From contig CBDEGZ010000003.1 of NCBI GenBank assembly GCA_965238175.1, positions 640,001 to 704,000 of the forward strand: a stretch of 64,000 nt of DNA. Reading direction: 5' to 3'. Under the pieces are notes generated by a model, which did not search any database, was not told where the DNA came from, and worked only from the letters and a program-made list of their open reading frames with translations. Positions 1 through 64,000 of this stretch are shown here, piece after piece. The position numbers were made by a program, and so were the translations under genes. The number at the start of each line of letters is the position of its first letter. Within the stretch, counting starts at the first letter, position 1. The DNA is from Gammaproteobacteria bacterium. GTDB taxonomy: Bacteria > Pseudomonadota > Gammaproteobacteria > CAJXQU01.

Positions 1-387
1 TGTAACGATTAAATCGATTGGTATTCTAAACACTAGTTGACCTTGAAATTCCACCCCTCTATAGATCGGGATATAGACAACGTTGAATGATGTATTCTGT
101 CCATTTTTTACAAGTATCTCACCATTAGATAGAACCAACGTGTCATAGGGGGACTCGGATGGCCATGGAGGATCCGTAATGTTTGAATTTACAAATAGTT
201 TCACATGATCTGTATCTTCATCAGGCAAATAAATTGCTGAAGAACATGCACCCGAAAGTGATTCAATATTTTCCAGAAAATTTATATAGGGTTTTTTTGA
301 TAGAGGATTTTTATATAACTCGGACAAAAGATCATGCGCACTATCTATCAGAGAAATTAGTAGTTCACTATTATTTTTTAAAAACAT
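1..387 (-). CDS. Partial CDS running off the left edge; N-terminus of an unknown protein, possibly a GAF-like sensor domain
   Basis: ATG at 387, then 129 stop-free codons to position 1 (MFLKNNSELLISLIDSAH...SAIYLPD...VYIPIYRGVEFQGQLVF). Translated by hand; not in the ORF track. The GAF resemblance is weak. Confidence 0.6.
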   Translation of the reverse strand, partial: MFLKNNSELLISLIDSAHDLLSELYKNPLSKKPYINFLENIESLSGACSSAIYLPDEDTDHVKLFVNSNITDPPWPSESPYDTLVLSNGEILVKNGQNTSFNVVYIPIYRGVEFQGQLVFRIPIDLIVT

Positions 388-864
388 TTCACTTTTGTAT
401 ATATAGATGAATAATGCAAAAAGTATCAGAGTTGTAATTAAGAATAGAATGTTGCTTGAAACTAAAAGTGAACTTGCTTTCTCAGAAGTTATCCACCAAT
501 TAATTAAATTTAAAACAAAAACTAAAGTCAAACCAATTAATAACAGGTGTTTGTTTTCAAAACGAATAGTTAAGTGTTTTTTATGTGGCATAGAGTAAGC
601 TCATTGACAAACATCATGCTTAATATAAATACTTTTTAAATGATCTATTTTGAAATACATATAAACCGTAAATAGGTGATAGTGGTTATACATCTTAATC
701 CTAAAATAACCCTGTTTAAAACTAATATTCATCGACTACTACTTATTAAGTACTAACGAAAGGGGATTGTCTGAATTATGCTGATAAGAGAGGATCCTTT
801 ATGCAGTTGTAGTAGCTTTCCACCTTATGTAACACGAAGTTGAATAGGCTTCTTCACTATTTAC

Positions 865-899
865 CCCACTCTTTACCTATATTGAGTGGGGCCTTTTTT
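865..899 (+). terminator. Intrinsic terminator-like hairpin with no annotated upstream gene
   Basis: CCCCACTC...GAGTGGGG stem followed by CCTTTTTT. Confidence 0.55.
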
Positions 900-1235
900 A
901 GTATTTAATAACGCATGTTCAAATAATAGTTTTGCGATTTTTGAACGTGTACCCATAAAGTGGTACTCCTTCAAAGCGATTGATATTTAAGGCTAAATCG
1001 CTTCAAATTAGGATGTGGTAATTTACAATAAATGTATGGAGTGTTTGTTGTAATTTAACAACATATTTTATATTTGGTTAATAAAAATTAGAAAATATAC
1101 GTAGGAATATGGGTAGTACTTATCTAAACAATTAGTACTTGTCTAATTTTTGAAACCTTAACAAAACGATCATACAAAGCAAGTTTTTGATCCTTAAAAA
1201 ATTAAAGATATCCCGGCCTAGGAGGGAAAAGAGTT

Positions 1236-2084
1236 ATGAATAAAATATTAGCAATGGCGGCGGCATTACTACTTGTATCGTCATCGACAGTATCTGCGGA
1301 AGATGGTGGCCCATTTGACGCCAGTAATTTTTCAGCAACATTGACGTTCACTACGGATTATACATTCCGAGGTGTTACATTTTCAGGTACAGGTGATGCT
1401 GATGGTGAGCCAGCTTTACAGGGTAGTTTTGACTGGGGTTATGGTCCATGGTTTGCTGGTGCCTGGGCATCAAGCCAAGCACCACTTGATGGAGCACTAG
1501 ATCCAAATTTTGTGGCACCTGGAGGTGATGATGTTGCCAGTGGAACATTGGAAATCGATTATTACTTTGGTTGGTCAGATACCGTTGGAGGTATTGATCT
1601 GACCGTTTTTCCACTCTTCTATACCTATCCAGGCCAGGATCAGTTGGACGATTTCACATTTGAACTCTGGACAGCGGTAGGTTATGGCTTCGCCAACGCT
1701 CCGGGGGCTCCGTATCTCAATTTTGAATTCAATTGGTCACCGGAATTCTTTGATGGTGGTGATGATGCTTTCTACTACAGACTTTCGGCAGCTTTCACAT
1801 TAGCAAACGATTTTGGTATTGATTTTGGTTATGGTTATCAAGACGTAGGCGGAGATGGTAACGGAGATGTGTCAGTTGGTGGTACCGGTGATGGTAGTAG
1901 GTTCTTTTCTGATGATTACGGTCATTGGGATATTGGTGTGACCAAATCTTTTCTAGGGTTTGATTTTGATTTGCGTTACCACGATGCAGATGATGATGCT
2001 GATTTTACATTAGCTGACGATGGATTTGATTTTAAAATTGCGCATGACAGCGAAGTTGTTTTCTCTGTTTCACGTAGTTTCTAA
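1236..2084 (+). CDS. TorF-family (TIGR02001-like) putative outer-membrane porin
   Basis: Signal peptide; TDYTFRG, PALQGSFD, FAGAWAS and EIDYYFG motifs; terminal Phe (VSRSF); RBS GGAGGG. Confidence 0.85.
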   Translation: MNKILAMAAALLLVSSSTVSAEDGGPFDASNFSATLTFTTDYTFRGVTFSGTGDADGEPALQGSFDWGYGPWFAGAWASSQAPLDGALDPNFVAPGGDDVASGTLEIDYYFGWSDTVGGIDLTVFPLFYTYPGQDQLDDFTFELWTAVGYGFANAPGAPYLNFEFNWSPEFFDGGDDAFYYRLSAAFTLANDFGIDFGYGYQDVGGDGNGDVSVGGTGDGSRFFSDDYGHWDIGVTKSFLGFDFDLRYHDADDDADFTLADDGFDFKIAHDSEVVFSVSRSF

Positions 2085-2173
2085 ATTAAACGAAAGTTTA
2101 TATATTGCTTGACTAATCCCCTCTTACCGGAAAAGTCTGGACACATATATAGCGAGTTGATTTAGGGATAGGG

Positions 2174-2199
2174 TAGTGGCTCGAGAGGGCCACTATTTT
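2174..2199 (+). terminator. Intrinsic terminator downstream of the porin gene
   Basis: TAGTGGC-N-GCCACTA stem followed by TTTT. Confidence 0.55.
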
Positions 2200-2374
2200 A
2201 TTAGCTTCTTCATGTTTAAAACCCATTAATAATTTTCAATAGTTCTCTTCTTATCTAAACCTTCTAGGTGAATTAAAGGTTGTTTAAAAACACCTACTCC
2301 CTATTAGGTACACCTAATGTGAAATTGATCAGAAACACTTTTCGGATCACTCTTTAACATCTTTGAAACATTAA

Positions 2375-2532
2375 GGAAGCTCTGAACAAGTCATGATTGT
2401 TTTATGCTGGCTAAAACCATCCCAAACTTATCCAAAGATCGCTGTAATAGAACAACTATTACTGCTTACTTCGAAAAAGTTTGAAATAATTTTATCTCAG
2501 CCTAAATTCAACCAGACTTATTCAGAGATCCC
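2375..2532. mobile_element. MITE with IS5-like ends, flanked by TTAA
   Basis: TIR GGAAGCTCTGAACAAGTC / GACTTATTCAGAGATCCC; TTAA at 2371-2374 and 2533-2536; central GTAATAG-N5-CTATTAC hairpin. Confidence 0.75.
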
Positions 2533-2536
2533 TTAA

Positions 2537-2662
2537 GGGACCTCTGATGCGTCATGAACGGTCAACTTGAGTTCAAACTATTCAATCTCAGCATTACGAA
2601 ACTGAGCAATAGAACCACTATTGCATGCGTTTCGTGTTTTGCCCAGACACATCAGAAGTTCC
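2537..2662. mobile_element. Second related MITE abutting the first
   Basis: TIR GGGACCTCTGATG / CATCAGAAGTTCC; internal GCAATAG-N5-CTATTGC hairpin; shares the TTAA at 2533-2536. Confidence 0.65.
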
Positions 2663-2798
2663 TAAAACTAACTAGAAAATTATCGAGGTATTAATCAGTT
2701 GATTTATTGTGAACCTATCTCTCTTTATAGATCGTCGAAAGCCTTTCTGAGTTACGGATCAATCCAAATCATTAATCAACGTTATAAGAATAATATAG

Positions 2799-5006
<2,208 letters not shown>

Positions 5007-5119
5007 TTATTTCTTTCAAGCTACTGTTGGTAAATTTTGGTTTTGCCGACAGGGGTTTTCTATAAATAATATAAATAATATGAATTATTTGAATCAGTAA
5101 TCTTATTTATAAGGATAGC

Positions 5120-7273
5120 ATGATCAATCCAGCACATAATCCGGAGCAGGTGACCCGCACCTTGTTTCAAGAGTTTCCTACCTGGATGACAGTGTCATTT
5201 TATATCATTGGTTTTGCCGCCATAGGCATATTTATCTACGGCTGTTATATACAGATCCGTAAATACAAAAGAGGGCAAAGATCAGAATGGTCGATATCCT
5301 CTCTTTGGCCAAAACTCCAACAAATGGCCGCTACTGTTTTATCCCATAGAACATTAACTCGACGCGATAAGCCAGCAGGTCGTTCGCATGCACGAATATT
5401 TTACGGCTTTGCATTGTTGTTTATTGGTACATCTATAATCACACTGGAATACGATATTTTAGAACCCCTAACTGGGATCAAATTCTGGTATGGATCATTT
5501 TATCTTTGGTTCTCATTAATTCTTGATGTCGCGGGTGTTTTTCTGATCGCGGGTCTTCTATACATGATGTACCGACGTAAATGGATGGGATTACCAAAGC
5601 TGGATTATGCGCGACCTGATCGATCACTAGAAGATCCTGACTATGATCGTTCCTCGTATCATCGTGAGGACTGGGCATTCCTCTGGACCTTGATATTAAT
5701 AGGCCTCACCGGATTCTTATTAGAAGCCAGTCGCTTGATTTGGTTACAAGCTGATCCAACTGTTTGGGATTATCGCTGGTGGTCGCCGGTTGGAATGTTC
5801 ATCGCCTCGATTTTTTCTGGTTTTGGAATGTCACCAGAGAGTGCTGGTGAATTCCGAATGGGGTTATGGTGGTTTCACGGAATTATCTCTTTAACGTTTA
5901 TTGCCTTAGTCCCTTTCAGCAAGGCCAAGCATATTTTTACAGCAATGGGATCACTAACATTAAAAGATCCTCTTGCGGTGCAACATCTTCCTGCAGCAGA
6001 TATGGACAAGGATAAAATTGGCTATTCTGTGTTGACAGATTTTACTTCAAAGCATTTATTACAACTTGATGCCTGTACTAAATGTGGACGCTGTCATGAA
6101 GCCTGTCCTGCTAACGCGACAGAGTATCCGCTCTCTCCGCGCGATCTGGTTTTGTCCTTGAGAGAACAATCAAACCAGTGCTTGTCTTCAGGCACTATGC
6201 CAAGTTTGGTTGAGTTAGCTGTCAGCGGTGAAGGTATAAATAAGATCTTGCCGGAAACATTATGGTCGTGTCGTACTTGTGCTGCTTGTGTAGAAATTTG
6301 TCCGGTCGGTATTGAGCATGTTCCGATGATTGTCGAGATGCGTCGCGCCCTGATCGAAGAAGGGGAGATGGAACCGCAGTTACAAAAAACACTGCAATCG
6401 ATTCATAAAGCAGGCAATTCTTTTGGAGACAATAAACGTAAGCGTCCGGCCTGGACTAAGAAGCTCAATTTCAAGATTAAAAATGCCACAAAGGAACCTG
6501 TCGATGTTCTCTGGTTTGTTGGTGATTACGCTTCTTTTGATCCACGTTATCAAAAAGTCTCACAGGATTTTGCCAACATTTTGAATGAGGTAGGACTTAA
6601 CTTTGGGATCCTTTATGAAAAAGAAATGACGGCTGGCAATGATGTACGTCGAGTTGGTGAAGAAGGCCTTTATCAACATGTTGCTGAATTAAATATTGCC
6701 ACACTTGAAGTTTGTGATTTCAAAAGCATCGTTACGACTGATCCACATTCTTATAACACGATCAAAAATGAATACCCGGAATTTGGGGGTGAGTACGATA
6801 TCGAGCATGCCAGTGCAATGATCCAACGCTTGCTCGATTCTTGTGAAATTAAATTGGCCAGAAGGTTAGATCTAAAAGTGACTTATCACGACCCTTGTAA
6901 CTTAGGGCGGTATAACAAAGGTTATAACCCACCACGTGAAGCGATAAAGTCTCTGGGTGCGAATTTGATCGAGATGGAGCGTTCACAAGATAACGCTTTT
7001 TGTTGCGGAGCCGGTGGTGGGCGGATCTGGCACCCTGATCCGATCGGAAAAGAAAAACCATCGGAAAACAGAGTCAAAGAAGCTGGTCAGATCGAAGATC
7101 TCGACGTTTTGGTAGTTAACTGTCCCAAATGTATGACGATGATGGAAGATGCGGTGAAGTCGACTGGACATGATAAAGATTTTGTCGTTCGAGAATTGAC
7201 CGAGCTGGTGGCTGAATGCATGGATTTTGATCAAGAAGATGCAGATCAAGAAAGCGAGTCAGTAACTTCTTAA
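5120..7273 (+). CDS. Membrane-bound Fe-S oxidoreductase (NarI-like heme-b domain + 2x[4Fe-4S] + CCG domains; FadF/HdrD/EMO-like); probable ETF:quinone oxidoreductase
   Basis: About 5-6 TM helices with His ligands (SHARIFYG, WWFHG, KAKHIF); CTKCGRCHEACP; CRTCAACVEICP; YHDPC; CCGAGGG; NCPKC. Confidence 0.85.
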   Translation: MINPAHNPEQVTRTLFQEFPTWMTVSFYIIGFAAIGIFIYGCYIQIRKYKRGQRSEWSISSLWPKLQQMAATVLSHRTLTRRDKPAGRSHARIFYGFALLFIGTSIITLEYDILEPLTGIKFWYGSFYLWFSLILDVAGVFLIAGLLYMMYRRKWMGLPKLDYARPDRSLEDPDYDRSSYHREDWAFLWTLILIGLTGFLLEASRLIWLQADPTVWDYRWWSPVGMFIASIFSGFGMSPESAGEFRMGLWWFHGIISLTFIALVPFSKAKHIFTAMGSLTLKDPLAVQHLPAADMDKDKIGYSVLTDFTSKHLLQLDACTKCGRCHEACPANATEYPLSPRDLVLSLREQSNQCLSSGTMPSLVELAVSGEGINKILPETLWSCRTCAACVEICPVGIEHVPMIVEMRRALIEEGEMEPQLQKTLQSIHKAGNSFGDNKRKRPAWTKKLNFKIKNATKEPVDVLWFVGDYASFDPRYQKVSQDFANILNEVGLNFGILYEKEMTAGNDVRRVGEEGLYQHVAELNIATLEVCDFKSIVTTDPHSYNTIKNEYPEFGGEYDIEHASAMIQRLLDSCEIKLARRLDLKVTYHDPCNLGRYNKGYNPPREAIKSLGANLIEMERSQDNAFCCGAGGGRIWHPDPIGKEKPSENRVKEAGQIEDLDVLVVNCPKCMTMMEDAVKSTGHDKDFVVRELTELVAECMDFDQEDADQESESVTS

Positions 7274-7320
7274 GCTAAAAGAGAAATGAATATATTAAAA
7301 CGATCCGCATATTTCATACT

Positions 7321-8778
7321 GTGATCACAGAAACATTAACAGAATTTATACCAACAACTTTACCAAAAACTTTAGATGAACTGACTGAATGGATACTCGA
7401 ACAAAAAGATGTATACGCCGCGTTAGCAGCACATCCATTTGTGAATCCAGGTTCACAATTACAATTGGAAAAGTTGATGTTTAATAATAAACGAACAAAG
7501 TTGGCTTTTGCTTCATCACATTACACACCTGTTAGTGTTCTGAATCGACTTGTTCAAGATCAAAAAGACGATTCATATAACCAACAATTACTTCTAAGGA
7601 TAGTTAAGCATTCAAATACTTCGGCAGAGGCAATAAAAAGAATTTATCAAAAGAAGAATTCAGAAATAATTAACTTATTAATTGCTGTACATAAAAATAC
7701 ACCTAGCTCTATTTTGCAAGAGCTCGACTGGAAAAATTCAGACAAGATCAGACAGGCCTTATGTGCTAACCCAAATACACCTATTGAATTGATTAAAAAG
7801 ATATTTCCCGTAAGTAGTAACAAAGAAAAGAAAAAGTTGATAAAAAATCCACAACTGGATGAATCAATTTTGAATGCTGTTTGGGATGAGGGTGATAAAT
7901 ATCTGCAGGCTGAAGTGGCCGCACATAAAAACTGCCCACCAAAATTGATCGACCAAGCAGTTAATAGCCCTTATGCGATCGTAAGAAAAAGGCTCGCTTC
8001 AAATAACTCTATTAATGATGCTATTCGACATCAATTGTTACAGGATGATGAGTCACAAGTACGTGCGGCATTGGTTAAAAATCAGCAAGTAACTTGTGAG
8101 TCTTTCAGTGAAGATGAATTTCTTGAACTTTGTGAAGATCCTTCAAAACAGGTACGTCGTAATCAAGCGCAGCGATCAGAAATTGATTCCACTGTGATAG
8201 TGCGACTTGCTAAAGATAAGGATGTCTGGGTGAGACGTTGGTTAGCAAGAAATATAAAAATGCCAGAAGTAATTTTGAGAGGACTAGCAGAAGATGAAGA
8301 TGAAAATGTAAGGCGATCGGTTTCGAGGAACCCATCGTGCCCAGAAAATTTATTAATAAAGTTAACAAAAGATGATTCATCTTGGGTAAGAGCAGGAGTG
8401 GCGTTGCGATCAGATATACCGCAAGAGTACTTACTCAAATTATCGAAGGGAAATGATGTAGATGTGATTTCAGCAGTAGGATCAAATGAGTCTACGCCAG
8501 TCGAAATTCTTGATGAAATTATCAACAGCAACAATCGTGATATTCGTCGTTCTGTAATTATTAATAAGCAAGTTACAGGAAAGACATTAGAGAAACTTCA
8601 GGATGATCCTTATCCATTAAACAGAATTATTCTCGCAAGTCGAAAGCAGTGTAAGTCGAAGACAAGATGGCGGTTGGCCAATGACCCAGATCCAGAAGTG
8701 AGATTTAGTGCGATCAGTATGTACAGCAAAAATCTACGTGACATGGAGCAAGAGAAAATACGGGGTAGTAAAAGATGA
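7321..8778 (+). CDS. LRV/HEAT-like alpha-solenoid repeat protein
   Basis: Many ~24-26 aa repeats of the type L..LA.D.D..VR..VA.N...P; its stop overlaps the etfB start (ATGA). Confidence 0.75.
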   Translation: MITETLTEFIPTTLPKTLDELTEWILEQKDVYAALAAHPFVNPGSQLQLEKLMFNNKRTKLAFASSHYTPVSVLNRLVQDQKDDSYNQQLLLRIVKHSNTSAEAIKRIYQKKNSEIINLLIAVHKNTPSSILQELDWKNSDKIRQALCANPNTPIELIKKIFPVSSNKEKKKLIKNPQLDESILNAVWDEGDKYLQAEVAAHKNCPPKLIDQAVNSPYAIVRKRLASNNSINDAIRHQLLQDDESQVRAALVKNQQVTCESFSEDEFLELCEDPSKQVRRNQAQRSEIDSTVIVRLAKDKDVWVRRWLARNIKMPEVILRGLAEDEDENVRRSVSRNPSCPENLLIKLTKDDSSWVRAGVALRSDIPQEYLLKLSKGNDVDVISAVGSNESTPVEILDEIINSNNRDIRRSVIINKQVTGKTLEKLQDDPYPLNRIILASRKQCKSKTRWRLANDPDPEVRFSAISMYSKNLRDMEQEKIRGSKR

Positions 8779-9569
8779 AAATACTAGTAGCAATAAAACA
8801 GGTCGCATCGCTTGATGATGAGTTCGAGTTGAGTGATGACGGTAAAGATGTTGATCACGATTATTGTGATTACGAAATAAATGAGTGGGATGACTATTCG
8901 CTTGAAGAAGCCTTGTTGATCAAAGAACGCTATGAAGGTGATTGCGAAGTTGTTGTTGTTACTGTTGGTGAGGAGCGTGCAGAGGATGAACTGCGTAAAT
9001 GTCTTGCCAAAGGTGCTGATCGCGGAATTAGGGTTTGGGATGATGCGATAAAAGGATCTGATCAAGTCGCTATTGGGAGAATTCTTGCGAAGGTTGCTGA
9101 ACAAGAACAACCGACAATGGTTTTTCTTGGAGTTCAAGCGTCTGATCATGCCTTTGCTCAGACAGGAATAACAGTAGCCGCTATGCTTGGCTGGCCTCAT
9201 ACCGCTGTTGTTACGAATCTCGAATACAATCTTGGTGATGACACAGCAACGTTACGACGCGAATTAGAAGGAGGGTTAGAAGAAGTTATTTCTATTGATT
9301 GTCCTGCCGTGCTCAGTATTCATCTTGGTATTAATGAACCACGCTATGCGTCTTTACGTGGTATCAAGCAAGCTGCCGCAAAACCTGTTGATGACATGAG
9401 TCATAAGGATTATGGACTTGGAAATAATGATGTTGGTGAGCAAGGAAGTGTTTCTCGTATTAGAGAAATGTATATACCAGAGAGAGCAAGAGCAACATTA
9501 ATCGAGGGAACTGCAGCTGAACAGGCCGAACGCCTTGCAGACATAATAAAAGAACATACTGGAGTATGA
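8775..9569 (+). CDS. etfB: Electron transfer flavoprotein beta subunit, methylotroph (TMADH-partner) type
   Basis: MKILVAIKQ, NEWDDYSLEEA, KCLAKGADR, RELEGG, INEPRYASLRGIKQA. Confidence 0.93.
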   Translation: MKILVAIKQVASLDDEFELSDDGKDVDHDYCDYEINEWDDYSLEEALLIKERYEGDCEVVVVTVGEERAEDELRKCLAKGADRGIRVWDDAIKGSDQVAIGRILAKVAEQEQPTMVFLGVQASDHAFAQTGITVAAMLGWPHTAVVTNLEYNLGDDTATLRRELEGGLEEVISIDCPAVLSIHLGINEPRYASLRGIKQAAAKPVDDMSHKDYGLGNNDVGEQGSVSRIREMYIPERARATLIEGTAAEQAERLADIIKEHTGV

Positions 9570-10531
9570 GCATGAGTGAAATATTAATTATAGCCGAACA
9601 TCGGCAAGGCGAATTACGGCCGATGGTATTTGAATTGGTAGCGGTCGCTACGGATATAAAAAGAGATGGTGATAATATAGCCGTTGCTATTCTTGCAACT
9701 GAACCGCAAAAATATGTAGATGAATTAAGTGTTGAAGGAGTTGATGAGATTGTCACCATATCAGTGAGTTCTGAAGCCTTTCAACCGGATATTTATGAAA
9801 AAACAGTTCGTGTTCTGATTGAAGATCGTAAACCGTCCTTAGTATTGATCCCGCACAGTGTTGACGCGTGGGGTTATGCCCCAGCCCTGGGAGCAACAGG
9901 TGATTATGGTTTTGCAACGGATGTAATTAAGCTTCGTTACGAAGATGATGATCTTGTCGCCACTCGTGCGGCATACAAAGAAAAAGTTTATATGGATCTG
10001 GATTTTCCGAATAAGGAAACGGTTATTGTTACTGTCCGTGGTGGCACATTTAAGCCAATGGAAGGGTCAGCCTCTCCAGCGGTGACTATTTTTGCAGCAC
10101 CTGAAGTGAATGCGAGGTGCCAACATGTTAATTTTGTAGAGCCGGAAGACACTGGTGATGTGGATATTACACAGGCTGAATTTATGTTTTCTATTGGTAG
10201 AGGTATTGAAGAAGAAAGTAATGTTGAACAATTTGCAGAGTTGGCAGAAATGGTCGGTGCGACTTTGGGCTGCTCGAGACCCATTGCTGACAATGGTTGG
10301 TTACCCAAATCTCGACAGGTAGGACAGTCTGGAAAAACCGTATCAAGCTGTAAGCTTTATATTGCAAATGGCATTTCAGGCTCAGTGCAGCATATGGCGG
10401 GAATGAAACATGTGGAAGATATTGTTGCTATTAATACGGATCCTGAAGCATCTATTTTTACGGTTGCCAAGTATGGAATTGTTGCTGATATTTTTGATAT
10501 TGCAGAAGAATTACCTGTACATTTTGAATAA
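9566..10531 (+). CDS. etfA: Electron transfer flavoprotein alpha subunit
   Basis: SIGRG, GCSRP, RQVGQSGK, LYIANGISGSVQHMAGM, AINTDPEASIF FAD-binding motifs. Confidence 0.95.
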   Translation: MSMSEILIIAEHRQGELRPMVFELVAVATDIKRDGDNIAVAILATEPQKYVDELSVEGVDEIVTISVSSEAFQPDIYEKTVRVLIEDRKPSLVLIPHSVDAWGYAPALGATGDYGFATDVIKLRYEDDDLVATRAAYKEKVYMDLDFPNKETVIVTVRGGTFKPMEGSASPAVTIFAAPEVNARCQHVNFVEPEDTGDVDITQAEFMFSIGRGIEEESNVEQFAELAEMVGATLGCSRPIADNGWLPKSRQVGQSGKTVSSCKLYIANGISGSVQHMAGMKHVEDIVAINTDPEASIFTVAKYGIVADIFDIAEELPVHFE

Positions 10532-10553
10532 ATATTAAAAGAGAATAAAGATA

Positions 10554-11360
10554 ATGAATGCCGAGATAAAGACTAAGCCTGAACAGATTTCACAAATGAC
10601 CGATGTCCAGGCTGGGATCGATTTGAGAAGTCTTGAGATCCAGAGAGTTGGAATTAAAGATTTAACTTACCCTCTTATATTCGAGGATAAACAAGGCGTC
10701 CAACAAACCCGTGCAAATTGTAACCTCTATGTGAAATTAGCAGCGGATCAACGGGGTACGCATATGTCACGCTTTATTGATCTAATGAATCAACATTGTG
10801 ATGAGATGAGTATCGAAAAGTTTAATCTTTTACCTGAAGAAGTTGCAGATTTATTAGATGCCTCATCTAGTAGAGTTGAACTTAACTTTACTTTTTTCCG
10901 CTGGAAAGAAGCACCAATATCTGGGATCAATTCCGCAATGGATTATGATGTCACTCTAACAGGTGAATTTGATGGTGAAAAAAGCACAATAATAAAAGTT
11001 GCAGTGCCGGCTACTAGTTTATGTCCTTGTTCTAAAAAGATATCGGATTTTGGTGCGCATAATCAACGATCATTAATATCGATCACCGTAAAGGTTACTG
11101 AACCAATATGGATTGAAGATATTATCGAAATTGCAGAGCGTAATGCTTCGGCTGAAGTATTTGGATTAATAAAACGAGACGATGAGAAATATTTAACAGA
11201 ACATGCTTATAATAATCCAAAATTTGTAGAAGATATTGTTCGTGATGTTGCGCTTAACTTACAACAAGATAGTCGTATCTCTGGCTATATAGTGGAAACG
11301 GAAAACTTTGAATCGATCCATAATCATTCGGCATATGCGATGATTGACCAAATGAATTAG
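10554..11360 (+). CDS. folE2: GTP cyclohydrolase IB
   Basis: RGTHMSRF, TSLCPCSK, GAHNQRS, NPKFVED, NFESIHNHSA. Confidence 0.95.
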   Translation: MNAEIKTKPEQISQMTDVQAGIDLRSLEIQRVGIKDLTYPLIFEDKQGVQQTRANCNLYVKLAADQRGTHMSRFIDLMNQHCDEMSIEKFNLLPEEVADLLDASSSRVELNFTFFRWKEAPISGINSAMDYDVTLTGEFDGEKSTIIKVAVPATSLCPCSKKISDFGAHNQRSLISITVKVTEPIWIEDIIEIAERNASAEVFGLIKRDDEKYLTEHAYNNPKFVEDIVRDVALNLQQDSRISGYIVETENFESIHNHSAYAMIDQMN

Positions 11361-11415
11361 AGAAGGTGAATTAGAGAAGATGTAGTAGGCAAAGTTTAAG
11401 GATGAAACACGATTT

Positions 11416-12114
11416 ATGATTTCTACAATAACGATCGATCTTGATGACACGCTTTGGGATAATAAGCCAACGTTAGAATATGCCGAAAATGTTTTACATG
11501 ATTGGTTACAAATAAATGTTCCATTGCTGGCGGCTCAAAATTCAATTGAGGATATGAAACAACATCGTCAAGAAATCTCAAATGAAGATCAAAAATTAAG
11601 CCACGACATGACACTGTTACGTAGTGAATCATTATTGCGTTTATCTAAGGATTTAGGTTATTCAGAGGACATTATAAATGAGGCAATGGATGTTTTTTTG
11701 CAAGCCAGAAATAATGTAAAACTCTATGATGATGTATTATTGTTTCTTGAGGAAAGCCAAAAAAATTATCAACTCGTAGCATTAAGTAATGGTAATGCTG
11801 ATGTAAATGCAATTGGGATAGGGAAATATTTTTCTAGAACATTCTCGCCTGCAGATATGGGAACATCAAAACCTGATCCAGCAATGTTTTATTATGTATT
11901 TGATCAGATGAGTATCGAAGCAGATTCAGTATTACATATAGGAGATGAACCAAAAACAGATGTGCTCGGAGCTGCGGCTGCTGGAGTTCGTTGTATCTGG
12001 ATTAATCGGAATAATATGCGGTTGCCAGAAGAGATTTCACAGCCGGAAATGGAAATATCATCACTCGCTCAACTTACTCCTTTGAGTGAAGCGATTCGGG
12101 ATTTATGTAAATAG
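11416..12114 (+). CDS. HAD-family hydrolase, YigB-like (FMN / ribitylamino-uracil phosphate phosphatase type)
   Basis: DLDDTLWDN motif I, LSNGNAD, KPDPAMF, HIGDEP..DVLGA. Confidence 0.85.
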   Translation: MISTITIDLDDTLWDNKPTLEYAENVLHDWLQINVPLLAAQNSIEDMKQHRQEISNEDQKLSHDMTLLRSESLLRLSKDLGYSEDIINEAMDVFLQARNNVKLYDDVLLFLEESQKNYQLVALSNGNADVNAIGIGKYFSRTFSPADMGTSKPDPAMFYYVFDQMSIEADSVLHIGDEPKTDVLGAAAAGVRCIWINRNNMRLPEEISQPEMEISSLAQLTPLSEAIRDLCK

Positions 12115-12123
12115 GTGATAATT

Positions 12124-13349
12124 TGTAGAAATTCAGATTTGATCTGACAGTTACCCAATTATCAGTAACCGACTGTCAGGTTAAGTTTAATTCACAAACT
12201 TTTCCTTCCAGATAGCTTGTCCGTCGATGAGTGTTTCCATCGGCGTCCTCCCGCAGCACATTTTGCCTTGGTGAGTTCGTTGAGTATTGTATTTGAGCAA
12301 CCATTCGTCAAGGTCGAGTTGCAGTTCATCAATCGATTGGTAAATTTTCTTACGCAAAGCGACTTGATAAAACTCATTGAGGATCGTCTTATGGAATCGC
12401 TCACAAATACCATTCGTCTGAGGTGATTTGACCTTGGTTTTGGTGTGTTCGATATTGTTCAACGCCATATAAAGCTGATAATCATGCTGGTCAGCTCGCC
12501 CACAATACTCCGTCCCTCTATCTGTCAAAATGCGCAACATAGGCAAACGTTGTTGTTCGTAGAATGGGAGGACGCGGTCATTGAGCATGTCAGCTGCCGT
12601 AATCGGTGTTTTAGTCGGGTACAGTTTCGCGTGAGCGACCTTGCTGTAAGTATCAACAAACGTTTGTTGATAAACCCGACCAATGCCTTTGAAAGTACCG
12701 ACATAGTAAGTATCTTGCGAGCCAAGATAACCAGGGTGTGCCGTCTCTATCTCGCCACAAGCCTCATCGTCGTCTTTTTTGCGTTCCATCGCCGCGACTT
12801 GAGACTCAGTGAGGATCAAGCCTTCACCAGCTACCTTATCAGACAATGCCTTCAGGCGATCTTTAAAGCAAGCAAGACCATGACGAAGCCAGATACAACG
12901 AACGCCACTGGGTGAGACAAATGTTCCCCGTTTGCGCAGCTCGTTACTGGTGCGCGTTTGACCATGTGCGGGCTCTTCCAGTGCATACTCGAGCACAACG
13001 GTTTCAATAGCCGGGTCGATTCTGTTTTTAAGATTTGGGGTACGCCGATTACGATCAAACAAGGCTTCTACACCGCCTTCATCAGCCGCTTCTTTGTAGC
13101 GATAAAATGTATCTCTGGACAAACCCATCATCTTGCAGGCTTTTGAGACATTGCCGAGTTCTTCAGCGAGATTGAGTAGACCAACTTTATGTTTTATAAC
13201 TTTGTCATTAGTATGAATCATGAGAGTTACCTCTTTGTGTTTTGATGTTTACGTTGCAGTTACATCAAAGCGGGTAACTCTCACTAAATCAAGCGTCGCT
13301 ACGCTCCGCTTGATTTAGTGATGTGTCAGATTGGGTCTAAACTTCTACA
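12124..13349 (-). mobile_element. IS481-family element, copy 1 (1226 bp)
   Basis: Imperfect 26-bp IRs TGTAGAAATTCAGATTTGATCTGACA / TGTAGAAGTTTAGACCCAATCTGACA; flanks differ (GATAATT vs TATAATC). Confidence 0.92.
12187..13221 (-). CDS. IS481-family transposase
   Basis: N-terminal HTH (NVSKACKMMGLSRDTFYRYK); rve DDE core (SQDT, TDRGTEY, PQTNGICERFH). Confidence 0.95.
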   Translation of the reverse strand: MIHTNDKVIKHKVGLLNLAEELGNVSKACKMMGLSRDTFYRYKEAADEGGVEALFDRNRRTPNLKNRIDPAIETVVLEYALEEPAHGQTRTSNELRKRGTFVSPSGVRCIWLRHGLACFKDRLKALSDKVAGEGLILTESQVAAMERKKDDDEACGEIETAHPGYLGSQDTYYVGTFKGIGRVYQQTFVDTYSKVAHAKLYPTKTPITAADMLNDRVLPFYEQQRLPMLRILTDRGTEYCGRADQHDYQLYMALNNIEHTKTKVKSPQTNGICERFHKTILNEFYQVALRKKIYQSIDELQLDLDEWLLKYNTQRTHQGKMCCGRTPMETLIDGQAIWKEKFVN

Positions 13350-13484
13350 TATAATCTTGTACAAGAATAACCTATTACTCAACGGGAATGGGTAAAAACA
13401 ACTTGTTTATAATCTTAGTAAATATCTTAAATTTATTGTCATGTATCCGTCTGAATCAATTTTTTGTATAGCGTAAACTTTTGT

Positions 13485-14201
13485 TTATAGTTGTAATGGT
13501 CTCGGAAAATAAAATTCTTTGGTCAATCCAGTGGACTTATATAACAAGGCAGTACGCTTTCCACTTTGTTTATTACCTCCGGTAGGTTCGACGACTCTAG
13601 CACTCAAGACTCTTCTCCTGAAGGATTTTGTTTGCAGGGTTTTATCTAAAATTGTTTCAAAAATTTGTTGTAGTTCGGTTAAGGTGAATTCTTCTGGGAG
13701 TAAAGCAATTGGAAGAGCGGTGTAACAGGTTTTTGATTTGAGTCTTTCAACAGCTTTATAGAGCAGCTCATTATGATCAAAAGCCAAGTTGTTTTGCCTA
13801 GCTTGGTTGACGGGACTCCATTGAGTTTCTTCACTAGACTCATTAAGCCGAACTTTTTCAATATCAATCAGGGCAAAATACAATACTGTGGTAGACCAAC
13901 CTCTGGGATCGCGTGTTGTATTCCCAATACTTTCAATTTGTTCTAAGTATGGAGATGAAATGCCCGTCTTTGCGAGTAAGTTTCGGTGTGCAGTGTCATC
14001 TAGTGAATGATCATTTTTTAAATCAACAAATCCACCTGGAAGTGACCACTCACCTAGTGAAGGGTGTTCGCTCCGCTTAACTAAAAGGACATTCAATTGA
14101 TGATCAATGATGGAGAAAATGCTCATATCAACTGATGTTAAAGGTACATCATAGTCATGGATGTTGTAAGCAGCTAAAAATTCTTTTTCAGTAGTCGACA
14201 T
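13485..14201 (-). CDS. nrtR: NrtR Nudix-related transcriptional regulator (ADP-ribose responsive)
   Basis: WSLPGGF degenerate Nudix box, RDPRGW, LAFDH, FTLTELQ..FE winged helix; in an operon with nadV/prs. Confidence 0.9.
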   Translation of the reverse strand: MSTTEKEFLAAYNIHDYDVPLTSVDMSIFSIIDHQLNVLLVKRSEHPSLGEWSLPGGFVDLKNDHSLDDTAHRNLLAKTGISSPYLEQIESIGNTTRDPRGWSTTVLYFALIDIEKVRLNESSEETQWSPVNQARQNNLAFDHNELLYKAVERLKSKTCYTALPIALLPEEFTLTELQQIFETILDKTLQTKSFRRRVLSARVVEPTGGNKQSGKRTALLYKSTGLTKEFYFPRPLQL

Positions 14202-14231
14202 ATTTCTATTAATAAAAGTTTATAAATAATA

Positions 14232-14262
14232 TTTAAGGAACCCCATCTAGAGGTTCCTTAAA
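14232..14262. repeat. Palindrome resembling fused MITE ends
   Basis: TTTAAGGAACC-N9-GGTTCCTTAAA, similar to the ends of the 2375-2662 MITEs. Confidence 0.5.
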
Positions 14263-14269
14263 CGTTAGC

Positions 14270-15757
14270 TTATGATATCTCAAGAGCCAGTGATGCTCTA
14301 ATCTCATTTATAGAAATTTCTTTTACTAAGTTACCATCTTCAAATACAACACTAAGTTCACCTTCCTGTTCTTGTTCAGTAGTTTGTCTATCAAATAATT
14401 GGTAGCCCTGATCTGTTTTTTCTATCCTCATCAAACCAGCAGCCGACTTTTTATCTCCTTGATCTGTAATGGGATCTTTAAATATCTCACGGCTTTCACC
14501 ATTGACTTGGCCCCAGGTACCTTTAATGGCAAATCCAAAACTATCACGGGTGATATATTGATAGGTATAGCTGCCAATACCGAAAACGATATTTGTTGAG
14601 GCAAATCTTTTCGCTTCTAACTGTTCCAATATATCGTTAGCGCGTTGTAAGGTAATAGAATCTCCATAAATCAAACCGACTCGTTCATTCAAAAGTTTAT
14701 AACCTTTTTCGGTAGTTGTGCCGGAAAAAATATCCCACAAACATTCAACTGCACCTTTGTATTGAGGTGAGCCTTCTTCCGCATCTGGATCGCCGCAAAT
14801 AACTTTTACCGGGTCACCACTATCGGGTCTGAACACAACTTTGGCTAAGCCTAAACTATTTTCTTTACGCCCAAGAATATCTGCTTTAAGTTCTACTGAA
14901 TATTCAGTAATAACTTTCCAAAAATCCCAGGTATCAGACACTATGCTGACGATGCCTGTTGGATAGAGATCATTGATCAGACGTTTAAATGTTCCAATCT
15001 CATCTTCTTTGGTACCCATGCACATGACGCTGTGTTCTGTCGCAGGTACAGAGACACCGATTATGCCGTCAGCATTATAATAATCTTCAGCGTAGTCTAT
15101 GGCAGCGACAGTATCGGTGCCGATAAAACTAGTTAAGTGACCTATGCCTGATTGTGCGGCATCCGCTATTCCACTCATACCTCGCGAGCTGAAGTCATGG
15201 CCTTGTAAAGCAACAAAATCGATAGGTGATCCCGTTTTAACTGCATATCTGGTTAAGAGTTTTTTATACTCATAGGCGATAGTGGCAGTCGTGCAGGGTT
15301 TCCATACTTCGGCGCTGATGCTTGTCTCAATATAATTAGTCAACCAATAAAATTCGGGCAGAGTATTAATCACTGTAAACATAGGTACTTTTATATTGAC
15401 GCGACTTCCTTCTGGTAATGCCTTTATCTTTAAAGGCAGATGGCCGAGATCGTGTAAGGCTTCAAAGTGATCTACACCTACTGCATTTTCACCTAAAGAG
15501 GTATCCATGCGGTGTTTATATTTTGCAATGACTTTTGCTTTTGGTTTGTTAAAAAATTCTCTATTCCATTGCTCAATTAAAATATTTTTGATAAATCCTT
15601 GTAAGCCGACGAAAACAACACGATCATCAAACCCATCTAAAACAGGGGCTAGGCGAGATGACCTGGGAGTAAAGTTTGAATAAACATACTCGGTTCCTTC
15701 TGGGTATTGACGTCTGTGATCTGCTTTATAAAAATCTATTGCCATAAGAGGGTTCAT
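14270..15757 (-). CDS. nadV: Nicotinamide phosphoribosyltransferase family protein (NadV/NAMPT-like)
   Basis: DFYKADH, YSNFTPRS, HDFSSRG, VPATEHSVM, SIVSDTWD, RPDSGDP, GLIYGDSIT, KDPITD. Confidence 0.88.
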   Translation of the reverse strand: MNPLMAIDFYKADHRRQYPEGTEYVYSNFTPRSSRLAPVLDGFDDRVVFVGLQGFIKNILIEQWNREFFNKPKAKVIAKYKHRMDTSLGENAVGVDHFEALHDLGHLPLKIKALPEGSRVNIKVPMFTVINTLPEFYWLTNYIETSISAEVWKPCTTATIAYEYKKLLTRYAVKTGSPIDFVALQGHDFSSRGMSGIADAAQSGIGHLTSFIGTDTVAAIDYAEDYYNADGIIGVSVPATEHSVMCMGTKEDEIGTFKRLINDLYPTGIVSIVSDTWDFWKVITEYSVELKADILGRKENSLGLAKVVFRPDSGDPVKVICGDPDAEEGSPQYKGAVECLWDIFSGTTTEKGYKLLNERVGLIYGDSITLQRANDILEQLEAKRFASTNIVFGIGSYTYQYITRDSFGFAIKGTWGQVNGESREIFKDPITDQGDKKSAAGLMRIEKTDQGYQLFDRQTTEQEQEGELSVVFEDGNLVKEISINEIRASLALEIS

Positions 15758-16605
15758 TTTTTTGCTCCTGAGTTTGTACTAAATTTAATTACAGTTAGTT
15801 TTTTATTTTCCTGATTAGGGAAGCTATCTGTGGTAAATACGTGGTCAATCAATCCATCGAATACATCTAAACCTTTACTAAAGATCCCGTGAGTGACAAA
15901 TAAGATGACTTTGCCAACATTTTTTTTATGTAATTGTTCTGCAATTTTTATGAAGGTATATCCTCCATCGCAGATGTCATCTGTAATGACGGCAACTGCA
16001 TTGCTCAAATCATCCGCTAACACATCGGTATGATTAATTTTTCCTGTCGCGGGATCTCGTTTTTTTTCACAATAAATAATTTCTTCTATTCCCAAACTTT
16101 CCTTGATCTGTAAACATCTGCTTCTTGCCCCTTTATCTGGACAGATCAAGACAGTATCTGGAGCGGATAATAAGGTGAGCAACTCATCATTGCTTTGAAT
16201 GATCTCTGTAGGTGAAATATTCTTGGCATTAGTCATCTCAACACCAACTTCGCTATGACAATCCCAAGTGACAAGTTGATCTATTGCCATGGTCTGTATG
16301 AGACGAGTGATCACTTCAAGTGAAAAGGCTTGTCCCTGTGAACAGACTCTATCCTGACGGGAATAGGGCAGGTAAGGCAATTCCAGATTGATGCTTACCT
16401 GTCCTGAGTATTGATTTTGCAACGCATTTTCTACAAGCAATAAGTCCATCAAATCATTACTGGTTAAAATGTTGGCTTGTATCGTAATTGGGCCTGTAAT
16501 CTGGTCTGGTAAATCAGATAACTCGACATGTCTTTCGCCGCCCGAAAAGCCAATGGTTTTCACTCTTATTTGTTGGTTACTAGTCGTATTTATTTGTAAT
16601 GACAT
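15754..16605 (-). CDS. prs: Ribose-phosphate pyrophosphokinase-like protein (atypical Prs)
   Basis: FSGGE, PYLPYSRQDR, CPDKGA, KKRDP, DDICDGGYTF PRPP loop, VTHGIFS, TTDS; 4-bp overlap with nadV. Confidence 0.8.
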   Translation of the reverse strand: MSLQINTTSNQQIRVKTIGFSGGERHVELSDLPDQITGPITIQANILTSNDLMDLLLVENALQNQYSGQVSINLELPYLPYSRQDRVCSQGQAFSLEVITRLIQTMAIDQLVTWDCHSEVGVEMTNAKNISPTEIIQSNDELLTLLSAPDTVLICPDKGARSRCLQIKESLGIEEIIYCEKKRDPATGKINHTDVLADDLSNAVAVITDDICDGGYTFIKIAEQLHKKNVGKVILFVTHGIFSKGLDVFDGLIDHVFTTDSFPNQENKKLTVIKFSTNSGAKK

Positions 16606-16619
16606 AACTACCTCTCATA

Positions 16620-16682
16620 TATTGTCTCTGTGACATTATATCTAATACTGACACATAGACAGTATAAATGTCAAATAGATTA
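16620..16682. promoter_or_regulatory. Candidate NrtR operator(s) upstream of prs-nadV-nrtR
   Basis: GT-N7-AC palindrome ATTGTCTCTGTGACATT (core 16624-16634) plus imperfect neighbours (ATACTGACACATAGACAGTAT). Confidence 0.6.
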
Positions 16683-16949
16683 TTACTGTGTAGAGACGTT
16701 TATTAGTACATCGTGCACTTTTAGTATGCCGAGGTGTTTAGATCTGAACTGTAATATGGTTCCAAACTTACGGTTGGTGTATGCAGGGATAGAAGGATCG
16801 ACGTTACAAAGACATGTGCCGTATAGTGATGATCCAGATAAGGAGATGAAAACTTCCAGTTAAAGATTAAAAACCATTCCAAATGGAATTTCTAAGGCTA
16901 TAATGACAATGCTAAATTATATATCATAATATTATTATAAATAATAAAA

Positions 16950-18044
16950 CTACCTGACATATCCATGATCAACCCTGTAGGTGGGTAAAAAAGAGGCCGG
17001 TGCTAGAGATGTATCAAGATCGATATTATCGACGTTAGTTTCATCAACCAAAACAATTTTTGGTCCCGCGTGTTTCACGTAATCTTTTTCTTCAAGAACA
17101 CGAACTGCTTGAATGATAGATAATCTCCCTTGAGCAACCGGTGAATCTGTTGGGGCAGCTAAGATACGATGTCGTTTGATTCCACGGTAAATTCCGTGTG
17201 TTAGATAAGTAGAGAGTATTCCAATTTTATCTGTCAGTTTTTCTCTTCTTAAAATACTGACAGCCGCTTCAGCCGCTGGAGCATTGCCGACAATATAATC
17301 TATGTTTTGATTGGTTGCTTCTAATGCTTCTTGTATTAATGTCCGTTGGATTTCTTTCCCAGTGTCACCCCATCTCACATCGACAATATTAATTGCGCCA
17401 TTTGCAATACCACTACGGAATCCTTGATCGATGTAGGGAACCCATCCAGATCCTGTCGGTCCAGGTAGCCAACTTATATTGACTGGTGAACTTCCTTTAG
17501 GGTGTTTTTCAGCTAAATATTTACCAACACTTTTTCCCATGGAAAACCACGATACACCCGACTTGGCTGATATACCTTCATTACTAATATCGTTTACAGT
17601 GGCGAGTACAGGAATATTTTTTGCAATTTTAGTTAAAGTAGAAGATAAACCAGAAAATGAAACGGTACCCACGACTAAAGCATCAGTGGAATTTTTCACA
17701 CAATCTTCAACTTGTTTTTTTTGACGCTCTAAATTGGGGTAACCACCTGCATCAACTATTGCTAACGACAAGCCCAGTCGTTTAGCTTCTTCAACCATTC
17801 CATAATTAACACTCAACCAGTAGTTATCTTTCATGTGAGGGTAAGAAGCGCAAATCTTCCAATGCTTTTTTGCTGCCTCTATAGGTTGATACGCAACTAT
17901 TTTAGAAGGACTGTCAAAGTTGAAAGGTTCCTCTGGAACTTCTAATTCCCAGGTTTGTGCAAAAAGTTTTACAGTAATAAAGGTTAGCGCTATGACGAAT
18001 GAAAAGAAGATGGAACGCGAGTAGACTACAGGGAAGGAGTGCAT
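16950..18044 (-). CDS. torT: Periplasmic TMAO-binding protein TorT
   Basis: WKICASYPHMKDNYWLSVNYGMVEEA, AGGYPNL, GVSWF, GDTG, STYLTHGIYRG, APTD; divergent from torS. Confidence 0.92.
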   Translation of the reverse strand: MHSFPVVYSRSIFFSFVIALTFITVKLFAQTWELEVPEEPFNFDSPSKIVAYQPIEAAKKHWKICASYPHMKDNYWLSVNYGMVEEAKRLGLSLAIVDAGGYPNLERQKKQVEDCVKNSTDALVVGTVSFSGLSSTLTKIAKNIPVLATVNDISNEGISAKSGVSWFSMGKSVGKYLAEKHPKGSSPVNISWLPGPTGSGWVPYIDQGFRSGIANGAINIVDVRWGDTGKEIQRTLIQEALEATNQNIDYIVGNAPAAEAAVSILRREKLTDKIGILSTYLTHGIYRGIKRHRILAAPTDSPVAQGRLSIIQAVRVLEEKDYVKHAGPKIVLVDETNVDNIDLDTSLAPASFLPTYRVDHGYVR

Positions 18045-18175
18045 AACTAACTAAGACTCTGAGTAATATTAGATGATTCTATACCTGCAGTTTATAAAGT
18101 AAAGTAACAAGGATGATAGGTTAAATTATTAATATTGATTAGTCTTACATCTTATAAAATAATTCTCGTTTATTT

Positions 18176-21124
18176 ATGTTTGCATTAAATAAAAAAATTG
18201 GTATTGGCGGCAAACTATTTCTGGCGTTTGGTTTTACGTTGACATTGATTTTAGCGGCTGCAATTTTTGGCTGGTTTAGTTTTGGTCAAGTTACTATTAA
18301 ACAGCAAGATGTGATTAACAGAGCAATTCCGGCAATGAAAGAGGCGCAGCAACTTGCAAAGATCAGTGCTAGTGTGAATGCAATGACCTCTGTCTTAGCA
18401 TCTACTATTTCCGAACAACAATATCTCGATATTCAAGCACGTCTTAATAGACAAAAAGATCGGCTAAAACATTTACTAAAGGATCTGGAGCATCATGGGT
18501 TTACTTCAAAAACGATTAAATCATTAAGAAAAACAGTAGAACGAATTACTGATAATCTTAATTTGCAAAATAGACAAGTCAGGTTACGTCTGGATGTGGG
18601 GAAAAAACGCGACATTGCAATTTCTAAAATGTTGACTGCTGCGGGAGATATTACCGATCTTTCCGGCTCACTTGTTGCAAATTCTGCATCAAGCACTACG
18701 GCTGTTGCATCAAGCTTATATGAGTTGATCGATAACCCTGAACACAATGATGCAGCTTTTGATGCACTGGATAGATTGATTGAACTAGATGTTGATTCAA
18801 TGGAGAGGATGTTTGAGCTACGCTTGAGTAGTGCTCTGATTAATGCACTAGTAACACAGCTTAGTAAGGAGACAGATATATCCAAGATCACATCTTTACA
18901 TAGAAATTTTATCAACCTATTGAAAATCATCACTCGTAGGATCAGTGAAATAAATGATCCAACTCGACAACATTTAGCAAAAAACTTTCTTATTAAACTA
19001 GAACATCATAGTAGTCCAGAAAATACAGAAAACGTTTTTACTTTACAACGCCGCCGTCTGATGAATAGTGAAGCATTACAACGATTACATATACAAGGGC
19101 TTGAAGCAGCAGCATCACTCAATACGATTGTCGGTGAAATGATAAAAGAAGGCAGTAACATCATTAATCAATCGACTTTAAATGTTGAAGAGGCTGTCGA
19201 CTCAGGTAAATTTAGCCTGGTAGCTACGGCCATTTTTTCGTTGATTTGTATTACGCTTTTTCTCTGGTTTTATATACAGAAAAAAATTGTTGATAGATTG
19301 GTGCAGCTTAAGTTTGCGATGAGTGAACTGGCAAATGGCAACTATGATCTATCGATTGATATGGATGGTTATGATGAGTTGTCATCCATGGCCGAAACGA
19401 TTCAAGTATTTAAAGAAAATGCAATTATTAAAGAGCGTTTAGAAAGAGTACAAGAAGCCACAGAACTTGAGCTCAGGCGACACAAAACACATCTAGAACA
19501 AGATATTGAAGAAAGGACAGAACAACTTAGGACAGCCAATAAACAGCTAGAGCAAGAAGCTAAACAACATGATAAAGCTAGAGATATTGCGGTCAAAGCA
19601 AATCGAGCCAAGACCGAATTTTTAGCGACAATGAGTCACGAACTGCGCACGCCAATGAGTGGGTTACTTGGCACTGTCAATTTACTTACAGATACAGAGT
19701 TGTCGCAACAACAGAAACATTACACTGAAATTGTTAATTCAGCAGGTCAAAGTTTACTTGAAATACTCAATGACTTGCTTGAATTTTCACAGATTGAGGG
19801 AGGAAAACTAGAACTGGGCCATATAGATTTTAGTCTGCAGCAATTGATGAATAATATGACTTCTCTGATGCAGACTTCTGTTGATAAAAAAGATATTTTT
19901 TTAGTAACAGATATTGATCCTAACGTGCCCAGGTTTCTAAATGGTGATCCTGGTAAGCTGCGGCAGATCTTATTGAACTTGATTGGAAACGCGATCAAAT
20001 TTACCGATCATGGGCAGATCGATGTCATTGTAAGACAACAAAAAAGGACAAGTAGTCATTCACATTTATTATTTGAAGTTAGAGATACCGGTATTGGTAT
20101 ACCTCTTGTAAGTCAAGATAATATTTTTGAACCTTTCACGCAGGTTAATTCGAGCATTTCACGTCAATATGGTGGGATTGGTTTAGGCTTGGCTATATGT
20201 AAACGTTTTATCCAGGCGATGGGGGGTGAGATAAATTGCAAAAGCGAGGAAAATAAAGGCACTATGATTAGTTTTTCATTAGCGCTTTTAATTGGTGATG
20301 ATAATAAATTGGAAGTTACCAGTCCTTTAGCTCACGAAGATTTTTTATTTTCACTAAAAATATTGTTAGTAGAAGATGATGAAGTTAATTGCATGGTTGC
20401 CAGATCCTATTTAGAAAAGATGGGTTGTCAGGTTGCAGAAGCTACTGATGGTTTTCAGGCGATTGAACTTGTAAATAAAGAAGTTTATGACGTGATACTT
20501 ATGGATATTGGATTGCCTGGTAAAGATGGTGTGGAGACGATGCGCGAGATAAGGCAACTTGGAGATCCTTATGTTGGTATTCCTGTCATTGCTATGTCAG
20601 CTCATGTTTTTAAAGAAGAAGTGAAAGGATATCTTGAGGCGGGCATGAATGGTTTTCTAGGTAAGCCGATAGATGTTGATCGTATGAAGAGTGTGTTGTT
20701 TGAAGTGGTTTATAGTAAGGATAAAACAGTGTCATTATTATCCTCTAAAACATTTAAAGAACAGGCAACAAGTTGTAGAGATATTTTGGTTGAAGATGTT
20801 GAGCAAATAGGTTTAGAAAAAACCAATGAACTTGTTGAATTATTTTTTAATTCATCACAGAAAACACTCAAAGATCTTAAACGAGCCATGGAGAATAAAG
20901 ATAATAAAGCGATAGGTGAAAGTGCGCATAAACTTAAGGGAGCGGCCTGCAATGTTGGACTTAATTTATTATCCCAATACGCAATGGAGCTTGAGTTGAG
21001 TGTCGATACACAACATGCGGAATTTCAGCAATATTTTGATCACATAAACCAGGTTTATAAAGACTCTTGTTTGTTATTGAAAAGTGTTTTTGAAGATATC
21101 TATCAGAGACAAAAAGCGGGTTAA
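18176..21124 (+). CDS. torS: Hybrid sensor histidine kinase TorS
   Basis: TM, TorS-type helical periplasmic domain (ALDRLIELDVDSMERMFELR), HAMP, H-box FLATMSHELRTP, N/G boxes, REC (ILMDIGLP), Hpt (AHKLKGAA). Confidence 0.92.
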   Translation: MFALNKKIGIGGKLFLAFGFTLTLILAAAIFGWFSFGQVTIKQQDVINRAIPAMKEAQQLAKISASVNAMTSVLASTISEQQYLDIQARLNRQKDRLKHLLKDLEHHGFTSKTIKSLRKTVERITDNLNLQNRQVRLRLDVGKKRDIAISKMLTAAGDITDLSGSLVANSASSTTAVASSLYELIDNPEHNDAAFDALDRLIELDVDSMERMFELRLSSALINALVTQLSKETDISKITSLHRNFINLLKIITRRISEINDPTRQHLAKNFLIKLEHHSSPENTENVFTLQRRRLMNSEALQRLHIQGLEAAASLNTIVGEMIKEGSNIINQSTLNVEEAVDSGKFSLVATAIFSLICITLFLWFYIQKKIVDRLVQLKFAMSELANGNYDLSIDMDGYDELSSMAETIQVFKENAIIKERLERVQEATELELRRHKTHLEQDIEERTEQLRTANKQLEQEAKQHDKARDIAVKANRAKTEFLATMSHELRTPMSGLLGTVNLLTDTELSQQQKHYTEIVNSAGQSLLEILNDLLEFSQIEGGKLELGHIDFSLQQLMNNMTSLMQTSVDKKDIFLVTDIDPNVPRFLNGDPGKLRQILLNLIGNAIKFTDHGQIDVIVRQQKRTSSHSHLLFEVRDTGIGIPLVSQDNIFEPFTQVNSSISRQYGGIGLGLAICKRFIQAMGGEINCKSEENKGTMISFSLALLIGDDNKLEVTSPLAHEDFLFSLKILLVEDDEVNCMVARSYLEKMGCQVAEATDGFQAIELVNKEVYDVILMDIGLPGKDGVETMREIRQLGDPYVGIPVIAMSAHVFKEEVKGYLEAGMNGFLGKPIDVDRMKSVLFEVVYSKDKTVSLLSSKTFKEQATSCRDILVEDVEQIGLEKTNELVELFFNSSQKTLKDLKRAMENKDNKAIGESAHKLKGAACNVGLNLLSQYAMELELSVDTQHAEFQQYFDHINQVYKDSCLLLKSVFEDIYQRQKAG

Positions 21125-21843
21125 TTAATGTCTGCTGTGAATTGGTAGCCTTCTCCATGAACAGTAATAATTATTTCAGGGTTTGCTGGATCAGTTTCCA
21201 ATTTTTGCCTTAATTTTCTTACCAGTACATCAATGGTACGATCAGAAGGGTTCCATTCCCGATGATTTATATATTTCATAATTTGATCACGGTTAAGTAC
21301 GTTTCCTGGGTGAGTTGTGAACAAATTCATCAATTCAAACTCACCACGCGTTAATTTGACACGGTGATCAGATTTATTTTCTAGTTGACGTTTTTTCAGG
21401 TCAAAACGCCAGTCTAGAAAATGACGTGTTTTATTTTCGTTCTTTATCTTTAAATCAACACTACCTGTGGTTCGACGGAGTAAGTTTTTTACTCGGATCA
21501 ACAATTCACGCATATTAACAGGTTTAGTAACATAGTCATCAGCGCCAATTTCAAGACCGACGATCCGATCAATATCCCCAGTTCTGCCTGTCACTAAAAT
21601 AATACCGATGTCGGAGTTTGCTCGTACTTCTCGCGCAAGAATTAAACCGTCCTCATCAGGGAGGTTTATATCAAGTAATAATAGATCAATTTGAAATTGA
21701 TCTATTAATCTACGCATTTCTTGGCCATTTTCAGCTTGGCTAACGATAAAACCTTCAGCTTCGAAATAGCTGGCCAAACGCATTCGTGTTACTGGTTCAT
21801 CTTCAACCATCAATAAATGTGCTTGGGTAGAATCATTCGTCAT
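21121..21843 (-). CDS. torR: OmpR-family response regulator TorR
   Basis: REC (VEDEPVTR, LLLDINLP, GADDYVTKP) plus winged helix (DRTIDVLVRKLR); likely start MTNDS at 21843; convergent with torS with a 4-bp overlap. Confidence 0.88.
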   Translation of the reverse strand: MTNDSTQAHLLMVEDEPVTRMRLASYFEAEGFIVSQAENGQEMRRLIDQFQIDLLLLDINLPDEDGLILAREVRANSDIGIILVTGRTGDIDRIVGLEIGADDYVTKPVNMRELLIRVKNLLRRTTGSVDLKIKNENKTRHFLDWRFDLKKRQLENKSDHRVKLTRGEFELMNLFTTHPGNVLNRDQIMKYINHREWNPSDRTIDVLVRKLRQKLETDPANPEIIITVHGEGYQFTADIN

Positions 21844-22038
21844 ATTGATGAATTTTTGCCTAAATAATCGCAAATAGAAATACAATTTTGAAGATATAAG
21901 GTCTAGTTTTATTATTTTATATTTGTACTCAATTTTCAAAAAGATTAAATTTAAAAAATCTAAGCTGAAAAGTGACTGAACTAACTTTACCAGCTATTGC
22001 ATTCAGACAGAAGTTTGAACTAACTCAGCATTATTTTT

Positions 22039-22068
22039 GTTAACAACCCTTAACAAAACTCCTACAAA
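22039..22068 (+). promoter_or_regulatory. 10-bp-periodic direct repeats, candidate TorR boxes
   Basis: TTAACAA at 22040 and 22050, CTACAAA at 22062; the 12-mer CCTTAACAAAAC also occurs at 1156-1167. Confidence 0.45.
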
Positions 22069-22210
22069 TAAGATCCAGGTATTGGCATCTCATTCACATC
22101 ACTTTGATAGTGTTCTTGATAACCGAAATTGTATCGATTTTATTAATACAACATAAGGCTATACGAGTTTTTATTTAACTTTATATTTAAATGTAAAAAG
22201 GAGCTAAGTT

Positions 22211-23749
22211 ATGAAAAAAATGCTACCTGTTGTTACAACGGCACTGGTCATATTTGCATGTGGGCCTCAAAAGTCCTATGCAGAGCCAACCGTTGACAAT
22301 ATAACGGATGGTTCACCCTATTATTATACAGGAGCCTCAACTGATCCTATAGAAAATGGCGTTGGTGGCAAAGCGACTACAGATTCTGGGATTAATCATC
22401 TACCTGTCTTTCACGGACATATGCAAACTAATAATACTTATCGATTTGTTAATGTTGCTGAGCAAGTTTTCACCATGATTGGTGATGGTAAACATGGTCT
22501 CTGGCGTGTCCAGGATAACGGCACTATCCGTGAATATATTACTGATGAAGCTGAAGCTTCAGGTGATGGTCTTGATGATGGTTTGAGTAACGATGATCCA
22601 GCTAATTTATCAGTACTGGAAGATTATTACACGCATTATGATGTATCTGCGAGCTTTGGTTCGATCGGTGGTGGTGGTTATAAATCTATCGGTGGTTTCA
22701 ATGGTCAGACTGTTAACGCTGATGGTCATAAAACATTTGTAGATCTACCAATTTTCCATCCAAAATATGGTGGTAAATATGATAATCATCCACCAATTGA
22801 TCTAGCTAGTTACTATTGCACAATGTCTGGGCCAAGTTACGACAAGGCAAGACAGGCAATGGATTTTGCTTTTTCACAACCAGGTGCAGGGCATGACAAT
22901 ATTGGACCATTAGGTATTCGGGCTGGCTTGGACATTACTGAAAACTATACCAGGATTATTAGACTAAACTCACTCCCAGATGCCAAAATCTGGGCAAATA
23001 GTGATACTCGTAATGAAGCGAGGTGGCAACAAATAGATACATCTAAAACTAAAGCGGAAATTTATTTGGTTGAACGTCCGTTTTTTAATGAAGACTATCT
23101 TTTCATTACCGTCGTGTTTGATGATGAGAAACGCAGGAAAGAACATTCTTATGTACGCCCGGATGGTGTCTATTATGAACATCTGATGGAACGCAAGAAT
23201 AATGGTGAAAAACTGTACTTTGATACTAGACTCCAACAAAGACCAATATTTAATCTTCTAAAAGAAAGAAGTAGTGGTCGTCTCTTTAGATCGAGGGCGC
23301 GAGTCGATGGTTTCCCTCTCTATGGTGTACATCACCCTGGTGGTCTGACTGTCAGTAATGGTGCTTGCCCAGGAATGGGTGGTGACTTTGGTGAAACTTA
23401 TTATGGATCTGCATGGCCAACTAATTATCAAGAAATCACGCCACTGTGTGATGGTATCGTAATTGATATTAAGTTGTTTGCAAATCTAGATGGTGTTAAC
23501 TGGGATAATGAAAGTAAAAATCTGGCAAATAACGTTGGTACTGTAAACGGAGATACTACTACATTAGCTCCAGGTGATCTTGTGAAAAACTACACTACTG
23601 TACCGGGTAATTACGGTGATTATAGTGCAGCAAACACTGATCCATACTTGACGATTAAAGGACTCGTTAATCATGAAGCCTTCACAACAGATGGCACTGA
23701 AGAACTTAAGTTTCCTTCGTCGAATGGTCAAGTTGAAGTTAATGAGTAA
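22211..23749 (+). CDS. Uncharacterised exported protein (512 aa)
   Basis: RBS AAGGAG; signal peptide MKKMLPVVTTALVIFACG..SYA; no family motif recognised; own terminator. Confidence 0.8.
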   Translation: MKKMLPVVTTALVIFACGPQKSYAEPTVDNITDGSPYYYTGASTDPIENGVGGKATTDSGINHLPVFHGHMQTNNTYRFVNVAEQVFTMIGDGKHGLWRVQDNGTIREYITDEAEASGDGLDDGLSNDDPANLSVLEDYYTHYDVSASFGSIGGGGYKSIGGFNGQTVNADGHKTFVDLPIFHPKYGGKYDNHPPIDLASYYCTMSGPSYDKARQAMDFAFSQPGAGHDNIGPLGIRAGLDITENYTRIIRLNSLPDAKIWANSDTRNEARWQQIDTSKTKAEIYLVERPFFNEDYLFITVVFDDEKRRKEHSYVRPDGVYYEHLMERKNNGEKLYFDTRLQQRPIFNLLKERSSGRLFRSRARVDGFPLYGVHHPGGLTVSNGACPGMGGDFGETYYGSAWPTNYQEITPLCDGIVIDIKLFANLDGVNWDNESKNLANNVGTVNGDTTTLAPGDLVKNYTTVPGNYGDYSAANTDPYLTIKGLVNHEAFTTDGTEELKFPSSNGQVEVNE

Positions 23750-23787
23750 ATGATCATGAGGTTGTGTAAATAGCAATATTTACGGAC

Positions 23788-23819
23788 AGCCCGGTTGATT
23801 TTTCAGCCGGGCTATTTTT
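23788..23819 (+). terminator. Intrinsic terminator
   Basis: AGCCCGG...CCGGGCT stem followed by ATTTTT. Confidence 0.75.
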
Positions 23820-24204
23820 AAGATTAAGTACAAAAAATAGAGATTAAAAACAAATAGAAAATCTACGCGGCACATTAGTAAAAAATCATATCTATACAGT
23901 CGAAGAATAATTATCAATAGCATGCATTTGTTGGAAGCTATTATTAAGTAGTAAGCAAATAAAGTCTTTTCTGATCAGCTATTTATATTCAACTACCAAC
24001 TTTGTGATACTCCCATATGGTAATTGACGAAAATTGGTTGGCGGTCGACTATCGGATACGTATAAATGCTTTAATTATGAGAGCTTGATTACATGATTTA
24101 TTGCTAGAAGTTCGTTAAGAAATAAATAAAAAAAATGTTTGAACTTTAACAATATTTGAGATCAAACAACGCATTCTATTACTAAAGTTTGGAGGTCGAA
24201 GCAA

Positions 24205-25473
24205 ATGAGTATTACACGTAGAAAATTTATAAAATCAACTGCAACTGGTGCAGCGCTTGCCAGTGTCGCAGCTGGTTTGCCTTTTAACGTATTTGCAGAA
24301 GGGAAAACGATAAAAATAGGTTTGAATATTCCAGAAACTGGGGACTATGCTCCTTGGGGTCTTCCTGGTCGATACGGTTGTGAAATCGTGGCTAAAAATT
24401 TGAATGATGCTGGCGGCGTGAAGATAGGTGATCAAACATACATGATTGAACCGGTTAGTTATGATCATGGTTATGATATTGAAAAAGCGATCACAGGATA
24501 TAAGCAACTTTCTGGTGACGATTCGTCAATGATTATGATGCTTGGTGGTGGTACAACTGGCGCGGTTGTTGATCGTGCAGCCAGACAAAAAAAATTACTA
24601 ACCACCTTATTACCAAGTGATTTAACGCCAGATACACCTAATCTTATTGCACCTAGTGAATCACACCCACTTTATAACGTGACGGGTGTTGATTGGTTGG
24701 CAGCAAACTTTCCTAAAGCTAAAACAGCAGTTATCTGTACTACCAATGATATCGAATACGGTCAACAATCTGCGGCAATTTATCAAGCTGCATTTGAAGT
24801 TAATGGTATCGAAGTTCTGGATACAAACTTCCATGGTTTTGATGACACAATTTTACCCGCAGTCGTTAGTGGACTTCTCGCTAAAAAACCAGATATTTTT
24901 TGTATGGCAACGGATGTTTATACGACACCATTGGTCGTGGCATTACGTGATCAAGGTTTTAAAGGGAAAATTGTCTCTTGTACGCTTGATGGCTACGGTG
25001 ATTTGATCGACAAAGTGGGCAAAGAATATGTTGAAGGTATTGTCTTTCAATTCCCTGATTTTGATGATCCAGCCTTGATCGCAAAAGAAGATAGTGATTT
25101 TCCTGATCCAAAAGGTTTCTGGGATGCGTTCCAGGCTCAACATCCTGGTGAATGGTCTGCTGTTGCATGGCAATATCCAGCAATCATGGTTGCATGGATT
25201 GAGGCAGCACAAGCGGCGGGTTCAATAGATCAAATGGAAGTATTGAAAGCATGGAAAGCAAATCCAAATCCACCTCACTCATTTGGTAATGCAATCTGGT
25301 GGGGTTCACAACTATATGGACAGGATAACTGTGTTGTAGGCGATTGGCCTGTCGTTACTATGCAAGATGGCCGAGCACGTATTGTTGAGTTCCGTAGCGT
25401 GGCAGATTGGGTCTCTAAACATAACGATGTAATAAAAGCCAAAATGCAAGCATTGGATCTGCGAACTGTTTAA
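24205..25473 (+). CDS. ABC transporter substrate-binding protein (Liv/HAAT, PBP1 fold) with Tat signal
   Basis: SITRRKFIK twin-arginine signal; IKIG..P.TG.YA..G; N.AGGV; upstream of Liv-type permeases. Confidence 0.88.
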   Translation: MSITRRKFIKSTATGAALASVAAGLPFNVFAEGKTIKIGLNIPETGDYAPWGLPGRYGCEIVAKNLNDAGGVKIGDQTYMIEPVSYDHGYDIEKAITGYKQLSGDDSSMIMMLGGGTTGAVVDRAARQKKLLTTLLPSDLTPDTPNLIAPSESHPLYNVTGVDWLAANFPKAKTAVICTTNDIEYGQQSAAIYQAAFEVNGIEVLDTNFHGFDDTILPAVVSGLLAKKPDIFCMATDVYTTPLVVALRDQGFKGKIVSCTLDGYGDLIDKVGKEYVEGIVFQFPDFDDPALIAKEDSDFPDPKGFWDAFQAQHPGEWSAVAWQYPAIMVAWIEAAQAAGSIDQMEVLKAWKANPNPPHSFGNAIWWGSQLYGQDNCVVGDWPVVTMQDGRARIVEFRSVADWVSKHNDVIKAKMQALDLRTV

Positions 25474-25495
25474 GTAGATCGATTATAAGCAGATT

Positions 25496-25524
25496 AAAAG
25501 GGGAGGTTTTCCTCCCCTTTTTTT
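25496..25524 (+). terminator. Hairpin/terminator after the substrate-binding protein gene
   Basis: AAAAGGGGAGG-TTTT-CCTCCCCTTTTTTT. Confidence 0.7.
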
Positions 25525-25564
25525 ATCTAACTTATAAATAATTATAATAAAGGCAGGTGATGTT

Positions 25565-26434
25565 GTGGAATTGTTCCAACAATCAATTTTTAACAGTCTT
25601 ATGCAGGGTGGTTTTTTTGCACTCTGGGCAGTAGGACTAGTATTGATATTTGGTGTTATGGGGGTTGTAAACTTTGCTCATGGTGAGCTGGTGATGGCCG
25701 GTGCATTTACAGTCTGGGTTTTACATGCACAAAATGGTGTGCCGTATTTTGTAGCCATACTCGCTGCAATTATTCTTGCATCATTTATCGGCTTACTCAT
25801 GGAGCGGTTTTTATTCCGGCCAAATAGGGAGGATCCACTTGCCGGATTAATTTGTTCTATTGGCGTACTTTTCATTCTTCAGGTAATTGCGCACGAAGTT
25901 GGCGGTACCGGCCCGGCAAAACAAGTGGCTTCGCCTTTTGTTGGTTTTATTGATGTTACCGAAACTTTGCGCGTGCCTGTTCAAAAAGCATTTAGCTTTG
26001 GTGTTTCCACAGTATCTCTTGTGATTTTATGGTTTTTCCTGACGCGTACTAAATTAGGTTGGGCGTTACGAGCTGTTGCTTTAGATCGCGAAGCATCGGC
26101 ACTACAAGGTATCAATATTAATAAGATTTCTATGCTAGCCATTGGTGTCGGTACCGCATTGGCTGGTTTAGCAGGTGCATTGATGGCACCGCTACAAAAT
26201 ATACATTCACACATGGGACACAACGTTATAATTACGGCTTTCATCGTAACGATTGTTGGTGGTGTAGGGAGTCTCTCAGGTGCAGTAGCCGCTGCTTTTC
26301 TTTATGCATTTTTCTACACGTTCGTGTCAGCTTATTTTGACGGCACGATAGCAACAATCTGTGGATTATTGATCATGGTATTAGTACTGATAATCAAACC
26401 CACTGGCATTATGGGCGTGAAGGTGAGTGAATAA
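25565..26434 (+). CDS. Liv-type ABC permease (LivH-like)
   Basis: AVGLVLIFGVMGVVNFAHGE, GWALRAVA.DREAS.LQGI, VGGVGS. Confidence 0.9.
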   Translation: MELFQQSIFNSLMQGGFFALWAVGLVLIFGVMGVVNFAHGELVMAGAFTVWVLHAQNGVPYFVAILAAIILASFIGLLMERFLFRPNREDPLAGLICSIGVLFILQVIAHEVGGTGPAKQVASPFVGFIDVTETLRVPVQKAFSFGVSTVSLVILWFFLTRTKLGWALRAVALDREASALQGININKISMLAIGVGTALAGLAGALMAPLQNIHSHMGHNVIITAFIVTIVGGVGSLSGAVAAAFLYAFFYTFVSAYFDGTIATICGLLIMVLVLIIKPTGIMGVKVSE

Positions 26435-27416
26435 CATGAGTTCAATGAAAAGTGTAATTGGTCTGGTTGTTCTTTTGATCGCATTGGTCGTCATTCCTCA
26501 TTTTGTTCAGTATAAGCACCAGGATATTTTGATCTTTCTGGTTATAAATGTATTGGTGGTTGTGAGTTATCGATTAGTCACGCTAACAGGCGAATGGTCT
26601 CTGATTCATATCGTTATGATGGGTATTGGTGCCTATGCAAGTGCTTTGTTATCTAAGTCCCTGGGTATGCCATTTTGGATAACAATGCCTTTAGCTGGTT
26701 TTACAGCTGCGGCTGTTGCAGCAATATTATGTTTCCCTTTATTTAGAATGACTCAATTTTATTTTCTGATCGGATCGTTCGCTGCTGGCGAAGCGATACG
26801 GTTGTGTTGGGTCTATTTCATTAAGCCATTTGGGGGCACCAGTGGCGTTAAGAGTATTCCACCTCCCGAGCTTGGTGCTATTGATTTCTATGAAGCGATT
26901 CCGTATTACTACCTGACTTTGATCGTTGTCATCATCTCGTTATTTATTTTGTATCGAATAGAGAGATCACGTGTTGGTTTAACTTTGCATGCAGTGCATT
27001 GGAAAGCACCACTGGCAGAATCGGTCGGTGTTGATACCTGGAAATATCGCTCGTTGGCTTTTATCGTAGGTTCTTTTTTTGTCGGTATTGCAGGTGCGTT
27101 AAAGGTTCATTATCTGGGTGTTGTAACGCCTAATCAATTTGGGATCGGAGCAATGGTATTTGTTCTGATATGGGTAATCGTAGGGGGATATGCAACATTC
27201 GCTGGCCCTATTATTGGTGTCGTCCTGCTGACAATATTTGATGAATCAATTCGAAGTTTTGAAGTAATTCGGCCAGCAATTTATGGATCTGTACTTATTT
27301 TATCGATCCTCTTTTTACCGACTGGTTTAGAAAGCGTACCCGCAAAAATAAGGGCCTGGTTTGGGATTGGTTCAAAGCCCCAAGAACCGACATTATCAGA
27401 AAAAATTGATCATTAA
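26427..27416 (+). CDS. Liv-type ABC permease (LivM-like)
   Basis: GIGAYA, FGGTSG, SRVG..L.AV, AESVGV, IVGG..T..GP. Confidence 0.88.
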   Translation: MNNMSSMKSVIGLVVLLIALVVIPHFVQYKHQDILIFLVINVLVVVSYRLVTLTGEWSLIHIVMMGIGAYASALLSKSLGMPFWITMPLAGFTAAAVAAILCFPLFRMTQFYFLIGSFAAGEAIRLCWVYFIKPFGGTSGVKSIPPPELGAIDFYEAIPYYYLTLIVVIISLFILYRIERSRVGLTLHAVHWKAPLAESVGVDTWKYRSLAFIVGSFFVGIAGALKVHYLGVVTPNQFGIGAMVFVLIWVIVGGYATFAGPIIGVVLLTIFDESIRSFEVIRPAIYGSVLILSILFLPTGLESVPAKIRAWFGIGSKPQEPTLSEKIDH

Positions 27417-27463
27417 TTAGAATAAATTATTAATTAAAATAAAAAAACAATAGCGAGAAATTT

Positions 27464-28219
27464 GTGTCAATACTACAAGTTGAAAATGTAACCAAGCAAT
27501 TTGGTGGACTGACTGCTTTGAATGATGTCAGTTTCCAGGTTGAGAAAGGTTCAATTCATGGTCTGATTGGCCCTAATGGTGCAGGTAAGAGCACTATGTT
27601 TAAAAACATTGCTGGTTTTTATACTCCGACGAAAGGCAGTATTAAATATCAGGGTGAAAATATCGCAGGTAAGAAACCTTATACAATTGCTGAAATGGGG
27701 ATTGTTCGCACCTTCCAGGAGACAACATTGTTTCAGGAGCTTACGGTTTTTGAAAATGCTTTGGTTGGTTCACATATAAAGGCTCGCACGGATATTTTTT
27801 CAGCTATTTTTCGTCTTGATAAGCAGAAACAAGAAGCCGCATCTGAAAAGGTGATGGAAGTTCTCGATTTTATGGGACTAAGTGATCGTAAAGATCAGCT
27901 TGCTTCAGGTTTACCTTTGGGCTCACAACGTGCACTGGCAATATCCATTGCTCTGGTATCGGAACCAAAATTAATGCTGATGGATGAACCCTTTGCCGGT
28001 ATGAATCCTGAAGAGACCAATCATATGATGGATTTGACTCAAAAAGTCAGAGAGTCTGGCATAACAATCGTACTTGTTGAACATGATATGAAGGCAGTAA
28101 TGGGATTGTGTGATTATCTAACTGTTTTGAATTTTGGACAATTATTAGCAGAAGGAACACCCGAGGAAGTACGACATGACGATAAGGTGATCGAAGCTTA
28201 TCTGGGTGGGGTAAAATAA
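27464..28219 (+). CDS. Liv-type ABC ATPase (LivG-like)
   Basis: FGGL.AL, GPNGAGKST, LMDEP.AGMN, VEHDM, V.EAYLG. Confidence 0.92.
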   Translation: MSILQVENVTKQFGGLTALNDVSFQVEKGSIHGLIGPNGAGKSTMFKNIAGFYTPTKGSIKYQGENIAGKKPYTIAEMGIVRTFQETTLFQELTVFENALVGSHIKARTDIFSAIFRLDKQKQEAASEKVMEVLDFMGLSDRKDQLASGLPLGSQRALAISIALVSEPKLMLMDEPFAGMNPEETNHMMDLTQKVRESGITIVLVEHDMKAVMGLCDYLTVLNFGQLLAEGTPEEVRHDDKVIEAYLGGVK

Positions 28220-28929
28220 TGTTGCTAGAAGTAAACGATATTCATGTTCACTATGGTCAAGTGGCTGCCCTTAAAGGGATTTCATTACAAGTTGAAGAGG
28301 CTGATTTTATAACTTTGATAGGTTCGAACGGGGCCGGCAAGAGTACGACCTTACGTGCGATATCAGGTCTTGATCATCCAAGTGCGGGAGTCATTGTTTT
28401 CGATGGTCAACGCATAGAAAAAATGTCTCCCGATAAAATCTTGAAAATGGGTATCGCTCATGTACCAGAAGGACGCCGTGTATTTAAAGATCTGACGGTG
28501 ACTGAGAATCTTCGTCTTGGTGCATTTACCCGTAATGATAAGGAACAAATAGAAAAAGATCTGGAAAATACTTTTGTTCGTTTCCCAAGATTGCGTGAGC
28601 GTAAGGATCAATCTGCCAGAACGATGAGTGGTGGTGAACAGCAAATGGTGGCTATTGGCCGCGCACTTATGTCTAAACCAAGATTGCTAATGTTAGATGA
28701 ACCTTCTCTAGGTTTGGCGCCAATTATTGTGCAGGAAATAGCGAGAATTCTGATCGAAATAAATAAACAACAAGACGTGGCTATTGTTCTGGTTGAACAG
28801 AATGCGGAGCTCGCGTTAGAAATAGCAAGACATGCTTATGTACTGGAAACCGGCAAAGTTTCACTTGAAGGAGAAGCCAGTGGTCTTATGGATAATGAGC
28901 ACGTAAGACAAGCTTACCTCGGCATGTAA
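28219..28929 (+). CDS. Liv-type ABC ATPase (LivF-like)
   Basis: GSNGAGKST, VPEGRRVF, MSGGEQQM, LDEPSLGLAP, VEQN. Confidence 0.92.
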   Translation: MLLEVNDIHVHYGQVAALKGISLQVEEADFITLIGSNGAGKSTTLRAISGLDHPSAGVIVFDGQRIEKMSPDKILKMGIAHVPEGRRVFKDLTVTENLRLGAFTRNDKEQIEKDLENTFVRFPRLRERKDQSARTMSGGEQQMVAIGRALMSKPRLLMLDEPSLGLAPIIVQEIARILIEINKQQDVAIVLVEQNAELALEIARHAYVLETGKVSLEGEASGLMDNEHVRQAYLGM

Positions 28930-29012
28930 TCAATGAAAATATTTCAAAACCAGATCAAGATCTGGCTTTAAAGACTCATATAAAAATTTAAAAATAATTC
29001 GGGAGGAAAATC

Positions 29013-30116
29013 ATGGCAAGTCCAAGACAATCAGCACTCGCATCACGGCACAGAGCACTAGGTTCAGAACTTGGTGACTGGAATGATATGGATGTGGCGT
29101 GGGAATACGATCAGGATGTTAATCTGGAACACAAAGCAGTGCGTACAACTGCAGGTTTGTTTGATGTATCCGGTTTAAAGAAGATCCACATCACAGGGCC
29201 AGATGCACTCGCCGTTGCTGATCATGTCTGCACACGAGATCTAACAAAAATCTATCCTGGCAAATCGGCTTATGGAATTATTCTTAATGACGATGGCATG
29301 ATCACTGACGACTGCATCATGTTTCACATCAAGCCTAATGATGTATTGATGGTACATGGCGGTGGTACGGGCATGGAGCAGTTAATGAAATCTGCAGAAG
29401 GAAAGAATGTCAAAATAGAATTTGATGACGACATGCATGATATTTCTCTTCAAGGACCAAAAGCGGTAGATTTTCTCGATCAATTTGCAGATTGTAATTT
29501 ACAAGATCTAAAATATTTCCATCAGGTTCCGACAACATTGTTTGGTCATCATTGCATGATCTCACGCACAGGTTACTCAGGTGAAAGAGGCTACGAAATT
29601 TTCGCTAAGGCTGATGATATTGTGCCGATCTGGGATGCGATTCTAGAGAATGGAAAGTCTGAAGGGATCATACCTTGTTCATTTAACTGCATTGATATGA
29701 TCCGTGTGGAAGCAGCACTGTTATTTTACCCATATGATATGAGTGAAGAAACTAATCCCTGGGATGTGGGCTTAGGTTTTGCCGTTGCTAAAAATAAGCC
29801 TGGCGATTATCGCGGTAAAGCGGCATGTATGGCCGCTATGGGTAAAGAAACTACAACAACCTGGGGGATAATTGCTGATGCCGATACCGCAGTTGATGAA
29901 GGCGCAGAAATATTTGATGGCGATAAGAAAATTGGTTTTGTTACAGCCCCTTGTTATTCAACGATTATGAACGAATCAATCGCAATGGCTCGTGTCGATA
30001 AGGAGTATGCCAAGGAGGGTATTGCCCTGCAGTTAAAAGGCGATAATCTGTCATGTAATATAACAACTGCGACGATGCCGATTCTTGATCCGGAAAAGGG
30101 TAAACGAACTACTTAA
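29013..30116 (+). CDS. GcvT-family aminomethyltransferase, DmmD-like (THF-dependent C1 transfer)
   Basis: SAL..RHRALGS.L.DW, FDVSGLKK.H, FDDD.HD.SLQGP, SRTGYSGERGYE, RVEA.LLFYPYD; pattern recalled from DmmD of the dimethylamine monooxygenase cluster. Confidence 0.82.
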   Translation: MASPRQSALASRHRALGSELGDWNDMDVAWEYDQDVNLEHKAVRTTAGLFDVSGLKKIHITGPDALAVADHVCTRDLTKIYPGKSAYGIILNDDGMITDDCIMFHIKPNDVLMVHGGGTGMEQLMKSAEGKNVKIEFDDDMHDISLQGPKAVDFLDQFADCNLQDLKYFHQVPTTLFGHHCMISRTGYSGERGYEIFAKADDIVPIWDAILENGKSEGIIPCSFNCIDMIRVEAALLFYPYDMSEETNPWDVGLGFAVAKNKPGDYRGKAACMAAMGKETTTTWGIIADADTAVDEGAEIFDGDKKIGFVTAPCYSTIMNESIAMARVDKEYAKEGIALQLKGDNLSCNITTATMPILDPEKGKRTT

Positions 30117-30176
30117 TTTCGGATTAAGACTATGCCGTCACGGTTCATTATCATCTCAAATTTGTAAGGAAGAACT

Positions 30177-30936
30177 GTGAATAAAACGGAAGATATTATT
30201 AGCGGTTTACATACAGCAAGGAAAGATGGTGATCATCATGGATGATGAAGATCACGAAAATGAGAAGGCGATCTGCTAATAGCTGCAGATTATATGATAC
30301 CTGAAACGATCAATTTCATGGCTCATCATGGATGAGGGTTGATCTGTTTGACATTGATGCAGCAACGTTGTCAGCAATAATAGTTCAGAATTCAGTACCA
30401 ACTTTACTTTATCAATAGAGCAGTTCGAGGTGTTACCACTGGCATTTCAACGGCTGATCGGGCTACAACAATTCAAACTGCCGTTGCGACCGATGCGAAA
30501 CCAAAAGGCATCGTACAATCTGGGTATACCCATGCCACTTGGAAGTGCAGGTATCAGTGGCTCTATCATTCTTGCTGGCAAGGCATGTTTCGCCGTAAAG
30601 GGGCTTGTTAGCTGCTTGGCCCTTTTCAAGAAACACAACGTTGTCCAGCGAAAATGATAGGGTCACCCAAACGACTGCATGAACGCAGGAGATAGAATGC
30701 TGTCTGGAACATGCATCGAGGGCGAGTCCAGGCGTCCACACAACGGCGTTAGCCTACTTGAAAATGGCACCATAGCACGGCATCCTGGTTTGGAAAAATT
30801 TGCAAAAGAGCATGATCTGAAAATTGGAACGATAGCTGATCTCATCGAATATCGGATCAAGAAAGAACAAACAGTTTGTAGAAAACCCAGACATCACTAC
30901 CGACCGACCTTAGCGAATTCAATTTATTTGTTTATG
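30177..30936 (+). pseudogene. ribBA: Degraded ribBA (DHBP synthase / GTP cyclohydrolase II) gene, MITE-interrupted and cut by IS481
   Basis: Fragments GKMVIIMDDED.ENE, INFMAHHG*GLICL, TNFTLSIEA..GVTTGIS.ADRATTI, FAKEHDLKIGTIADLIEYR with stops and frameshifts; no GCH-II domain before the IS. Confidence 0.85.
30525..30745. mobile_element. ERIC-like MITE remnant inside ribBA
   Basis: Starts TATACCCATGCCACTTGGAAGTGCAG, like the ends at 42408 and 44874; right end not evident. Confidence 0.55.
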
Positions 30937-32162
30937 TGTAGAAATTCAGATTTGATCTGACAGTTACCCAATTATCAGTAACCGACTGTCAGGTTAAGTT
31001 TAATTCACAAACTTTTCCTTCCAGATAGCTTGTCCGTCGATGAGTGTTTCCATCGGCGTCCTCCCGCAGCACATTTTGCCTTGGTGAGTTCGTTGAGTAT
31101 TGTATTTGAGCAACCATTCGTCAAGGTCGAGTTGCAGTTCATCAATCGATTGGTAAATTTTCTTACGCAAAGCGACTTGATAAAACTCATTGAGGATCGT
31201 CTTATGGAATCGCTCACAAATACCATTCGTCTGAGGTGATTTGACCTTGGTTTTGGTGTGTTCGATATTGTTCAACGCCATATAAAGCTGATAATCATGC
31301 TGGTCAGCTCGCCCACAATACTCCGTCCCTCTATCTGTCAAAATGCGCAACATAGGCAAACGTTGTTCTTCGTAGAATGGGAGGACGCGGTCATTGAGCA
31401 TGTCAGCTGCCGTAATCGGTGTTTTAGTCGGGTACAGTTTCGCGTGAGCGACCTTGCTGTAAGTATCAACAAACGTTTGTTGATAAACCCGACCAATGCC
31501 TTTGAAAGTACCGACATAGTAAGTATCTTGCGAGCCAAGATAACCAGGGTGTGCCGTCTCTATCTCGCCACAAGCCTCATCGTCGTCTTTTTTGCGTTCC
31601 ATCGCCGCGACTTGAGACTCAGTGAGGATCAAGCCTTCACCAGCTACCTTATCAGACAATGCCTTCAGGCGATCTTTAAAGCAAGCAAGACCATGACGAA
31701 GCCAGATACAACGAACGCCACTGGGTGAGACAAATGTTCCCCGTTTGCGCAGCTCGTTACTGGTGCGCGTTTGACCATGTGCGGGCTCTTCCAGTGCATA
31801 CTCGAGCACAACGGTTTCAATAGCCGGGTCGATTCTGTTTTTAAGATTTGGGGTACGCCGATTACGATCAAACAAGGCTTCTACACCGCCTTCATCAGCC
31901 GCTTCTTTGTAGCGATAAAATGTATCTCTGGACAAACCCATCATCTTGCAGGCTTTTGAGACATTGCCGAGTTCTTCAGCGAGATTGAGTAGACCAACTT
32001 TATGTTTTATAACTTTGTCATTAGTATGAATCATGAGAGTTACCTCTTTGTGTTTTGATGTTTACGTTGCAGTTACATCAAAGCGGGTAACTCTCACTAA
32101 ATCAAGCGTCGCTACGCTCCGCTTGATTTAGTGATGTGTCAGATTGGGTCTAAACTTCTACA
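30937..32162 (-). mobile_element. IS481-family element, copy 2
   Basis: Same IRs, 1226 bp; flanks GTTTATG vs TTTTTAT (no TSD). Confidence 0.92.
31000..32034 (-). CDS. IS481-family transposase
   Basis: 344 aa, identical to copies 3 and 4. Confidence 0.95.
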   Translation of the reverse strand: MIHTNDKVIKHKVGLLNLAEELGNVSKACKMMGLSRDTFYRYKEAADEGGVEALFDRNRRTPNLKNRIDPAIETVVLEYALEEPAHGQTRTSNELRKRGTFVSPSGVRCIWLRHGLACFKDRLKALSDKVAGEGLILTESQVAAMERKKDDDEACGEIETAHPGYLGSQDTYYVGTFKGIGRVYQQTFVDTYSKVAHAKLYPTKTPITAADMLNDRVLPFYEEQRLPMLRILTDRGTEYCGRADQHDYQLYMALNNIEHTKTKVKSPQTNGICERFHKTILNEFYQVALRKKIYQSIDELQLDLDEWLLKYNTQRTHQGKMCCGRTPMETLIDGQAIWKEKFVN

Positions 32163-32177
32163 TTTTTATATAATCAT

Positions 32178-34148
32178 TCAAAAAAGCTCAATTTCAGACT
32201 CAAATTCATCCGCAACTTCCACCTCATTGACTTCCGTTTTCGTATATTGACTGGCAAGCATACGCAACATACTCGCAGTTTGAGATAAGTCACCACTATC
32301 GGACATTGTTTGACTCGCAGATTGTGATAGCTCTGCAGTCGCCATATTAATTTGGTTGATATTATCGTTAACTTGATTGGCTACAACACTTTGTGCGGCT
32401 GCGGAATCTGCCATATTGTTATTCAAGCTCGCAATAGAAGTTATGGAATTCGCCATCTCCGTTAATGACTTATCAGCTTGTTTTGCACGTTCCATACCCT
32501 TAGCTGCCTGCTCTCGACCACGATCCATAATATCAACAGCTTGATTAGTACCCTTTTGCAATTCTTCGATCGTGCTCTTGATTTCCCTTGTTGATTCAGT
32601 TGTCCTAAGTGAAAGTGATCGAACCTCATCTGCAACAACAGCGAAACCTCGGCCAGCTTCTCCTGCTCTGGCAGCTTCGATTGCGGCATTCAGCGCGAGC
32701 AAGTTAGTTTGATCTGCAATATCATTAATCATCGTAACAATAGAATCGATATTACGGCTATGCTCGTCTAGTAAGCGGACAGAGTCGTTTGCCTGATCAG
32801 CATTAACAGCCATTTTTTCCATGGATTTGATCACTTCATTGAAAACATCACTTCCAACAGCTGCCGTTTGCACGGCTTCGTTTGCACCATCAGACGCAGT
32901 TTGTGCATTTGCAGCAACACCCTCAATTGATATCGACATTGATCCGATTGCCGTTGCAATATGACTAATTTCATCTACTTGAGTCTGTATTGCTTTGGTC
33001 GTTTGATCTTTTGCATTTTGTGCTTTTACAGAAGATTCAATAATCTGATTAGAAGAGGTATTGATGGTCGCTAAAGTTTCTTCCAGTTTATCGACAATCT
33101 GATTAAACCAATGAGCAATATCATACATCTCATCTTTGACGATGATATCCAGCCGCTGAGTAAGCACACCATCACCTGTCGCGATTTCTCTCAACATAGA
33201 GATTATTTTACCTGTTGAATGGTTGACACTTTTTATCAAACTTATGGTAAATAGAATTATTATGAATGAAATGAGAGCTAGCACTCCATAAAACAATATA
33301 TGTGTATATGTCGTCGTCTCTTTATGGCCCTCCAATAACGCTATTTTTAGCTGGTTAGTTTGTGCGACGAGTTGGCTGAGTTTTGGTGCAATCTGGAGAA
33401 CGTCTTTTCGGAAAATAGTTGTTTTCTTTTCAATTTCTTTTGTGTTTTCTGTCAGCGCGTTGAATTTTCGAGCATAGCTATTTATCGCCTGACTTATTAT
33501 CGTTATAGAAATAGATTGTTGATGATCTGAACTACTCAATTGTTCTAGAAAATGCTTGTGTTCAGCATGTAATTTTTCGATATATTTATCTTGGTGACGT
33601 GCAATGAAATCTTTTTCATAACGACGCATCATCAACATTGAATTGCTTAAAGCAACGTTGCCATTATCAGAAAGTATCTTTTCAATTTCATGCACCGCAG
33701 CACGAAGCTCACCGAGTAATCCACTATTATGATCTAGACCATTGATAATTTTAAGTTGTGCAACTTCGTTAAACTTTTTGTTATATATTTTCACGAGTTC
33801 GTGAACATCAAGAACTAAAGCGCTATAACCTGGATCATCAAGCGATAATGACTCTAAATGTTTGAAATCTGCTTCTAATGAAGAAATAACTTCATCATGC
33901 ATTTTTAGATATTTAATATCATTTCTAAGCAAAAAATCTTTTTCTCGACGCCGAGCTTCTAATACTTCGATGTTGATCAAATGCACAGACTCATTGATTA
34001 GATCAAAATGATCATCAACTTTTTCAATCTTACCAGTAAGATAGTTAGTGTAGTGAAATGTTGCTGCTATGAATCCTATCCCTATAATGAACAGACTAAG
34101 TATCAGAATAAGCTTTTTCCTTATTGTGATATTTTTCACAAAATACAT
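32178..34148 (-). CDS. Methyl-accepting chemotaxis protein with HBM-like periplasmic domain
   Basis: Two TM; duplicated [16 protein letters not shown] modules; HAMP; [34 protein letters not shown]; C-terminal EIELF. Confidence 0.92.
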
Positions 34149-34214
34149 TGTTCTATTTCTCTAATGATCATACCGATACTAATCGACAGAATTGCAATTT
34201 TCTTTAAAGTTGGA

Positions 34215-34372
34215 CTAACCTCAGAACCGCTAAGGGCCTGTTGTTCATTTCGTGAGATATTGATACTGGCTTTCTTAGGCTGGAAGGTATAGGCAATCAA
34301 TTCGGCTAACAAACTCATCAGGCTCCGATGGCGAGTATGCTCTATTTGAGAGATGTTTTTAGGTTGGTCAAA
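34215..34372 (-). pseudogene. C-terminal remnant of an IS982-family transposase
   Basis: Hand translation DQPKNISQIEHTRHRS...LIAYTFQPKK matches the recalled IS982 C-terminal motif. Confidence 0.65.
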
Positions 34373-34568
34373 CAGTCTCCATTGATCTGGTTAATGCCCA
34401 ACTATCTTGCATTACTTGTATAGGTTGCTTTTTATTTAATATTGACTCGAATTCAACAAATCCATACCTTGCAGCAAAATAAATTCCTGGAATGATAAGT
34501 GCAATACACCTAAGAACCACAACTACACTATAAAGAATCGATAAGGTCAGCAACTGACCAACCTTCAA
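34368..34568 (-). pseudogene. Fragment of a membrane protein gene truncated by IS remnants
   Basis: LIIPGIYFAARY...SW.LT hydrophobic motif; bounded by IS982 and IS3 fragments. Confidence 0.4.
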
Positions 34569-34679
34569 AAATAGCTAATAGAATCAGTGGTTAATATATA
34601 AAAAGTGAACTTTCATAGTGTTGGTCGAACTGATCAATCAGCAAACATCACAAGTCGGTGAACACCATGAAAGCGCAAG

Positions 34680-35376
34680 TTAGAAAAGACAAATTGAACC
34701 GCCACATTGATGAGAAAAGCGAACGTGTTTGCCATCACACCTCGGAAAAGACATGACTACCCAAATACAGGCAAATCCCATATCAACGCAGAAAATATTC
34801 TTGAACGTCAGTTTTATCCGAAAACAATCAATACGCATTGGGTCGGTGACATCACCTATATTCGCACCCATCAAGACTGGAGTTATCTGGCCTGCCTACC
34901 TGATTTAACCTCAAAAGAAATTGTTGGCTGGGCGATGTCAAAACACCCCAATGCAGCATTAGCAAAGGGCGCATTGCGTCATACGATTCGAAGGCAACAA
35001 CCTGACACGAACCAATTACTTTTTCATTCGGAGCAGGGAGTACAGTATTCTGTTAACTAGTTTGTTGATTATCTCAACAAACTAGATATCACTCAGAGCA
35101 TGAATCGAAGAAGGAATTGTTGGGAGCAGCCTGCCCCACGAAGTGCTTTGGGCATAACAGTATCATGGAACGATTCTTCAGGAGTTTAAAAACAGAACGA
35201 TTGAATCAGTTAAGTTTTATCCAATCATATGGCTGCTGTTAGCACTGTCGAGAGTTCTCTCTATTTTATAACTACAAACGCTTACATTCTTCACTGGGCT
35301 ATATCACACCAGTACAGAAAATAGCAGAGTTGAAAAAAGTGGCTTAAATTTACTTCAAGATTACTTGATCATTACA
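34680..35376 (+). pseudogene. IS3-family transposase (OrfB) remnant with right end
   Basis: WVGDITYI.T...YLA, LLFHSEQGVQY, MERFFRSLKTE, YNYKRLHSSLGY.TP; internal stop and frameshifts; ends ...TTGATCATTACA. Confidence 0.85.
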
Positions 35377-35445
35377 CCCAGATAGTGACCCGTCTTTTTC
35401 GTGGATTCTATAAGATGACTTTAGACGCTAATGGACAAGGAAGCA

Positions 35446-35592
35446 ATAAAAAAGCCCACTAGAATGCGGGCTTATGGATGTTACTGAACTACAATTTGGT
35501 GCGACACCAAGAACCACGTAGAGCAATTAACTTATTGATAATTAATGGTTATGTTAATTATGTTTTTACGAGTTACCCGAATAGTTACCCGT
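35446..35592 (-). other. Putative attachment-site remnant (tRNA 3'-end-like fragment, terminator, arm-type repeats)
   Basis: Minus strand GGTGTCGCACCA, then the AAGCCCGC...GTGGGCTTTTTT hairpin; AGTTACCCG direct repeats at 35571 and 35583. Confidence 0.4.
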
Positions 35593-35705
35593 TTTCATCA
35601 ATGTCACCCACACAAAAAGCATGTTTTTTGTTCACCATTTTTAACACATGACCTTTAAGGAAGCTGTTTACTTAAAGAAGGGGATTTATTTGATCTCTAC
35701 TAATT

Positions 35706-36931
35706 TGTAGAAGTTTAGACCCAATCTGACACATCACTAAATCAAGCGGAGCGTAGCGACGCTTGATTTAGTGAGAGTTACCCGCTTTGATGTAACTGCA
35801 ACGTAAACATCAAAACACAAAGAGGTAACTCTCATGATTCATACTAATGACAAAGTTATAAAACATAAAGTTGGTCTACTCAATCTCGCTGAAGAACTCG
35901 GCAATGTCTCAAAAGCCTGCAAGATGATGGGTTTGTCCAGAGATACATTTTATCGCTACAAAGAAGCGGCTGATGAAGGCGGTGTAGAAGCCTTGTTTGA
36001 TCGTAATCGGCGTACCCCAAATCTTAAAAACAGAATCGACCCGGCTATTGAAACCGTTGTGCTCGAGTATGCACTGGAAGAGCCCGCACATGGTCAAACG
36101 CGCACCAGTAACGAGCTGCGCAAACGGGGAACATTTGTCTCACCCAGTGGCGTTCGTTGTATCTGGCTTCGTCATGGTCTTGCTTGCTTTAAAGATCGCC
36201 TGAAGGCATTGTCTGATAAGGTAGCTGGTGAAGGCTTGATCCTCACTGAGTCTCAAGTCGCGGCGATGGAACGCAAGAAAGACGACGATGAGGCTTGTGG
36301 CGAGATAGAGACGGCACACCCTGGTTATCTTGGCTCGCAAGATACTTACTATGTCGGTACTTTCAAAGGCATTGGTCGGGTTTATCAACAAACGTTTGTT
36401 GATACTTACAGCAAGGTCGCTCACGCGAAACTGTACCCGACTAAAACACCGATTACGGCAGCTGACATGCTCAATGACCGCGTCCTCCCATTCTACGAAG
36501 AACAACGTTTGCCTATGTTGCGCATTTTGACAGATAGAGGGACGGAGTATTGTGGGCGAGCTGACCAGCATGATTATCAGCTTTATATGGCGTTGAACAA
36601 TATCGAACACACCAAAACCAAGGTCAAATCACCTCAGACGAATGGTATTTGTGAGCGATTCCATAAGACGATCCTCAATGAGTTTTATCAAGTCGCTTTG
36701 CGTAAGAAAATTTACCAATCGATTGATGAACTGCAACTCGACCTTGACGAATGGTTGCTCAAATACAATACTCAACGAACTCACCAAGGCAAAATGTGCT
36801 GCGGGAGGACGCCGATGGAAACACTCATCGACGGACAAGCTATCTGGAAGGAAAAGTTTGTGAATTAAACTTAACCTGACAGTCGGTTACTGATAATTGG
36901 GTAACTGTCAGATCAAATCTGAATTTCTACA
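35706..36931 (+). mobile_element. IS481-family element, copy 3, with 7-bp target duplication
   Basis: ACTAATT at 35699-35705 and 36932-36938. Confidence 0.95.
35834..36868 (+). CDS. IS481-family transposase
   Basis: 344 aa HTH + rve. Confidence 0.95.
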   Translation: MIHTNDKVIKHKVGLLNLAEELGNVSKACKMMGLSRDTFYRYKEAADEGGVEALFDRNRRTPNLKNRIDPAIETVVLEYALEEPAHGQTRTSNELRKRGTFVSPSGVRCIWLRHGLACFKDRLKALSDKVAGEGLILTESQVAAMERKKDDDEACGEIETAHPGYLGSQDTYYVGTFKGIGRVYQQTFVDTYSKVAHAKLYPTKTPITAADMLNDRVLPFYEEQRLPMLRILTDRGTEYCGRADQHDYQLYMALNNIEHTKTKVKSPQTNGICERFHKTILNEFYQVALRKKIYQSIDELQLDLDEWLLKYNTQRTHQGKMCCGRTPMETLIDGQAIWKEKFVN

Positions 36932-36943
36932 ACTAATTTCTTA

Positions 36944-37498
36944 TTAAGTTCCTGCAAAACTTTCGGCAGTTGAATTAATTTCATGATGCGTCCTAAGAAC
37001 ATGTATGAGATCGAAATACATAATTCTCGTCTCCTCTTTTTTTCCCTTTTTTTCCATGTTTAAGAATCTAAACCCATTCTTTTCATAAAATTTTATGACA
37101 TTCTCTTCGTTATAAGCATCAACAACTAGAAACCTACAACCGGTCTTGTTACCAAAAGTAAACCAGCCTTTTAAATAATCGAGAATTTGAGTCCCTGAAC
37201 CTTTTCCATGTAAATCTTTATTAACTCCGAGCCTACCGATTTTAACCGCTGGTGAAGATGAATATCTTTTTCTTTTAGGAATTTTCTTTTTGACGCGTTC
37301 TCGTGCCGAACGGCCTGAGCAATCGCTCACTCGGATGGCATCATTAGAAAGGCTGAAAAAACCAAGAATTGTATCGTCATTCTTAGCGATATATGTGGCA
37401 GAAATTAGCTCACGGCTACCAAGTACCGAGTCTGTATGATAGAACTCGTCAAGATCAGAATCTCCACAAGTAAAGTCCGGTCGTTGCTCTTCTGGCAA
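36944..37498 (-). CDS. GNAT-family acetyltransferase (AtaT/TacT-like toxin); start uncertain
   Basis: FTCGD.DLDEF, PAVKIGRLGV....GKGSG, LVVDAYN, FYEKNGF. Confidence 0.8.
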   Translation of the reverse strand: MPEEQRPDFTCGDSDLDEFYHTDSVLGSRELISATYIAKNDDTILGFFSLSNDAIRVSDCSGRSARERVKKKIPKRKRYSSSPAVKIGRLGVNKDLHGKGSGTQILDYLKGWFTFGNKTGCRFLVVDAYNEENVIKFYEKNGFRFLNMEKKGKKEETRIMYFDLIHVLRTHHEINSTAESFAGT

Positions 37499-37511
37499 CA
37501 GCCGGACTAAA

Positions 37512-37667
37512 TCAAGCTTTCCTGACTTCGAATTTGTTGAAGTTATTTTTTATCCTCTCGTACTCTTCACGAGACACTTTGTTGGATTCATCAGCTTTCA
37601 TGGCTTCACTGAATCTTTTTGCATCTTCGCCTGTAAGCACGGGGATCTCTTTTACTGCTCGTGCCAT
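37512..37667 (-). CDS. 51-aa putative antitoxin upstream of the GNAT gene
   Basis: MARAVKEIPVLTGEDAKRFSEAMKADESNKVSREEYERIKNNFNKFEVRKA; RBS GAGAGG; below the ORF-track cutoff. Confidence 0.7.
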   Translation of the reverse strand: MARAVKEIPVLTGEDAKRFSEAMKADESNKVSREEYERIKNNFNKFEVRKA

Positions 37668-38003
37668 AGCTTTTTACCTCTCTCCAATGGTTATCGACAT
37701 GTCTTTGAGCGGCAAAACTTACAAAAAGTTTAATTATTATTTACTGACGCCCTAGTCAATAACTAGACGCATTGTATACAGGTAATGCTCAAAAGTTAAA
37801 TAACCTTGGCAAATACACCGTTTAGCCACTGTTAACAATCAACAAAAATAAGGCAATAAACATACCTATTGGTCGCAGTTTGAAGGTTTCTCATTGAACC
37901 CAACCTGAATTTCCTACTTTAAAAAAACCGTAAAAGGCCTATCCGTTATGTATATTTCAATACGCTGGAGGTAGTGAACCCTACAGTGAAAATTGCCTTT
38001 AAT

Positions 38004-39229
38004 TGTAGAAGTTTAGACCCAATCTGACACATCACTAAATCAAGCGGAGCGTAGCGACGCTTGATTTAGTGAGAGTTACCCGCTTTGATGTAACTGCAAC
38101 GTAAACATCAAAACACAAAGAGGTAACTCTCATGATTCATACTAATGACAAAGTTATAAAACATAAAGTTGGTCTACTCAATCTCGCTGAAGAACTCGGC
38201 AATGTCTCAAAAGCCTGCAAGATGATGGGTTTGTCCAGAGATACATTTTATCGCTACAAAGAAGCGGCTGATGAAGGCGGTGTAGAAGCCTTGTTTGATC
38301 GTAATCGGCGTACCCCAAATCTTAAAAACAGAATCGACCCGGCTATTGAAACCGTTGTGCTCGAGTATGCACTGGAAGAGCCCGCACATGGTCAAACGCG
38401 CACCAGTAACGAGCTGCGCAAACGGGGAACATTTGTCTCACCCAGTGGCGTTCGTTGTATCTGGCTTCGTCATGGTCTTGCTTGCTTTAAAGATCGCCTG
38501 AAGGCATTGTCTGATAAGGTAGCTGGTGAAGGCTTGATCCTCACTGAGTCTCAAGTCGCGGCGATGGAACGCAAAAAAGACGACGATGAGGCTTGTGGCG
38601 AGATAGAGACGGCACACCCTGGTTATCTTGGCTCGCAAGATACTTACTATGTCGGTACTTTCAAAGGCATTGGTCGGGTTTATCAACAAACGTTTGTTGA
38701 TACTTACAGCAAGGTCGCTCACGCGAAACTGTACCCGACTAAAACACCGATTACGGCAGCTGACATGCTCAATGACCGCGTCCTCCCATTCTACGAAGAA
38801 CAACGTTTGCCTATGTTGCGCATTTTGACAGATAGAGGGACGGAGTATTGTGGGCGAGCTGACCAGCATGATTATCAGCTTTATATGGCGTTGAACAATA
38901 TCGAACACACCAAAACCAAGGTCAAATCACCTCAGACGAATGGTATTTGTGAGCGATTCCATAAGACGATCCTCAATGAGTTTTATCAAGTCGCTTTGCG
39001 TAAGAAAATTTACCAATCGATTGATGAACTGCAACTCGACCTTGACGAATGGTTGCTCAAATACAATACTCAACGAACTCACCAAGGCAAAATGTGCTGC
39101 GGGAGGACGCCGATGGAAACACTCATCGACGGACAAGCTATCTGGAAGGAAAAGTTTGTGAATTAAACTTAACCTGACAGTCGGTTACTGATAATTGGGT
39201 AACTGTCAGATCAAATCTGAATTTCTACA
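38004..39229 (+). mobile_element. IS481-family element, copy 4
   Basis: Same IRs, 1226 bp; flanks CTTTAAT vs TTTCAAC (no TSD). Confidence 0.92.
38132..39166 (+). CDS. IS481-family transposase
   Basis: 344 aa HTH + rve. Confidence 0.95.
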   Translation: MIHTNDKVIKHKVGLLNLAEELGNVSKACKMMGLSRDTFYRYKEAADEGGVEALFDRNRRTPNLKNRIDPAIETVVLEYALEEPAHGQTRTSNELRKRGTFVSPSGVRCIWLRHGLACFKDRLKALSDKVAGEGLILTESQVAAMERKKDDDEACGEIETAHPGYLGSQDTYYVGTFKGIGRVYQQTFVDTYSKVAHAKLYPTKTPITAADMLNDRVLPFYEEQRLPMLRILTDRGTEYCGRADQHDYQLYMALNNIEHTKTKVKSPQTNGICERFHKTILNEFYQVALRKKIYQSIDELQLDLDEWLLKYNTQRTHQGKMCCGRTPMETLIDGQAIWKEKFVN

Positions 39230-39245
39230 TTTCAACTCATAAATC

Positions 39246-39276
39246 AGGCGCACCTCGTAAAGGTTGCGCCTTTTTT
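39246..39276 (+). terminator. Intrinsic terminator immediately outside IS copy 4
   Basis: AGGCGCA...TGCGCC stem followed by TTTTTT. Confidence 0.7.
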
Positions 39277-39301
39277 ATGCGTGTCTGTTTAAAGTGACAT
39301 A

Positions 39302-39494
39302 TAACCGTGATACTTGGAAATGCTTCTTTGCAGGAGCGACTATGCGCATCGTCGTGTCTAGCTAGCCCTGAATAAAAAGAATACATCGCTCTGGACAACA
39401 GCTCCTGCGTTGTTCTACCTACGTGCATCCTGCACTCGTACCAACGCCATCCCTGAAGTTGTCTAAAACGCGCATTTCCAAGTATCACGGGGAT
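39302..39494. mobile_element. ERIC-like MITE upstream of aroK
   Basis: Perfect 19-bp TIR CCGTGATACTTGGAAATGC (39305) / GCATTTCCAAGTATCACGG (39490). Confidence 0.8.
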
Positions 39495-39564
39495 AGAATT
39501 AACCAGATGCTCCTTAAGATAGAAATGTTATGATGTATGTAACGTAACTTTCTTCTTTAAACAA

Positions 39565-40089
39565 ATGCTTAAGAAAAATAATTTCTTTTTGATCGGCCCA
39601 ATGGGATCTGGTAAAACCACGATTGGTCGACAATTGGCACGTCGTATGAAGAAAACTTTTCACGATAGTGATCATGAAATTGAAGAGCATACGGGGGCAA
39701 GTATCTCACTGATCTTCGATATCGAAGGTGAAGAGGGATTTCGCATGCGTGAAAAAGCGATCATTGATGAATTAACCCAACAAGAAAATATAGTGCTTTC
39801 CACAGGTGGAGGCGTTATCTTAAACGTTGAAAATCGAAAGCTTCTCAAAAGTCGTGGAACTGTCATTTATTTACATGCATCCTTAAAAAAATTGTTCTAT
39901 CGCACTAGCAGAGACAAAAAGCGCCCCTTATTACAAACAGAAGATCCACGTGAGAAATTGCGACAAATAGTTGAAGAACGCGATCCACTTTATCGACAAA
40001 CAGCTGACTTGATTGTCGGAACAGAGGGCCGCACAGTACATCAGGTCGTTAGTTACATATTTCGAGAGGTTAGGACAAGCCAAAAATAG
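39565..40089 (+). CDS. aroK: Shikimate kinase
   Basis: GPMGSGKTT, DSD.EIE, EGEEGFR.RE, STGGG, RPLL. Confidence 0.96.
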   Translation: MLKKNNFFLIGPMGSGKTTIGRQLARRMKKTFHDSDHEIEEHTGASISLIFDIEGEEGFRMREKAIIDELTQQENIVLSTGGGVILNVENRKLLKSRGTVIYLHASLKKLFYRTSRDKKRPLLQTEDPREKLRQIVEERDPLYRQTADLIVGTEGRTVHQVVSYIFREVRTSQK

Positions 40090-40166
40090 GCGAGTCCGAA
40101 AGTAAAGAAAACAATGAAAAAATCCCAACAAAAAACAGACAATAAAAAAAACTCAGAAAAGAAACC

Positions 40167-41246
40167 ATGAAAGCCTTAACTGTCGAATTGGGAGAACGTT
40201 CCTACCCTATCTATATTGGACAAGATCTACTAGGTCGATCAGAACTATATAACCAGCATATTCGTGGGCAACAGATACTGATTGTCACCAATACCACGGT
40301 GGCTCCGTTGTATCTCGGCATCCTCGAAAAAGCGTTAGAATTATATTCTGTTGAATCGGTCATTTTGCCTGACGGTGAGGAATATAAAACTTTACAGACT
40401 CTGGATTTGATCATGACGGCATTACTGGAGAAAAGGTTAGATCGTAGTGTCACTTTGATTGCATTAGGGGGGGGGGTAATCGGTGATATGGCCGGTTTCG
40501 CTGCGGCATGTTACCAGCGTGGTGTTGATTTTATTCAAGTACCGACGACATTATTATCTCAAGTAGATTCATCCGTTGGAGGCAAAACAGCTGTTAATCA
40601 TCCTCTTGGCAAAAATATGATCGGTGCTTTTTACCAACCTCGTTGTGTGATCGCTGACATTGACACACTTAACACGCTCGATGATCAGCAATTGAGTGCA
40701 GGTCTGGCAGAGGTGATCAAATATGGCATGCTTGGAAATCAAACATTTTTTGAATGGCAAGAAAAGCACATGTCAGAACTTATTGATCGTAATTCGGAAA
40801 AGTTGATCTATGCCGTTGAGCAGTCCTGTCAAGACAAAGCGGATATTGTTGCAAAAGACGAACGTGAGTCAGGTGTCCGTGCATTACTCAATCTCGGACA
40901 TACATTTGGACATGCGATAGAAGCCGGCATGGGTTATGGAAAATGGCTACATGGTGAGGCTGTAGCAGCGGGAATGGTGATGGCAATGGACTTATCACAA
41001 CGTTCAGGGTGGGTTACTGAGCAGGATACACAACGGCTGATCAGTTTACTTGAAGCCGCTAATCTACCCACCAAAGCACCACAAGAACTCTCTGCGGAAA
41101 AAATGTTAGAACTAATGGCAGTAGATAAAAAAGCCTCGCAAGGAATGATCAGACTAGTCTTGGTAAAAGCAATTGGTGAGACTATTGTGGCTGCAGAGTA
41201 CGATCAAAAGTTGTTAATGAAAACTCTAAGCAGTTGTTGCGATTGA
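40167..41246 (+). CDS. aroB: 3-dehydroquinate synthase
   Basis: [46 protein letters not shown]. Confidence 0.97.
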
Positions 41247-41265
41247 TAATGACCAACCAACGTCT

Positions 41266-42405
41266 GTGAACAAAATTCCTCTCGCGCCCTATGCTGCAAC
41301 GGATCAAAATTCCCGAGGTCGCATATATTCTGAAACAGATCCAGAATATCGCTCCTGCTACCAACGTGATCGTGACCGGATTGTCCACGCCTCAGCCTTT
41401 CGGAGACTGGAATATAAAACCCAAGTTTTCGTAAATCATGAGGGCGATATGTTCCGAACGCGACTGACACATTCGCTGGAAGTTGCCCAAATTGCTCGGA
41501 CAATTACCCGCGCATTAAACTTGAATGAAGACTTGGCTGAAGCAATTAGCCTGGCACATGATCTTGGTCATACTCCTTTTGGTCATGCCGGCCAGGACAC
41601 TTTGAATGCATGTATGAAAGGATACGGTGGTTTTGAGCATAATCTCCAGTCATTACGAATTGTGGATCAACTAGAAGAAAAATATGCTGGTTTTGATGGT
41701 TTAAACCTGACCCATGAAACTCGAGAAGGGATTCTTAAACACTGTAAGAAAAATAAGGCCAAAGAGTTAGGTGAGATAGGGCAGCGCTTCCTGAAAAAAG
41801 AGCAACCATCGTTAGAGGCACAACTGGTGAACATTGCCGATACGATTGCTTATAACAATCATGATGTAGACGATGGGTTACGTTCCGGGTTGATCACAGA
41901 AGAGCAACTTTGTGACACTGTTTTGTTTAAAGAGCACTATTTATATGTAAAAGAAACCTGGCCCGATCTTGATCAAAAACGCCAACGATATGAAACTATT
42001 CGAAGAATGATAAATGAGCTTACGATTGATTTAGTCACCACCAGTAAAGCCGCGATCACAAAAGCCGATCCACAAAATATAGATGATGTTCGTCAATGCG
42101 GAGAGGCTTTAATCCTGTTTAGTGAAAAAATGCGTAGGAAAAATCTAGAAATAAAACGTTTTTTGCGCGATCATCTCTACCATCATTACAAAGTCCATCG
42201 TATGACAGTTAGAGCAGATAACATCATCCGAGGATTATTTGGGGCATTTATTAATGATCCATTTTTATTACCCCACGATGTCAAACAACGCAGGCAAATT
42301 CGTGATGAAGATAAAATGCAATTAGCACGCCGGGTAGCAGATTATATTGCCGGTATGACGGATCGATATGCGATCGAAGAATTTGATCGAATTGTTGGTG
42401 GGTGA
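41266..42405 (+). CDS. dgt: dGTP triphosphohydrolase (HD domain)
   Basis: [49 protein letters not shown]. Confidence 0.93.
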
Positions 42406-42407
42406 AT

Positions 42408-42452
42408 ATACCCGTGCTACTTGAAACTGCAGGTTTCAAGTAGCACGGGTAT
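42408..42452. repeat. Collapsed ERIC-like palindrome
   Basis: ATACCCGTGCTACTTGAAAC-TGCAG-GTTTCAAGTAGCACGGGTAT. Confidence 0.8.
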
Positions 42453-42512
42453 TAGAGAAGGTGAATAAATAAAGAATGATGCTAATATCATATTCAGGTA
42501 TCAGTAGAGGGG

Positions 42513-44549
42513 ATGCACATGGACGAACAAAATAACGATTTTTTTGCCCAACTAGGTTTAGATAGCGATCCCTTTCCTGCCGAGATAGATAGTTCTTTCT
42601 ATTTCGAAAATCCCGATCTGCTACAACGTCTGGATATGATCCAGCATTTGATCGGTTTCTCTAATCAGATGATATTTATCACTGGCCAACAAGGGGTTGG
42701 AAAAACCTCAATGCTGCATCGTTTGGAATATTATGCCCCAGAAAATTGGCGTATCTGTCGGATCCAGGCAAATCCGATGCTAAACACACCAACCCTGTTA
42801 CGTCTGCTAACTGATGGATTTGAGCTTGAAATTTCCGCGGATGCTGGTGATATGTTTCAGGTTTATACAGAGGCTCTACAAGCATACGTCCAAACACTTG
42901 AACGCGCTATGTTGAACCCCGTGGTTTTGATCGATAATGCCCACGAACTACCGGTCGATGCGTTCACTATGTTATTTGGTTTTATGCAGCAGGAAGGTAG
43001 TCATTCGGGTATGAAAATGGCATTGTTCTGTGAACCACAGATCAACGTCATGCTTGAGTCTCCGCAACTTAAATCTTTATCGCAGAATTTGACCCATCAA
43101 TTGGAAATTCCTTCGTTTGATGAAAAGCAAACGAGAGGCTACCTTGAACAAAGACTAATGCATGCTGGCCTTAGCAAAGATTTTCCCTTCCTTTCAGAAG
43201 TTGTACATAAAATCCACCGAGAATCGGGTGGGATCGCTGGCAAGATACATATACTTGCACAACAGGCTTTACTTGATGGAAGTACCCAAAATGAACCGCC
43301 ACCATTACCAGTGGTTGATGAGATAATGGATCTTGAAGATGATGCTACGCCTTCTGCAATGTCTGCCTCGAAGAGAGCAATAGAAAAAGTAGTGCCTATC
43401 GGTCGTAAGTTCCAGAGTTGGCAAATTGGGGTAGTGGCTGTCGTGTTTGTTCTACTCGCTGCTGTACTTTGGTTAACAAGTCAATTTGGTGATACAACCG
43501 AATCGATGATCGCTGAAGAGTTTCCCCGCGATTTAAAACCTGAGCAAGAAGATAACAATATAGAAGAGCCGGAAGCGCTTAATCCCAGTTTGTTCGTGGA
43601 AACTTCTTCTTCCGAGGAAGTTACTACGATTGAGCCAGAAACGGGTACAGAAAAAGGGCAGGATCTAGGTGCTAAAGAAACTGATTTTGTGAGAGGAGAA
43701 ACTTCGCTAGAAGAGCTAACCCAAAGAGAAGTAGTCGAAGAGATTGAAGTGATTGTTTCACCAGACGTTCGAAAAGAGGAAGCTTCAAAAGCTGAGAAAA
43801 ATAAGACCCATGCCCATGAGCCTGGTTTGAAAGAAGAAATAGTTGAACCGTATCGTCAGTTTGTAGAAGTTCTAGAAGTACCGGATAAAAAACCAGAGCA
43901 ACCAAGCGAAACAGCTCATCAGCAAAGTGAAATTACAGTTCAAATCGATGAAAATGGAAAACCTCAAGTTGTCGGTATTGAATTATCGGCAGCAGAATCG
44001 CTCAAAATAGTAGAAAAATTAATAGAAAATCAAGTGAGAAAACCAACAACCCGTTTGCCGGATGTAACGACAGAAACAGCTATTATTAATCAAAAAGAAA
44101 CACCAAAAGAACAGGCTTTAACTGCGGTAATTCAACCAGAACCTGCTATACAGGAACAAGCCATTACGAAAATACCTAAAAAAGATGTTGTAGCTACTTC
44201 AACAGCAATTGTTGAACAACAAGTTGAGCCATTAAGTACTCCATTTATTGGGATTAAAGATGGTGCCTGGTTGCGAGCACAAGATGATAATCTATTCGTG
44301 TTACAACTTTTGGGAACATATGATCAACTGGCAATGCGTAAGATTATTAATGAAAATCAGCTGGGTAATGTTGCGTGGTTTACAACGTTGCTTAATGATG
44401 AGCCGTGGTATGTCGTTGTAAAAGGACCGTTTATAGATAGTTCTTCAGCCACTGCTTCGGCGGTCTCACTGCCCGCTGAAATTCGTCGCCGCAAACCCTG
44501 GCCAAGAACAATAGCTAGTGTCAAAAAAGCGATGGATTTAATACAATGA
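42513..44549 (+). CDS. ExeA-like AAA ATPase + TM + SPOR domain protein (DamX-like)
   Basis: GQQGVGKT Walker A, LIDNAH, one TM, acidic linker, C-terminal SPOR (LQLLG, WYVVV.GPF, PWPR). Confidence 0.85.
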   Translation: MHMDEQNNDFFAQLGLDSDPFPAEIDSSFYFENPDLLQRLDMIQHLIGFSNQMIFITGQQGVGKTSMLHRLEYYAPENWRICRIQANPMLNTPTLLRLLTDGFELEISADAGDMFQVYTEALQAYVQTLERAMLNPVVLIDNAHELPVDAFTMLFGFMQQEGSHSGMKMALFCEPQINVMLESPQLKSLSQNLTHQLEIPSFDEKQTRGYLEQRLMHAGLSKDFPFLSEVVHKIHRESGGIAGKIHILAQQALLDGSTQNEPPPLPVVDEIMDLEDDATPSAMSASKRAIEKVVPIGRKFQSWQIGVVAVVFVLLAAVLWLTSQFGDTTESMIAEEFPRDLKPEQEDNNIEEPEALNPSLFVETSSSEEVTTIEPETGTEKGQDLGAKETDFVRGETSLEELTQREVVEEIEVIVSPDVRKEEASKAEKNKTHAHEPGLKEEIVEPYRQFVEVLEVPDKKPEQPSETAHQQSEITVQIDENGKPQVVGIELSAAESLKIVEKLIENQVRKPTTRLPDVTTETAIINQKETPKEQALTAVIQPEPAIQEQAITKIPKKDVVATSTAIVEQQVEPLSTPFIGIKDGAWLRAQDDNLFVLQLLGTYDQLAMRKIINENQLGNVAWFTTLLNDEPWYVVVKGPFIDSSSATASAVSLPAEIRRRKPWPRTIASVKKAMDLIQ

Positions 44550-44686
44550 GATCTTTGCACGAAAGCTATTTTCATCCCATGCGATGTTAAAACATTGCTT
44601 AACCGGTCATTTATCATGCATAAACTCCCTCTTTGCGCATGTTTTTGCCTTGCCTGGAAACGAAATATTCTTCCGTGCAAAGGTCT
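44549..44686. mobile_element. MITE with IS5/IS1106-like ends
   Basis: TIR AGATCTTTGCACG / CGTGCAAAGGTCT; touches the stop codon of the upstream gene. Confidence 0.7.
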
Positions 44687-44794
44687 GACAATAAATTAAC
44701 CACTCGTTAAACCTGACTACTCTATCCTCTTAAGAGAAACTCAGAAAACTCACCATTATTGAGCTTTTGGGTAATGCGTGTTCGTTCCTGAATC

Positions 44795-44823
44795 GTGACA
44801 TTTTGACAACTCGACGCTATACT
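44795..44823 (+). promoter_or_regulatory. sigma70 promoter of gltBD copy 1
   Basis: GTGACA-N17-TATACT upstream of the original ATG at 44866. Confidence 0.65.
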
Positions 44824-44875
44824 CTCCGGCCTTTTGCTTTCAATTGGACGAAAAAAGAAAGTTTCATGACATCTA

Positions 44876-45136
44876 TACCCAAGTTCCTTGAGAATGCCTG
44901 TTTCAGCGAGGCAATACGGTTTTGCAACAAGGCAACGTACGCAGGCAATGGTGGTTCCATTTCCAAGGACGTTAACGCGGTTGCAGAGCCGCATTGCCTC
45001 GCCTTTTGGGTGGTCATGAAGCCCTCCCTCGCGGCGTTCTGTTTTTTGATAATGGAACCACCGTTATCTGCAAAACAGGCCTTGTCAGGAAGCGCATCAT
45101 GACCACTGAAACAAGCACTCTCAAGGAACTTGGGTA
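44876..45136. mobile_element. 261-bp ERIC-like MITE inserted in the 5' end of gltB, TA duplication
   Basis: TIR TACCCAAGTTCCTTGAGA / TCTCAAGGAACTTGGGTA; TA at 44874-75 and 45137-38; excision restores ATG ACA TCT AGA ACT CAA. Confidence 0.9.
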
Positions 45137-48100
45137 TAGAACTCAAGCTCCTACTTCCGGCCTTTATCGCCCAGAATTCGAAAAAGACAATTGTGGTTTT
45201 GGTTTGATCGCTCATATGGATGGTAAGCCAAGTGTAAATCTTGTAAATACGGCAATTATTTCACTTTGTCGTTTGACGCATCGCGGTGCAGTTTCAGCCG
45301 ATGGAAAGACTGGTGATGGCTGTGGTTTATTAATGAAAAAACCACACGCATTTTTACAAGTTGTCGCCCAAGAAAATTTGTTTGATCTCGCTGAAGTTTA
45401 TGCGGTAGGCATGGTTTTTCTTAGCCATGATAAGGATCTCGCCAACACCACACGTCAAACACTCGAAAAAGAAATATCACAAGAAGGGTTGGAAGTCCTC
45501 GGCTGGCGAGAAGTGCCAGTTAATCCAGATGCTTGTGGTGAAGATGCGGCCTTATCACGACCACAAATTGAACAAATATTCGTCAATGCGCCCAAAGGCC
45601 TGTCAGAAGAAGATTTCAATCGTCATCTGTTCGTTGCTCGTCGTCGTACAGAAAAGGCATTAGAAGAAAATGATCCAGTCTTTTATATTCCGAGTCTATC
45701 TTCACATGTAATCTCTTATAAAGGTCTGGTGATGCCTGCCCATTTAGGTGAGTTTTATCTGGATCTAACGCATGAAAAAATGGCTTCATCGTTGTGTGTT
45801 TTCCATCAGCGATTTTCGACGAATACCTGGCCACAGTGGCGACTGGCTCAACCTTTTCGCTACCTCGCGCATAATGGTGAGATCAACACCATTCGAGGTA
45901 ATCGTAACTGGGCGTTGGCGCGTGGTGGAAATATTCAGTCAGTATTGATCCCTGATATGGAGGATATTTGTCCGTTTGTATCTCAATCTGGTTCGGACTC
46001 ATCTTCACTGGATAATATGCTAGAAGTGTTGATCGCAGGCGGCAAAGATATTTTCGAAGCGATGCGTATGTTGGTTCCACCTGCCTGGCAAAATATGGAA
46101 TTTATGGATCCGGATCTGCGAGCACTGTATCAATATAATGCGATGCGCATGGAGCCTTGGGATGGCCCTGCAGGAATTGTATTAACAGACGGTCGTTACG
46201 CGGCTTGCTTGCTCGACAGGAATGGCTTGCGTCCTTCTCGTTATGTGATCACAAAAGATCGACATATCACATTAGCCTCAGAGATTGGCGTTTATGAATA
46301 TGATCCTGCCGATGTGGTTGAAAAAGGTCGTCTTGGCCCCGGTCAAATGTTAGCGGTCGATACGCATACTGGCAAAATGATCCTGCCGCAAGAAGTCGAT
46401 GAGATGTTGAAATCCAGGCATCCGTATAAATCCTGGATCAATCAAAATACACAAGTTTTAGAAGCCCCGTTCAACTATGAACTTTTAACTGAGCATCCGT
46501 TGGAAAAAGATCAACTTGAAGCTTATTTAAAACTTTTCCAGGTGACCTACGAAGAGCGTGATCAAATTTTGCGCGTCCTTGCAGAAGCCGGTCAAGAAGC
46601 CATAGGCTCAATGGGCGATGATACGCCGATGCCGGTTTTGTCTGTACATACACGATCAGTTTTTGATAATTTCCGTCAGCAATTTGCCCAGGTGACCAAC
46701 CCTCCGATTGATCCGCTACGCGAAAATATCGTTATGTCACTGAATACCTATCTTGGTGCGGAGAAAAATCTGTTCGACGAAGGGCCACAACATACTGAGC
46801 GACTATTATTGAATTCGCCAATTATCGGCAGTGGGAAATTTCATAGTCTGTTAGAAGATAATCCGATGTTCGAGCATGAAAAACTCGATCTAAATTATCC
46901 GATAGATAGAGATCTAAAGTCCGCAGTAGAAAACCTTTGCGAGCAAGCGGTTAAGGCTGTCGAGAATGGTAAAACTTTATTAGTTTTATCGGATAGAAAT
47001 ATTTCCAATGATAAGTTGCCAGTTCATGCAGCGCTTGCCACTGGCGCGATCCATCACCGATTGATTGTGGAAGGTTCACGTTGTAAAGCAAACATTATTG
47101 TTGAAACAGCCACTGTACGCGATCCGCATCACTTTGCAGTATTGATCGGTTATGGTGCAAGTGCGGTTTATCCATTCCTTGCTTATCAAACGATAAACGA
47201 TATGGTTCGTAGAGGTGAGATCAAAAATCCTGATACCAATCGTTTGGCTAAATCTTATCGAAAAGGCATACAGAAAGGGCTACTGAAGATCCTCTCGAAA
47301 ATGGGGATTTCGACGATGACTAGTTATCGAGGTGCTCAGTTATTCGAGATCGTAGGTTTGAATGAGGATGTCGTTGATCTGTGTTTCTGCGGTACTGTCA
47401 GCCGAATTCAAGGCATGAGTTTCAGCGATATAGAAACAGATCTTAAGTCGCTTGCAAAAGAGGCCTGGAATAAACGTAAACCGATCCGCCAAGGTGGTTT
47501 ATTGAAATATATCCACGGTGGTGAATACCATGCCTACAATCCGGATGTTATACAGAAATTACATGCCGCAGTAGAAAGTGGTGATTTTGCAGACTATAAA
47601 GAATATGCCGATGAAGTGAATAATCGTCCGGCGACCGCTTTTCGCGATTTAATGAAACTGCGTGATGATGTTGAGTCTATTGAAATTGATCAAGTTGAAC
47701 CAATTGAAGAAATTTTAAGCCGTTTTGATTCAGCCGGCATGTCGCTAGGCGCACTTTCTCCTGAAGCGCACGAATCATTAGCAGTTGCGATGAATCGACT
47801 CGGTGGTCGATCAAATTCTGGTGAGGGTGGCGAAGATCCAATTCGCTATGGAACAGATAAAGTCTCCAAGATTAAACAAGTAGCTTCCGGTCGCTTTGGA
47901 GTAACGCCACATTATTTAGTTAATGCAGAAGTCTTGCAAATCAAAGTTGCACAAGGTGCTAAACCGGGTGAAGGTGGTCAATTACCGGGTGATAAAGTCA
48001 ATCCTATGATTGCGTCATTGCGCTTCTCCAAACCGGGCGTCGCATTAATTTCGCCACCACCACATCACGATATTTATTCGATTGAAGATTTGGCCCAACT

Positions 48101-49601
48101 AATTTTTGATCTAAAACAAGTTAATCCGCAGGCATTAGTTTCAGTAAAGTTGGTTGCCGAAGCAGGCGTTGGGACAATCGCTGTTGGTGTTGCAAAAGCC
48201 TATGCAGATTTGATCACGATTTCTGGATATGACGGTGGAACCGGTGCAAGCCCACTGACCTCTGTGAAATATGCCGGTGGGCCTTGGGAATTGGGCTTGA
48301 CCGAAACTCATCAGTCATTACGTGCGAATAATTTACGTAATAAAGTTCGTTTGCAAACTGACGGCGGTTTAAAAACCGGGCTAGACGTGATCAAAGGCGC
48401 GATCCTCGGTGCAGAATCGTTTGGCTTCGGCACAGGTCCAATGGTTGGGTTGGGTTGTAAGTATCTACGGATCTGTCATTTGAACAATTGTGCGACAGGC
48501 ATTGCCACACAAGATAAAGATCTGCGTACCTTACACTTCAAACCAAACGGCGTACAAAAAGTGATGAATTATTTCAAGTTTATTGCTCAGGATGTTCGTG
48601 AGTTAATGGCGCGATTAGGCGTAGCAAAAATGACCGATTTGATCGGGCGAACTGATCTATTGGAATTAATTGATGGAGCAACATCGCGACAAGGTAAACT
48701 TGATTTATCACCAATACTTTCTGATCATGGCATTGATACTGATAAGCCACGGTATTGTGATGAAGAAAAAAATGAACCCTACGATAAAGGTGAATTAGCC
48801 GAACAAATGTTGGATCAAATTCGCGATGCTGTGGTTAATAAAACCGGTGGCGAATTCAACTTCGATATACATAACTATAATCGCTCTATCGGTGCACGTT
48901 TGTCCGGTGAAATTGCCCGACATCATGGCAACCAAGGAATGACGGATAAACCAATCAAGATCAACTTGAAAGGTTCAGCCGGACAAAGTTTTGGTGTCTG
49001 GAATGCGGGTGGGTTGGAAATGAAACTCGATGGCGATGCGAATGATTATGTAGGTAAAGGCATGGCGGGCGGAAAACTCGTGATTGCGCCTCCTGCGGTA
49101 AGCACTTTTGAATCCCACAAAACCGTGATCATGGGCAATACTTGTCTTTACGGTGCGACGGGCGGAAAACTATTTGCAGCCGGTCAAGCAGGTGAACGTT
49201 TTGCTGTTCGTAATTCTGGAGTCACTACAGTTGTTGAAGGGATTGGTGACCATGGTTGTGAATACATGACGGGTGGCGTGGTCGTTGTGTTAGGTAAAAC
49301 CGGTGTTAATTTCGGTGCTGGCATGACTGGCGGGCTTTCCTTTGTTCTTGATATGGACAGGATTTTTTATGATCAATTTAATCACGAATTGATCGACACC
49401 CACCGACTCTTACCAGAAGATATGGAAGAATATCGCAGCTACCTTAAAGAATTGATCAGAGAGCATGTTGAAGAAACTGGTAGTGTTTTTGGTCAAGAAA
49501 TTTTGGAAAACTTTTCTGACTATGTCGGCAAATTTTGGCTGGTTATTCCGAAAGCTGCAGATTTGAATGAGCTACTTGGCAGTTTGCTCGACGCAGCCTA
49601 A
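45099..49601 (+). CDS. gltB: Glutamate synthase large subunit (copy 1; start codon supplied by the MITE)
   Basis: DN/CGFG Ntn Cys, [45 protein letters not shown]. Confidence 0.95.
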
Positions 49602-49607
49602 GCATAA

Positions 49608-51035
<1,428 letters not shown>

Positions 51036-51053
51036 AAATGTGGAATTTCGGCT

Positions 51054-52109
51054 ATGTCTTCATGCTTAAAAAATGATCGTTTCCTGAGAGCTTTATTAAA
51101 GCAACCTGTCGATATGACGCCCGTCTGGATGATGCGGCAAGCAGGCCGTTATCTGCCGGAGTATCGCGCCACTCGCAAAAAAGCAGGTGACTTTCTCACA
51201 CTGTGCAAAACGCCTGAATATGCTTGTGAAGTCACGCTTCAGCCATTGGAACGCTACGAGCTTGATGCGGCAATTTTGTTTTCTGACATTCTTACTATTC
51301 CAGATGCGATGGGACTGGGTTTATCTGTCAACGAAGGGGTCGGACCCCAATTTGAACGAACCGTAACAACAGAAAAAGATATTAATAACTTGATCGTCCC
51401 TGATCCTGAAGATGATCTGGGTTACGTAATGGATGCCGTTAGGCTGATCAAATCTGAATTGGATGGTCGAGTTCCACTGATTGGTTTTTCTGGTAGCCCG
51501 TGGACCTTAGCGACCTATATGATCAAAGGTGGATCATCGAAAGATCACAGTGAGATCAAAACGATGATGTATCAACAGCCAGAATTACTACACAAACTTC
51601 TGTCGACGATTACAGAATCTGTCATTAGTTATCTCAATGCACAAATCGCTGCTGGCGTTGAAACTGTAATGGTTTTTGATACTTGGGGTGGCGTGTTAAC
51701 CACCAATGATTACGAAGCGTTTTCATTACAATACATGCGAAAAATTGTTCAGAGTTTGGATACGGGAACCGGTGAAGACAGAATTCCTGCGATTGTGTTT
51801 ACCAAAGGCGGTGGTGGTTGGTTAGAACAAATTGCCGATACCGGCTGTGATGCTTTAGGACTCGATTGGACCATAGAAATCGGTGACGCACGAGCAAGAA
51901 TTGGTGACAGAGTTGCACTCCAAGGCAATATGGATCCAGCCATGTTACGAGCACCAGATGAGCGAATCAGACAAGAAGTGAAACACATTATTGAAAGTTA
52001 TGGCGAAGGAAGCGGACACGTTTTCAACCTTGGTCATGGAATCACACCGGATATTGATCCTGAAAAGGTTGGCGTTTTTATCGATGCTGTTCATGAATTC
52101 AGCAAATAA
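51054..52109 (+). CDS. hemE: Uroporphyrinogen decarboxylase
   Basis: [41 protein letters not shown]. Confidence 0.97.
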
Positions 52110-52222
52110 TTATCTTTTTGTCCGATTTTGGCGTTGGATCAATTTCTGCGATCCTCATGTATGGTTTATACACTGCGGTTCTCGAAATTAATCCGCCTTA
52201 AACTCGAACAAAAATCTGAATT
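52108..52222. repeat. Palindromic miniature repeat element
   Basis: Imperfect ends AATT..TTTTTGTCCGA / TCGAACAAAAA..AATT with nested stems (GGATCAATTTC / GAAATTAATCC). Confidence 0.55.
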
Positions 52223-52243
52223 ATTAGAGATAATTAATTTCAT

Positions 52244-53152
52244 ATGAGATCAAAAATAATTCTTGCAATAAAAGGTATGTGCATGGGAACTGCAGATGTG
52301 ATCCCCGGAGTCAGTGGCGGCACGATGGCTTTCATCCTCGGGATTTACGAACAGCTTCTTGCTGCAATAAAATCATTTGACCTCGAATGCTTAAAACGAT
52401 TATTCACCGGCGATCTAAAAGGTGCAATCACACGACCGCATTTCGGATTTATTATCCCACTGTTCATTGGGATTATCGCGGCACTGATGTTCTTCACGCG
52501 AGTCATTCCCTTACCGAAATTAATCATCAGCCAACCAGAATTGATCTACGGATTATTCTTTGGGCTTATTCTCGGATCAATTATTGTCCTGCTCAAACAT
52601 ATCGGTGAGATTAAACTAAAAGATCTGATTACGATCGGCGGGGGGATTGCTATTGGACTTTTGGTCGTAACCATGACACCAAAAGATACGCCGGATGCGA
52701 GTTGGTTTATTTTCTTCTGCGGCGCGATAGCAATCACCGCCATGATTCTGCCAGGAATTTCAGGATCATTTATTCTTTTGATCCTCGGAAAATACGCTCA
52801 CATACTTGATGGTATCAGCCATTTTAATCTAAGTATCTTGATCCCCTTCGCCCTCGGTGCTGCGAGTGGATTAATTTTCTTCAGCCGTTTTCTTTCATGG
52901 TTGTTAGCCCATTTCCATAAAGCGACTTTATTAATCATAAATGGAATATTGATTGGATCACTTTGGGTGATCTGGCCATTTCAAAATCGAGAATATGTAG
53001 AAGTAAGAGAAAAGAAACGCTTGATTGATTCAACGCCGATCTTGCCTGAATCATTCGATTCGATGGTAATCAATTCACTAATATTAATGTTGGTGGGTTT
53101 TTCGTTGGTGTTGTTTATTGGATATCTGGGAACGCGTAAAAAAGCAGCTTAG
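52244..53152 (+). CDS. DUF368 membrane protein (putative undecaprenyl-phosphate translocase)
   Basis: Two PG.SG motifs: MGTADVIPGVSGGT and AMILPGISGS. Confidence 0.9.
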   Translation: MRSKIILAIKGMCMGTADVIPGVSGGTMAFILGIYEQLLAAIKSFDLECLKRLFTGDLKGAITRPHFGFIIPLFIGIIAALMFFTRVIPLPKLIISQPELIYGLFFGLILGSIIVLLKHIGEIKLKDLITIGGGIAIGLLVVTMTPKDTPDASWFIFFCGAIAITAMILPGISGSFILLILGKYAHILDGISHFNLSILIPFALGAASGLIFFSRFLSWLLAHFHKATLLIINGILIGSLWVIWPFQNREYVEVREKKRLIDSTPILPESFDSMVINSLILMLVGFSLVLFIGYLGTRKKAA

Positions 53153-53229
53153 ATTCAATGTGAAATAAGAAAGAACAACTTATTAAATAAATCTGGTTAG
53201 TAATCTGATAGTTCTGTGGTCTCGGCTTT

Positions 53230-53308
53230 GAGATCCTTCGCAAAGCTCAGGATGACGAATTTTCTTCAACTAAAACGTCATTCTGACGACGCGAGGAGGA
53301 AGAATCTC
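53230..53308. repeat. Inverted REP-like doublet (GTCATTCTGA family) between convergent genes
   Basis: GAGATCCTTCG..CTCAGGATGACG and CGTCATTCTGA..GAAGAATCTC. Confidence 0.65.
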
Positions 53309-53369
53309 ATGAACGAAGTAATTAAGGTGCTCGTTATAGAAGTAAACTCTAGCAACGAGTCCAAGCTAA

Positions 53370-53636
53370 TTAAGTCTGTCCCATTTCCTGGATCAAATAA
53401 TCTTCCATTAACTGCTTTATTTTTGTTTGATATTTAACATCTTCCAATTGGCATTTACCCCGGAACGTATTTAGAAGATTTTCAGGAATTTTTATACTGA
53501 TCAATTTTGAAGGGGATTTGGGTTTTTGACGATGAAGATTAGAAAAATCTTCCAGAAAGTTGAGAATGTCATCTGCACCAAGATCGGCACAACGTTGTAA
53601 ATAAGTAGCATTAAATTTTTGTACAGTCTTCATCAA
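53370..53636 (-). CDS. Small RHH protein, BrnA/CopG antitoxin-like
   Basis: KLISIKIPENLL..F, YQTKIKQLM; overlaps the upstream gene by 4 bp. Confidence 0.7.
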   Translation of the reverse strand: MMKTVQKFNATYLQRCADLGADDILNFLEDFSNLHRQKPKSPSKLISIKIPENLLNTFRGKCQLEDVKYQTKIKQLMEDYLIQEMGQT

Positions 53637-54103
53637 AGTCCCTCTTTCAATTGTAATAACGCTTTAACATCTTCCAGGTCTTGCGGTCGACCACTTTCCT
53701 TTTTCATCTCGATCAAATCATTTAGCGAAAGTAATTTGATCGCACCATTACCGGTTTTAATACTCTTAGTTCGCTTCCCAGCCAGATCATAATTAATAAT
53801 AATATCGATCTGACGATCAGGTCGATTCTTATCGACAAACTGCCACGCGATTAAATTTCGATTATTAATATACTCATCCCGAAACTGAAAAATATTTTCA
53901 GCAGTTACCGGAAGATGAGACTCTAACCCAAGGCTCTTCAACGCTTCTTCAAGCTTTTTTAAATTCGCCAGCGACCACTTCGTCACAAAATCGATATCAA
54001 ACGTACCACGAACCGCACCATGCAAAGCAACGGCATAACCACCAACAATCGCGTATGGAATACGTTTAGCGGCCAACAAGTCACAAACTTCATTAATTAG
54101 CAT
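53633..54103 (-). CDS. Nucleotidyltransferase-fold protein (DUF6036-like)
   Basis: IVGGYAVALHG..R.T.DIDF; C-terminal LI.MK...GRPQDLED. Confidence 0.8.
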   Translation of the reverse strand: MLINEVCDLLAAKRIPYAIVGGYAVALHGAVRGTFDIDFVTKWSLANLKKLEEALKSLGLESHLPVTAENIFQFRDEYINNRNLIAWQFVDKNRPDRQIDIIINYDLAGKRTKSIKTGNGAIKLLSLNDLIEMKKESGRPQDLEDVKALLQLKEGL

Positions 54104-54247
54104 AAGTATATACTAGTATATACCATAATATTAAAAGTGCCTTGCTGTAAGGAATAATAGTTCAATAAAAATTTGTTAACTAAAGACAACTAATCAACAG
54201 TAGAATTCAATTATACCGGGCTTAATAGTAGTATTTTGTCCTTTTAA

Positions 54248-54685
54248 TTGATTAAGTATCAAAAGGACATAATGAATATAAAACAAGTTCTCTTTGTTGC
54301 GGCCATATTAATGTCTGGTTGTGCTTCAAACCACAATTTAAATGAAGATGGTGTAAACCGATTTGGCGGTGGAGGTTTCCGTGATAGTGAGATTCTTATT
54401 GGTTTTCATAAACTTATGGTCAGAACAAATTCTGGTTTATCGGAGAATTTGTCAACTGCTCGGGAAGCTTGGAAAAAAAGAGCGACTGAACTATGTGATG
54501 GTTCTGGTTATAAAGATATTAAAATCCATGAGAATTCCTATAACGCTAGTTCTGGTGGTGAATTTGAACCACCATGGCCATTAATTCGTACTAAAAGAAC
54601 TGGTTATATTTTATGTACACCCTCAACTACGACTCTTGAGGATGTAGAAGAATATTTAGCAAATCGAGGGCGTAAAATAAATTGA
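54248..54685 (+). CDS. Hypothetical lipoprotein (probable start MNIK at 54272)
   Basis: Lipobox MSGC; Cys pair. Confidence 0.65.
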   Translation: MIKYQKDIMNIKQVLFVAAILMSGCASNHNLNEDGVNRFGGGGFRDSEILIGFHKLMVRTNSGLSENLSTAREAWKKRATELCDGSGYKDIKIHENSYNASSGGEFEPPWPLIRTKRTGYILCTPSTTTLEDVEEYLANRGRKIN

Positions 54686-55168
54686 AATATAATATATTAT
54701 TGATTACTTCGATATTATTGATAAGCAGTTGTGTATCGTATCAACCGATACCAGAAGGTTACACAGGTCCTACTACGACTATTTATGATAGTTCGGAAAC
54801 AAATATCTCCAACAAAGGTCTTTTTCTTCCAGTTAACTACTGTCAATGGCAGGAATATATCCACTAGTTCTGGTGAAACTTATGAAGCTAATTATGGGAG
54901 AGGTTTTGCTATGAATCCCGTTACTGCAGTTAGACAAGTTCCTGCGGAAAGTTCAAAGTTAAAGATAGAAGGAATTACATACTTTGCTGCACCAATTTTA
55001 AATCTACTAAGTGAGAGTTTTAGTGCTGAAGGCGAGGTCGAGCTGGATGTTTCAGAGGGGCATAGTTACTACGTAAAAGGGGAGCTTTCAAAAGAATATT
55101 CAGCCATCTGGATTGAAGACAATAATGGTAAGATTGTAACTAAGAAGATAGAGAAACGTACCCCATAA
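54682..55168 (+). pseudogene. Frameshifted hypothetical lipoprotein
   Basis: Lipobox ISSC in ORF 54682; deleting one A at 54801-54803 fuses it in frame with ORF 54731-55168. Confidence 0.65.
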
Positions 55169-55319
55169 TTTTTTGTACTGGGGTATATAGTCAAAGGTAC
55201 GGAATGATTGTTAGAAGAAGTTCCATATAACAATGAGTATCACACCAGCAGAATTAGGCTGACGACTATATATAAACTCAAGACTTATCATATTCTGGAT
55301 CAACATAAATTTTAGTAAT

Positions 55320-55400
55320 ATAGGTCGAGTTAGTGAAGCGTAATCCGACATAAACTAGTGCTTGGTCGATGTTGGATTACGCGATGCTAATCCAACCTAC
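55320..55400. repeat. GTAG-type REP doublet (REPIN-like)
   Basis: ATAGGTCGAGTTAG..CGTAATCCGACAT and inverted ATGTTGGATTACG..CTAATCCAACCTAC. Confidence 0.7.
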
Positions 55401-55410
55401 AAAAGAAATT

Positions 55411-56853
55411 CTAAACAGGCGCAGGCAGTTCAGAACTTCCCATCAAGTATTGATCAACGCCATGAGCGGCTGAACGTCCTTCGGCAATTGCCCAGACGAT
55501 TAGAGATTGACCTCTTTGCATATCGCCTGCGGTAAAAACACCTTTTTCACTGGTCATCCAGTTTTTGTCTGCAACGACATTTCCGCGACCATCAAGATCA
55601 ACATTTAGTTGTTCCAGCATTCCAGGTTTTTCTGGGCCAAGAAAGCCCATTGAGAGGAATGCAAAATCACAGGGTAATGTTTGTTCGCTGCCAGCGACTT
55701 CTTCAAAACTCATACGTCCGTCTTTATTGATCATTGCGACGCTGACCAATTCGAGTCCGCTGACATTACCATTTCCGTCATCGATAAAACGTTTGCTTGA
55801 AACAGAGTAGACACGTTTGACGCCTTCTTCATGTGCTGAAGCTGTGCGGTAAATGAGTGGCCATTGTGGCCACGGATTTGTTTCTGCACGAGCTTCTGGT
55901 GGTTTGGGCATAATCTCAAGTTGATGAACAGATTTTGCACCTTGTCGGTTGGCTGAGCCTAAACAATCAGCACCGGTGTCACCACCGCCGATAATGACAA
56001 CGTGTTTGTCTTTTACATCGATAAAGTTATCTGGTTTTGGATCACCTTCGCAGACTTTATTCTGCATCGGTAAATATTCCATCGCCTGATAAATTCCTTT
56101 GAGTTCACGACCTGCAACGGGTAGATCGCGGGCGTGACATGCGCCGCCGGTGAGTAGTAATGCGTCGTAGTCTGATCGTAATTGTTCAACTGAAATATTG
56201 TCTCCAACATGTGCATTGGTTTTGAAGGCCACACCTTCAGCTTCCATTTGATCCATACGTCGATCAAGACGACTTTTTTCCATTTTGAATTCTGGTATTC
56301 CATATCGCATTAGACCACCAATCCGATCTGCTCTTTCAAAGACTGTGACGTCATGACCTGCGCGAGCAAGTTGTTGCGCTGCAGCTAATCCTGCTGGGCC
56401 TGATCCAACTATTGCGATGGTTTTGCCTGTTTTGTTTTCTGCAATTTCAGGTTTGATCCAACCTTCTTCAAAACCTTTGTCGATGATCGCTAGTTCTACA
56501 GATTTGATCGTGACAGGATCGTCATTGATGCCTAATACACAAGAGCCTTCACATGGAGCAGGACAAAGTGTGCCGGTGAATTCGGGGAAGTTATTGGTGG
56601 CGTGCAAACGATCGAGGGCATCTTCCCATTGATTGCGATAAACCAGATCATTCCAGTCAGGGATGAGATTACCTAATGGGCAACCTTCATGACAAAATGG
56701 AATGCCACAGTCCATACAACGTGCTGCTTGCTTCTTCAACGGCTCTTCAGGCACGGGCTGCATGACTTGTTTGTAATCTTTTAGTCGTTCGTCGACAGGC
56801 CGGTAAGGTTGCGCTAGACGATCAAATTCCATAAATCCAGTTACTTTACCCAT
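55411..56853 (-). CDS. gltD: Glutamate synthase small subunit (copy 2; MGK.TGF type, often NADH-linked)
   Basis: [57 protein letters not shown]. Confidence 0.95.
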
Positions 56854-59800
56854 GAGCAGCCTCCATGACTGCAGCGTCTACCGACGTGCCTTCTTTTTCT
56901 GCCTTTTCGATCGCTGCGAGTACGCGCTTGTAATCCCTTGGCATGACTTTGATAAATTTATACTGATAGCTGGTCCAGTCATTCAGAATGCGTTTTGCCA
57001 GCGTGCTATGTGTGTATTCCGCGTGGTTATGAAGTAACGATTTGATCGTTTCTACATCGCTATCATCTTCGACTCTTTCAAGGTCAACCATGCCAAGATT
57101 ACAATTATCGCGGAACTGATTTTTATCCATAAGGACATAAGCAATACCGCCGGACATGCCTGCAGCAAAATTTCTGCCGGTTGGGCCAAGAACCACAACG
57201 CGGCCGCCGGTCATGTATTCACAACCGTGATCGCCAATCCCTTCAACAACGGTACTGACGCCACTGTTTCTAACCGCAAAGCGTTCACCGGCCAGACCAC
57301 GAATATAAGCCTCACCTGTGGTGCCACCGTAAAGTAATACATTACCGACGATGACATTATCTTCAGGAGCAAAACTGCTATTTCGTGGTGGATAAACAAT
57401 AATTTTTCCGCCAGATAAACCTTTTCCGAGGTAATCGTTAGCATCACCTTCAAGCGTTAGCGTAACGCCTTTAGGAACAAATGCTCCAAAACTCATTCCT
57501 GCCGAACCATTGAAATGGATGTTGATCGTGTCTTCAGGAAGTCCTTCTGATCCGTAACGCTTGCTGATGTTGTAACCCAAAATGGTTCCTACAGAACGAT
57601 TCGTGCTCAACACGGGGACGATAATATCGACGGGCTTTTTGTCTTCAATTGCTTCCTTACATAAAGGTAGCAGGGTTTTCATATCTAGTGATTTATCAAG
57701 ACCGTGATCTTGTTCGTTGACTTGATAAATGCCAACACCGGGAGCAGCGTCTTCTTTATGTAGAATGGCTGAAAAATCCAGACCATGTGCTTTCCAATGA
57801 TCAATCGCAGGTCGGGTTTCTAATTGATCAACTTGGCCGACCATTTCATTAATGGTTCTAAAACCAAGCTTTGCCATATATTCGCGGACTTCTTCAGCAA
57901 TATATTTGAAAAAGTTTTCAACGAATTCTGGTTTGCCAGCGAATTTTTTACGTAACTCAGGATTTTGTGTCGCAATCCCAACTGGGCAGGTATTCAGATG
58001 ACAGGCACGCATCATAATGCAACCCATCACCACTAGAGGTGCTGTGGAGAATCCATATTCTTCCGCACCCAGAAGAGTGGCGATAACGACATCTCGACCA
58101 GTTTTAAGCTGACCATCGGTTTGTACAACGATCCGGTCGCGTAATTTATTTTTGACTAATACTTGTTGGGTTTCGGCTACGCCTAATTCCCACGGCAGCC
58201 CCGCATGTTTTAATGAACTCATTGGAGATGCGCCGGTGCCGCCGTCATAACCTGAGACTAAAACGACATCGGAATGTGCTTTTGCAACACCTGCAGCAAC
58301 GGTTCCTACGCCGACTTCTGCAACCAGCTTTACATGAACTCTGGCTTTTGGATTGGCATTTTTTAGATCGTGGATTAATTGGGCTAAATCTTCGATCGAA
58401 TAAATATCATGATGCGGCGGCGGCGATATTAAACCTACGCCGGGAGTAGAATGACGAACTTTAGCTATCCACGGATAGACTTTTGGCCCTGGTAATTGAC
58501 CACCTTCACCCGGTTTTGCTCCTTGCGCCATTTTGATTTGAATATCGTCGGCATTGGCCAGATATTCTCCGGTGACACCAAAGCGGCCTGAAGCAACTTG
58601 TTTGATTGAGCTACGGCGTAAGTCACCGTTTTCGTCTGGTGTAAACCGATCAGGATTTTCCCCGCCTTCGCCAGTATTGGATTTTCCACCAAGTCGATTC
58701 ATGGCGATGGCCAGCGTTTCGTGTGCTTCACCGCTGATAGAACCATATGACATCGCGCCGGTTGAAAAGCGTTTCATGATGTTTTCTATCGGTTCGACTT
58801 CTTCTAAAGGAATCGATTGTCGTTCAGTCTTGAATTCAAATAAGCCACGTAATGTTGCCAGCTTTTCGCTTTGATCATTGACCAGATCGGTATATTCCTT
58901 AAAGATCTTATATTGACCACTGCGAGTCGCGTGCTGCAATTTGAAAACAGTTTCTGGATTGAATAAATGATATTCGCCATCGCGTCGCCATTTGTACTCG
59001 CCACCCCATTCCAGAGCAGGTTTTTTCGATGGTCGTTCAGGAAATGCGTGTTGATGACGTAAGCTCATTTCCTCTGCGATCTCTTCAAGACCAATGCCGC
59101 CGATGCGTGACGCTGTCCAGGTGAAATATTGATCAACAAATTCTTTATTCAAACCAATCGCTTCAAATACTTGTGCGCCACGGTAAGATTGAACCGTAGA
59201 AATTCCCATTTTCGCCATGGTTTTGATCAAGCCTTTGTTTATGGCTTTGATATAGTTTTTGACTGCTTTTTCGTGGCCAATATTTTCTATATAACCTTTT
59301 CCGATCATGTCACCCAACGACTCAAAAGCGAGATACGGGTTGACTGCGCCGATGCCATAGCCGATCAAAACCGCGAAATGATGAACTTCTCTTGGTTCAC
59401 CCGATTCGAGAATTAAACCAATGCGGGTTCGGGTTCCTGATCTGATCAGATGATGATGTACGCCAGCTGTAGCCAATAATGGTGGAATTGCAGTCATGCT
59501 CTGATCAATTCCTCGATCAGAAAGAATGATATTTGTGTAGCCTTCTTCGATTGCAATATCGATTTGGGCGTAAACATCTTTCAGCGCTTTGTCTAAGCCT
59601 TTTCCGCCTTCTTTAACAGAGTACAAAATGGCCACGGATTTGGTTTTAAAGCCCGGCAGATTAACATCGCGAATTTTTGCCAGTTCTTCATTGGACAAAA
59701 TCGGCGAGTGAATTTTGATTTGACGACAACTTTCTGGAGCGGGTTCAAGTAAATTACCTTCTGGCCCAACCGTTGTTGCGATCTGAGTCACTAATTCTTC

Positions 59801-61411
59801 ACGAATTCCATCCAGTGGTGGGTTGGTGACTTGCGCAAAAAGCTGTTTGAAATAATCGTATAAAAGTCGAGAACGATCAGAAAGTACTGCCAGTGCAGTA
59901 TCTGTTCCCATTGATCCGGTAGGTTCGAGCCCATTGTTGGCCATCGGTGCCATCAAGGTTTTTAGATCTTCATGCGTATAACCGAACGCTTGCTGGCGTT
60001 GTAATAGTGTGTCGGTGTCTGAACCGTGGATCTGTTTTGGATCAGGCAATTGATCGACTGGAATAAGATGTTCTTGTAGCCACTCAGCATAAGGATGTGC
60101 GGTAGAGAATTCTTTTTTCAACTCTTCGTCATCGATAATCCGCTTTTGTTTGGTATCGACCATAAAGATCCGACCCGGATGCAGACGATCTTTATACAAA
60201 ACATTTTCTGGTGGAATATCGAGCACGCCGACTTCGGATGCCATTACAACCATGCCATCTTTAGTGACGTAATAACGTGAAGGGCGTAAACCGTTTCTAT
60301 CCAGTACGGCACCTATCACGTCGCCATCCATAAATGCGACGGAGGCCGGGCCATCCCAAGGTTCCATCAGACAGGCGTGATATTCATAAAATGCTTTTCG
60401 CTCAGCATCCATAGAATCGTTACCACTCCATGCTTCTGGGATCATCATCAAAACAGAATGCGGTAATGAGCGCCCCGTCATATGTAAAAATTCCATGACA
60501 TTATCGAATGTTGCCGAATCACTGCCGCCTTCAATTACGATCGGGAATAGCTTTTTAAGGTCATCTCCGAATAGTTCGGATTCACATAAAGCTTCGCGTG
60601 CGCGCATCCAGTTGGCATTACCACGGGCGGTGTTTATCTCACCATTATGTGCAATATACCTGAACGGGTGAGCCAGTTTCCAGGCTGGGAATGTATTGGT
60701 TGAAAAGCGTTGATGAACTAAAGCCATTGCCGATTCAAAATCTGGATCGCTTAGATCTGGGAACATTGGTTCGAGTTGAGGGCCCGTCAACATACCTTTA
60801 TATATAAAAGTTCTATATGACAAAGATGGGATATAGAATCGATCATTTTCTGAAAGATCAGAACTCCAGATTGTATGTTCAGCAAGTTTGCGGATCACAT
60901 ACAGTTTTCGTTCAAATGAGGCTTCATCTTTAACATCTTTGCCGCGGCCGATAAAAATTTGTCTAAAGGTAGGCTCACCCGAAATCGCAGTAGGGCCGAG
61001 TAGTCTGTCATCGGTAGGAACGTCGCGCCAGCCGAGTAATTCTTGTCCTTCCTGGAGGATAAGCTCTTCGAGAATAGATTGGCATTTTTTTGATTGATCA
61101 GGATCGTTGGGGAGGAAGATTAAACCAGCACCGTAATGACTATATTCAGGAAGATCAATATTTAATTCTTTACAGACACGTTGGAAAAATTTGTCAGGGG
61201 TTTGCGTGAGAATGCCAACACCATCACCGGTGTTTTCTTCACAACCGCAGGCGCCGCGGTGGATCAAATTTTGTAGGATAGTTAAAGCGTTATCGATAAT
61301 CTTGCGCGATTTTCGACCTTTAATATCCACAACAAAACCTACCCCGCATGCATCATGTTCGAATTGCGGGTCATAGAGAGCACTCGCTGGAGGATAACTT
61401 TTTTGCATCAT
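56846..61411 (-). CDS. gltB: Glutamate synthase large subunit (copy 2)
   Basis: HDA/CGVG Ntn Cys, [45 protein letters not shown]. Confidence 0.96.
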
Positions 61412-61452
61412 TCTACCGCCAGATCAAATTATTTCTTCTTATTTTTTGTATT

Positions 61453-61547
61453 CTCAGTTACGACTGAGGCCTGATGCGAAAGAGCTGGAACACAATAATA
61501 TTGATCGTTTATTAATAGTGTATCTCGTCCAATTTCTGCATTCAGGC
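61453..61547 (-). other. Structured 5' leader of gltB copy 2
   Basis: Long stem GCCTGAATGC..GCATCAGGC with inner stems, plus the CTCAGT/ACTGAG hairpin. Confidence 0.4.
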
Positions 61548-61575
61548 TATTCCATCAAATGTAGGACGGCCGTGT

Positions 61576-61604
61576 ATTATAAGATCTTGGTCTCTTTTTG
61601 TCAC
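61576..61604 (-). promoter_or_regulatory. sigma70 promoter of gltBD copy 2
   Basis: Minus strand GTGACA-N17-TATAAT. Confidence 0.7.
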
Positions 61605-61727
61605 TGTGTGACGTTTTGATACACTCGAGAACATGGTCTCTCAGTGTCTAATATAAGGAATTGGGAGCTAATAGTCAGGATCAAGTTTTAATCTCCCTAA
61701 TCCTGTTCTAAATATAAATTGGAGTAA

Positions 61728-63107
61728 TTACAACTTCCACACTTTAAACTTACGTCCTTTAATTTTACCTTCGGATAAAATCTTCAACGCTTGTTTAACA
61801 ACGAGGTGTTCTACAGCTACGTAAGCTTGTGTATCGAAAATATCAATTTTCCCAATGTGTTTACCAGGTAGATTGGTATTCTTTGTCAGGGCACCTAAAA
61901 CATCTCCAGGGTGGATTTTATTTTTACGACCACCATTGATGCCAAGTGTGACCATTGGTGGATATAGTTTGAAATTCTTCTGCCGGTTTAATGATGAAGT
62001 CTTTTCAATACTGACGGGGTTGTCTTGATATTGCTCTATTGCATTCACTCTAATTTTTTCGGAGGTCGTAAATAGGCTAATCGCTAGCCCATTTTTTTCT
62101 GCACGACCTGTGCGTCCAATACGGTGAATATGAATTTCTGGATCCAGTGATAATTCGAAATTGATCACGGCATTCAAATCTTTAATATCCAGCCCGCGAG
62201 AGGCAACATCGGTCGCGATAAGCAAGGAGCTACTTTTATTAGAAAACTGTAGCAGTACTTGATCTCGTTCTCGTTGTTCAAGATCACCATGTAATGCCAG
62301 TGCGTGGAAGCCATCGTGTTTTAAATCATTGGCAAGTTCCTGACATTTTTGTTTTGTATTACAAAACACAACACTGGATTCTGGCTTGTAGTGATGAAGT
62401 ATGGAAACTAACGTTTCGCTTCTATTGCCTTTTTGTACTTCGTAAAAAACTTGTTCAATTTTGTTGTTGTCATGTAGGCTTTCAACTTGAATATCGACAG
62501 GTTTTTTCTGGAGGTTTTTACTTATGCGGTTTATTTCTTCGGAGTATGTGGCGGAAAATAACAGTGTTTGTCTTTGCGCTGGTGTATGGGTGATTATTTT
62601 CAGAATATCGTCATGAAAACCCATGTCTAACATGCGATCAGCTTCATCCAAAACAAGCGTTGTTAAATGATCAAGAATTAATGATTCCTCTTCTAAATGT
62701 TTTAAGATCCGGCCGGGAGTACCGACGACGATATGTGGGTTGTGTTTCAATGAGATGCGTTGTGCTGCGATTGGTTTGCCGCCACATAAAGTGAGAATTT
62801 TGGTGTTAGCGATGGGACGTGCGAGGCGCCGAATTTCATTGCAGACTTGATCTGCAAGTTCACGTGTAGGGCAAAGTACCAATGATTGCGTCTGGTGATT
62901 TTGACTATCCAGTTTTTTGAGTAAGCCAACTCCAAAGGCCGCCGTTTTACCGCTGCCGGTTTTTGCTTGTGCCTTGACGTCTTTGCCACCCAAAATATCG
63001 GGTAGGCTTTGTGCCTGTATTGGGGACATCTCCTGATAGCCAAGTGCTTGTAGATTGGCCAAGAATTCTGGTGTTAACGATAATGATGAGAACGCAGTCA
63101 TAGTCAC
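61728..63107 (-). CDS. dbpA: DEAD-box RNA helicase DbpA
   Basis: AKTGSGKT, PTRELA, DEAD, SAT, HRIGRTGR; C-terminal DbpA RNA-binding domain (GG.K.KI.PGD.LGAL). Confidence 0.93.
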   Translation of the reverse strand: MTMTAFSSLSLTPEFLANLQALGYQEMSPIQAQSLPDILGGKDVKAQAKTGSGKTAAFGVGLLKKLDSQNHQTQSLVLCPTRELADQVCNEIRRLARPIANTKILTLCGGKPIAAQRISLKHNPHIVVGTPGRILKHLEEESLILDHLTTLVLDEADRMLDMGFHDDILKIITHTPAQRQTLLFSATYSEEINRISKNLQKKPVDIQVESLHDNNKIEQVFYEVQKGNRSETLVSILHHYKPESSVVFCNTKQKCQELANDLKHDGFHALALHGDLEQRERDQVLLQFSNKSSSLLIATDVASRGLDIKDLNAVINFELSLDPEIHIHRIGRTGRAEKNGLAISLFTTSEKIRVNAIEQYQDNPVSIEKTSSLNRQKNFKLYPPMVTLGINGGRKNKIHPGDVLGALTKNTNLPGKHIGKIDIFDTQAYVAVEHLVVKQALKILSEGKIKGRKFKVWKL

Positions 63108-63284
63108 AGAAAGGAGTGCTCTATTGAGTGTAAGGATGTCCCAAGATGGTAACAGGTTTAGAGGGTTGTATGGCTATTATAGGTTGTTTATATAGCCTGC
63201 TATTTAGATTAGCCTCAACTATACTAGTCATGTTTTATTTTACTGCATAAGTTTTCATTTTAACTCATCACTACAGGCCCCAAG

Positions 63285-64000
63285 TTGGATCTAACTAAAG
63301 ACCCTATACCTCACTTACTTAAAAGAATTGCAGTTCCGGCAAGTGTCGGGATGTTTTTTAGCACCATGTATTACATTGTCGATAATTTTTACGCAGGGAT
63401 GTTATCGTCAACCGCGTTAGCAGGTATTTCACTAGCCGCACCGATTTATTTTATGGGTATGGCTGTTTCAATTGGTGTTGGGCAAGGAACAAATGCGTTA
63501 GTAGGCAATGCTCGAGGCGAAGGGAGAAATGATCTAGCTGAACAAATCGCTGGCCGTGCGATATCCTTCGCCTGGTTATCAGCAATTTTGATTGGGTTTA
63601 TTGTGCTGTTCTTCTCGTCGGATCTATTCGCGATAATGGGTGCACAAGGTGCATATACTGCCGATGCGATTAATTATCTATCAATAATATTACCGGCTTT
63701 AGCTTTCTCTGCTCATGCGATGGCGGCAAATGGCATTTTAAACTCTTTGGGTGACACAACGAGTTTTCGTAACAGCTTAGTGGTGGCTTTCTTTGCGAAT
63801 ATTGCGCTCGATCCTTTACTGATGTTTGGTTTTGGCTGGGGAGTACATGGCCTTGCTGCTGCGACAGCATTAACTCAGCTAGGTAGTGCCATTTACCTTT
63901 CTTTGCAAGTATATCAGAGCCAGCTAGGTCATTGTCTGAGTGTTAAGAATTTACGTCCAGATTGGCAACAATACTTGGAATTACTAAAACAGTCTTTGCC
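63285..64000 (+). CDS. MATE-family efflux transporter (partial, runs off the right edge)
   Basis: Hand translation LDLTKDPIPHLLKRIAVPASVGMFFSTMYYIVDNFYAG...NIALDPLLMFG..GV.GLA.AT; start codon uncertain. Confidence 0.85.
   Translation, partial: MDLTKDPIPHLLKRIAVPASVGMFFSTMYYIVDNFYAGMLSSTALAGISLAAPIYFMGMAVSIGVGQGTNALVGNARGEGRNDLAEQIAGRAISFAWLSAILIGFIVLFFSSDLFAIMGAQGAYTADAINYLSIILPALAFSAHAMAANGILNSLGDTTSFRNSLVVAFFANIALDPLLMFGFGWGVHGLAAATALTQLGSAIYLSLQVYQSQLGHCLSVKNLRPDWQQYLELLKQSL

Follow-up and report, generated by a model that had tools for sequence, protein, structure and literature searches.

In the window, by which we mean the whole 64,000-nucleotide stretch of DNA that was analysed, the gene gltB for the large subunit of glutamate synthase (model NF008730, 2569.6 bits for a cut-off of 1047) carries a small transposable element between its codons 3 and 4, and the small-subunit gene gltD follows (Table 1). 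The insertion amounts to 263 bp in total, that is, a 261-bp element and the duplication of its TA target. This element looks like a MITE: it has terminal inverted repeats, a TA duplication with corresponding empty sites, a small size, no transposase gene and several copies. The TA duplication and the inverted repeats are the two traits from which an IS630/Tc1-mariner-like label may be given to it. The comparisons below draw on the genus of the host, which counts seven genomes, the same seven that make up its order: the genome holding the window (G000) and six others (G001-G006).

Table 1. Features of the interrupted gltB locus, its surroundings and the copy in trpB (window positions unless a contig is given)
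Feature	Position	Strand	Remarks
gltB promoter-like site GTGACA-17-TATACT	44795-44823	+	10/12 consensus positions; same boxes upstream of gltB in 6/6 same-genus genomes
Leader ORF, 78 codons	44866-45102	+	native ATG, two native codons and the T of TA, then element read-through to TGA 45100-45102
TA target-site duplication, left copy	44874-44875	.	single TA (TCTAAA) in empty sites
MITE, 261 bp	44876-45136	+	ends TACCCAAGTTCCTTGAGA; two internal hairpin modules
Inner hairpin module, 96 nt (32 leader-frame codons)	44902-44997	+	no counterpart in the trpB copy; edges alignment-dependent
Second hairpin	45005-45111	+	inverted repeat I4, 45005-45029 with 45087-45111
Candidate Shine-Dalgarno core AGGA of the restart site	45087-45090	+	8 nt upstream of ATG; identical in the trpB copy
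ATGA, putative restart ATG 45099-45101 overlapping leader stop TGA 45100-45102	45099-45102	+	same overlap at trpB
gltB as restarted, 1500 aa (predicted)	45099-49601	+	31-residue presequence before Cys1 (codon 45192-45194)
TA target-site duplication, right copy	45137-45138	.
gltD, glutamate synthase small subunit	49626-51035	+	TIGR01318, 747.5 bits; downstream, same operon
Second intact gltB-gltD pair	55411-61411	-	gltB 56846-61411, gltD 55411-56853
MITE copy in trpB, 165 bp	G000:C3:2693555-2693719		between trpB codons 4 and 5

The interrupted start of gltB

The 25-nt ends of the gltB copy match each other at 23 of 25 positions and, when the flanks are included, the arms of the inverted repeat reach 40 nt with 90% complementarity. 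Inside them lie two hairpins. The first, that of the inner module, shows the inverted repeat I3 (44906-44928 with 44980-45002). In the minimum free energy structures of the second hairpin, the 5' arm CCCTCCCT pairs with the Shine-Dalgarno sequence of the restart site, and the ATGA is covered by the pairing of the self-complementary GGTCATGACC. When the gltB copy was scanned, neither a terminator-like site nor an outward promoter facing gltB was found inside the element.

The native gltB ATG (44866-44868) is conserved in all six other genomes of the genus, and these genomes all hold the empty site, which reads ATG-AC(C/A)-TCT/TCA-AAA-ACA-CAA. The same empty site is found in a related organism, in a contig of run X6 that skips the element. 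The initial annotation had deduced from the letters that removal of the element with one TA would give back the native gltB start, that a good promoter precedes this start, and that the insert shifts the frame so that the native ATG opens a 78-codon frame ending on a TGA, itself overlapped by an in-frame ATG behind an AGGA. These deductions hold: the excised sequence equals that of the same-genus genomes except for an R in place of a K, the promoter keeps its boxes throughout the genus, and translation confirms both the frame and the overlap. The empty-site alleles that it had hoped to see in relatives thus exist. The ATG at 45099 is in frame with the 1500-aa gltB ORF and, from the upstream stop down to the Cys codon at 45192, this frame contains no other ATG. 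A 16S rRNA tail CACCTCCTT is found in the genome. As for the 78-aa leader peptide, no homologue was found among proteins of 42-137 aa.

The window also carries a second gltB-gltD pair, 12 kb away from the first (NF008730, 1751.3 bits; TIGR01317, 726.7 bits), the gltB of which is 41% identical to the interrupted one. G002 and G006 have matches of 200 residues at 36-41% identity within open frames of 1529-1538 aa; in G001, the open frame around such a match measures 444 aa.

The copy in trpB and the wider family

Besides the gltB copy, a single element with paired close ends was found in the genome (two of two, the gltB copy included), and it interrupts trpB. Its 25-nt terminal repeats match at 24 of 25 positions. 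The two copies are 93.9% identical over the 165 nt that they share (10 differences), with one gap of 96 columns in the pairwise alignment from which the edges of the inner module were drawn. They have the same orientation and the same codon phase, the T of the TA being at codon position 3. The native trpB ATG has a GGAG and opens a leader of 47 codons, which leads to the candidate restart AGGAAGCGCATCATGA, in frame with TrpB, with its ATGA at G000:C3:2693592-2693589 on the minus strand. The AGGA-N8-ATGA arrangement is that of gltB, and the two copies do not differ anywhere from AGGA to ATGA, so that the ATG singled out by the initial annotation at gltB does recur in another copy. TrpB made from this restart would gain 10 N-terminal residues and is predicted to start with MTAETGILK. 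The flanks of the insertion, GA...TA, are one substitution away from TA...TA; the nearest same-genus genome holds the empty site ATGGCTGTAGATAGCACC, and the reconstructed empty site of trpB has the length and frame seen in G002. This trpB is the only one in the genome, and a second trpB is present in four of the six other genomes of the genus.

Two of the six possible combinations of orientation and phase give an open leader that ends in an in-frame SD-ATGA, the SD-ATGA being offered by either strand of the element, and both copies are in one of these two. With nothing but orientation and phase taken into account, two restart-competent copies would be met by chance with a probability of (2/6)^2 = 1/9. 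TA-RR-AC-Y-CAA is common to the two target sites, each of which encodes (K/R)-T-Q, so a target preference could account for the common orientation and phase without any selection.

These two copies, both in one metagenome-assembled genome, are those known to date, and they belong to a wider family. About 14 further paired elements of this family, flanked by TA, are found in the genome, and the family end motif occurs 25 times in it, for a control count of 0. An SD-N4-10-ATGA is present in 0/14 of these other paired elements, and the restart layout likewise in 0/14. Four of the 14 overlap a stop-to-stop ORF of at least 90 codons; two of the four were inspected, and neither interrupts a gene.

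Out of the seven genomes that represent the genus, only that of this species contains the element family. A BLAST of the element against the six others yielded a single match, weak and partial, in G002 (75% over 93 nt). The exact end motif gave 0 matches in a set holding one genome per species, and no further copy was found in 400 genomes of the class besides G000 (one genome being unscored). Some of the collections searched for further copies do not contain the genome of the host itself. The 18-mer of the end motif was met at 106 loci of metagenome contigs with one match each, none of which extends beyond 27 nt against the element, and no transposase ORF was found beside two of the longer matches (L081 and L126). 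Neither the plasmid collection nor Rfam (E up to 1) returned a match to the element. Nor did the genome yield an autonomous partner IS sharing these ends: a single DDE_3 fragment scores 27.5 bits for a cut-off of 28.6 and has no matching ends beside it, and a reading of the first residues of the ORFs next to the 13 unpaired ends revealed no transposase.

Expression and fate of the interrupted genes

The RNA of the gltB copy is predicted to fold at -140.1 kcal/mol (z = -12), and 0 of 200 shuffles were as stable. At the gltB restart, the two G of AGGA and the whole ATG have an unpaired probability of at most 0.003, and in the ensemble predicted for each locus all five of these bases are paired with a probability that exceeds 0.99. 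The native ATGs are much more accessible than the restart ATGs, the first base of the native gltB ATG being unpaired with a probability of 0.99. Since the restart site is so fully paired, it should open only when unwound by ribosomes coming from the native start. Such a long and perfect stem in the mRNA could also attract double-strand RNases or slow the ribosomes down, and thereby lower expression.

In the protein made from the restart, the insertion would alter only the part ahead of Cys1. The solved chains 1ea0_A, 2vdc_A and 1llw_A begin with the Cys that aligns with GltB residue 32, which agrees with the removal of the leader before Cys1 stated in the initial annotation. The presequence is of 21 residues in the same-genus genomes, where CGFG follows it, and would be of 31 residues here, the 18 adjoining Cys1 being native. 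This remains within the natural range, since the presequences annotated in the 120 homologues listed span 15-53 residues. The mature GltB has 1469 aa, as in G002 and G006, for 1470 aa in G004, G001 and G005. None of the 10 N-termini inspected among these 120 homologues showed the residues that the element contributes, and the best matches to the first 45 residues of GltB cover only the native 71%.

Both genes are intact, with 0 stop codons or frameshifts in 1469 and 393 codons. On the G000 branch, gltB has accumulated 153 synonymous and 14 non-synonymous codon changes (122 and 18 on the sister branch), and trpB 41 and 0 (48 and 3 on the sister branch), in a test that averages a long branch (four-fold-site difference of 0.44) and to which a very recent loss of function would be invisible. 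Neutral decay would lead one to expect about 5.7 stop codons in gltB, against the 0 seen, if half of the divergence between the two copies postdates insertion; this divergence may, however, predate the insertions.

From this sequence evidence, the best reading, which we regard as fairly probable, is that a stop/restart module carried by the element sustains termination-reinitiation at gltB and at trpB. A TA-duplicating MITE would have entered gltB after the species split from its nearest sequenced relative, and a sibling copy would have entered trpB between codons 4 and 5. The module would lie near one end of the element, as an AGGA, an 8-nt spacer and an ATGA buried in a strong hairpin, opposite the 5' arm mentioned above. 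The native promoter would still drive transcription, and ribosomes would still initiate at the native ATG, translate a leader of 78 (gltB) or 47 codons (trpB) and unwind the hairpin along the way. They would then stop at the TGA and start again on the ATG that overlaps it, in frame with the remainder of the gene, and the 31-residue presequence of GltB would be cleaved to expose Cys1, leaving the mature enzyme unaltered. The ribosome-binding site and the stop/start overlap of the element thus probably let both interrupted genes still be made; we infer that reinitiation takes place, that it requires the leader ORF, and that GltB still loses its lengthened presequence. The initial annotation had seen in the gltB insertion a tolerated one, with an unchanged mature enzyme and an expression that would depend on coupled restart through a structured element. 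The computed evidence agrees with this view, and the recurrence of the layout at trpB speaks for it, as does the length of the presequence; that the insertion may also be regulatory was a further suggestion of the initial annotation.

Other explanations have to be weighed against this one. The two insertions could be recent knock-outs, with gltB, and perhaps trpB, being young and undecayed pseudogenes, and the in-frame ATGA a coincidence of a palindromic hairpin. Several observations lean that way: a second complete gltBD pair is present, which could be a backup for the glutamate synthase activity and make the interrupted gltB dispensable, and the structure that hides the restart site folds at -140 kcal/mol; the family is confined to one of the seven genomes of the genus, which points to a recent arrival. 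We nevertheless find this unlikely, since long, conserved genes were hit in both cases within their first five codons and with an orientation and phase that would permit restart, even if these last two properties give only the p = 1/9 computed above. The host being uncultured, tryptophan uptake is conceivable and tryptophan prototrophy is an assumption; against a knock-out, trpB is single-copy in this genome. The absence of any stop or frameshift, together with a non-synonymous share that is not raised (14/167 for gltB and 0/41 for trpB), argues against decay, and very recent events are made unlikely by the 6% divergence of the copies and by the mutation of one trpB TA to GA. The insertion could also be an artefact of the metagenome assembly, which has three contigs and comes from an uncultured organism, and the best-matching run may be the very source of that assembly. 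This is scarcely credible: independent Logan contigs of run X1 cover 44600-44903 (left junction) and 44879-45400 (element and right junction) with 0 differences, they break only within the inverted repeat, and both the target duplication and the empty sites fit exactly. The insertion reported by the initial annotation is therefore also present in this read-derived assembly. Of the sequencing runs listed as containing this sequence, none is an RNA run.

The two remaining explanations concern the place where translation begins. Ribosomes might bind the SD-ATG of the element directly, after RNase processing or a transient opening of the hairpin, and the leader ORF would then be irrelevant. An AGGA 8 nt away from an ATG is competent by itself. 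RNase III is known to cleave the transcripts of other bacterial MITEs, namely the Correia elements, and a comparable cut could free the site here; cleavage in the outer stem would, however, detach the restart site from the promoter-proximal RNA and leave the inner hairpin closed. The contribution of the SD to coupling depends on the gene, in the available part of the report by Huber et al. (PMC6728339), which leaves room for direct binding. We consider it quite unlikely all the same, given the predicted pairing of SD and ATG at both loci, and given that the leaders stay open for 78 and 47 codons to end exactly on the ATGA, which direct binding would not need. Another codon within the element could serve as the start of gltB, for instance TTG 44994: the frame 44994-49601 is the longest ORF (1535 aa) and a plausible pick for a gene caller, and in-frame TTG and CTG/ATC candidates exist. 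This is very improbable, as TTG 44994 and TTG 45006 have no Shine-Dalgarno sequence in the 20 nt upstream and lie within paired stems, and as the presequence would reach 62-66 residues, beyond the 15-53 found among the 120 homologues listed. TTG 44994 was rejected as the gltB start for want of an SD and for its pairing.

Beyond termination-reinitiation at these two genes, it is conceivable, though rather doubtful, that this MITE lineage has evolved a portable and strand-symmetric stop/restart module, in which the self-complementary segment sits between SD and anti-SD arms, as an adaptation for settling in the first codons of essential genes, from which other transposons are barred. In this case, the host gene would be placed under a leader peptide made by the transposon and a hairpin opened by ribosomes. 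Such a module would be a natural mobile translational-coupling cassette and possibly a new layer of regulation.

Insertions in coding sequences are usually scored as gene-killing, and annotation pipelines would call a frameshift or a wrong start here. Two core biosynthetic genes, gltB for glutamate synthase and the sole trpB for the tryptophan synthase beta subunit, appear to survive insertion because the transposon supplies a ribosome-binding site and an overlapping stop/start. If this is true, the make-up of some MITEs renders them harmless within the 5' ends of genes. The case also bears on the pseudogene counts of metagenome-assembled genomes.

Comparison with known systems

No description of a bacterial MITE with a restart module was found in the full-text literature searched, and the closest precedent is that of the MIRUs (mycobacterial interspersed repetitive units; Supply et al. 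1997, via the review PMC12548453, in its available part). These mobile repeats are coupled to genes by a -4 overlap, and the same text holds that this coupling likely allows insertion with a minimal effect on expression. The idea is, in the light of this precedent (same part of PMC12548453), less new than the initial annotation implied. The coupling overlap is common to the MIRUs, as described there, and to the element at gltB and trpB. MIRUs are depicted in that account as inserting at start codons, whereas the TA used by the element lies past codon 3 in gltB and past codon 4 in trpB, so that, unlike with a MIRU, the first codons of the gene itself head the leader ORF and the native start stays upstream. 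The element is further set apart by its terminal inverted repeats, its TA duplication and a double hairpin of 165-261 bp that would hide the restart site; its host is an uncultured gammaproteobacterium, and it has no sequence relationship to MIRUs. If the favoured reading is true, the MIRU idea widens to inverted-repeat transposons and to insertion within a reading frame.

Native overlapping gene pairs offer a second parallel. Among 14 gene pairs, 13 were shown by experiment to undergo strict termination-reinitiation at ATGA overlaps (Huber et al. 2019, PMC6728339, in its available part). According to this same portion of the paper, these pairs have the ATGA overlap and an SD within the upstream ORF, as the element does; the dependence of the downstream gene on upstream translation is experimental there and proposed here from the layout. 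The element differs from the native pairs in that its upstream ORF is an accidental leader made by a transposon and in that the restart signals would be supplied by the element. The ERIC-like RU-1/2/3 repeats of enterobacteria, which are fused in-frame to ORFs and add a peptide to them (Delihas 2007, PMC2759123, in the part of the text at hand), resemble the element as small MITE-like repeats within genes, the RU adding N- or C-terminal residues. This portion of the article describes no leader ORF or stop/start overlap for them, 'start codon' and 'initiation' having 0 occurrences in it.

Finally, the synthetic coupling cassettes and bicistronic designs (PMC12548453 and PMC11602170, in the available parts) have a short upstream ORF that feeds a start masked by structure, as is proposed here. 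These cassettes are engineered, whereas the element is natural, mobile and predicted to work from either strand; if its proposed function is true, it would provide synthetic biology with a compact and orientation-independent coupling element.

The insertion in gltB

The gltB gene, whose product is the glutamate synthase large subunit (NF008730, 2569.6 bits against a cut-off of 1047) and which is followed by gltD and then hemE, is interrupted close to its start codon by a MITE, called here the element. The initial annotation had proposed that this insertion frameshifts gltB and provides a coupled restart codon, and its description of the site proved exact in coordinates, frames and the overlap of stop and start. 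The native frame (MTSIPKFLENAC...) now runs as a leader of 78 codons to TGA 45100-45102. This stop overlaps, as ATGA, an ATG at 45099, which lies in frame with the gltB ORF (1500 codons, ending at 49601), has an AGGA 8 nt upstream, and is the sole ATG of the gltB frame between the upstream stop at 44973 and the Cys1 codon at 45192. A repeat search delimited inverted arms of 40 nt that are 90% complementary, and the RNA is predicted to fold into a long outer stem, made of these inverted repeats, enclosing two inner hairpins (-140.1 kcal/mol against -77.9 ± 5.2 for shuffled sequences, z = -12, with 0 of 200 shuffles as stable). No terminator-like site was found in the gltB 5' region.

Features of the gltB region and of related insertions (window positions unless contig C3 of the same genome, G000, is named)
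Feature	Position	Strand	Remark
Native gltB start ATG	44866	+	read from sequence
Promoter-like GTGACA-17-TATACT	44795-44823		10/12 consensus positions
TA target duplication at gltB	44874-75 and 45137-38		flanks the element
Element, 261 bp	44876-45136		25-nt ends inverted, 23/25 matching
Right flanks of the two insertions	45137-45150; C3:2693554-2693541	minus (C3)
Unrelated MITE, 140 bp	44548-44687		between upstream gene and gltB promoter
Family member, 43 bp	42409-42451		pair of ends, nothing between
Family member, 192 bp	39302-39493
Family member, 251 bp	G000:C3:58277-58527	reverse

The site is uninterrupted, with the same promoter boxes, in all six congeners, which together with G000 make up the whole GTDB order. 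Their gltB starts with ATG ACC TCT AAA ACA CAA... and encodes a 21-residue presequence followed by CGFG; deleting the element together with one TA restores that presequence in the window sequence, with R for K. Contigs of the sequencing run X1, an independent assembly, match both junctions with 0 differences (44600-44903 for the left one, 44879-45400 for the element and the right one), while a related organism's contig in run X6 skips 44876-45140 and has two other letters instead. The gltB element is a real insertion and not an assembly artefact; as X1 is possibly the genome's own source sample, it excludes an artefact, yet does not represent an independent population.

The removal of the GltB leader before Cys1, on which the initial annotation relied, agrees with the solved chains 1ea0_A, 2vdc_A and 1llw_A, which start at the residue aligned with Cys32, and in deposited precursors of other entries the aligned Cys is found at about residue 37 and 22. 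The new presequence has 31 residues and keeps the 18 native ones adjoining Cys1; annotated presequences range from 15 to 53 residues, with a mode of 20 (50/120), among the 120 homologues listed.

The unrelated 140-bp MITE has the ends GAGATCTTTGCACGAAAG and CTTCCGTGCAAAGGTCTG and is flanked by a duplicated 5-bp ACAAT (44543-47 and 44688-92). Its first two bases rebuild the stop of the upstream gene (TGA vs TAA in G002, the nearest genome, which lacks it at this site: AATACAATAAATTAACCA). It has 12 BLAST matches in G000, and partial matches to it are present in several contigs from runs X1 and X8. Two further contigs of the assembly, C1 (10,967 bases) and C2 (8,481), have a G+C of 55.8% and 43.9% vs 40.4% for the main contig, and C1 may be foreign to this organism.

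The same layout at trpB

A single further element with matching ends was found in G000, a 165-bp copy at G000:C3:2693555-2693719. Its alignment with the gltB copy shows 10 mismatches over 165 shared positions (93.9% identity) and one 96-nt gap, which removes the first inner hairpin from the shorter copy. At the empty site of G002, the trpF end TAG overlaps the trpB start, GGAGTAAGCA-ATG GCT GTA GAT AGC ACC CAA ACG. In G000, the element comes after the native trpB ATG (C3:2693732, minus strand, preceded by GGAG) and three more native codons. The left flank is GA instead of the expected TA; allowing for this substitution, the reconstructed site has the length and frame of G002. The native frame forms a leader of 47 codons (MALEIPKFLENACLALWEV...GSAS), the TGA of which overlaps ATG C3:2693592 within an identical AGGAAGCGCATCATGA. 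From this second restart ATG the frame continues into TrpB (MTAETGILKELGYKTQTLPDERGHFGEYGG), which would simply gain a longer N-terminus. That the trpB copy repeats the gltB layout is our main new result, and it extends the earlier reading of a tolerated insertion with a coupled restart, which the present analysis supports.

Both copies share orientation and codon phase, the T of the target TA being codon position 3. Both targets also share TA-RR-AC-Y-CAA and encode (K/R)-T-Q, and the right flanks, TA-GAACTCAAG and TA-AGACCCAAA, are similar to the end of the element itself, TACCCAAG, a likeness that, with two sites only, could be chance or target preference. The trpB copy (locus L002, 1503-1667) also supplies a new trpF end, a TGA that the trpF frame reaches after 13 nt of the left inverted repeat, and the TrpF C-terminus reads ...NGFRDTQVS in G000 vs ...NGCR in G002.

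Proposed restart module and gene integrity

The ATGA is placed in the self-complementary GGTCATGACC, and in the predicted fold AGGAAG pairs with CCCTCCCT on the opposite arm of hairpin two. In the predicted ensemble, the two G of AGGA and all three ATG bases are paired at both loci (probability > 0.99), and the native ATGs are far more open (first base unpaired at 0.99 for gltB and 0.98 for trpB). The 16S rRNA of G000 has the usual CCTCC tail. Owing to the symmetry of the hairpin, an SD-ATGA is present on the opposite strand too (GGAGG-N5-ATGA). Of the six combinations of orientation and phase, only the forward orientation in phase 3 and the reverse one in phase 2 give an open leader that ends on an SD-ATGA in frame with the gene; the chance of two competent insertions from orientation and phase alone is 1/9.

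Ribosomes would initiate at the native ATG and read the leader across the element, opening the hairpin; having terminated at the TGA, they would reinitiate at the ATG that overlaps it. Judging from the sequence, we find it fairly probable that the element-borne restart functions in this way. Intragenic insertions of this subfamily would then survive only if they fall within the first few codons and have an orientation and phase that allow restart, a selection filter that would explain the pattern, which rests on two copies in one genome of an uncultured organism. The common codon phase could also follow from a target preference at the common motif.

The alternative, that the insertions inactivated their genes, bears on the coding sequences. 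Mature GltB has 1469 residues in G000, G002 and G006 and 1470 in the other three congeners compared. Codon changes were assigned to branches by parsimony, taking G002 for the sister and G006 for the outgroup. The synonymous/non-synonymous counts for gltB are 153/14 on the G000 branch vs 122/18 on the G002 branch, and become 134/17 vs 142/13 with outgroup G004 and 132/8 vs 130/10 with G001; for trpB they are 41/0 vs 48/3, then 35/1 vs 46/4 and 40/1 vs 37/2. The branch is long (four-fold-site difference between G000 and G002, 0.44), and as such counts are averaged along it, a very recent inactivation would escape detection. If about half of the 6% copy divergence were post-insertion, a neutral gltB should have acquired some 5.7 new stop codons, and 0 are seen, an argument that fails if the copies diverged before inserting. 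TrpB retains HTGAHKIN, which we take to be the PLP-lysine site. The element-bearing trpB is the only one in G000 (tblastn), and four of the six congeners have a second; it lies in a trpF-trpB operon continued by ORFs of 275, 290 and 436 codons, taken to be trpA, accD and folC by position and size only. For gltB, the window holds a second intact gltB-gltD pair (55411-61411, minus strand), with 41% identity between the two gltB; second, weaker gltB-like matches are also present in G001, G002 and G006.

The wider family and known coupled repeats

The element belongs to a wider family with a common end plan, TACCC(G/A)..ACTTGGAA, TA flanks and a two-hairpin build. The end motif occurs 25 times in G000 (control count 0) and is absent from the six congener genomes. 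The search for an intact IS630-type transposase in G000 found none, only one DDE_3 fragment (27.5 bits, below cut-off), and no further element copies were found outside G000 among congeners, order, class, metagenome contigs, plasmids or leader-peptide homologues. None of the 14 other paired members in G000 carries any SD-N4-10-ATGA. Ten overlap no ORF of at least 90 codons and four do; of two of these four inspected, one is closely followed by a GTG start, and the second extends only into an open stretch preceding a downstream ORF.

Some members are placed at gene boundaries. The 43-bp one has the stop of an ORF on one side and, on the other, the start region of the 678-aa gene that lies upstream of gltB. 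Members G000:C3:495895-496009 and 40650-40752 end 6 nt and 4 nt before ATG and GTG starts, so the ribosome-binding region of both genes is element sequence. The 251-bp member lies four codons past an ATG with a strong GGAGGA, in a frame (MKQFIPKLLTNAVFSEA..., 82 codons) that ends inside it with no gene downstream. This frame may be what is left of a disrupted small gene, or it may have arisen by chance.

These observations are relevant to research on mobile elements, translation and genome annotation. Among the papers listed by full-text searches on MITEs or insertions and translational coupling or reinitiation, none describes a bacterial MITE with a restart module. The ATGA architecture of gltB and trpB is that of the gene pairs in PMC6728339, excerpts of which report strict coupling in 13 of 14 pairs tested. 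MIRU, according to an excerpt of PMC12548453 (citing Supply et al. 1997), insert at start codons; an ORF inside the repeat is thereby coupled to the gene with a -4 nt spacing, and the effect on expression is likely minimal. The ERIC-like repeats of Delihas 2007 (PMC2759123) are joined in frame to ORFs, and the passages on them describe no restart. The present element differs from MIRU in duplicating TA, in its inverted repeats and in its insertion inside a reading frame, so that the gene's own start heads the leader; its restart site is predicted to be hidden in a hairpin and to be competent on both strands. The coupled mobile repeat is a known principle, and this element is a new form of such a repeat.
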